Positions 1-64,000 of a stretch of 64,000 bases of DNA are shown here, piece by piece. Below the pieces are notes generated by a model that was not told the origin of the DNA, ran no database searches, and saw only the letters and a list, made by a program, of their open reading frames with translations. The position numbers and the translations under genes are program-made. Within the stretch, counting starts at the first letter, position 1, and the number at the start of each line of letters is the position of its first letter. The stretch comes from Anolis carolinensis (lineage: Eukaryota): NCBI RefSeq assembly GCF_035594765.1, contig NC_085843.1, positions 276,621,971 through 276,685,970 on the forward strand, read 5' to 3'.

Positions 1-570
1 ATTCACTTCACAACTTATGATCCAGGTTGTTAAAAGCACAAGGGCAGTGAGGCCAATCAATAGAGTAAAATGTATGTTTAAAGGGACTTGTGACAAAGCA
101 AGAATTTGAGAGGAAATCATTTTGGATTATAATTTCCAGAGTTACCCACCTAGCATGGCCAGTGGGTTTGTGACCCCAAAGCTCTGGTCCAAGTGTCCTG
201 TTTTCTTTTTGGAAAGTTACTTTAGGGAAGAATGGATGTGGTAGCTGAGTCCCTACATTGAGATTGCATAGTGTCAATGTTTTTGTTCAGAGTTACTCAT
301 TACCAGTACTGTATAATTTTTATATCCCGTGACAACATTATGTGACTGAACCAAAATGCCAAATATACTTCACCATCCACACGCAATTTACAGTGAGCAT
401 CTGCTTGCATGCACATTGTGCATCTATGCTACCTTGCATGCACAACACCACTTCTGCAACGGGATACAAATATTCCACATCAGATAGAAATATCTCACCA
501 CTTCTATTGGGCAAGATGCTGACAGAATTCTAGCTATTGACATATGGCCATCCATAAATGAGTGCCTTTG

Positions 571-639
<69 letters not shown>
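571..639. repeat. (CAT)n microsatellite, ~23 units
   Basis: Direct reading. Confidence 0.98.
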
Positions 640-640
<1 letters not shown>

Positions 641-1332
641 TATACCTCTGATACTGGGATTTAAAGTGGATTCCTTCCTCTCCTTCTGAGCCCCACAGAT
701 TTACTTTGCTTTCTTCATATGCCATAAGTGATATAACCCCTCCTGCCTCACTTTTTCCTCTTCTTTCCTCCTCTATTTTTCTTTCAGCCTTAATCTTGAG
801 CACACAGCTCCTGCTAGAAAGTGGTTTTACATTTCAAGGTATTTCCCACTGTAGAGTTCCACTCAAAGGGAACATGGATCTTACTCGTAGCATTTGCTCG
901 CAACAGCTAAGATACACATAACATGCCCATCTGTATTTTATAAGTGTTTTTATGAATGTCTGATGTAATTTAATAACTTTTTAATTGATTCGCAATGTAT
1001 TGTACAATTTTATATATGTATTTTATTGTAAGCCGCCCTGAGTCCCCTATTGGGTGAGAAGGGCGGGATATAAATATTGTAATAAAAATAAATAAATAAG
1101 ATGTTTCCTGATTATCTGCATCCAAAGTGATAGCCTTTCCTATTATCATGTCTGATGAACTCATCCCTTTGTCTCCCTGAATATTTTATTTTGGTCAATG
1201 GCCAGCATTGATGTAATATTGCTATTGCATGAAGATATTCATAACTGGGATGATGTCCTGGCCTGTGAAAACTATGTATGAAATTTCAACTAGTATCTCA
1301 CAGGTTAAGTTGGATGATACACTGATACTTAC

Positions 1333-1499
1333 TGCCATAAAAATCTTTTGGACTTTCTCCAGCTTGAAATAATGTGTTTGATTGCTCTCCTGATTGTATT
1401 TCTCCAATAACTTTTGTGCTTCTTCTCTGTAATTTTCTGCATCTTCTAGGACTGTTATTCTCACTGGGCAGTCCTTGCATTCGTATAGTTGTGACGGAA
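1333..1499 (-). CDS. HRG: HRG-like exon 4 (VPSQLYECKDCPVRITVL...QKIFMA)
   Basis: Acceptor cttttcacag, donor gtaagt; 167 nt, same size as exon 4 of AHSG and FETUB. Confidence 0.9.
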
Positions 1500-4400
1500 C
1501 TGTGAAAAGCGTACAGTTATCAACATTTTCACCCCACTGGCTTGAAGGCACACAAAAAGGTAGAAGCTTGCTGGTTTATATACAAATAAACAAGAGCAAG
1601 AACCAATGTGTTCAGACTTTGGCTGTGTTTCAAAGATTTCAACCCAAAATGTTAAAAATTCTAAAGTAGTAGTTATAACAGCAATCCAGCATTGCCCTTT
1701 ATACAATAATGTTCCAGGTTGCCTATTTTCATTTACATTGTTTAATCCATTTGATAGTTTGTTCCAGAATTCACCTCGTAAGCAGCATAAGCCTTCCCAA
1801 ATGGCAATTTTCATGTAGCTGGATGGTGGTGGTAGTGCATCATCTATGATGTGTCCAGATGTTCTCTTATAGATTGATATACTGCAAGGGGCATTGGAAG
1901 GGACTTCTAGGGGTCTTTGGAAAATAGCTGGATGTTTTCCTGCTGATTCCCTAATTCTCCAAGAACAGAAGAATCTTTGTGTGATTGGAGGAAATGCACT
2001 GCTTGCAAAGTGGGCTTTTGGAACAGAAGGAATTTGGCCATTGAGCAGTTGGAAAAGAATTACAACCTCTGCAGCCACCCAAAAAGTGATTTGCTATAGT
2101 GTAAATCTGATTTATTCTAATTCATACATCAATAGGATGCCAGCCTCAATTTACACTATCAACCACAGTGAGCTTTGGCAATACCTAGAGATAACAGGTA
2201 TTCTTTGATGATTTTATGTTATTCTAAACTCTTTGCATATAACTGAAACACCATTGTGATCTCGCATAAAAAGCAGGGTTATTGTAATTGACTTATGGCA
2301 TAGGTTGATGGTTAGGATTAAGGCAGCATATCTGGGAATGATGAGAGGTATAGTCCAGAGCATCTAAAGACCATTGAGTTTGAGAAGATTTGTTGACAAA
2401 CCATGTCAACATTTTAAAAAGTGATGGCTGAAGCTCTGGAGATCATCAAAGAAGGTGTTGGCTATACCTGGGCTCATGGTGCAGTTGTATCCATACAGTT
2501 TGTCTCTCTTGTATAATTCGTTTATATGCACAACAGCTTTACATTGTCCGAACTCCTAGAGAAGACAAAAGAAGAAGAACCTGTCTTTTAAACTATGCAC
2601 AAAGAAATACGTTCCAGGAGGAAGGAAAACTGGCATTGAAGCTCATAATGTCATGTGCGTTCCGCTGCCATGTTGTCCTCCACTGTTGATAGACAATCCC
2701 ATCACTAGCTGCAATATTCCCATCACCTATTTATCTGCTTTTGTGATGGCATGTTAATAGTAGCATGATGTCAGGGGATACTGATGATACCCAGTTCTGT
2801 ATCGCTTTTATAAGTGATGCCAACAAGGGCTAACATAGTTGTCCGGATGCAGTAAAGGACTGGATGCATATGAATAAACTGACGCTTAATGCAGACAAGA
2901 TGGAAGAGCTAGGACTGGGATCATAACCTATTCTGAATGAGGTTGTGCTCTCTCTGAAAGATCAGGTCATAGCTTGGACCCAGCATTAGCTGGGAAAATG
3001 GTTCCAACTTTGAGTGGTGTGCCAGCTGGACCCTTTCCTGGGGAGGGCAGATGTGGACACCATGTTGCTCTGGAATTGAAAGTCTTGCAGGCCACATAAA
3101 ATGACATGGCAGGATGGATTTGGCCTGTGGGCCTTGCACTTGACACCTATGCCATTTGACATTGGTCTTCCAAGAACTGCATTAGTTTCCAGTTTGCTTC
3201 TGAGCTCAATTCAAAGTGCTGATGTTGACCTAGAATGGTCTAAATGAATTGGGGCCGAGATATCTGGGTCTGCCATGTGAGCCTGGTACCAGCAATTTGA
3301 CATCTTTAATGGAGGCCCTGTTGTGTGTCCCAGCAACACCTTGTAAAGTTTGATCGACATGTTCACATGACAGCGCTTTCTTACTTGCACTTCAACTGTG
3401 GGAATCCCTCTCCAAGGAAATTAGGCTGGACCCATTTCTCTTAAGTTTCCAGTGGATTGTTCCTTGACTGCTTTTAGGAGTTTTTAAAGTGTATTTTAAT
3501 GTGCTTTTGTGTTTTTATTATTTTAATTGGTTTATATTTGTTTAAAGAAGTAATAAAATAAACAAATGATATAGGTAAAGGTAAGTAAAGGTTTTCCCCT
3601 GACATTAAGTCCAGTCGTGTCCGACTGTGGGGGTTGGTGCTCATCTCAATTTCTAAGCCAAAGAGCCGGCGTTGTCCGTAGACACCTCCAAGTTCATGTG
3701 GCCACTGGCATGACTGCATGGAGCGCCATTACCTTCCCTCCAGAGCGGTACCTATTGATCTACTCACATTGGCATGCTTTTGAACTTCTAGGTTGGTAGA
3801 AGATGGGGCTAACAGCAGCGCTCACTCCACTCTCTGGATTCGAACCTGCAACCTTTTGGTCTGCAAGTTCAGCAACTATTATCTATATCATTTGTTTAGA
3901 TAATGCCAAATCTCTATACAATATTTTACCTAGTTCTACTCAAATACTGAAATGATAGTGTGAAATAGCACCTGTGAATTTTCGATTAAATGCTGCAGAC
4001 ACAATTTATATTCTGTGTGCATTCAGACGGGTTAAAATGACCAGAGAGTCCCAGAGTTTGTACTTGGTCTTTCTTATTTTATTTTGTTAATCTATACCCA
4101 TTTTGTTTATTCTCAGAATATTTTTTGTCAGCCCTTGGTACAATCAGAAGTTCCCAAAGTCAGTTTATTGTAACTTGGGGAACATTCAGACTGATTAAAA
4201 AGTCTTAAATTCTATTCCTATTTTTTCCAATTTGTCCTTAGCATAAAAAGAACAGGGACAAAATCTAGATGCACCTAATGTTGTACGTTAGTTCTGAAAC
4301 ATGAACTGGTTCAACAGAAAATTAGAAACATTGGTAAGAATTGAGCACACCAAAAATATGGCTAAAATTCCTCTTCAGGGCCTACAACACATATGTTTAT

Positions 4401-7400
4401 TGTGATGGAGCTACATTGCAGACACAGTGTGCAACTATGCTAGTGGATTGCAATGATAGACCACAGAGTCCTGTGCAAAATGACCTGTAGTGTGTTGCAA
4501 CGTGCTGCATATCAGGACACATTGTGCAATGGGACACAGTGTACATTGGAACAATTTGCCAGTGGTTATACTACTTGCTCCACTTACGCAATGGTCCCAG
4601 TTGCACAGCTTTGCCTCTGCTCCCATCCTGAGAATAAAAACATTGCACAAACGGCTCACTTCAATTTTACATTACTGCATATTGGTTTATGGGGATGTAA
4701 CTTCCCAACAGTATCTCCATCAACATTTGTTAAGTTCAAAGTATTGCAAGACTTTGAAATTCTATTTTACAGATCTGAACTCATTTTTTTCCTAATCCTC
4801 ATAGTATACACATGCATTTTTAAGAGGCATGATTCACTCAGGAGTAAGTGAATATACAAGTGCATTGGCTGCCTATAGCTAAGTCCACCTCCACATGTGA
4901 ATGGTGTGAATGGAAAAAAGACACCCTGCACGCCTTCAGTTCTGCAGCAATTTGACAAGTTGCCAACAGAGCCGGCCCTAGGTAATTTTCAAGTGTAGGC
5001 GAACATAATTTTGGCGCCCCCCCCAAACCAATCACTGAAAAATAAAAGCATTGGATAAGCGAAAATGTTGGATAATAAGGAGGGATTAAGGAAAAGCCTA
5101 TTAAACATCAAATTACATTAAGATTTTACAAATTAAGCACCAAAACATCATGTTTTACAAGAAATCAACAGAAAAAGCAGTCTCAACTGCGCCCCCGTAT
5201 GTTTTGCGCCCCAAGCGACCGCTTAATTTGCCTCATTGTTGGACCGGCTCTGGTTGCCAACACCCACCGCTAACGTCCTTGTTAAGGCAAGCAAGGCCCC
5301 AGATTAAGAAGAGTCCTTGAGGCACTGTGGACCAGACAATTAGAAATCATGCTTTCTTAATGGTGAGATGCATACAAAACAAACAACTGGAGAGAGAGCC
5401 CTTGGGATCTTGCAAAAGCTGCTTGTCTCAACATGTCCTGTGACTGGGAAAATGTTGCAGACACAGATATAGGATGGGTGATGTCTGGCTTGAAAACAGT
5501 CCACATGAAAGGAATCTAGGAGTCATAGTAGACTATAAGCGGGATGTGAGTCAAGTGTGTGATGCAGCAGCTGAAAAATCCAATGCAATTTTAGGCTGTC
5601 TATTGTCAAAGCCTCCGGTGGCTCAGTGTGTTAAAGTGCTGAGCTGCTGAACTTGCAGACCGAAAGGTCCCAGGTTCAAATCTGAGGAGCGGAGTGAGTG
5701 CCCACTGTTGGCTCCAGCTTTTGCCAACCTAGCAGTTTGAAAACATGCAAATGTGAGTAGATCAATAGGTACCACTCCGGCGGGAAGGTAACGGTGTTCC
5801 ATGCAGTCATGCCGGCCACATGACCTTGGAGGTGTCTACGGACAATGCTGGCTCTTCGGCTTAGAAATGGAGATGAGCACCAACCCCCGGAGTCGGACAT
5901 GACTGGACTTAACATCAGGGAAAACCTTTACCTTTACTATTGTCAAAGTCAGGGGAAGTCATGGTCCCACTCTCTTCTGCTTTGGTCAGACCTCACCCAG
6001 AATAACCCTGTGTCCACTTCTGCATACCAAAATTCAAGAAGCTTATTGACAAGCTAGAATATGTTCAGAGAAGGGCTACCAAATGATCAAATACTTGGAG
6101 ACATGATAGCCATGTTTAATATTTGAAAGGATGTCACACTGAGGAGAGGGCAAGCTTGTTTTCTGCTGCTTTGGAGACTGTGACACAAACCAATGGATTC
6201 AAATTGCAAGAAAAGAGATTCCACCTAAACATTAGGAAAAATTTTCTGATGCTAAGAACTGTTTGGCAGTGGAATATGCTGCCTTAGAGTCCAGTGAAGT
6301 CTTACTTTCTGGAGTTATTAAAGCAGAGTTTGGATGGCCATCTATCCAGGGTGCTTTGATGGTTGTCTTCCTGCATGGCAGAAGGGGGTTGGATTATATG
6401 GTCCTGGGGAGGTCTCTTCCAAATCTCTGGTTTTATGATCATTTCCCATGCCCCCAACTGCAATGCCTTGGAAACCTTTTGATTGAAACACTGCTTAACT
6501 TAAGAAGTCAGTTCTTGAGTTCACATTTGGTCATTTACATCAATAACTATGAATCCCAAAAATTACAATATTGTAAATACAGTTTATGGTCTTGTAAATA
6601 TTGAGCAGGATGGTGGTGTACATTTCAAAAGTAACAAATAATGAATGGGATATACATTAATTTATTCTCCAAATGAGAAATATTTTATAGTTATTTTCAT
6701 AAGTTACTTTCAAAGGGCATTTTAGATTATATCTTTTTTTGCAATTGTAACAATATTTGTTGTTTGTTTTTATAGTTCCCCGTTTTGAGGCATTTGTAAT
6801 TTTTAAAAACAAAAAGAATACTGAGTAACACAGTGGGTAATAAAATAACTGACTCTTTAAAACTTGGTAAGGAATACTAACAGCAAATTATAGTAGCCTC
6901 TCAAGCAAGAGTCAAAGAAAAAATAATTTAAATAAAAATTAAAATACATGTATAATACAGTAAAACATTACATTACATTTAATTAGGTTAAATTTGTCTT
7001 TATTTGCTTTTAATTACTATATTCCAATGTTAATACCATGTCAATACAGATTTTATGGTATAATATAGTATGGGTATTAATTAGGCTTATTTTTTAATAG
7101 TAATGCTCAAGCCACAAGAACGTACATTTGTCTGAAATCTCCCATTTCCCATGGGTTACAGTTAAGTGAGAGTTTCCTATACTTTGAAAATGCTATGATG
7201 ATTCATAGGAACAAGGAAGTCTTTAAAAGTATTTTCTCAAGTCCTGAAAAAGTAAGATGAAAAGAGCATGCAATAGGTTGGGATGGGAGTTATGGGGCCC
7301 TCCATATGTTGTTGGACTGCATAGCCAGGATGCAGAAGAATGCTGAAGATGCAGTCCATCAATGCCTGGGGGACACTATATGTAAATAGCCGATGTGATC

Positions 7401-10400
7401 ACTCATTGCTATAATCTTGATGTCAAATTGAACATGATGTTTGCTGCATCAAATGTGTCTAGACACTTATTGTGAAAGCTACTTGGAGAACATCAATGGG
7501 AGCCCCAGAAACACAGTTACTTGCCGTGCTGCGGTAGAAACGCCGCTCTCCACAAGACGACCAGTGTTTCCCAGACACTACAGGGCATTCGGTATCCAGC
7601 ACATCAAGAGTCAAGTAGACCATGGATGCATTTTCCTTAAAGGGAAACGGGGAGAAGAAAATACAACAGGTTCACTCATGCTTCCACAGGCATTTGAGAT
7701 GAAGAAAGAGACATATTCAAATAAATAACGCACACATCAAGGCTGAGAGACATTTTGGGGGTTTCCAAATGTATTTACGATTCGGTTTTGTTAGAAATCA
7801 AACACCGGAAACTCGTGGAGACTTCTGTGAGATGAGATATAGAAGGGCTAACATTCAATGGTCCCAGGTTCAAATCCCGGGAGCGGAATGAGCGCCCACT
7901 GTTAGCCCCAGCTTCTGCCAACCTAGCAGTTCGAAAACATGCAAATGTGAGTAGATCAATAGGTACCGCTCTGGCAGGAAGGTAACGGTGCTCCATGCAG
8001 TCATGGAGCACCTCCATGACCTTGGAGGTGTCTATGGACAACGCTGGCTCTTCGGCTTAGAAATGGAGATGAGCACCAACCCCCAGAGTCGGACACAACT
8101 GGACTTAACGTCAGGGGAAAACTTTTACCTTAACATTCAATGAAGATTTATAGCACTAACAGCACTCTGCTTGGCCATGGACACTCACTGGGTGATCTTG
8201 GGCAAGCCATACTCTCCCAGTCTCCAAGGAAGGCAATGGCATTTTCCCCTTGAACAATCTTGCCAAGAAAACTCCATGATAGCCTCACTTTAGGATCACC
8301 ATAAATTGGAAATAACATGAAGTCAATACTAACAAAAACAATGCTACCTAGCCTTCTCCATTTTGGGTGCTCCATTGTCCTTCACGTCCTTCTAGTTTCT
8401 CCTCCTTACAATGGTCACTAAGCATGTGTAGTCCCTTCTACTGTTTTGGGTCATTCCTTCAATAAGATTTTTTTAGATGGGAAAGGGAGTGTACTTCTGA
8501 AATATCTGGATGGCCTCAAGCATTTTAATACATTCTTCATGTTGGACCAAAATGTAACCTTATTCCTTAGCAAGTCATCAGACTATGAAATATCTGAGGG
8601 CATTATAACTAATAGTAAACGTCATAGGAAGCCTACATTTCAATAATAATTTGTTTTAAGACTGTGTTCCTCACAGTAAAATCCCTGTATCAGATCTGGT
8701 GAACATGTGAGCTTCTAGATGGTTTTGGACTCCATTTCCCATCAGCTCTAGACAACATGTTACATTGCCAGACTTGTTGGGATATACAGTCCTATAACAT
8801 CTGGAGGGTCACAAATTTCAGTGACAATGATAATATTTATTTAGTTAATCTATTTTTAAAATAAACAAATGTTTAGGTAAATGTAAAGGTTTTCCCCTGA
8901 CATTAAGTCCAGTCATGACTGACTCTGGGGGTTAGTGCTCATCTCCATTTCTAAGCCGAAGAGCCGGCGTTGTCCGTAGACACCTCCAAGGTCATGTGGC
9001 CGGCATGACTGCATGGAGCGCCGTTACCTTCCCGCTGGAGCGGTACCTATTGATCTACTCACATTGGCATGTTTTCGAACTGCTAGGTTGGCAGGAGCTG
9101 GGGCTAACAGCGGGTGCTCACTCTGGTCCCGGGATTTGAACCTGCGACCTTTCAGTCTGCAAGTTCAGCAGCTCAGTGCTTCAACACTCTTCACCACTGG
9201 GGCTCCAAACAAATGTTTATAAGCTGCTTTTTTGGAGTCACAGACTCAAGGTAGCTTACAAAGATGAAAATTGATAATGCTTACAAATCTACATCATATA
9301 CAATTAAATATATAATCAAACTATCCACAAAATAGAAACCAGTAAAAAGCAAACCATTAAAAAGTACAACAAATGCTAATTGGTTATCCCATGTCTGAAA
9401 ATCCAGAATGCTTCAGAATCTAAAATAGTCCACAGTGGTGGCCGAGAGAGTGACACTTTTGCCTCCTGATGGTTCAGTGTACACAAACTTTGTTTTGTGC
9501 ACATAATTGTTATAAATAGTTTGTATAAAATACTCTCAGGCTGTATGTATAAGGTGCATATGAAACAGAAATGAATTTTGTGGTTAGACTTGGGCCCCAG
9601 CTCATCAGGTGTGTGCAAAAAATTCCAGATAAAAAATAATCTGGTCCTAAGCATTTCAGATAAGGCATTCTCCATGTGTATAAACAACGCAGTGCATGGA
9701 AGGCCTTTCCCTCTAAGTAGTGAACTTTCCAAGGCCTGATGAAACACAAAGGCTTTTACCAGCTTTAGGAATGAGGATAAGGAGGGCTCGAATCTAACCT
9801 TTTTAGGAAGGACCTCCCAGAGCCTGAGCAACCATCAAGAAGGCCCTCTCCTGTGTTTCCACCAGACATAACTGTGAAGGTGGTGGGATCGAGAGGAGAA
9901 ACTCTCACAACAAGAGCAGGACTAAAATGCAGTCTTTTAGAAAACCTGACTGAGCAGTATAGGGATTTGTAGCTCATAACCAGGTCTTTGAATTCTGCTC
10001 AGTAACGAAACAGTAGCCAGTTGGGCTGTAGCAAGAAGAGTTGGTTGCTCCCTTGAAGTATGATATAAATATTTATGCGTAACCCCAGTGGTGAAGTGTG
10101 TTAAAGCACTGAGCTGCTGAACTTGCAGACCGAAAGGTCCCAGGTTCAAATCCCGGGAGCGGAGTGAGCGCCCGATATTAGCTCCAGCTCCTGCCAACCT
10201 AGCTGTTCGAAAACATGCAAATGTGAGTAGATCAATAGGTCTGGCAGGAAGGTAACGGCGTTCCATGCAGTCATGCCAGTCACATGACCTTGGAGGTGTC
10301 TACGGACAATGCCAGCTCTTCGGCTTAGAAATGGAGATGAGCACCAGCCTCCAGAGTCAGACATGACTGGACTTCAGGGGAAAACCTTTACCTTACTTAA

Positions 10401-11050
10401 ACATTTATGCACATAGTTGAAATCTCTCCATAGGATGAATATTGAGTTTTGTGGAAGTGGTTCAATAAGGAATTTTTGGCTATATCTGCACCGAGGAATT
10501 ATAGCAGTAAACTTCCATTATTGAAAGTGATGGAAAGGAGATTTGGAGATTGTGAGATATCTCTATCAGAGAGGTTCGCATAGGAAGGAACTATGGCAGT
10601 TCAAGTTATGTCTAACTCAGGCATGGGCAAACTTGGGCCCTTCAGGTGTTTTGGACTTCAACTCCCACAATTCGGCTGTTAGGAATTATGAGAGTTGAAG
10701 TCCAAAACACCTGGAGGGCCAAAGTTTGCCCATGCCTGATCTAACTGCTATAATTCTGCAGTGCTGATGGTCTCTTTGTTAAGACAATGGTTCACTCTTG
10801 GAATATGAACACACACTCTTGAATCAGTCCCAGGGATACTACTTACCAAATGTTGCACATGAGCATCCGCAACCCGCAAGAGAGTGAAGATGTAGCCATG
10901 CCTGCGATGCTTGTTGATCAAGTCAAGAGCCACTCCTGCATCTTTTTCTATCTGAGCGTCATTGCAATCTGCAGGTGCTAAGGCAGGTGGGCTCTCAGTG
11001 TGACAGCAGATGAGACCCACAACAAACACTGCCACGGTTAGCAGCTCCAT
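1333..11050 (-). CDS. HRG: Histidine-rich glycoprotein-like gene, exons 1-4 (partial; continues past the left edge)
   Basis: Exons (minus): 11050-10847, 7635-7525, 2555-2468, 1499-1333. ALDLINKHRRHGYIFTLLRVADAH resembles the mammalian HRG N-terminus (ALDLINKRRRDGYLFQLLRIADAH); lies downstream of AHSG-FETUB on the same strand, as HRG does. Confidence 0.82.
2468..2555 (-). CDS. HRG: HRG-like exon 3 (EFGQCKAVVHINELYKRDKLYGYNCTMSP)
   Basis: Acceptor tcttctctag, donor CAG|gtatag; 88 nt. Confidence 0.9.
2780..3470 (+). mobile_element. Degenerate L2 LINE 3' fragment
   Basis: WM..NKL.LN.DK and HWLP-like RT C-terminal remnants (gactggatgcatatgaataaactgacgcttaatgcagacaag; ctcaattcaaagtgctg). Confidence 0.6.
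3573..3875 (-). mobile_element. Sauria SINE
   Basis: (ACCTTT)n tail and conserved body shared with >10 copies in the window. Confidence 0.85.
4967..5252. mobile_element. hAT-type MITE carrying a piece of a Tigger/pogo-like MITE
   Basis: TIR CAGAGCCGG...CCGGCTCTG; perfect 8-bp TSD gttgccaa at 4959-4966 and 5253-5260. Confidence 0.85.
5420..6440 (+). mobile_element. CR1 LINE 3' fragment interrupted by a Sauria SINE
   Basis: CR1 RT-end remnants (DLGV.VD, tgtgatgcagcagctgaaaa, ccacctaaacattaggaa) and 3' ggtctcttccaa end. Confidence 0.8.
5612..5936 (+). mobile_element. Sauria SINE, full length
   Basis: tRNA-like head (A box TGGCTCAGTG, B box GGTTCAAATC), ACCTTT tail, 12-bp TSD ctattgtcaaag. Confidence 0.92.
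7525..7635 (-). CDS. HRG: HRG-like exon 2 (ENASMVYLTLDVLDTECPVVSGKHWSSCGERRFYRST)
   Basis: Acceptor ttccctttaag; 111 nt if the donor is ACG|GCAAGT (GC-AG intron). Confidence 0.85.
7861..8130 (+). mobile_element. Sauria SINE, 5'-truncated
   Basis: 12-bp TSD taacattcaatg at 7849-7860 and 8131-8142. Confidence 0.9.
8876..9206 (-). mobile_element. Sauria SINE, full length
   Basis: 13-bp TSD aaacaaatgttta. Confidence 0.92.
9380..9675. mobile_element. Tigger-like non-autonomous DNA transposon (related copy at 13137-13434)
   Basis: Shared internal sequence with the TA-flanked CAGGTTGA...AACCTG element at 13137. Confidence 0.55.
9680..10050 (-). mobile_element. Degenerate L2 LINE 3' fragment
   Basis: Reverse complement of L2 RT C-terminus and 3' region (…cagaattcaaagacctggttatgagctacaaatccct…). 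Confidence 0.55.
10080..10397 (+). mobile_element. Sauria SINE
   Basis: Head, body and tail present; approximate TSD taaayatttatgc. Confidence 0.9.
10618..10738. mobile_element. hAT (Charlie-like) MITE, CAGGCATGGGCAAACT family
   Basis: TIRs and 8-bp TSD gtctaact/atctaact. Confidence 0.85.
10847..11050 (-). CDS. HRG: HRG-like exon 1 (MELLTVAVFV...ADAHVQHL)
   Basis: ATG at 11050 starts a signal peptide; donor TTG|gtaagt; 204 nt. Confidence 0.9.
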
Positions 11051-11671
11051 TGGGGCTCTGCACCACAGACTGGCCTCTCCGCCTTCTGTCCTGCTCTGTT
11101 GAGTCAACAGAAGAAAAACCCTCCCAGAAACACACAGGTCGATATTCGAGAGGACAATGCTATTTTTTAAACAAAAATTGCATCAGTGTAACTAAAGCCC
11201 TTTGCCTTGATCTTTAGTTAAGAATGACAAACAAAGAATGAATGATTTATGAAGGAAGCAGTGGACAAAAAAAGCCCAAATGAGTTCCCAAAAAGAGGAA
11301 CAACTTGTAAGTGGACTGAAATAAACAGGTGGACAAAGTGTTACAAGAACTAGAGATACAGTAGACTTCTACACAGCTATATAACCTAGAATATCAAGGC
11401 AGATAATCCACAATATCTGCTTTGAACTGGATTATCTGAGTCAGCACTGTCATATAATCCAGTTCAATATGGATTTTATATGTCTGTGTGGAAGGGGCCT
11501 CAGTTAACCATAACCCAAGCAACCAGCAAAAAATCTAAGGAAATAATACTTGAAATAAAATTGAAATAAAATTACAAAGCTGTTATTATACTAAAACTGT
11601 GTCTTTATTTGTCTTAATTTTCTTATTGCATTTCAATATTAATATCAAAGCAATACAGAGTTTATAGTATG

Positions 11672-11780
11672 GTACTACGCGGATCCAGAATAGGTTTCCA
11701 CAGTCACTTACAGACCCACTGCCAAGACTGTTCGTGGAAGACAATCAGACTCGACAATGATGGATCACCGATGATGATGA
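11672..11780 (+). mobile_element. RTE LINE 3' end fragment
   Basis: GSRIGFHSHLQTH zinc-finger tail and (GAT)n end; homologous to 30650-30750. Confidence 0.6.
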
Positions 11781-13136
11781 GTATGGGGTATAGTATCAGA
11801 TCTATTTTTAAAAGTAACTGTCCAGCAACCAGAACTACATTTATCTGCCATCTACTAATCCTTAATTGAGAGTCTACGTATTACTGCACTTAAGTAATTA
11901 TAACAATAATAATAAAAAATTTAATTAATTTTTTCCAGAATAAGTACATTTTAGTGTAGGTAATACACAGAGTAAAACAGATGCTCCAACTTGCAGTATT
12001 AAATCTGCTCTATTTATGTCCCTTTTTTCATATCTATATATTAACACTTCTTTTTTTCTCTCTTTTTCCTTTCTTCTTTTCTTTTTTCCTCTTTATTACT
12101 ATTGTATTATTATTGTATTATAAAAGAAATCTTAATAAAAAGTATTTAAAAAATTGAGAGTCTACATATATAGATGCATAGGCCCACTGGGGGAAAAAAC
12201 ACCAAAGGTGTGGTCTTTGGTGTAATTGGCTGGCATGCATAGCAGTGACTTAATTGTCTATGTCCCAGCAAATAAATTGATAATACTATCAAAATGCAAT
12301 TTTTAAATAAATAAATATACAGTCAGTCATCCACATTCATTGGAGTTAGGGGCATAGGGCTCCTGTAAAAGTGAAAAAATATGTATGCAGAACTGATAAT
12401 TTCTTACCTAAGAGAACACCTCTCCAGGAATCTTTGGTTTCTCCACCATGATCCCAGGACCAACCTCCAATGGAAATTGACCATAGGTTCTCACTGGAGG
12501 ACCCAGAGATCTTGGAGACAATCTGTGAATAATCACATCCATATAAGTCAAACCTGCAAATCTGGAGGACCAAATGTATTCAGTTTTCTAGTCCCTAGTT
12601 TTGTGAAGAAAACTGCAAATGATGAGCAAAGTAGGTGATCCAGTCCAGACATTGAAACTAAAGGAGATCCTGATTAAGTGGCAACAATCTTGGAAATTTA
12701 TTTTTTTTTGGACTGTACCTTCAGAACCTCACAACCAAATAGGCTACTGGCTAGGAATTTTGGCAATTTTGGTCTCAAAGATCTTCAGGAGTCATATCCG
12801 GTCAGTAACTTATTCAGAGTATATGGCTGCACCATGCTATGATAAGAGCTTGAAAAGCCCCATTATCTCCTAATTAGAAGAACATCTCATGGTGAGGCCC
12901 AGAGTGTTTTCTGTGTTGGGGAGAAGACACATGCATTTTGCCCATCTTTCATCTAGGGTGCCAGGCCTGTTCAAAGCCAAAATCCTGAAGGCAACAGAAG
13001 CAGGAAAGCAGGCTGGAAAGGGGTGGTTCTTCAGCATCTGAATCTTCTTTGCATAGCCACTAACATTTCATAAATGTGGTCAAACAATCTCAGAGTGTGG
13101 TCAAGATGTCAAAGGTTGTGAATGCAGAAGAACATA

Positions 13137-13434
13137 CAGGTTGAATATGTTTTTTCCAAAATGTTTGAGAGCCAAAGTGTTTTGGATTTTGCATTTTTGT
13201 ACATAATGAGATACCTGGGAGATGGGACTCTGGTTTGAACACAAAACTCATTTATATTTCATATATAGCCTGAAGGTAAATTTATACGCAATATTTTAAA
13301 TAATCTTGTGTATGAAACCAAATTGGGGTGCATTGAGCCATCAGAAAGCCACAGGCTCACTATCTCAGCCACCCATGTGGAAGCTTTTGGAGTATTTTAG
13401 ATTCTAGAATTCCAGATGAGGAATGCTGAACCTG
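13137..13434. mobile_element. Tigger-like MITE
   Basis: ta-CAGGTTGA...AACCTG-ta termini. Confidence 0.65.
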
Positions 13435-13639
13435 TACAGCCTAGAAGAGGCTGCAGTGGTTTGTGTTTGCCTGAGCCTAATGGGAAAGGCAAGATCCAAC
13501 CTTCTTTTTCCTCATCCAAATGTTGAGTTGAAGGGATTGTCAGAGTTTAACTAACTCCACTTCTTACTGATGCAGGAAATCCAGAGCTAACATCTGCCTG
13601 ATGGATGGCCATGCAATCTCTGTGTTGAAATCTCCAATG

Positions 13640-15200
13640 AGGGAAGTTTCAGGGAATCTAAGCTTCTGAAAATTGTGCAAAGGCACTCTCACGAAGAGTT
13701 TATTACAGTAACCTAAATGGTATGTAACCAAGGTATGTGTTACCATGGCTAAGTCTGATGTCTCAAGGAATGGATGCAGATAGCATGTAAGCCTTAATTG
13801 TGCAAAAGCACACTTGGCCTGAGTTTCCTGCCTTAGGCTCGAATCCAGAAACACACACAGGCGGCAGACCTGTACCTTCCAGGGGAGTCCAACCCCATCC
13901 AGCGCAGGCTGAGTCTATTCCCTGATCTGCCTTTTGACAGACGAGGAACTCCTCTGTCTTGACTGGATGAAGTCTCAGTCCTTCAACCATTACATCACTG
14001 ATGACAGGCCTGGACATAGAACTAAAACATTTTTTTGGATTCTGGTAGAAAGGAGCAATAGAGCTGGGGTCAGCTGTGTCCTGCTAACACTGGACCCCCA
14101 AATTCTGAATGACTCTTGTATCTCAAGAATAATTACCTGGACATTGCTGGCTCATCCACTCCTGCTCAGTCTTTCTCAATGAGCAACATGTGCCTTCAAG
14201 TATCTCCGGAACGACTGCATTCTGTTGAAACTGTGCCACACGTGTGTCCAGACTGACCATTGGCAAAATATTAGAAATGGGGAGACTCCAAAACAAATAA
14301 TGCCTTCTGCTGCATGCAAAGGGCATTGCGTTCAATGCCATTGGCAGTACTTTCCCACGACAGCCCAGGAGCATCTCACATGAGGTAGTGTGGTGGAGAC
14401 CTCACCAATTTTACTCTGCTGATGAGTTACATGAGAAAGTGCTTCAGGAGCATTCTTTCTGACTGGACTGAAAATGGCATCAGCTCCTCCCAGTACTGCA
14501 AGCAAGAAGGTAGCAGGAGACCCAATACTCAAACAAGACTTGGCTATGATGCTGCCAATCTCTCCCCACCTTCCATCATAACACCATATATAATTATGGC
14601 GATTCCATATAGTTATGTAGCTAATTCTGATCTTGATCACTAACATGAAGAGTACCAACTGATTCAGCTTCTGGGTGCATTTGGCCATCTTCTTCACCAT
14701 CAAAAATTAGTTTGTCTCTCGCTCTGGATTACATTATCTGATTAGCCAAGGTTTACCTTGATTCCAGGCCCATTTACACACATGTCCCTTCTGCCAATTT
14801 CAACAATCAGATGGCTCAGAAACAGTTATGAGATCCTTCCAAATGCTGTTCAGCCCTTTGTGGCATGGGTCCTTCACAAACTGTCTTGCTTGTGTGCCAT
14901 CACAAGAACCTTATAAGGACTCTGTGAAGTTACAATTTCATCTTAGGTTTGGGGCTGATAACCTCAGGGAATGGGTGACCCATCAACTCTTAATTGGGGA
15001 GAGCTTTTGGACAACCCCAACAGCCCCCAACCATGCATTGTATGATGTATGTTCATGTGTGGTGATATCAACCTGGATGGAGGCCATTAAAATGGGTTCT
15101 AAAATAGCATTCTATGTACTTGATGAAGTGCATGTTTCAGCCCTGACCTGAGCAGAAGCTCCCTGTTTTCAGGCCACCATGAACATTAAAAACCATTCTT
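13640..15200 (-). mobile_element. Highly degenerate L2 LINE ORF2 remnant
   Basis: RLHP.KTE, LRPFLETSDLA.VTH.LVT..L.YCN motifs in ORFs 13564-14017; FNVH-like endonuclease remnant near 15185. Confidence 0.55.
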
Positions 15201-15344
15201 GTTTTTGCTACACCTCATTTTTCTAATATAACAGTCTGAGAATTTTGGTCTCACATTTCTGTGAACAAGGTGGCAACAACAAGGTAGCAATAGTTTTTTC
15301 TGCCAGCAATATTCCAACATTAGCTATCAATATATCAATTATAT

Positions 15345-15480
15345 ACTTCACAACCACTGAGGATGCCTGCCATAGATGTGGGTGAAATGTCAGGAGAGAA
15401 TACTTCTGGAACATGGCCACACAGCCCGGAAAACACACAACAACCCTGTGATTCCAGCTATGAAAGCCTTCGACAACACA
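15345..15480 (+). mobile_element. Penelope-like element terminal repeat fragment
   Basis: Near-identical to the pLTR at 51400-51507. Confidence 0.7.
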
Positions 15481-16479
15481 TTAGCTATCAAGCTCCTCTC
15501 CCCATTGCAGAAGACTTGGTTTCAAGCCTGCACGTTCTGCCTCTTCTAACTCTATGCAACCAATTTAATGAGTTTACTGAAGGCAAATGTACACGTGCAG
15601 TGAACAGCAATTTTGAATTAGAAGCAGAGATATCAAATGGCTGAAGAAGCAAATGAAGCTTTATTGTAAGTAGTCCATTAAAATTAGAAAAGCTATCTAA
15701 GTCTGACTATGGCAAACTTTCTGTAAGCCTACTATATAATTGTCATAGAAGAGCTGGAAAATGTCTAGCAAGAAAATAATTTTTTTGGATTCAGGTGAGT
15801 GAAATCATGGGTAATAAATAAAATGTATTATTGCCATCATTGTTTTTGTTGTCCCATGGATATGGAGGTCTTACCGCATATTAATTGTACTGTTTATCAT
15901 GCCTGATTTTCATTTTAAACCTTTCTAGACGTTTCAAGAAGAATTTGAGCTCCCACTAGCACAGGTAAGGCCAAACTTGGGTCCTCCCACCATTCCTAAC
16001 AGCCTCGGGCCCCTTCCTTTCCCACCTCAGCCGTTTAAGCTTTGCCAGAAGGCTGCCTTTCCCTGTTAAGATTAAAATGGAATGTGGAAATCCTGTTACA
16101 GCTCTTGTTATCTATAGAGTCAAGTAATTTTCTAAACCCAACCTACCTATCACAGATTTGTAGTTTCATAGTCTTCAAATGTCCTGATTTGGCAGTCTTG
16201 GTTAATCCCCTGTAATCTTACTTATCCGGCTACTTTTGAAATGTCCAAGCTTCTCTTCTTCTATTTTCCACATCAGCTAACTTGATTACTGGGTTTAAAG
16301 AATGTACAAAAGTAGTTTGCACTCAGTTAGATCACCAGAGTCTTGCCCTTCCAAGTAGACTAAGGCAAAAGTAAAATGCTACAGGGTCTCCCAGATTGGA
16401 TGTGCTTCCTCATTAATACATTTTGCTGTCAAGGTTTCCATCTCTGAAATGTTGGAAGACATGGAGCTACTTTCCTGCA

Positions 16480-17620
16480 ACCCCAAGAGTGGGGGACGGA
16501 GACATACTTCATGTCGAAACTTTCCTCCCCAAGATGACTTTTCAAGTAAGTGTCTCCTGATCTGGCATGAGATCTCAACAAGGCCCTGAAATTACCATCA
16601 TTGTGAAAAAGTTCTTCACAGGTAATCGGCCCTGAATCATTGCTCCCTCTTTAAGCTAGTTTTTGTCGGCCACAAAGGACAATAGTTTTCACAATTGGCA
16701 GAAGTTTCTTTCTGTTTTCTTTTGCTTTCTTCTTATTTCCTTTATCATCAAGACACTTTCCACTGTGAATTAGAAAGACGTTTTCAGCCAAACAAATTAT
16801 TCTGATGGTACTTTTTTTTAGTGTCTGTCGAAGACATCTATTGCATTTTTCCATTGTACAAATGGTTTAACCACCAATGTACCAAGCTTTTGATGACCAC
16901 CTTTACCCCCAACTTCTCCTCCAAACACCACACCATACTTACTTACAGAGCACACCTTGTACATGCAGTGAGTAGGTTAACTAAGGAACTCTGTTGAAAC
17001 ATTTGGGTTGAAAACTTAAGATGCCTCTTCTTATCCACAGGAAATACATATCTTGCCAATGGGGTATGTTTATTTTGCACTAATTGAACTTTTACTTGGT
17101 CATCAGAAACAGATATGTTCATATAAAGCCCAAGATATAACAATGACACAGCTTATTCTCTTTGCTCCTGTTCCATTGTTTCTTTGGCAAGGCTTGGATT
17201 AGATCAGTGGTTCTCAACCTGTGGGATTTCAGGCTGGGATTTCTGAGAGTTGTAGGCCAAGACACCTGGGGACCCACAGGATGTGAAACATTGGATTAGA
17301 TGAACCAGTGAGAGATACTGCAGTTTCCACAGTTTCCTCAATGCCTTAGGCTTTACAGGCCTGCTGCAGGTAGACCAATTTGGTTGCTTCTACAATGTCA
17401 ACTATTGCTGCTATTGCAATGTAAATTGGTAGAAAGGTGAATGATTGGTAGAATAGTGTGAATGATTAAAATTTGGCTGAGATAGTGATGTAGTTCTGGA
17501 GGGACTCTAATTTTTGCTTCTCATATATTTGGCATATGGATGTGGTTAACCAGTTAAAATTGGCCTGAAACATTTTGGGGGTGGTTTGAACCCCCAAACC
17601 ACCCCTAGACTTCAGGCTTG
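16480..17620 (-). mobile_element. Degenerate hAT transposon (transposase pseudogene plus one terminus)
   Basis: ENRKKLLPIVKTIVLCGRQKLA*RGSNDSG...NDGNFRALLR is an LRG...GNF hAT transposase motif with stops and frameshifts; terminus shared with the MITE at 54430. Confidence 0.75.
17204..17293. mobile_element. Short SPIN-like hAT MITE nested in the hAT relic
   Basis: CAGTGGTTCTCAACCT end, flanked by repeated gattagat. Confidence 0.6.
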
Positions 17621-19023
17621 ATTCCCTCCCTTGATTTCCTCCCCCATCCCACACACACAAAAAGCCACTAGAAAGACAGTACTGTTGCAGCCATCATTTA
17701 TCAAGTGTTTGTAAGATACATTTGAGCACAGAATAGAGTCAGTTTTCTCACATCACAATGAAGACGTCTGCCATGTCCAAACAAATGAGAAAAATTATGG
17801 CAAAATATTCCCTAGCTAGCACAGTGTTTGGATTTGGAGGAAAACACTCCCTGATTGCCCAGACATATGTGGCCAAGAGGTCCACCTTGACTTTTGAAGT
17901 AGCTGAGCTTTCAAGTATTCTGGCTGGAATGCTGATGCCGTTTCCAATTTTTGTTCTTTGTTTGAATTTGTTTCATTTTGATGTTAAGCAACAACACTTG
18001 GAAAGTCCAATTGCTTAACTCAGATGTATAATCAAGGACAGGTTGACATTTGCTTATTTTTGATAAGAACTTTCCAACACTTGCACATGGAATAAATGCC
18101 TAATGAAGTTGGTCAGTGTAGAGGACTGGGGATTTATTCTTTGAGAACATCTTCCCAAAATCCACATTTAAAAAAATAAATTCAAGGGAGGCCATAAAAA
18201 ACATAAGGAAAGCCATGTTAGATTCCAACCAAAATATGATCTAACTCAGCATTTTGTTCATTGAGCCATCCATAGGAAGATATTTCAGATTGAAGACATC
18301 CATATGTAGGTGAAAAAGAAATCTTTTCACTTGTCCTCGATACTATTCTTGCCTTGATGACCCACATGAGGAAAAGGAAAGAGAAAGAGACTGCAAGAAA
18401 TGTTCATTTTGGGATTACATTTCCTGAAAATCCTCTCCTTGGCTAAAAATGATGCAGAGATTTCCTATTGGGGATTATAGGGCTCGCAGTGAAAAAATAT
18501 GGGGAAGGCAAGAGGATAGGGAAACAGAAGGAGCTGAATGCTGAAACCATTTATATTCTGGCTTTTGGATCTGAGTCAAACAGGAAAACACTCCTTTTGA
18601 GCTTCCTGCATTCAATAATCTACACACAGACTAGTAGGTGAAGTCTAATGCAGAAGTGTATTTATTTATACATCCCGCTTGTAGTATCTATGGGTTGGGT
18701 AGCTAACTCTACAGTCAAACATGCCCAAGTGTGAGCTGAGCTGAATTGTCCTTCCGCACTCCGTGCTCCGTAGTATCATAAACTTCTTCTTGCAGTCCAC
18801 ACACATTTGAAAACAAAACACCCAATGACCCAAACCCAAGCTTTATACATTAACAGGGAACACAACTGGATAAAATTAGCAGTGAGCAATGGTTTCAGTA
18901 GGGTAATAGGTCTACATTGGGCTTGCAATCCAAACTGTAGAGGAGATATCCAAGGGCTCAGCACCTAAAAATTGGTATGGATTCAGCATGACACTGGAGC
19001 CATGCACCACCACCAATATTGTA

Positions 19024-19442
19024 CCGTGTTTCCCCGAAAACAAGACAGTGTCTTATATTAATTTTTGCTCCCAAAGATACTCTAGGTCTTATTTTCAGGG
19101 GATGTCTTATTTTTCCATGAAGAAGAATTCACATTTATTGTTGAACAAAAAAATGAACATTTATTATATACTGTACAGTAGTTGTCATCGCAAACCAGCA
19201 TAACCAGACAAACTGTGAATCCTATCAAGAATTTCTTGTTACTACCATTATTTCCATGTACAATACTCTATGGTAGGTACATTTACCAATCCTGCATGCT
19301 CTGGTGTTCTGTTCGTTGGGCATGCTTCCAAACAAAAACTTTGCTAGGTCTTACTTTCGGGGGAGGCCTTATATTTAGCAATTCAGCAAAACTTCTACTA
19401 GGTCTTATTTTCTGGGGATGTCTTATTTTCGGGAAAACAGGG
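19024..19442. mobile_element. Tc1/mariner-superfamily MITE
   Basis: ta-CCGTGTTTCCCCGAAAA...TTTTCGGGAAAACAGGG-ta; second copy at 34763-35161. Confidence 0.85.
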
Positions 19443-19689
19443 TAGCTGATCTACTGCTATCTCGGTTGGACTAAACAAAAAGTGCAAGTGGGACCTCACT
19501 TGTCCAAATTGGTATTACTGTTTGTACCTCGGGGATTGCTTTGGTGTCTCTGTGTGAATTAAAACCCTACAAATCCAAATCCAAATGACAGTTACTATTT
19601 GTATTGAGAAATCCCCAAAGCCATTCATTTTCACGTTCATTTTCTAAATACATTGTGTCTCATGTTGCCTAATCTACCAATCGTCCACC

Positions 19690-20406
19690 TTACTCAGTTT
19701 GGGATTGTGTGCCTCCAGGGGGTGTTTTTACTACAGGCCTTTGAGGCAACTCAAGACCAATGATGTTTTCTTTGCTCTCTCCTGGGCAGGTGGGTGATCC
19801 AGAAAACCCAGGTGGGTAGGGAGGAATATTTGAGCCCATGGGCTTGGTCAACCCTGGCCGCCCTGCTGGTTTCTGTGGTGGATGGCTGCCTTCCTCAGGA
19901 TGGCTGGGACTACCTGGAAGCTGCGACTTGGGCAGTTGTGGGGGCTGCTGCACTTGAGGAGGGACAGGTTTCCCATCCAGTGACTCTGCTCCAGTTTCAG
20001 GCAAGGAGTGAAGAGACACATGCTCATTTGAAGGGGGAAGGATTACCACATGCCCTACTGTTTTCAGATGGTCCTTGTCACAAGAGAGATCTTGATGATC
20101 CCGTGAATGATCGCTATGGTGCCTTCCGTGATCACCGTGATGGTGTGGGTGGTCATCCCTATCAGGGTGACGTTGACCATCCCTATCAGGGTGACGTTGG
20201 CCATCCCTATCAGGGTGGTGGTGGCCATCCCTATCACGGTGGCGGTGGCCATGATCGCGATCCTGAGAGTGACCATCTCCATGACGGTGATGATCTCCCT
20301 TCTTTCTGCCGTGGTCATGATGGCCATCTTCATGGCTTTCGCGATCTGCATGGTGTCCATCTCTGCCCGGTTGTAGTCCAGATTGTTGTTCACCACCTTC
20401 TTGTGC
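19690..20406 (-). CDS. FETUB: FETUB exon 7: His/Asp/Arg-rich repeat region followed by Pro-rich tail and terminal CPG
   Basis: Acceptor gctattag; 238 aa open frame AQEGGEQQ...GHHADRESHEDGHHDH...HPDRDGQRHPDRD...SCDKD...TCPGESK...QTE*; contiguous with ORF 19690-20049. Confidence 0.9.
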   Translation of the reverse strand, partial: AQEGGEQQSGLQPGRDGHHADRESHEDGHHDHGRKKGDHHRHGDGHSQDRDHGHRHRDRDGHHHPDRDGQRHPDRDGQRHPDRDDHPHHHGDHGRHHSDHSRDHQDLSCDKDHLKTVGHVVILPPSNEHVSLHSLPETGAESLDGKPVPPQVQQPPQLPKSQLPGSPSHPEEGSHPPQKPAGRPGLTKPMGSNIPPYPPGFSGSPTCPGESKENIIGLELPQRPVVKTPPGGTQSQTE

Positions 20407-23400
20407 CTAATAGCATCATACATAAGAAAGATCTGCTCAGTGTCTGTTATTAAGAGAGTGCCCTTCTGTGTATGGATCAAGACGCAATGGATGAGATAAA
20501 ATTGGGCATATTTCTTTGCTTGGAAGTCTGTTCAGTGCTAGTAGAATACTGTATGTAGCATGCATTATGACAACTGGCTTTTAATGACTCAGAAATGCAG
20601 TCGCCTGGGTCACCATGAAAGTGGAAAAGCCTTGAATAAAAATGCACAATTTCTTTACTTAGGAGAACAGCCCCCTAGGAATCTTTAGGTCCTCCATTGT
20701 GACTCTTCTGATGGAAGTTGACCATAGAATCATGCTGGAGAACTTAGCATTTGGTAGAGATTTGTAGGTCCTTCAGAGTGATTCTAGAGTTAATTTTCAC
20801 TAGAAGAGTCATTCTGGAGAACTTAAAGATTCCTAGGGAGATGTCTTCTCTGGTAAATAAGAGGAGATCATTACCATTTTTCCCATTTTTGTGTGTGTCC
20901 TCCATCTCTAACACCCATGAAAGCAGGGTGCCTTCTCTACTCCACTGCCAAATAGAAGGTTGTGAGAGGGCGATACATAATTACAGTCAACTCTTCACAT
21001 TCACTGAGGTTAGGGGCTCAGGACCCTTGTGAAAGTGGAAAACTGCAGAAGCACCGTTCTATGGTCAACTTCCACTGGAATGTGATCATAGAATTGTACT
21101 GGAGAACCTAAAGATTCCTACAAAAGTGTTATCTGGAGAAATCTTTAGGTTGTCCACAATGTGTGGAGGAAGTTGACCATAAAATCACACTGGAGGACTT
21201 AGAAATTCCTAAAGAGAACATTTACAATCAAATATGTTGAACAACTGAATCCAAAAAAGTCACATTGCAAATGTGAGGGGATGACTGTGATTTTTATACA
21301 TATTTCAGAAGCTAATCTAATGCCTGCTGCTGATAAACAATGTGATAATGTTCAGATTTTGTCAACGTTGCCTTTTTTGGTCAAGATCCCAGAATCCTTT
21401 GGGCAATTTGCTTACTTGTTAGGGGATTCTGGGAATAATAGTCTATAAGAAAATTGTTTTTTCCAAGTCCTATTCATCTTTATATTCTATGGTTCATTAC
21501 TGTTGCTGTTATTGTCCGACAACAATGTGTAATTGAGCACCATACCTGTGGATGGAAGAGGGTGCACGTTACAGTGATAAATTTCCGGTTTTCTATCCGA
21601 CTTTCCACCACAGAGCCTTTGCACAGACCTGTTACCTAGGAAAAAATATATAGATATATATTCTCTATCAGCAGGTCATTCCAACAAAAAAAATTCACAT
21701 ATCAGTTTTGAATATCTAAAACCTGAAATAGTGTATGATATATTTGAGCTCGGTGTTGCAGCAATGGATACACTCGCACATTCACACTAGCCTTCAGACA
21801 CATCCATAGATGTGACTTAAACTTATTCAGCTTATTTGTTCTCCGCTAGTAACCCTAGAGATTGAGGGGGGGGGGGGACCGAGGCCAGAGAAATGTTCAG
21901 CTCCCCTGGAATTTTTTGGCAAAACCAACCTACTTGAAGGGATATACAATGGAGATATATTGCAGTGTGGTTCTGTTGCTTTGTGTTGGTTTGAGGGAGG
22001 GAGGAATGGTTCAAAGTGGCAACTTTCTATAAAGTTACATTTTTCTGTGAGGTAATGCAAGATGAATTAGCACTTACTGCAGTTTTTGAAGGGAGGAGTG
22101 GGCACTTGGAGATGTCAGAGGCAGGTTCACTCTTGAGGCAGGATGTCTCCTGGATGGTGAATTCCACGAAATTTGAAGGACCAACGACCCACTGTGTAAA
22201 GTTAATGCATTACGAGTTAGAGGTTTTGCATTTGAATGCGAGTGCTTTGAATGCGATTTCCTGCTTCTTGGCAGGAGGTTGGACTGGATGGCCCATGAGG
22301 TCTCTTCCAACTCTACGATTCTATGATTCTATGATTCTGTGATTCCACTAGCTGCGCCCGGCCACGCGTTGCTGTGGCTAGGACTTAATTTTTCTTTTCT
22401 TTTTGTTGTATGAACGTAGGGGCATGGATGAGAGGTTGTGCTGTCAATTTTCGAGGTTGTGGGGCGTTTAGTTTAGTTGTTTTGTCCGGTGCTGTGATTC
22501 CATTACCCTTTTATATATATAGATTGTCTGGCATAGAACAAAAGCTATTTCTCATGCACCTTGACATCCTAATATCAGGTGAAAAAGAGTTCAATATATG
22601 TGTTGGAGGCATTGTCAGAATGTCGAAAAAATCCAAACAGAACATTAAAACAAAACAAAGCTTAAGATTTCAATCCAGCTGGATGTTAATGCGTGCTAAA
22701 ATGTGTCCAGAAAAGGGCAACCAAAATGGTCAATGGTCTGGAAGCCAAGTCCTATGAAGAGTAGCTTAGGGAGCTGGATATGTTCAACTTGAACAGAAGA
22801 CTGAGAGAGGACATGAAGTCCATACTTAAATATTTGAAAGGATATCATATTGAGGAAAGGACAAGCTCTAGAGCAGGCATGAGCAAACTTTGGCCCTCCA
22901 GGTGTTTTGGAATTCAACTCCCACAACTCCCTACTGACTGTTAGGAATTGTAGGAGTTGAAGTCCAACACCTGGAGAGCCGACATTTGCCCATGCCTGCT
23001 CTAGAAACTAGGATATGAAGCAGGGAAAGGAGATTCCAACTAAACATTAGGAAGAACTCCCTGATGGTTAGAGCTGTTCAACAGTGGAATATGTGTTTGG
23101 GCATCCTGCTCTGAAGGTTTTTAAACAGTGACTGGATGGCCATCTGTCAGAGCTGCTTTGATTGTGTGTTTCTACATGCCACTAGATGGTCCTTGTGGTC
23201 TCTTCCAACTCTATGATTGTGTGATCCTTATGGTGCAATTGCTTTTCATCTGGCTACAGGGACATAGCCAGCTGCTTTTGTGGCCACCTGCCCTATTATC
23301 TCCCAGGTATGGGTGGCCATGTGTGGAGAGCTTCAGTGTCTCTATGACAGATTGTGGGTGTTTTGGTTGATGCAGAAGGAAGAAGGGAGTGTTGACTTCC

Positions 23401-25290
23401 ACAGCAATGAAAATGGACATGGGCATAGGATGTCAGACATTAGTATTAATAGATGGCATTAATATTACTGGATGTTAATATTAATGCTAAAAGTAAGTTG
23501 TTTAATACAAGCCAAGAAGATCAATCTTCATATGTATCTAAACCTGTGTAAACTCCAGGGAGGAAACTAAAGTCGTGGAATTCCATGACAGCTAAAGAGG
23601 TTTCAGAGTGATTTAACTATAGCGTGAAAGAGAAGTCTACAGGCTTTCCCACTATAATGAAATGCATTAACTTGATTTAAATTATAGTAATTCTTTATGC
23701 ATTTGCATCTGTGCCAAAAAGTCTAGAATAAACCAACTGAGGTTCTCTTCTGTCTTTTCTTTAGGGTATATATTTCACTTTTCGTTGTGGATTGATTTTT
23801 GTTTGGTTTTGACAACTCATTAGAAACCATTCATTGATACAGATTCTCTGCCAAAGAGTGCTGGCGCCTCACCAAATTACAACTCCCATGATTCTGTAAC
23901 ATATTGCTATGGCAGTTAAAGTGGTGTCACACTGAATTCGTTCTATAGTGTTGGCACACCCCCAAAGCACTTTTTAAATAATAGGCAATCCTAACCTTAC
24001 CTGTGAAGTTGCTTTGGTTACATTGAGGATGGCAAAGTAATGCCGATGATTGGCTTCTGTATTGAACTTGAGCAGGCTCTCAGATGCCGCCTCTTGAAAC
24101 CTGGCTTCCGTTACGTCACCAGCTACTGGGCAGTCGGGGCATATTTTTGCAAAAGTCACAGCAGGAACTGTGTAGGGGGGAAAAAATAAGGAAATTAAGG
24201 ATATAAGGCTGAACTTCTTGATGGCAACAAGTCATTTCAGCAATTTCTATCCTAGCGTGAGAAACTTTTCAAAAAGTTGTTGGCGGATGAGAAAAAAGCC
24301 CATGGAAACGTCTGAACTGCTTTGTGTTGAAGTATATCATGTAGCTCAGTGGTTCTCACCTTGGGGTCCCCAGATGTGTTTTGGCCTACAACTGCCAGAA
24401 ATCCCAGCCATTTTACCAGCTGTTAGGATTTCTGGAAGACCAAAAAAACATCTGGGGACCCACAAGTTGAGAACCACTGATGTGACTGAAAGCCTTCACT
24501 CCTGGGAACATTGATATGCTGGGATAAACTTTGTTTTTTGACTAAAGCTATCTGGATCTGTTTGTGCTTCTGAATTCGTATTTATATTACATTCATAAAT
24601 GTATTGCTTTCTAGTTTAGTATGCACTGTGCCACGGAGGCACGATGGGTTAAACCTTTGTGATCTGCTTACCTGAAGGTTGCAGATTCAAATCTGTGAGA
24701 TGGGATGAGCTCCCGTCTGTCAGCTCTAGCTTGCGGGGACATAAGAGAAGCCTCCCAGTAACACATCTGAGTATCCCCTGGGCAACGTCTCTGTAGACAG
24801 CCAATTCTCTCACACCAGAAGCAACTTGCAGTATGTTCGCAAGTGACTTCTGACATGATTAAAAACCTATGTCCAGAAGCTGAGGCAGTGGAAACTGTGG
24901 AGCATGTCTTGTTGTACTGCTCTTTTTATCGAGACCTTTGTAAACACTTTATAAATCCAATTTTAGAAAGTTTACCCGGGAGATCTGTAAGGTTTTATGT
25001 TGATTATCTTTTGGCAGACCAAAACTCCAAAATTACTGCCAAAGTTGCTAGCTTTTGTGCAGCAGCGATAGCTTGTCGGTGCAAGATGTTGCCACAGTTT
25101 TAGAGGATTTTAATATTTACTTCAGCATTTACCTTTGCCATTTTAGCATATAAATGTTTTATACAGTTTTAACTACCATATTCAATACTGTGTTTTAACC
25201 TTGTTCGTCACTGTGTTTCTTAATATCTAATTGTATACGTTTCTATGCTATTCTGATGCTTGTACATTTTCTGTTACTGGTCATGGACTG

Positions 25291-25333
<43 letters not shown>

Positions 25334-35862: not shown

Positions 35863-36304
35863 CAGTGGTTCCCAACCTTTTTTTGACCAGGGACCACTTG
35901 ACCAGGGACCCCTCTCCAACATTAATATCAAAAGGGGTACAATTCAGTTTTTGGGGTCAACATTAGATTCAGTTTGGCTATTTGAATCAGCACCCCAAAT
36001 AACCCCCAGAAACACACCTAAAAACAAAGTCACCAAGGCGCCCCTGCTTCCAGGTGCCACATGGAATGGCTCCGCTCAGGGGGAGGGAGGAGGAGAAGCA
36101 GCAGTCAGGAGGCTTGTTGTCGTGCCTTTCGTGGGTAGTCAGCCTCTCTCCTCCCAACATCCCCATTGCCTTGGCACTATAAGAGGGTTTCGCAAGACCA
36201 GTCGCTCTTCACATTGCAACAGTGTAGTAACGGTGAGGCCACGGATCATATTTTAGTTCTTGGGAACCAATGGTGGTTCATGGACCACAGGTTGGGAACC
36301 ACTG
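35863..36304. mobile_element. hAT (Charlie-like) MITE
   Basis: TIR CAGTGGTTCCCAACC; TSD aatacggc/aatatggc. Confidence 0.85.
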
Positions 36305-37702
36305 AATATGGCTTTCTGAAAGTATAGACAATAGACTAAGGACTGTGGTGCCACCTTCGCAGTAGCAGAAGCACCCTATTTTATTTTAACACTGGTTATA
36401 GATATCTGTAAATGGTGCTTGCTGCAAGTTTTTAAAATTGTTTTATCTGATATGTTAATTGGGTTTTTATATTAGGATGATGTTTTAATCTGATTTTGTA
36501 CTGCGGTTGGATGTATTTGTATGAATTTTGTATGTTGTGCGCCGCTTTGAATCCCACCCACAGGAGAAAAGCGGGATAGAAATAAATAAATAAATAAATA
36601 AATACATCCCATCTTTATACAGTCTTTCTTTTGTTGTTATAAAATCCCATGTCAAAACTTCCCCCAAAAGCCTTTTAAAATTTAATATGGTTTTATAATG
36701 TCATACATTTTGATTAAATGTGTTTGCTGTAATGGTTTGAGCATTTGAATACAATTCTTGAGAACAGCTTGATTCTCTGCCTGGAAAACCACTGGGTGAC
36801 TTGGATCAAGTCACATACTTTTAGTCCCAGAAAATCCCATGATAGATTTATCATAAGGTTGCCATAAGTTGAAAATGACATGAAGGTAAAAACAAATGGC
36901 TCATTTTCTGTTATTTATATTCCACTTTTTTATAATTGTATATGTTTTTGCTCTTTCCTTTTTCTCTCTAACAAGACCACTCTCTTTTTTGAAGGATTTC
37001 TAGCTCTGTCTACTATTATTCCAAGGATCCAGAAGCAAACAGGGAAGGAAAAAAAAGGCAAGGATATTCTTTATTTAATATTTTATTTTAGAAGCACCAT
37101 GGTTTGGTTGTCTTATGCTCTGAATATAGATTTTCCAGCATTGCCTTTGCAATATCACATAGCATTTTTGGACACTGGAAAGGGGAAAAAATCATATACA
37201 GAGAAGACACCCAGTAAAGGTTTTGTGGTCATTTCTGTCCAATGTTGTATACATTCTTCCTTCCAAACACAAATCACCCAGAACTGATTCTATGTGGAAC
37301 AACAGATTCGGTTATATTTTAATTATCTGAATTGTAAATTATGATATTATATCATTTGTACACTTCCTTCTATTTCTGCTACTGAAAGGAAAAGGCTAGG
37401 AAACTATGTGGCAGATATGGAATATCCAAAAATCTGTCCAGCTCTTCTCTTGCTCACATGATATCATCCATGACTACTTCCATGTTCCCAGTTGATGATC
37501 TCGAGGCTTAAAAACTTATTTTCATAATAAACTAAAAATGATAGAAACAGTAGAAGATACTAATCTGTGACAAGCACCAGGATGGAGACATCACCCATAA
37601 AGCCCTGCTAAGAAGAGGGAGTAAATGTTTGCCAATTATTGCTGTGACTTATCAGGGTAAAGTCTTCCTTGAGTTCAGGTTTAGGGGGACATCAAAGATC
37701 CG

Positions 37703-37708
37703 TTTATT
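37703..37708 (-). terminator. AATAAA polyadenylation signal of AHSG
   Basis: tttatt on plus strand, ~48 nt downstream of the AHSG stop. Confidence 0.7.
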
Positions 37709-37755
37709 AATGGGACATTCCCATTGATTCTATATACCCTCAGCAAATTCTGTGT

Positions 37756-38013
37756 TTATATGTCAAAGTGTCGGTATTTTCCTGGACACTGTTGGAGATG
37801 TGGTAATGCTGGTTGGATCACTGGTGGGACCTCTGCGGCTCTTTTGACCACCGGACTTGCTTGAACCACTGGCACTTCGGCCGAGTGGGACTCGTGCGAT
37901 GCAAGCGTGTTGTTGTGGGAATGGATGAGGTCCAGGACAGAGTAGCCGGCTCCAGGGGAAGGGATCTTTTTCCCTAAATGATGCTTAGTCAGGTGGGTAT
38001 GGGAATGTCCAAC
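37756..38013 (-). CDS. AHSG: AHSG exon 7 (VGHSHTHLTKHH...CPGKYRHFDI*)
   Basis: Acceptor ttcttttccag; 85 aa then TAA at 37758-37756; typical fetuin-A C-terminal CPG(R/K)xRHF. Confidence 0.93.
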   Translation of the reverse strand, partial: VGHSHTHLTKHHLGKKIPSPGAGYSVLDLIHSHNNTLASHESHSAEVPVVQASPVVKRAAEVPPVIQPALPHLQQCPGKYRHFDI

Positions 38014-39844
38014 CTGGAAAAGAAAACCATCATGAGGCGTCTGCTTGTGTCATTGAGTCGGGTCTCTTTTAAGGTAAGGGCATAATGCTGAGGAGTCGTA
38101 GCAGTTGTAGTTTTACAAGCTTTCTCTGTCAAAGAGTGCTGGGGCCTCATCAAACTACAACTCCCAGGATTCCATAACATCGTGTCATGGCATTAATTCT
38201 ACAGTGTAGACACACCCATAATTGTGAGATGTAGCCACACTAGTTTCCCATCAATCTTTTCTAAGCTGCTGCCCTGCAAACTTGGCCATTTCCCCAGGTT
38301 TGTGAAGAGGAGGGAAAAAAACAAAGCACCACCCAGCTACCCTATTTCACAACATAATGGTCTCAACTGTGTAATAGTTGCACCCCCTTTTTGACCTCCT
38401 AAATTTGTATCTTTTTGCTTTCCTCACATAATAGTTGCAGCCATGATTCATTGCCCCAAAGTATCCAGCTTTAAGAAAATAGTTGGATGCTTTTTTGCCA
38501 ACCCCATCCCACCAAACAAAGAAAGGGCAGATTCTGCTTTTTGGGAGAGGGGATTATCATAATTGAAGCTGGATCTGCACTGTCATATAATGCAGGTTGA
38601 ACCCATACGCTGCATTATATAATATTCCCGAATGTCCCAGCTACATAGATATTGGCAGGGGGGTTGTGGGACTTGTAATCCAAAGATTTTCCTTTCCTAA
38701 GCATTGAAGTTGGAAAAAACTAAAGAATAATTGAGTTCTAACAACCTAAAGGTAAAGGTAAAGGTTTCCCCTTGACATTAAATCTAGTCGTGTCCAACTC
38801 TGGGCGTTGGTGCTCATCTCAATTTCTAAACCAAAGAGCCGGCATTGTCCATAGGCACCTACAAGTTCATGTGGCCGGCATGACTGCATGGAGCGCTGTT
38901 ACCTTCCTGTCAGAGTGGTACCTATTGATCTACTCACATTTGCATGTTTTCGAACTGCTAGGCTGGCAGAAGCTAGGGCTAACAGCAGGAGCTCAGTCCA
39001 CTCCCCAGATTTGAACCACCAACCTTTCGGTCGGCAAGTTTGGCAGCTTAGCAGTTTAAACTGCTGGGGCACCAGGGGCTCCTTTCTAACAACCCAGAAA
39101 GGACATATTGTAAAGATTAGTGCAGAATCTGGAGGGAAAATTATTTTTGGAACGCACCTCCCCATGGCCCTTACAGCGAGGTGGTGGACTTTTAGGATAG
39201 TCCAAAAATAACTTTTCTCAAGGTGATTCTCTTGCAGGGTCTGCCTTATGTATTTGAGCACCAACCATGTGGTGTCTTGTATTAGCTGTTAGATTATATA
39301 CTTTCAGACTTCAACAACAAGTTCTTATGTTTTTTTTTAAAAAAAGGCAATTCCTGAAAGTAATGTTTAGTGCTTATACCTGTTTGTCAAAGATGTCGCA
39401 AATCACTACGTTAGGGAAAATTGCGAAAAGAGCGGGACCTTCACCAGAAGGCTTTTTGAAAATGGTGGCTTTGCAGAATCCAAATTGCTGGAGAAAGAGG
39501 AGAAGTCCAAATCACAATCCAGGTGTAAGGATAAAGTACAGAAAATCTCACACTATCACCTTCCCCATAGAAAATGATCTACACTGCTATATAATCCAAT
39601 TCAAAGCAGATAATCTGGATTCCGAAAATAGATCACATGGCGGATATACACTTTAACACTCACCAGTCCTCCTATCCCAGTAATGGCCAACCTATGACAC
39701 GCGTGTCAGCACTGACACGCCTAGCCATTTTTGCTGACACGCTGTCACATGCAGATTGATTGGATGACTAATGTCTTTTGTGGCCAAATTTGGTGTGATT
39801 TGGTCTAGTGGTCTTGTTGTTTACTCCATGGGAATTATGCACAT

Positions 39845-39903
<59 letters not shown>

Positions 39904-42900
39904 AGTATATTATTACTATTATATTATTATTATATTATTCATTATTCATGACTACATTGAAACTAGAATAGAGAGAAATCAGTGTGGAAACTGCAAGAGG
40001 TACCATAGACATAATAGAGGTACATGGACATAATGGTAGTCAATAGTTTTTGATTTATTAAATACAGTTATATATTACAATTATATATTTTTGTTATTTA
40101 AACTATATATATTGTGAAATTATGGTTTTTTCTCTCTCGAAGTGACACACCACCCAAGTCATGCTTGGTTTTTTGGTGAATTTTGACACACCAAATGCAA
40201 AAGGTTGCCCATCATTGTCCTATCCAATTAAAGGCATAGGAGGCATATTTAGCAAAAAAAAAAAAAAAAGAGCCACTTTTGACCCCCAAATAATTCTGCT
40301 TTCAGTTCACTAGGATTAAAACCATGTTGCTGGCACTTACTGCATGTTCTCCTGTCATGACATGGCAATCTTTGTGCTCCTTTGCTTCTTGTTCTGTGCA
40401 GTTGGTGGCAGCAATGGCAAATTCCACAAAGGTACCAGGAGGCATGTGCTGGGAGAAAGAGAGCAGATCATACCTTATCTGTCTTTCGGACAGGAACCAT
40501 TTCAAAACTGAGCATAAAGCAGTCAAACGATGGGACAATATACACTGTTGTATGCAGCACTGGAGTGGTTGAATATAGCTGTGGTATTTGCTTCACAGTG
40601 CACCCCAGCCAGGTTGTGAATTAGCCTTATTTTGTGTTAGGATGTGGGAGTTTTCCCATCTCAGGGCCTGGGCCGTCTTCGCCAGTCCTCAGATAAAGGG
40701 AAGGACTCTCAGGGCAATCTCAAAGGCTTTTTGATACTCACAGAGTTCCTTCCTCTTGCAATCTCAAGGAGCTCGAAGTGATGGTCTGTACTATTGTAAG
40801 TATTGTACTGCGCGAGTGCAGTGTTGACTGCATTCACCACGTTAACGTCATCTAGAAGCGCCAAGGGTGCACAGTCGGGGCAAACTTTTTCAAAATCTTC
40901 TCTTGAGTCTAAGGAAGTAAAAGAGAAACACATGATTGACTCATATATATCTTTCAGCAGGTAACATTTCCAGGTAATATCTCCTGAGGATTTAGGGTAG
41001 CTAATCAATTCTTGGAATGACTTTTTCTGGTGGTGTGCAAAACAAAGAGAAGAGTGTTATATTTATTTACTTACTGCATTGTCTTGGCAATCTTCCCTCA
41101 ACAAATTCAGAGTGCTGTATCTTCACAATAAACTTTGACTCAGGTAATTTTTTTTTCATGTCAGGAGCAACTGGAGTTGCTTCTGGAGTGAGAGAATTGG
41201 CCGTCTGCAAGGACATTGCCCAGTGGACGCCCGTGTTTTGATGTTTTACCATCCTTATGGGAGGCTTCTCTCATGTCCCCGCATGGAGCTGGAGCTGATA
41301 GAAGGAGCTCATCCCCGCTCTCTCCGGGTGGGATTCGAACCTGGCAGCCTTCAGGTCAGCAACCCAGCCTTCAAGTCACAAGGCTTTTGTCCCCTAGGCC
41401 ACCGGAGGCTCCACTCAGGTAAATTGAAGTAATAGGTCTTTTCCACACTTCACAATCATAGTGCTATGGTGTCACTTAAATTGTCATAGTGCCATGCTAT
41501 GGGATCCTAGGAATGCTAGTTTCAAGAAGCACAATGAGCCCTCTACATTTGCAGATTTAACTTCTGCGGACTTGATTATTCACGGGTTTGATAAATATGT
41601 TCTCTGCAGGAATCCCTATGTCTTCCAGTATGACTATAGGAATCTCTAGATTCTCCAGCACAATTCTATGGTCAATGTCTGGCAGAAGTTGACCATAGAT
41701 TTGCTTGGAGGAAACAGATTAATAAAGAGGTGTTCTCTTTGGTTAAACGTAAGATCATTTTAAACACATTGTTTGTCCACTTTTGCACCCCTATGAAAAT
41801 GGAAGGTCTATAATTCCTTGCCGGAAAGTTCTGGTCAAACTACAAATCCCAGGATTCCATGGGATGCAGCTATGGTGGCTAAAAGAGTATCATAGTGCTC
41901 TGAGTTGATAATGTGCAAGACCAATGATGGACTAAGCCTCGTGATTTTGTGGCCGCCTGAAGTATGGGCTGCATTTAAGTCTGGCTTTCTATTCACTTCT
42001 ACTTACTGCAGTTAATCTAAAATTACAAAAGCCTTCTTACACGCCCTGTGATAGAAAGACTTGGCTTCTGGGTGTGCAGTTGATATAGGCCTTTAGTGAC
42101 CGTACTCCAATGAATACCAAACCATGGGAACGTGTGGCATTCTGTGAAAATCCCACCAGTTGGGAGAATAGTGGGCACAGCTAAGAAAACCGTCATAGAT
42201 TCATCTTAAGGGCACCATAAAGTGGAAATGACATGATGGCACTCAACAATAACAAAAGCATATCCTGGCATTAAATTGATCAGGGATGGGGACAGGGACA
42301 CAATAGGTAGCAGAAATGCTTCCCATATGATCTAAAGGAAATGGGGTTGGGGGATCAACACTGTACATTCATATTCGCAATACGCATGCCGAAATAGATA
42401 TGCAAAAAGGGGGAATTATCAAAAAAAAGGGAACTGTTCATGATAAGCATCATAAGTAAGCAGTAGATATGTACATGGTGGAAGAGCTACTTTTTAGATG
42501 TTGTAGCTTGGGGATTCTGGGATTTGTAGTCTATAAGGTGCCCTTTCCAAGTTCTAAACAAGCATAGTGAGACCATTTGTCATTCACTCTCTGTCTGTCA
42601 GCATAACTAAGCCCAAAGCAATACAATTGATTACCTGGAGATGAGTGACATTTGGTAGAGAGCACCTTATACTGTCCGTCAAGATGGAGCATTTTGACAT
42701 CGCAGTCTCCTTCCACAGCCTGGAAGTTCAAAAAATTAGAATTAAGGGGGGCAGGAATGATGAAATAAGTACCATATATACTTGCTTATAAGTTGATCCT
42801 TTGTATAAGTCAAGGGTAGGTTTTGGAGCCCAAATTATGGATTTTGATAGGACTTGTGAATAAGTCAATGGTAAACTTAGAGGCATGTCATTCTATTCTG

Positions 42901-44953
42901 AGAAAGGGATAAGAGTTATGGAACAGACTTACAGTACAGACTAAACTAAGAGTTGCAATCATATGGATATTGATGGACATTAGCTTCTGGCATTTTTACC
43001 ATTGCCTGTATTAACTAGTCAGTCCCATTAGCTCTATCATGGCAAAATGCAATACTTACATGTTCTACTTTTGCTCTTACGGAACAATTTTGAATAGGTG
43101 TTGGACTCAGCACATGGCACTTGGTTTCCGCTAAATCTAGCTCAAGCAAGTAAATTTTTCCTGTTGGCCTCTGGGAGGAAACAAAACATATTTTGTGGTC
43201 AGTGTGAAATCAGTGTAGATTGCAAGGGACTCCAGGTAAGCTAGTTCTGTGCCTCAAATCCTTGGCCCTACTTTTCATCCCATTAGCCATATCCAAAATG
43301 TTTTTATGAGGGAGACAAAAAAAAAAAACAGCCCAGAAAACTCACAGCAACCCAGTGATTCCAGCCATTAAAGCCTTCAACAAAACAACAAACAGATTAT
43401 TGGAACTGTTTGTTGTTTTCCCTCCCTCATTAATACATTTTTGATATGGCTTAGTGAACATACAACTTAAAGCCCATGCCATAGCATGCTTCCTGATCCC
43501 AGTATCCCCAGTACCCAATCTGAAAGAAGACCGAGAAATATCTGCACACCATTCTTAGTCACTTGGCATTTTTGTGGAACTTTCTTGTGGAACGTGTTCC
43601 TTTACAAAGGGCAAGGAAAGAATCACAGGATTGTAAAGTTGGAAGAGAGGAAGTGAAGTGAACGGTTAACCTTTCATGTCTACAGATTGGATTATTCACG
43701 GATTTCATTAAAATGTGATATCTAGGAATGTCTAGGTCCTCCAGCACAATTTTACAGTTAACATCTGCTGGAAGTTGAACATAAAGAGTCACACTGAAGG
43801 GAATCAAGGTCCACAAATGCCCTACCTGGGTTGTTGTACAGAGCAATACAGAATAATAAACCCAGATTACAGGAAAATAAATCAAACACTTTCTTAGAAT
43901 GAGGGTGGGAAACTCCATTTCAGGTTGAGACTATCGGACTGGAATTGCATGATTTTGTAATAAAATCTGGTGTCACCCAGAAAAATGAGCAGCAGTGAGG
44001 CTCCCCAAGATATTTGGCCACCAGAAGTAAAGCACGACATGATACATACAGAAACTGTCTGAATTGACAGCTGAGTCATTATTCAAGACTGGCAGTGGAG
44101 CAAACATGAAGTCAGCAGGCTACTTTGGGGACTGTAGGGCAGGCCATGGGGCACACTTCAAAAGGAAGGGAATTCCCAATGGTTGATCAGAAATGACCAG
44201 AGACAATGCAGGCTGCTGTGGAGGACAGAGTGATTCCATTCTGAGTTGTAGTCCAATTTTAAAGGAACTATCCAAGGTCCTGAATTCTAACTCCAAGTCA
44301 ATTCAGTACCTTGGATAACTTGTGTGTCATTCCGATCACTGACATGTTACTGAACAGAGGGATGCTATCCCTGCCCTTGAACTTCTACTGAAATGGATAT
44401 TTCAATCTACCTAATCATAGGGCTGGCCTTCATGAGCACAAAGATCTCCAAATCCAGTAGCAGGACTGGCTGCTTGCTACGTTTTGCAGTAAATAAAGGA
44501 ATTCATGTTTTTTATTTAAAGAGATTCTTTCCTGTCTGCAGTAAGGCCATTCACTATAAAAATGAATGTAAGTCACCACGGCTGTTACTTATATATTAAA
44601 ACTGGAGTTTGGACAGGTAACTTGGGGCATTCTGGGAGTGGTAGTCCACAAAAAGGGAATTGGCCTAAATTTGGAGTAAGACAAGACAGGAAATCATTTC
44701 CTAGCTTATCCCAACATTTTATTTATGTAGCACTTACCCTTGGTAAAACCTTGACGTTCTCGATTCTGCTAAGGGTATACTTATATCCATGAAGAGAGTG
44801 GGAGTTGATGTGATCCACTGCAAAGTTGGCTGCAGCTTCAGACTCGGGGTCATCACAATCGGGAAGGCTGGAGACGAGTGGAGGGAAAGGCTCAGAGGTG
44901 GCTTTGGATGCTAGGATCTGGCCCAGAAGGACCAGAGCTATCAGAGATTTCAT
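37756..44953 (-). CDS. AHSG: Alpha-2-HS-glycoprotein (fetuin-A), complete 7-exon CDS, 350 aa
   Basis: Exons (minus): 44953-44738, 43170-43060, 42719-42635, 40908-40742, 40448-40341, 39487-39380, 38013-37756. All introns are GT-AG and the exons join in frame. Signal peptide MKSLIALVLLGQ, DCDDPESEAAA, HGYKYTL, ETKCHVLSPTP, AVEGDCD, CPDC linker and C-terminal CPGKYRHFDI are fetuin-A hallmarks. Confidence 0.95.
38747..39083 (-). mobile_element. Sauria SINE, full length (AHSG intron 6)
   Basis: 11-bp TSD ttctaacaacc. Confidence 0.9.
39380..39487 (-). CDS. AHSG: AHSG exon 6 (QFGFCKATIFKKPSGEGPALFAIFPNVVICDIFDKQ)
   Basis: Acceptor ctctttctccag, donor CAG|gtataa; 108 nt. Confidence 0.93.
39678..40217. 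mobile_element. hAT MITE with internal (TA)n (AHSG intron 5)
   Basis: Perfect 8-bp TSD tcctatcc; TIR CAGTAATGGCCAACCT/AGGTTGCCCATCATTG. Confidence 0.88.
40341..40448 (-). CDS. AHSG: AHSG exon 5 (HMPPGTFVEFAIAATNCTEQEAKEHKDCHVMTGEHA)
   Basis: Acceptor tctttctcccag, donor gtaagt; 108 nt. Confidence 0.93.
40742..40908 (-). CDS. AHSG: AHSG exon 4 (DSREDFEKVCPDCAPL...EIARGRNS)
   Basis: Acceptor ttccttag, donor gtgagt; 167 nt. Confidence 0.95.
41148..41412 (-). mobile_element. tRNA-derived SINE, full length
   Basis: B box GGTTCGAATCC, poly-A tail, 10-bp TSD actcaggtaa. Confidence 0.85.
42635..42719 (-). CDS. AHSG: AHSG exon 3 (AVEGDCDVKMLHLDGQYKVLSTKCHSSP)
   Basis: Acceptor cttccag, donor gtaatc; 85 nt, ends phase 1. 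Confidence 0.95.
43060..43170 (-). CDS. AHSG: AHSG exon 2 (RPTGKIYLLELDLAETKCHVLSPTPIQNCSVRAKVEH)
   Basis: Acceptor ttcctcccag, donor gtaagt; 111 nt. Confidence 0.95.
44738..44953 (-). CDS. AHSG: AHSG coding exon 1 (MKSLIALVLL...ENVKVLPR)
   Basis: ATG at 44953; donor AGG|GTAAGT; 216 nt, phase 0. Confidence 0.95.
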
Positions 44954-45034
44954 GGTTCAAGTTTGCAGAAGGCTTAGAGAAGCGACGTTCTTCTGGGAGG
45001 AGGGAAAGGCAGTGGGAGCCAAAGCAGGGCTCCC

Positions 45035-45196
45035 ATTTATAGATGATCCCACCACAGACCCCGCCATTTGCAAACATGAAAGCTTGCAATCTTTGTCCCA
45101 GGTCTGGATGAGGATGGCAAACAAGAGAAAGAGAAAAACAAATATGTGGGGACATTGAGTCAAAGTTTTACTAGATAAGAAGGGGGGAATTGCCAA
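45035..45196 (-). promoter_or_regulatory. AHSG proximal promoter: TATAAAT (45041-45035), FOXA-like TGTTTGC (45076-45070), C/EBP-like ATTGCAA (45090-45084), NF1 half-site TTGGCA (45196-45191)
   Basis: Motifs read directly; TATA ~85 nt upstream of the ATG; the motif set fits a liver-expressed plasma protein gene. Confidence 0.6.
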
Positions 45197-45466
45197 GTCT
45201 GCTAAAATAAAGATGACATGAGCAAAAGATACAAAACCATGCTTGAGTCCTGTTTCTAGTTGAAAAGAACTAGGTGGCAGTTAGTGAGTTCTATGTTGAA
45301 AGTTTTGGGTAGTGTGAATCTGTTCTGTGTTTTAGTCTGAACTTTAAGAGAGCTATCCAAGGTTTTGGATACATTTTGGGAAGTATGAATGACGTACTTT
45401 AAAGCCCAAGTTGATAGTTTCACTGATAAGGAAGCCACCAACCACCAATGAAAAACCTTTAGATGT

Positions 45467-45680
45467 ACAGTGGCCCCTCTGGATCCACAGATTCTGCACC
45501 TATGGATTCAACCACTCAAAGGAGTCCAGAAAGCAACCCCTGATCTTGCCATTTTACATAAGAGATGCCATTTTACATTTACTGAGTCTCATTGTATATA
45601 TTGGGACCTGAACAACCACAGGTTTTGGTATCAATGGGAGATTTGGAACCAGACTCCAATGGATACCAAGGGCTGAACCA
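45467..45680. mobile_element. MER2/Tigger-like MITE
   Basis: ta-CAGTGGCCCCTC...GGATACCAAGGG termini; related interrupted copy at ~27005-27960. Confidence 0.55.
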
Positions 45681-47180
45681 CAATAGGTAATTTGGAAAAC
45701 CATGGTCTAGACCTATTTTTTGGTGGTAATAATCACAGTAAGGATCTTAATCTTCAGCTATTTCATCTTTTCATGTGAAGATGACCTCTAATAACATCAG
45801 CCTTATTAGAAGCCCTTGAACTATCGTCTTTACCCTGGAAGTTAGCGGGCTCAAGTTTTGACTTTTCTGCTTTAACAGGCTATGTTATTTGCACCATCTC
45901 GACCACACTTTCACATATTTGGCAGAACGTGGGCTGAATCACACACGAGTAGTTAGATTTTAAGAAAAGCATTGTAAGCTAATACTCTGGTGGCATATTG
46001 ATTTAATTAGACAAGGGATCTTATTGGGCCATGATACTTCTACGCCAATGTATTCTGTTTTTTGGAAAAGCTCCTCCTTCTTGTCCAAGAACACCCAAAT
46101 GGCTGCTGCTCAATTCCATCCCCAGACACTGATTGCTTACAGGAAGGAATATGTTCAGTTAGCAAGGCAGCTTTTGTGAAGTTGGCAAGAATTATCAGTC
46201 TTAGACCACCATGCTAGCTCAGATAAGGTACTAGATCTATCTGTGTGATATGGCCAAAAAAAGTAAATAATTGAGAGGTGAGAGGATTCCTGTCTTCTGG
46301 AGTATTAGCTATCCCTCCTATATTCCTTCATAGTATCATTAATTTGGTTACACGGGTCTTGGTGGTCTTTTGTCCTGATTGAGTAGGGTTGTCATATTTT
46401 CTGGTGACTGAGCAAGGAAAATTAGCATTATCTCTTGTAAAATGGAGGATTATTAACTATATGTTATGTAATGCAAATAGGGATTCTACTGATCAGCCAG
46501 GACATCGAAATGCTGAGTTTTAAATGTGGGTTAATGATCAAGATTTAAGTCAACAGAATTGGCCCACTCCTTTGAAAAGTGGCCAAAACTAATGGGACTG
46601 CATGTCATACATTAGCGGTTCATGGTCAGATATATGCAGAAACTGTCTTTTATGCAGATTTAGCAAGGTTATCTTCTCAAATGCAAGGCCTTCCCATGTT
46701 ACCACCACACCATTTGGGACATGCGTGATCTTGCCTGCTTTCAAAAGTTAAGGTTGGTTGAGTTGAGTTGGTATTCAGGCAGAAGATTGACAGAGTATGC
46801 TGGTGATCTCCATCTAAGTTTATCATGCTCGAACTTCCTAGAAAGCCATTGTTGCCATTTAGAGCTGCCAGTACTAGGCTAGATGGACTAATGACTTGGC
46901 ATTAGGCAACATTATCTTCCATATGACCTTTAAAGCACCTAGTGCTTGAGATCCTGCATTTGGAAACATACATTTCATGCAGCTAGATTTCCATAACTAC
47001 CTTTCCTAATGCTACCCCTTCAAAACCACCTTGTAAGAACCACAGCTCCTCCAACACAGCCATTGTTATGGAGAGTTGGAAAAACCATCAGAGATGCTTC
47101 CAGCTATCTTCCTGTAGCTGGATGTGTTATAATAGGCACCCCCAGGGATCACTGATAGTCTTCAGTAAGTCTCTTTAGAT

Positions 47181-47315
47181 CAGGCATGGGCAAACTTCAG
47201 CTCTCCAGGTGTTTTGGACTTCATCTTCCAGAAATCCCAGCTAGTTTATTGGCTGTTAGGAATTGTGGGAGTTGAAGTTCAAAACACCTGGAGGGACCAA
47301 GTTTGCCGATGCCTG
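47181..47315. mobile_element. hAT MITE, CAGGCATGGG family
   Basis: Perfect TSD ctttagat. Confidence 0.88.
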
Positions 47316-48977
47316 CTTTAGATGATATCCTTGTAGAAATATTTGGTATCTACAGCAGTACTATATATGAGATTATGGTAGGAAACAGGAAAGAAGAAAC
47401 TATGCAAGATGCTCTGGTAAGATTTAGAAATTACAAACTTACTTTAATTGTTGCTGTCATACATCTCACACAAAAGAGGAGACAGATAAAAGAAAGTCAC
47501 CTAACTTTAGTAGAGGAGTTACTAACACTGACTCTCATGCCTGAGCGTAAGGTATTTTGCGGGAGAGAGAACCCTCATGATGCTTCCTTCTCAAACAAAG
47601 GGTAATAAAGTACCAAAGACTTTTGGGAAGAATGGGGGAGTGAGCTCTTCATGCAGGCAGGAAGCAAAACACTTTGAATTACATGGATCCAAGAAACAGA
47701 TGAAAAACATGACAGATGGCTTGCACTACAGGATTCTCTATGTCCCTAATTGCATTATATACAAGTGTTGATGCTTCTTCACTTCCAAGAATCCTTGCAG
47801 TTGTATGCATCCTGCTGATCTCCTCCTGCTCCCTGAGAATATGAAAATGGGTGGTTGAATAACTAACAAGGTGAGTTTGAGAGAGAGCTTTTGGGCACTG
47901 GATGGTCTGAACAGGATTCCAACCCTCCCAATGATCCCAAAACCGCTTAAAACTATGAAAGTTTGACTTACCAACAGGTTGCCAACCAACATGTTTAAAG
48001 CTTGGTGAACATGCCATGGTCAAAGTTAAGTTCCTCTACATGTGCAGAGTGAATGGAGACTGTGGTTCCCAACAGGACTGCAGTATAACCCTGGCTCAAT
48101 GCTATGGAATCTTGGGATTTGTAATTTTGTAGTTTTGTGAGGGCAGAGAAGCCTAAAGAACTTGTAAAACCACAACCCCCAGCTGTCTAATGTAGACAGG
48201 TGCCATATGGATGATTGCAAATGGAAAGCACCCAGAACAACAGAGCAGCTAGTCTGTTTTAGGGGAATTTTGCAGTAGAAACAAAAGATGGGAGAAGTAG
48301 TGGGAAAACCAGAAGGCTTTTGCGCATTTTCTTTTTTTAAATATAGTTTTGAATCATTTTAATATTGCAAATGGCTTCATCCCATTAACATTATTATTGT
48401 TGGAAAGTTTTAGCTGTATTTTTTTTTAAAAAATTGTAATTTGCCTCAAGTCCCAGTTTTGGGAAGAAGGTGGTATGAGGAAGAAGGTGACACAATAAAT
48501 CAACAGAATTGCACCTTCTGTAAAATTCCATGAATGAACATTGCTACACAAAAAGCTTAGTCTACAAGCAACCTGTTGAACTTTAGTGAAGAAATTAGGA
48601 TGTTTTCCTCCTACTAGCATTATCTTATCTCATCACCTTGAGTGACAGTTTAACTTAGCGTGTAGGTGGACGAGTGGAGTGTGTCTGTGTACAAAATAGG
48701 AAAAGGTCTCAAATTTTTCCACTGAGGATGCATCTATTGACCATGGACTACGATCTAACACATAGATGTGGCACAGTCAACAACTGTATGTCCTGAGAAC
48801 AAAACTATGGAACTAGACACTCCCTTCACTATCAGGCACTGTCCTCTTCAATAGGGACACACTTTTTTCCATCAGCAAAAAGTTAAGAAAATTCTGTTGA
48901 TGACTGCAGTCCCTCTGTAAAAATCTGTAGAGTTGTAAATCTTTGCTTTTTGTCATTCCTCTACACAGGCATGGTAC

Positions 48978-49985
48978 AGAATCATAGAATCATGGAATTT
49001 GAAGAGACCTCATGGGCCATTGAGTCCAAACCCCTGCCAAAAAGCAGGAAAATTGCATTCAAAGCACCCCCAACAGATGGCCATCCAGTCTCTGCTGAAA
49101 AGCCTACCAAGAAGGAGCCTCCACTACACTCCAGGGCAGAGAGTTCCACTGCTGAACTGCTCTCGCAGTTAGGAAATTATTCCTAATGTTCAGATGGAAA
49201 CTCCTTTCCTATAGTTTGAAGCCATGGTTCCGTATCTTATTCTCCAGACCTGCTCCCTCCTCCCTATGACTTCCCCTCACATCTTGATACATGGCCCTCA
49301 TCATGTCTCCTCAGCCTTCTCTTCTGCAGGCTAAACATGCCCAGCTCTTGAAGCCGCCCTTCATAGGGCTTGTTCTCCAGACCCTTGATTATTTCAGTCA
49401 TCCTCCTCTGGACACATTCCAGCTTGTCAACATCTCCCTTCAATTGCGGTGCCCATAATTGGACACAGTATTTTAGGTGTAGTCTGACCAAGGCACAATA
49501 GATGGGGGGCATGACTTCCCTGGATCTAGGCACTATACTCCTATTTATGCAGGCCCAAATCCCATTTGTTTTTTTAGCTGCTGCATGACATTGTTGGCTC
49601 ATGTTCACCTTGTTCCCCATGAGGACTCCAAGATCTTTTTCACACGTACTACTGTCGAGCCAGGCGTCCCCCATTCTGTATATTTGCATTCCATTTTTTC
49701 TGCCTAAGAAGAGAATCTTGCATTTGCCCCTATTGAACATTGTGTTAGCTTTGGCCCATCTCTCTAATCTGTCAATCTGCTCCTGCCTTCTGGAGTATTA
49801 GCTCTCCCTCCCAATTTGGTGTCATCTGCAAACTTGATGAACATGCCTTGTAACCCTTCATCTAAGTCATTAATAAAGATGTTGAACAGAACCGGGCCCA
49901 GGACTGAACCCTGCTTATGGCACTTATTATTTCTTTCCAGGGTGATGAAGAATCATTGGTGAGCACCCTTTGGATTCGTTCACTT
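48978..49985 (-). mobile_element. CR1 LINE 3' ~1 kb
   Basis: RT motifs [25 protein letters not shown], MxFNxxKCK, EKDLGV, LECVQRR; (ATTCTATG)n tail. Confidence 0.93.
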
Positions 49986-50081
49986 ATAATATAATCGGAG
50001 ACATTTCCTTCGTATTAGGTTGAGAATTTCTGCACATATTCTGAATATTTTTTTAATTTTTAAAAATTAACTTTTTTATTT

Positions 50082-50415
50082 AAAGGTAAAGGTAAAGGTT
50101 TTCCTCTGACATTAAGTCCAGTCGTGTCTGACTCTGGGGGTTGGTGCTCATCTCCATTTCTAAGCCGAAGAACCAGTCTTTTCCATAGACACCTCCAAGG
50201 TCACGTGGTCAGCATGATTGCATGGAGTTCCGTTAACTTCCTGCTGGAGTGGTACCTATTGATCTACTCACATTTGCATGTTTTCGAACTGCTAGGTTGG
50301 CAGAAGCTGGGGCTAACAATGAGAACTCACCCCGCTCCCCGAATTCGAACCTCTGACCTTTCGGTCAGCAAGTTCAGCAGCTCAGCAGTTTAATCCGCTG
50401 CACCATTGGAGTTCC
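50082..50415 (-). mobile_element. Sauria SINE
   Basis: Full body and ACCTTT tail. Confidence 0.9.
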
Positions 50416-50799
50416 AACTTCTTTAATGTCAAGGGAAAAAAGATTTAACTTTGATGTAGTTCATTATTTGATTACCATGTTCTCTCTAGGAATCTCTAGG
50501 TTTTCTGGAATTATCTTATGGTCAACTTCTGCTGGATGTCATGGTGAAATTAAACTACAATTCAAACTACTATTGTTTTTATTGCATTTTAATGTGTCAA
50601 GAAGTGCCTGAAATCCAGCTGTGAATGAAGCCAGAACCCAAAGCAATGGGGACTTTCCCTTTTCTCTTTCTCTCTCTCTGCACTGCAACCTTTTCCTTCT
50701 CTTCCTGCTAATACTTTTCTCCCATAATTTGGGTCAGTCTTTTTCTCTTTCACTATCTGCATAGCTCCATTTTCGATGTCACTCCTCTTTGTGTTGTTG

Positions 50800-51507
50800 A
50801 CTGTATGACTATGTTCTAGAAGCATTCTCTCCTGACGTTTCACCCACATCTATGGCAGCCATCTTCAAAGGTTGTGAGGTCTGTTGGAAACATGAACCAA
50901 GGAACATGAAAGGCACTGCAGACTAATTCAGCCAGAGAAGTCAGCCATAGCAGAGCACTTGATGAATCAACCTGGACACAGCATGTTATTTGAGAACACA
51001 GAAATGCTGGACCACTCTCACAACCACCATGTCAGACTACACAGAGAAGCCACTGAAATCCACAGGCATGTGGACAATTTCAATAGAAAGAAGGAAACCA
51101 TGAAAATGAACAAAATCTGGCTACCAATATTTAAAAAACTTCTAAAATCAGGACATAAATAAAGAACACGATAAAAAAAAGTAGGGGAATTAAAGACAGG
51201 AAACAATCAGGACCAGCTAACACTTCCTAACAAAGGATTCCCCCAGGCAGGAAGCAGATAGGCTACGAAGCTGCAAGGCCATTCAATGCTAATCAAGGTG
51301 GCCAATTGCAACATTCTCATTTGCCTCAAACAGACAAGAGTTCTTTCTCCCACCCTGGACAGTATTCCACAGATATACAAGCCCCACTTGCCTAGTTTCC
51401 AACAGACCTCACAACCTCTGAGGATGCCTGCCATAGATGTGGGCGAAAAGTCAGGGGAGAATGCTTCTGGAATATAGCCATACATTCTGGAAAACTCACA
51501 GCAACTC
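50800..51507 (+). mobile_element. Penelope-like retroelement, 5'-truncated, with inverted pLTR piece
   Basis: GIY-YIG C-terminal peptide EHERHCRLIQPEKSAIAEH...REATEI...NFNR; pLTR ~51200-51507; inverted pLTR fragment 50800-50891. Confidence 0.85.
51415..51455 (+). ncRNA. Minimal type I hammerhead ribozyme-like motif in the Penelope pLTR (probably decayed)
   Basis: cct-CUGAGGA-u-GCCUGC(cauagau)GUGGGC-GAAA-ag-UC-agg: core boxes, stem II and a 3-bp stem I. Confidence 0.55.
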
Positions 51508-52260
51508 ATTCCTCTTTCTTTTCATTCCATATCTTTCTATCTCATTCTTTTGACACCCTTTCTGTCTCTTTTGCCATCACCCCTTTTCTCTCTTTTCCCC
51601 ACTTCTTTTCTCATTGTCTTTCACTCTGCCAATCCTTCTTTCTCTTCTCATCACCCCCTTTTCCCCACTTTTTCTCCCTGTCTTTCTCTTTCACACATCC
51701 TCTCTCTCTTCCACCTCTTTTTGTTCTGTATTTCTCATTTTAGGTCTCTTCTCTTTCCCATTGCTCTTTCCACTTCTTCCACATTTGGCCCTATACCAAG
51801 AGAGGGACAGAGAGTGCTTGCCAGAGGTCCAAAGTAATCATCCGCAGTGTGTTTTTGAAATGGGGCCAAGGCCCACATATAATGAACTTAAGAACTCTGG
51901 ACTGCCCAAGGCCAGGAGGTTATCTTCCTGGATTGTCATCTTGCTGGATTGTCATTCTGGAATAATTCTGGATTATATCACCGTGGGAGAGGGGAGAATC
52001 AAAGGGTCCTGCATATTCCAGGCAACAGACTCCTGTGCTGAAAATGCTACAATTCAATGTAAGGGCAGTAAATGGGGGGCGGGGAGAATCAGGACCTGAT
52101 CCATAACAATAATATCAACAATAAAAAGTCCAACCAAAACCAGCTGATCTTGTGAAAGGTATTCAGGCTAAAGTATATGTATATACACATTTGCACAGGG
52201 AAGGAGAAATAACACACGATACTGTGCCATATAACTGCAAAACAAATCACCCAAACAAAA

Positions 52261-52762
52261 TCTATATATATAAATGAGTGATGGCATCACGGCGACCCAC
52301 AAAACAACAAAACTACAGGCCCCCCAACCTCGAAATTTGACAACACAACCCATCATCCATGCCTCTAGGTTGATACAACAAAAAGAAAAGAAAAATAAAG
52401 TCCTACTTAGAGGGAGAGCAATAATTGTTTTGATCCAATTGCTGCCATTTAGAAGGCTAAGCTCCGCCCACTTGGTCTCCTAGCAACCCACTCAGCCCAG
52501 TGTTAATAAAAGAATAAAAAATAAAATAAATACAAATAATACAATACAAATAATTAAAAACACTAAAAAATTAATACAATAACATACTATAACAAAATAA
52601 CTAAAAATAATACAACAAAATAGTAAAATATAATAAATAAAAAGATAAGTTACAATAAAATTAATTTAAAAATACAAATGACGTCAAATAAAAATTCCAC
52701 AACAACTTTTAACCAATACCACCACCACTTTGCCACAGCAACGTGTGGCTGGGCACAGCTAG
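52261..52762 (+). mobile_element. Non-autonomous Helitron with promoter-like cassette and AT-rich filler
   Basis: A|TCTATATATA...GCCAC..GTGGC hairpin..CTAG|T. Confidence 0.88.
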
Positions 52763-54429
52763 TGCAAACTAAAAACAATCCCTACATATAATAGAAACCA
52801 AACCTACCAGTGCATGTAACCAAAATATACAAGAGTCCTGTTTATATGTAGACCTGGCTGAAGGAGCCTTGGATTTGGTCATTCTCGTCCACCTTTCTCG
52901 CTCTGGGTTCTCCCTTCAACAGCAGACAAAGCCTGGAGATGGAAAGATAGAAGGCATTTCTACACTGACTGCTTAGGTCAATGTGGAAATGGATCAGCCT
53001 TCTGGAGGCTAAATGCCGCAGGGGTCTGATCCTGGTTAACCTTGGGCAAGGCCACTTTAGCCCTAGATTAACTAGGAAAAAGACCAAATCATGGTCCAGC
53101 TTAGGGTTTCCCCCCAACTTGGGGGAATATGCATATAGGTCAGAACAAAAGATGGATTCTGTTGTATATTGCTAAGCTTTTGGGGCTTTCTTGTTAATGG
53201 TATAATGGAGAGTCCTCCCAACTTGATGTGCTGGAGAGTTGCAATATCCATGTTGAGGCAGTTCTCTCAAGAGCAACTCAAGACCTCCTATCCTCCATGA
53301 TAACCAGAGGGATTGCCTAAGGACCCCATCACTAAGCCAGGCGATAGCAGGGGGATTCGCCATGGGTCGTGGTGAATCCGGTGGGAGGAACCCATTGCCC
53401 GCATCACTCACATCATCCCTTATCTCATCCCATTGGGGGGGCATCACTGCCCAGCTTCTCCCCATTCTTCTCTATGGATCAATGTCGTGTGATAGGCTCC
53501 AGTGGAATCTGTGCCTGAAGTGGGGTCTAACTGTCATAGGTTGGGAAATTTTGCCTATTTGATGAGGTCATAAGTAGCAGCTGGTCCCACCTATGCTGTT
53601 AGACCTAATTTTCCAAGCTGGTGATGTGGACGTAGAGGGATTTCTGTAGTTCTGTTGCCATGGGCTAATCATTACTTGGTGAGGTTTAGATGTATTTGTG
53701 ATTGAAGACTGGAGGTGTGGGGGACTCATCGATATGTTAGTCCATAAGGCTGAGCGGTACTCATTAAGATATTAGACCATAAGGCTGATGAATTTAGAAT
53801 AATATGGCATTTTTATGGTTTCTATAAAAACCTTGAATTGCCCCATGTGTCTAGTAGAGGCCTATTAGTCCACTTGTTTACTATGGGGTTTGCAGTGACA
53901 AAACTATTAGGCTGGAGACTAGAGCATCGATGGTGAAAAATTCAGAACAAACCAGAACAAGAAAGGCTAAGTCTTGGAAGGTGAAAGTAGCAGCAATGAA
54001 AGCTTATTTCTTAACCCCCATGCATTTTCCCAGTAAATATAGTAAATGTAGTAAATATCCCTCATAGTTTGGGTCCATCTACATTCTGCCCTAGAAGAAG
54101 AAACTAGAGACCACCCAACAGGGCCCGGGCTGTGGCGCAGGCTGGAGAGCAAGCCAGCTGCAACCAGCTGCTATGAATCACTCTGACCAGGAGGTCATGA
54201 GTTTGAGGCCCGCTCGAAGCCTATGTTTGTCTTGTCTTTGTTCTATGTTAAAAGGCATTGAATGTTTGCCTATATGTGTAATGTGATCCTGAGAAGGGTG
54301 GAATATAAATGCTGTAAATAAATAAATAAATAAATAATCAGCTTGCTGTGAAGAATTTGCACAACACATAGCAGACAAAATTGCTCAAGTTCACTCTCAC
54401 ATGGATGCTATAGATGATACAGGTACAGT

Positions 54430-54657
54430 CAGGGTCATAGCCAGAAAAAAAATTTCAATTTTATTTAGCGAATCATGAAGAGTAGTTCCATAATGCAAAA
54501 TAATTTAGAAATCAGGCTCTATCAATAAACTTCAGTGGACATTCATGGGGCTTTGGTTAACCAGTTAAAATTCATGAGTAAACCAGTTTTTTTTAAATCC
54601 TGAAAAATTTCAGGGGGGGCGGTTGAACCCCTAACCCTCCCCTTGGCTACAACCCTG
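54430..54657. mobile_element. hAT MITE inserted in an L2 fragment
   Basis: TIR CAGGGTCATAGCCA/TGGCTACAACCCTG; TSD ggtacagt/agtacagt. Confidence 0.8.
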
Positions 54658-55232
54658 AGTACAGTGCATATAAATTTGGCTTCTGACTGTCCCTTATCAT
54701 TGTCCCTGATTGCCCCTTATCACTGTGAATCTAATAATGTAGATTGAATTCTTGGAAAGTTGAAGGCCATCATACCTGTTGGACCTATGCCCTTCTTGGC
54801 TTAAACAAGTTGCCAGAAAAGGATTGCCCGAGTAGGTAAGAGTGACAATCTCCCCACTGCAAGTCTGTCTAAGAACTTCATCAGATGGCACTTGGACCTC
54901 TCTCCAGGAACGGAGCACATTGAATTCTATCACATGACGTTGATCTGCTTCCAGTAGGGTTTCATACCTAAGGAGAGGTCCAAGCATCGCAGGAGGCAGC
55001 ATGGGCAACATGGGAAGATTCCCTTGTTGCATATAAAACAACAGGGAGAAGCCAGGAGGCAATGCTCCCCTCCCATGGGATAAGGTGAGGGACGGTGTGG
55101 GGCGCCGGGTTCTCTATGTTTCCCCCCTCCCCCCAGGCTCCATCGGATGTGGTCGGCTTAAGACATGACTATAGGATTCTACACTGTAGAATCAACACAG
55201 TTTGATGCCACTTTAACTCGCATGGCTTAGTG

Positions 55233-55441
55233 CAGGGGTCCCCAAACTAAGGCCCGGGGGCCAGATGCGGCCCATCGAAGCTATTTATATGGCCCCCATA
55301 GCACAAGGGCAGAAGGGGGTTGGACTAAATGACCCAAGGAGTCTCTTCTTCTCTTACAACCCTTATTATTATTGTTATTATTATTATATTGTATGACACA
55401 GCAAACAAGATAGATATGCTGGATTTCGCATCACAAAATCA

Positions 55442-55488
<47 letters not shown>

Positions 55489-55602
55489 GCACTGAGGCTG
55501 GGTGGCCATCTGTCAGGGGTGCTTTGCTTGTGCTTTCGGTGCACAAAGGCAGAAGGGGATTGGACTAAATGGCCCAAGGAGTCTCTTTCAACCCTCTTTA
55601 TT

Positions 55603-55643
<41 letters not shown>

Positions 55644-55745
55644 GACACAGCAAACAAGATAGATATGCTGGATTTCATATCACAAAATCACAAGTCGAAC
55701 ACTTCCCAAGTGGTGGTGGTGGTGTTGTTGTTGTTGTTGTTGTTG

Positions 55746-55798
<53 letters not shown>

Positions 55799-55883
55799 GC
55801 TCGGTGGCCAACTATAGTCCGGCCCTCCAACGGTCCAAAGGATCGTGAACTGGCCCCCTGTTTAAAAAGTTTGGGGACCCCTG
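55233..55883. mobile_element. hAT (Charlie-like) MITE with internal duplicated CR1-tail-like and (TAT)n units
   Basis: TIR CAGGGGTCCCCAAACT; perfect TSD gcttagtg. Confidence 0.88.
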
Positions 55884-57589
55884 GCTTAGTGGCTTAGTAT
55901 TTTGGTGAGGCACTGAAGAGTTTGAATGAAAAACCATAAATATACAGGTGAAATAATAACAAAAAGAAATGGAAAGTCTCAATACTTCCAAGGACTTCTT
56001 TTCCTGCCTGGATAAGCCCCCTGATTTCATTGGGAGATGGCAGAAAATATTTTATGGGGCAAATAAAGTACATTTGGAGCCCCAAAATAAAATCAGAAAG
56101 AACAGGAACAAAACCTTGGACTTTCTGATCTTTTAAATCAGTCTGGATGCACTCAAAAGTAAGTTGCAGTATTGATTTGTTACCAGGAGATGGTGGTAGT
56201 ATTTCTCACCATACTCCCTTCTAAAGCAGTTAATGGAGTTTTTGGCAAATTTCATTTCCTTCGGCTGTGTGCTTCAAGGCTATACAATTGCACATCATTT
56301 TTTTTTCCTCATATGATGTTGAGAAGAGCCATTACAATTTTATACCTGGCCAGTCCTCTGGGAATCACTTTAATCCCCCATCCTGCATTGCTTCTGGAGG
56401 GACAGAAGATGAGTGCAATAAAGAAATGCAGGGCGGACTTTGTGAATTTTAGATCCGTTTGCAGATAGCTATCAAAAATTCTCTCTAGCTTGCATGGCAA
56501 AGGAGATGCGCTTAGAACTGCCCCCCTGCTAAGAAGAGAAAACATAGGGTTAGGCTATTTCTGGAATAGCACTGTGCTTTCTTCCTTCAGAATACATTTT
56601 TAATTTCCCCTTTGCTCTTTCAGCCTCTCTCGCTCAGCCTGCCCATGCTGGCTTCTTTTTCGGTCTTATTTTCTAGGTTCGTCATTCTTGCTGCAGACAC
56701 AGACTTGATTCATGAGGATTAATTTGCATTTTGGACAGCATTGGTGAAGCATATTTATTTTCATATGTGTGTAAAGACTAATGTGTCTGGCTGAGAAGCT
56801 GCTTTGCTAGTCTCTGAATAAACCAGCATTTTCCAGGTCCCACAGATCTACATGTTTTCAATATTTTGGGAGAAAAGTTCACTGTGGTATTTGTTGTTGT
56901 TACTTTCCATCCAGTTGATTTCAGCTTATGGCAACCCTATGGCTCAAAACACTCTGCCATCATTAGCCCTGCAAACTCAGGACTGGTATCCAAAACACGG
57001 ACACTGAAATGTCAGAGCCCTGAGATCAAGGCTCAGATGGATGACCTCTCAGCTTGAAGCAGAAAACTCCCTGCTGCTCAACCTCACTTGTTTTTTCTCC
57101 TTTTCACTATCATCACAATGGGCACAGGTCACAAGTGGGTCACAGGAATTTCTCCATCAGCCAACCGCTAGGCAAACACCCAGGCTGAGAACAATAGGTT
57201 GGGATGTCAACCTGTAGCTGATCATTCAGAGACATAATAAATCTCATTAGGTGATCACCATAACCAGCCCCCTGTTGTCCCATTTCCCATCAGGAAATCC
57301 CATCCTCTAAGAGACATTTCACCCAGAGTAATTTCACCCCATCAGCAACCACATCCCCACTGTCATGGACAAACTCCCATTTCTACACCTGGAAAGACCC
57401 TACCTGCAGAAAGAGTATGAACCTAAACATGGCATCCGACTCAGGTTTTTTTCCAATAAAAACTTTGCTAAAGTTCTTACCATATATAATCTGCCAATCA
57501 CAAGTTGTAAAACATGATAACAATTTATGTACATCAAGCCAATGAGACAGTGGATCATAATTTGTACCAATCAGAACAATGCCTATTAT

Positions 57590-57880
57590 TGGGTTGCTTT
57601 GAGTCTTTCGGGATGTCAGAGGTTGCCTTTATTGCTTTGATAGCTAAAGAATCACTAGGTTGCTGTGAATCACTAGGTTGCTGTGAGTCTTTCACGATGT
57701 ATGGCCATGTTCCAGAAGCTTTCGCTCCTGACGTTTCGGCACATCCATGGCAGGCATCTGTGGAGGATGCCTGCAACAGATGTAGACAAAATGTCAGGAG
57801 AGAAAGCTTCTGGGAAATGGCCATACAGCCTGAAAGACACACAGCAACCTAATGATTTTGGCCACGAAAGACTTCAACCA
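57590..57880. mobile_element. Inverted pair of Penelope pLTR fragments
   Basis: Arms symmetric about ~57760, both homologous to 51420-51507. Confidence 0.7.
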
Positions 57881-57894
57881 TACAATTCCTATTA

Positions 57895-58217
57895 CAGTAG
57901 AATCTCACTTATACAACATAAACAGGCCGGCAGAATGTTGGATAAGCAAATATGTTGGATAATAAGGAGGGATTAAGGAAAAGCCTATTGAACATCAATT
58001 TAGGTTATGATTTTACAAATTAAGCACCAAAACATCATGTTATACAACAAATTTGACAGAAAAGGTAGTTCAATACTCAGTAATGCTATGTAGTAATTAC
58101 TGTATTTACGAATTTAGCACGAAAATATCATGATGTATTGAAAACATTGACTACAAAAATGCATTGGATAATCCAGAACGTTGGATAAGTGAATGTTGGA
58201 TAAGTGAGATTCTACTG
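57895..58217. mobile_element. Tigger/pogo-like MITE, complete
   Basis: ta-CAGTAGAATCTCACTTAT...ATAAGTGAGATTCTACTG-ta. Confidence 0.88.
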
Positions 58218-58364
58218 TATCTTAAATGTCTATAAAACACTGATGTCTTTAAACAAAAGACATGTCAGATCTGGGGTTTTTCTCCAGGCATCCTTCTTTA
58301 GCCATCGAAGCAATAAAGGCAACCGCTGACAGGACCACAGCAATGTAGGCTTTATCTTTTTCTG

Positions 58365-58710
58365 TTACCTCCCACTTCATCAAGCATTAATGTATTTTCT
58401 AATGAGTCATGTCATCTCATGATGTGGTCAAAATACAAAAGCCTTAATCTAGCCAGTTTGGCTTCTAGGCAAAGTTCAGACTTGATTTGCTCTAGGACTC
58501 ATTTATTGGATATTTTTTTAGTGAATGATATCTGTAGACCTTCTTCAAGCACCATACTTCAAATGAATCGATTTATCTTTCTGACAGCTTTTTTTCACTG
58601 TCCAGCTTTCAGAATCATACGTACAAAGAAATCATAAATACTACAGCATGTATGATCCCGAGTTTGCCATTCAGTGATACATCTTTGTACTTGAAGCTCT
58701 TATCTAGTCA
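58365..58710 (-). mobile_element. RTE-BovB-like LINE fragment
   Basis: Minus-strand RT C-terminal remnants (FEVWC.RR, LxYFxHIMR, LMLxxV.G.R). Confidence 0.6.
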
Positions 58711-60081
58711 TCATTCATTATAATGTTATGTAAATGATCTGTGGTCATAATTCTTGAATCCTTAATGTTCAGCTGTAGCTCTATTTCTGTTAATACAGTA
58801 CATAGATAGGTTTACAAAAATGTGTTTGTGGTTATAGCTAGCTACAGGGTCATTTTTATTTTTTTAAAATCATAGATTTCTGATGAACTACTGCATACAA
58901 TTTTATAGACAGTCATTTTGGTGTCATCCACCACTGATGTGTAGTTCACCCTCCTAGTGATGCTAACTGAAAAAATCCAAACATAAATGGACAATAATAA
59001 TATCTACTAATAAATTGGGGTACGTATCACACAGATTTGGGGGGGTGGTGAGACCCAGATCAGATTGAGCCTGCTTATTGCAGAAAGGATACGATCTGGT
59101 CATCTTTGCTGCAATGTTTGTGATCTGGCTCCAACAGATGCATTTAAAAAGACCTCTCTGCCAATATATATATTTGCTTCTTTGAATAACAACGCTAGCA
59201 ATGGTCTGCTGGATTTCTTGCAAGCTCAGCTGCCATAATAAATATAGGAAACGAGTGCCGTTAAACTGGAAGACACCTTGTTGAAGGTTGATCAATGTAT
59301 GCATCAAACTAGATCAGAGGATATAGAAACAAATTGGCTCAGATTGCTTGGCGTGAATTAGATCAGCCTAGAGAGCTCAGAGTAATTTTTCCCTCAGTCC
59401 GTGGTCTGTCCCTTTGGGTTTATTGACCTGGAGTCCATTATAGCTGTTAGAGCAGTTGACCCTTGGAATATATTCCATTAGCATGTTAGTTATCCACTAA
59501 AGTGAGAGATTTCTTCCTCCTATTCGGTGCACAGAGGAGCGATTCACATTAATCCATTTAAAATAGCAGGAGCTTGTCAGAATAAATCTGAATTTCATTA
59601 TTATTTCTATCAGAGCCCTTACTAGATGTTCCACCCAGAAAATGAATCAAATTGTGCCATGTTGTTTGGGGAGAAAGATTCCCAAAGCGACCTGTACAAC
59701 TATCATTCCAGTTCAGATCTACAGTCAAAAGAATGATGGGTTTGAGAGCAGATTTGTATCAATTTGGCTCATCAACTGCTGGCTTCCATGTCAGTGAGGT
59801 TCTGAGTCCGTTCTGGGTTTTAGTCCAAGCTTGAATGGAGCTGTCCAAGGCCCTGAGGCTTCTCCTCCAAAAAGCTTCCACACATTGGAGAGCTCCTTCA
59901 AAGTTCAGATTATAACCTGATGTGGATTCATCATGCCACTGTTGTGGGAGACACAAATTGTTAGTGGATCAAAGCCCTCCAAGAGATGGATAAGCAAAGT
60001 AGAACCCATATCAGACTGGATTCAGACATATTGAAGATCTAGGGTGTAGCTACACTGTGTAGAGTTAACACATTTTGACAT

Positions 60082-60112
<31 letters not shown>

Positions 60113-61641
60113 CTTTATTTATATTCCACCCTGTCTCCCCAAGGGGTCTCAGGGAGGATCACAGTACACATACATGACAAACATTCAGTGCCATTTGGAC
60201 AGACAGAACAGAACAGAACAGAAAGAAAGGAGGTATGTTGTCTCAAAGTCCAGTTTCGATGCCTTGGAGGTTGAGTTCGGATTCAGTCATGGGGGTGCTG
60301 TTGCTCCGTTCTCTATGACAAAGAGCCATCAGGACTTCCTCCTTCCACCTTCCTTTTGGTCATCACATTTCTGGTCTTGTTCTTTGTGGTGTCGTAAAAT
60401 ATCTTCCCTGCTAATTAGCGTACCTAATTTCTCTACTTACAGCTCTAAGCTGTTTTCGAACTGCTTAGGTAAACAGTGAGCTGGGCTTGACGATCAAGTG
60501 CTCACCCCGACCGGGCTTCGAACTGGTCACCTTTCAGCTGGTAGATCTTATTACTGCTGGTGATTTACATAATTTTAAGCTGCCATGGCTAAAATGGCCA
60601 TTCATCCCACCCTAACAGAAGATGTTCCTTGACAGTACTTCTAGTATAAAAATCATGTTAACCCCCAGATATTCTTGAATATTGTCCATATTGGCTAGAG
60701 TTGTTGAGACTTGTAATCCAACAACATCTTTGACAGAGAAGGCTAAAGACCTTGTAAAACTACAACTCCCCATATTCCATAGCATGAGGCCACAGCAGTT
60801 AAAGTGGTGTCAAAATGCATTAAATCTACAATATAGATGACCCCCAGGTCTCTCAGGTGGTCCCCAGGGAGACCGAGAAGAAAGGAAGAAACAAATGTCA
60901 AGATAAATGGCCGCATAAGCTAATAGATTTACTTTTTATGATTCTTACCACAGTTGAAGTTGCCAACACACACACACCCAGTGGGATTGGTGAGACTGAT
61001 ATAAAGACACAAACTCAATTTTAAAAATAGAGACACTTTGTCATATTAATCCAAAGCCTAATGCGATTCTGATAACTCGGGAGTTATCGAAAAAACAACA
61101 AAAGAAAAAATGTCACCAGTAATGATGCATTCCTTATCAAGATCTCTTTTCTTGGCTTTTTCCTTCCATTTATTTATGAGTGTTTTCTACCTAGCAAAGA
61201 GCATCTGCATATGTTCTGGCTTGTTTAGATTTACTACCGAAACTGATATTTTAAAAGTAAAAAGAGACTCTGTTGCCTTCCATTTGCTCTTTTACCAAGA
61301 CCTATTCATCAGTCTAATGTGGGTGAGCCAACACAAAGGGAGAAAAAAAGAGTGTTATTTATTATCTTCCTTATTTTTCAATGCATAATTCAAGGCCAAA
61401 AATATTTTCCCAGAGGCAAGACATGTTTATTTTTTTAATCAACTGTCCTACAGGGTTTTTTTTTCCTTGATGGAGAAAGCCTTGTGGTGAAAGTAATGTT
61501 CAGATTTGGGAATGATCCAGTTTCTGAATTCAAGTTGTTTAGGCTCTGATGGATAGCACAGATTCAAATCTGTAATAGCCTCAGCAAAGCTAAGAAGCCT
61601 AAACTTAAATTTCTGACAGGGGAAAGAAAACAGCTACCTAT

Positions 61642-61852
61642 GGGTACATCTATACTGCAGAATTAATGTAGTATAAAATCACTTTAACTGCCACAGCTTA
61701 ATGCTATGGAATCATGGGAGTTGTAGTTTTACAAGATCTTCCCTGTCAAAGACTACCAGTGCCTCATCAAACTACAAATATCATGATTCCATAGTATTGA
61801 GTCATGGCGGTCGAAGTGGTGTCAAACTGTATTAATTCTACAATGTAAATGC
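61642..61852. mobile_element. Palindromic MITE-like repeat (partial copies ~23845, 38090, 60730, 63495)
   Basis: catctatactgcagaattaat...attaattctacaatgtaaatg inverted ends. Confidence 0.55.
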
Positions 61853-63746
61853 CTAGTCCCCTTCTAGTCCTACCTTTCTGTGGTAGTGTTCTTTACAAAA
61901 ATCAAGACAAGAAAGTTTGGGAAAACAAGAGGCAGTAGAAACAACGGGAGGCTGGTGCTACACCCAGGTAGAAAGCCATGATCTGAACAAGGCATCTGAT
62001 GGCCTGAGCTCCTGCAGAATGCTCATTCATAACTTGCCATATCTTGAAGTCGATTTAGTGGTAGACTATCACCACAAATAGTCCTGGTGCATATCATTTT
62101 AAATATAGCACTGTGATGCTATAGGTGGTAACAACCTATGGAATACAAGGATTTGAGTTTGGGGAGGGACTATGGCTCACTAGTGAAGAACTCTAAATGC
62201 CCCACCATAAAGAGGAAGGCTCAGAATGGAATCATGACAGTTAAAGCTGCATTAAAAAGCCACAATTGTGTAGTGTGCAGGGCTGTTTGAAGGGAATAGG
62301 TCACCGTCCAGATGTTGTTGAATTCTAGTTCTCATCATCATCATCTAGCCTAGCAAATTGTCAGATTCTGTCAGATCTTGAAAGTTTTTAAGGCAAAGAC
62401 CGTAATACCCTAATGGCAGCAGATTCTGTTTGATCCTGGAAGCTAAACAGGATCAGCCCTCATTAGTACAGCACCTGAGACAAAGGTGATGTAGGCTTTA
62501 TTTCAGAGAAAGAAACTGGCAAAATCACCTCTGAGTTCATGGGGTCACATAACTCCATGGGCGACTTGAAAAAGCACACACACACATAAGCGTAAGTAAC
62601 ACTATTAGTAAGGGGGAATGGGCTTGGAAAGATAGCTGCAATTAATTGCTTTATTAAAAACTTTCCAAGCATTGTATCTTCTACCTTTATGTTGGACTTC
62701 AACACCCATAAATTTATAGAAGTAACCAATATATGAGGAAGGATGACTTCTTCCATAAGATTAACTCCAGCTCTTGTGCTGAACTCTTCTGTTCTCTGCA
62801 TTTTGGCTACAGACTTTTGATTCCCATGAAAGATACATGGAGTGCCATTCAGCAGAAGTGATGCAATAGATCATAGCTGCTGGGCATTTGTCTAGAATAT
62901 TCATCATGGCTCTCATTGAGGCTTGTTAACACCTATGAATTTTGGCCTATACTGTAATATATGCCGCTTCCATTGCAATTAATTTTACTTTGTTTCTCTT
63001 TGTCAGCCTCATTGATATGTGAAGACTAGATATGGCTCAGGAAGCCCTTGTCAAAGCAAGCCTGGATGAGTTTGTTACACTTGCAGGAACAAATGGGAGG
63101 AGAAACCCAGATTAATTGACTGCCACTTCGATTAATGTGGTAAATGGAAGAAGAAGGTAAAACGAGAGTAGTGTGTCTCTTGCTGTCCTTTTTTCTTGAT
63201 GTTTAGGATTTGAGCGGGCTGATTCAGAGCTTGAAATGTCATTTTGTTAGAGAACCGAGGCTTTGGGGAAATGACATTGACCCTTCCAGTAACAACCAAA
63301 AGATTCTAGAAAGCAGGGCCCTACTTTATAAGCTTGGAACATTAAGTGGATTCTTGGTTATTGCCTAACAGCAAAAGAGGAAACTGGTATCAGAGCAGAC
63401 AGAGGTATTATTGGGCTCAGTCCTGTGTGCTTTGGGGACCTAGAATACAGTAAGTTGTGAAGAAGTTGGGCTTCTATCCACCCAGATGGGTGCATCTATA
63501 CTATAGAATAAATGCAGTTTGACATCACTTTAACCACCATAACTCAATGGAATGGAATCATTGTGTTATTGAAACCCTGGGACCCCAAGGAGGACTTCAA
63601 AACATGGCCATGGAAAGGTCTCAATAGTCAAGCCCAAAGCAACCTTTCACCCAGGACTTAATTTGAGCCAATCCCCACAGATTACTCTTAGTTTCAAAAG
63701 CACTCAACAGGATGAAACATAGGAAAACCCAATCGTCCCTTCAGGC

Positions 63747-63802
<56 letters not shown>
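63747..63802. repeat. (AAT)n microsatellite at the tail of an L2-type SINE/LINE remnant
   Basis: Direct reading. Confidence 0.9.
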
Positions 63803-63804
<2 letters not shown>

Positions 63805-64000
63805 GCTATTTATAGCCAGCCGTCATCTCCCCAAAGGGACTCAGGCCGGCTTACAAAGGCACTCCAGGTGTGGCATATAATATCAAATGATACATGAGTA
63901 TAAAACAACATTATAAGGCTGAATTGGAAGGACTGAAGGGTGGGGGTTAATCTAATCACTTTGGAAGGTTATTCTAGAGCCGGGGAGCCACCACTGAGAA

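Follow-up and report, generated by a model that had tools for sequence, protein, structure and literature searches.

A histidine-rich tail on the fetuin-B of Anolis carolinensis, probably ancestral and later lost in birds and therian mammals

Is the histidine-rich tail of fetuin-B in the green anole an invention of lizards, or an old part of the protein that mammals have given up? The question arose at a locus of Anolis carolinensis within a stretch of 64,000 nucleotides (the window, to which all positions refer), where the original prediction had joined an astacin inhibitor to a His-rich domain like that of histidine-rich glycoprotein (HRG) and had implied that the domain was novel. Our analysis reverses this polarity: the short, His-poor tail that fetuin-B carries in human and mouse is likely the derived state. 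We consider it probable, and hold this with good confidence, that the locus encodes a spliced fetuin-B with an ancestral His-rich tail, which was kept in most reptile and amphibian copies, in several fish copies and in the echidna and was lost separately in birds and therians, and which forms a disordered binding arm, switched by zinc or acid, beside a protease-inhibiting head.

The fetuin-B gene and its inhibitor head

The anole FETUB gene comprises seven exons with GT-AG introns throughout, and their join yields the 499 residues that had been predicted, identical to the NCBI protein P0002 ("fetuin-B [Anolis carolinensis]"). It lies between AHSG and HRG, all three on the minus strand, and the same gene order is drawn for the green anole according to the legend of Figure 9 in PMC9907073. 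The exons and neighbouring genes are as follows.

37756..44953, minus strand: AHSG (fetuin-A), upstream neighbour, seven exons, 350 aa
29791..30000, minus strand: FETUB exon 1, coding part, with ATG at 30000 and a GT donor; hydrophobic N-terminus (a presumed signal peptide), Cys31 and the start of the first cystatin domain (CY1)
26112..26225, minus strand: FETUB exon 2 (CY1), with AG/GT ends
25513..25600, minus strand: FETUB exon 3 (CY1), including Cys127 at 25546-25544; the join equals P0002
24001..24167, minus strand: FETUB exon 4, with the CPDCP trunk at 24141-24127, the start of the second cystatin domain (CY2) and, as last residue, the Gln of QWVVGP
22078..22191, minus strand: FETUB exon 5, with WVVGP of CY2 hairpin I
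21546..21635, minus strand: FETUB exon 6, with the end of CY2 and its last cysteine, Cys255
19690..20406, minus strand: FETUB exon 7, coding part, with the entire C-terminal region (aa 262-499) and the stop
1333..11050, minus strand: HRG, downstream neighbour, first four exons, continuing beyond the window end; 100% match to the NCBI protein "histidine-rich glycoprotein [Anolis carolinensis]"

Two further details of the region were noted. A run of 134 N bases lies between AHSG and FETUB (34629-34762), and HRG intron 2 apparently starts with GCAAGT (7524-7519, minus strand), a GC donor if the exon end matches the NCBI protein.

Exon 7 was confirmed as a frame of 238 aa without stops (20406-19690, minus strand). 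Splicing was checked on assembled contigs from four of the 24 listed runs, three of which, from three studies and with the tissue unrecorded, were guessed to be RNA. The exon 6-7 junction 21546/20406, which the original prediction had singled out for checking, was seen in all three RNA-guessed runs, as was the exon 5-6 joint, and their contigs cross the entire His segment ungapped. The single DNA-sized run lacked the junction and its sequence continued into the intron, which together argues that exon 7 is transcribed and spliced as predicted. In runs X8 and X9 the exon 4-5 join was marked by a loose end at 22196; a single contig of X8 also had a long dissimilar end beside 19874. A wrong acceptor or an annotation artefact was considered and rejected, the only exon 6 joint among those listed leading to 20406. 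Downstream in-frame AG sites do exist in exon 7, e.g., at 20073 and 20022, and since nine weaker joints lie beyond those listed and contigs drop rare forms, minor FETUB isoforms are possible. Other frames over the repeat in exon 7 (229 aa on the plus strand, 155 aa on the minus strand and 89 aa on the plus strand) were taken as shadows of periodic sequence. The anole gene is thus real and expressed but in itself no discovery, as it was annotated before and its orthologue status is in print: PMC6400186 counts A. carolinensis (H9GD35), with QWVVGP, among the orthologues of its Table 3.

The head of the protein is that of a typical fetuin-B, a type-3 cystatin (MEROPS I25C; PMC6400186). Two tandem cystatin domains were recognized (Pfam PF00031, two stretches), the fold matched 6HPV with an E value of 5e-23, and the best matches by both sequence and fold were the solved mouse and human fetuin-B structures, at 40-44% identity in the folded part. 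Both motifs of the astacin inhibitor were found intact, as had been claimed, with CPDCP at aa 147-151 and QWVVGP spanning the exon 4-5 join. The anole protein also carries the 12 family cysteines. Cys31 and the Cys468 of the terminal CPG are present and would form a disulfide by analogy with mouse fetuin-B. In the cystatin-core tree Anolis was placed inside a squamate FETUB clade with support of 99.8/100, while the HRG rows formed a separate clade (100/100 in one tree and 99.1/100 in the other). Judging by its family, the CY1-linker-CY2 unit would act against astacin and meprin metalloproteases through the raised-elephant-trunk mechanism, with no need of the tail: in astacin-family proteases the catalytic zinc would be bound by the CPDCP aspartate, and the primed side would be filled by the CY2 hairpin. 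Inhibition of this family has been predicted for reptile orthologues in section 3.6 of PMC6400186, a paper which also describes the tails of non-mammalian fetuin-B as strongly deviating, from short to hundreds of residues. The predicted structure was confident for aa 1-260 and fell below a pLDDT of 50 at aa 266-367 and 398-449, with higher values returning for the KTVG strand and the surroundings of CPG.

The His-rich segment and its 24-nt repeat

The features of the C-terminal region, all encoded in exon 7, are the following.

20095..20358, minus strand: His-rich segment, aa 278-365, recognized by composition and predicted disordered (pLDDT below 50, aa 266-367)
20148..20252, minus strand: 24-nt tandem repeat found by Tandem Repeats Finder, four 8-aa units of the type (H/Q)xHPDRD[GD]
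20080..20082, minus strand: Cys370, an extra cysteine right after the His segment, recognized in the alignment
20035..20064, minus strand: conserved strand KTVGxVxxLP, closing the His segment and serving as anchor for the alignment across species
19780..19968, minus strand: Pro-rich stretch, aa 408-467, and the CPG tripeptide (Cys468, 19788-19780)

The first reading had counted about 27 His in about 87 residues, followed by a Pro-rich tail, and both points held. The 88 residues of aa 278-365 contain 27 His, 19 Asp, 14 Arg and 12 Gly, and 19 Pro fall within 60 aa downstream. Among 11,420 stop-free 50-aa windows, read in six frames over the 64 kb, all 84 with at least 12 His clustered at this one locus, which argues that the segment is not due to chance. 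Pfam contained no family covering the fetuin-B tail. The closing strand was predicted by the structure model at aa 378-384, and its Gly379 is at least 90% conserved in 64 aligned rows.

The repeat comprises 4.4 copies with 88% matches, and the original prediction had seen in it the generator of the whole His-rich region. This did not hold up: 36 of the 88 residues belong to the repeat, and they are less dense in His (9/36, 25%) than the rest of the segment (18/52, 35%). Among seven iguanian records checked it was found in Anolis alone, and the tails of Sceloporus, Phrynosoma and Pogona, which do not have the DRDG unit, still contain 31, 28 and 24 His, respectively. Given this low density and the His-rich relatives without the unit, the repeat has made a domain that was already there longer and a little poorer in His. 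The segment holds other, unrelated repeats in two geckos (12 aa), Varanus (8 aa), axolotl (16 aa) and echidna (28 aa). The anole array would be a recent slippage expansion within a tolerant low-complexity segment, and comparable expansions would have arisen separately in those other lineages.

The suggestion that the repeat may be polymorphic in length found some backing in one Anolis species, and no variant was seen in the other. Four units were counted in A. carolinensis and in two A. sagrei records, five in a third A. sagrei record, and P0286 differs from P0287 and P0003 by exactly one 8-aa unit (504 vs 496 aa). This fits copy-number variation in A. sagrei but could be a difference between assemblies. 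In A. carolinensis no length variant was observed in the assembled contigs of all four runs (four samples), while run X18 had a lone substitution in the repeat at 20219, replacing His324 by Arg. Apart from the repeat, only two cysteines set the anoles apart. Cys127 and Cys370 co-occur solely in Anolis rows (3/64 and 2/115 aligned rows), and may form an additional disulfide by which the His block is tied at its end to CY1. The lizard-specific parts are small, namely the 8-aa repeat and the two cysteines.

Spread of the tail among vertebrates and its polarity

Homologues were collected by a search with the cystatin part, from which the best 120 of 177 matches were taken; 115 were aligned and five fused models left out. 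Histidines were counted after the last CY2 cysteine, and a tail was called His-rich if at least 10 His fell in a 50-aa window. The counts refer to named records reaching the terminal CPG; six unnamed rows were set aside, and rows without CPG (five lizard, three snake, and one each of turtle, bird, placental and salamander) were dropped. Among the matches listed, His-rich tails were found in 16/19 lizard, 9/19 snake, 5/5 turtle, 1/1 crocodile, 6/6 frog and 2/2 coelacanth records (one species), and in none of the 17 birds or 28 placentals. Further lineages were added by a profile search over cluster representatives, in which 29 proteins were given names. Tails with many His were found in echidna (P0134, 46 His), axolotl (79), caecilian (15), gar (21), tarpon (14), clingfish (13) and one paddlefish copy (29). 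The tails of Tasmanian devil (P0132, 6), a lungfish copy (6), electric eel (1), a zebra shark record (2) and second copies of tarpon and paddlefish (5-6) were His-poor. The last exon of five public squamate FETUB/HRG models (P0011, P0019, P0022, P0073 and P0127) is apparently in the wrong frame; these models read as text rich in Thr, Ile, Met and Val, end without CPG and hide the His block.

There were two main observations from the alignment and the trees. Firstly, the position of the His block is constant: it follows the last cysteine of CY2 and precedes the conserved GxVxxLP strand. In birds the two flanks are present and resemble those of turtles and crocodile, and the His block alone is missing. 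Secondly, those His-poor squamate rows (snakes, Elgaria and Euleptes) that were placed on the tree are extra paralogues nested among His-rich ones. FETUB has been duplicated in several squamate lineages (snakes, Elgaria, gecko) and the derived copies are often without the block, while three snake species retain one His-rich copy alongside His-poor paralogues.

On this evidence it is very improbable, unless all of the annotated orthologues carry a wrong assignment, that a 24-nt repeat built an HRG-like domain, as a lizard-specific novelty, onto a fetuin-B of the mammalian kind. Such an origin would suit the repeat itself, which is real and confined to Anolis among the iguanians, as well as the absence of the segment from placental and bird fetuin-B among the matches listed and the place of the Anolis segment among the longer ones. 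It is contradicted by the relatives that are equally His-rich without the repeat, by the lower His density of the repeat compared to its flanks, by the presence of the segment at the same position in fish, amphibians, reptiles and a monotreme, from gar to echidna, and by HRG, whose His region is not alignable and whose gene adjoins intact. The original prediction had reserved the case that most vertebrate fetuin-B proteins are equally His-rich, in which the domain would be ancestral and not novel; this is what was found outside birds and therians, but not in the bird and placental records.

Whether the tail is ancestral was evaluated by parsimony on a species tree taken as given, with one state per lineage. 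A His-rich ancestor required fewer steps than a His-poor one for bony fishes (4 vs 6), tetrapods (2 vs 4) and amniotes (2 vs 3), the margin for amniotes being one step. The cystatin-core tree joined echidna to therian fetuin-B (100/100) and birds to crocodile and turtles (98.8/100); deep nodes were weakly supported, squamates were wrongly joined to mammals in both trees, and reedfish and one paddlefish copy came out with HRG and are perhaps not orthologues of fetuin-B. As read from these sequences, a His-rich tail is likely the ancestral state of fetuin-B with later losses, and birds and therian mammals likely each lost the block on their own. The mammalian loss likely followed the monotreme split, a timing based on one monotreme and one marsupial record. 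A His-rich tail likely predates the split of HRG from fetuin-B. Fetuin-B has been dated to bony vertebrates and HRG to tetrapods (PMC2784779), and a His-rich tail has been called unique to HRG (PMC10388577). In the literature covered by our search, outside of which most subscription journals lie, we found no description of a His-rich fetuin-B tail or of its loss in birds and therians. A. carolinensis is included in Supplementary Figure S3 of PMC6400186, and that alignment may already show the block.

A short motif bears on the same question. HLHx[HY]EHH (with L allowed at the last place) occurs shortly before the conserved strand in 23 proteins, and its named carriers are fetuin-B of fish, coelacanth and amphibians (including P0075, P0094, P0109, P0131, P0137, P0142 and P0143). 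When the densest 60 residues were shuffled, the motif appeared in 0 of 5000 shuffles for six of seven proteins and in 21 of 5000 for the seventh. In the form HLHx[HY]EHH(H) it is a candidate metal site. None of the 34 His-rich amniote records, Anolis included, has it, and the amniote segments are therefore tied to those of fish and amphibians by position and parsimony only. This leaves some room for a repeated origin of His-richness, with convergent expansions at a site behind CY2 that permits them, and the His-enriched tails of fetuin-A in some lineages (50 His in bowfin; the snake inhibitor HSF, PMC5037476) and the His-poor shark record point the same way. We nevertheless hold repeated origin to be quite unlikely, as it costs more steps at every deep node tested, the flanks of turtles, crocodile and birds align around a clean deletion, and the anamniote motif stands at a single position in all its carriers, gar and tarpon as well as frogs.

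Possible roles of the tail and comparison with related proteins

Asp and Glu (21) outnumber Lys and Arg (16) in aa 278-365, and the computed charge of the 116-aa His cluster changes from -3.6 at pH 7.4 to +21.8 at pH 5.5; a similar swing from near neutral to strongly positive was computed for most orthologues. By analogy with HRG, whose His region binds in a pH- and zinc-dependent manner, with zinc and heparin among its ligands (PMC2537934, PMC12751054), the anole tail is likely a zinc-, metal- or polyanion-binding arm. It would loop out between Cys255 and the KTVG strand, with its far end tied by Cys468 to Cys31. Near neutral at pH 7.4, it would become strongly positive at acid pH or on binding of Zn2+, would then stick to heparan sulfate or microbial surfaces, and would thus localise the inhibitor to wounds or places of inflammation.

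The tail might instead be a disordered spacer of low complexity which is tolerated but lacks any specific ligand, its size driven by slippage and its loss without cost. The number of His in the densest cluster ranges from 12 to 78 among records, which together with the many His-poor paralogues and records argues for weak constraint, and a spacer would also account for repeated losses in birds, therians and several paralogues, for the wide range of lengths and for the unrelated 8-, 12-, 16- and 28-aa units across lineages. Inhibition by the mouse, human and carp proteins does not need the tail (PMC6789097, PMC6346019, PMC6400186). A mere spacer seems unlikely all the same, considering that it is His and not another residue which is kept, at 24-59% from fish to reptiles, that fish, coelacanth and amphibians have kept a fixed motif, and that one His-rich copy is retained beside His-poor paralogues in the three snake species.

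Decidedly unlikely, in our judgement, is an antimicrobial main job, in which the segment, clipped out or exposed when the pH is acid, permeabilises microbes as the GHH20 peptide of HRG does. The high charge at pH 5.5, the pH at which the His region of HRG kills Candida (PMC2537934), would suit such a role, as would the sensitivity of the mammalian fetuin-B tail to proteases (PMC6789097). Against it speak the excess of acidic over basic residues, the slightly negative charge at pH 7.4 compared with +4.7 and +5.4 for anole HRG, the lack of GHHPH units in the tail, and HRG itself, which is available for the job. These alternatives and those discussed above concern different steps and are not mutually exclusive.

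An ancestral His-rich tail would further explain, if true, why FETUB records of fish and amphibians are often mislabelled as "histidine-rich glycoprotein-like", "kininogen-1-like" or "antihemorrhagic factor-like". Natural pairs with and without the block (crocodile vs bird, echidna vs devil, snake paralogues) offer, together with the short conserved motif, a means of probing the function of the otherwise unexplained fetuin tail. As a tentative extension, which we regard as possible and on balance doubtful, the tail could be the original metal-binding module of the fetuin-B/HRG ancestor, with the zinc or copper core HLHx[HY]EHHH kept in fish, coelacanth and amphibians. HRG would have inherited the module and enlarged it after the duplication, fetuin-B would have shed it twice (in birds, and in therians after the monotreme split), and anoles would have added a variable-number repeat and a new Cys127-Cys370 disulfide fixing its end to CY1; its own tail would then have directed the ancestral protease inhibitor to places that are acidic or rich in zinc.

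The tail had been likened to HRG, which is characterized by its binding of Zn2+, heme and heparin and by an antimicrobial activity that depends on pH, and to kininogen domain 5. HRG is a paralogue which resembles anole fetuin-B in its two cystatin domains, its disordered His- and Pro-rich tail and its CPG end. It differs as a separate gene with CKDCP, without QWVxGP, and with GHHPH repeats in mammals, and the anole HRG tail contains 7-8 cysteines and 56-59 His, compared to two cysteines and 34 His in anole fetuin-B. The resemblance stood as regards composition but went no further: no match to [GH][HP][HP]PH (the GHHPH type) was found in the fetuin-B tail, and in BLASTP with HRG only the terminal PY/FP...CPG stretch aligned (E 0.004), not the His region. 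In HRG the His-rich region lies between two Pro-rich ones; in the anole fetuin-B sequence a Pro-rich stretch follows the His block and none precedes it. A FETUB-HRG chimera, or an exon captured from HRG, was ruled out by the trees and by this lack of an alignable His region. As anole HRG is itself His-rich, fetuin-B is not a substitute for a lost HRG. Kininogen domain 5 has repeats of the HG or HGK type and follows three cystatin domains and a kinin. Anole fetuin-B has two cystatin domains only, and its tail contains no run of two or more HG/GH dipeptides.

The three neighbours AHSG, FETUB and HRG all carry some His-rich stretch, that of the anole AHSG tail (38013-37756, minus strand) amounting to 11 His in 91 aa, with nine in the best 50 aa. 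Snake serum inhibitors (HSF, cMSF, jMSF and FETUA) likewise have a His-rich domain at the C-terminus, behind two cystatin domains (PMC5037476), and act via the N-terminus and CY1 (bioRxiv 10.64898/2026.09.24.752146), but they derive from AHSG while the anole protein is FETUB. With mammalian FETUB (PDB 6HPV, 6HT9, 6SAZ, 7AUW and 7UAI) the anole protein has in common the two cystatin domains, CPDCP, QWVVGP, the 12 family cysteines, the terminal CPG and the gene order AHSG-FETUB-HRG. It differs in the two additional cysteines, Cys127 and Cys370, and in a C-terminal region of 244 aa with 34 His, against a placental median of 130 aa and one His among the matches listed. The other fetuin-B proteins outside therians and birds (other squamates, turtles, crocodile, amphibians, coelacanth, gar, tarpon and echidna) have the same order of His block, GxVxxLP strand, Pro-rich stretch and CPG. 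Anolis, in which the HLHx[HY]EHH motif of the fish and amphibian copies is missing, has as features of its own only the 8-aa repeat unit and the Cys127/Cys370 pair.
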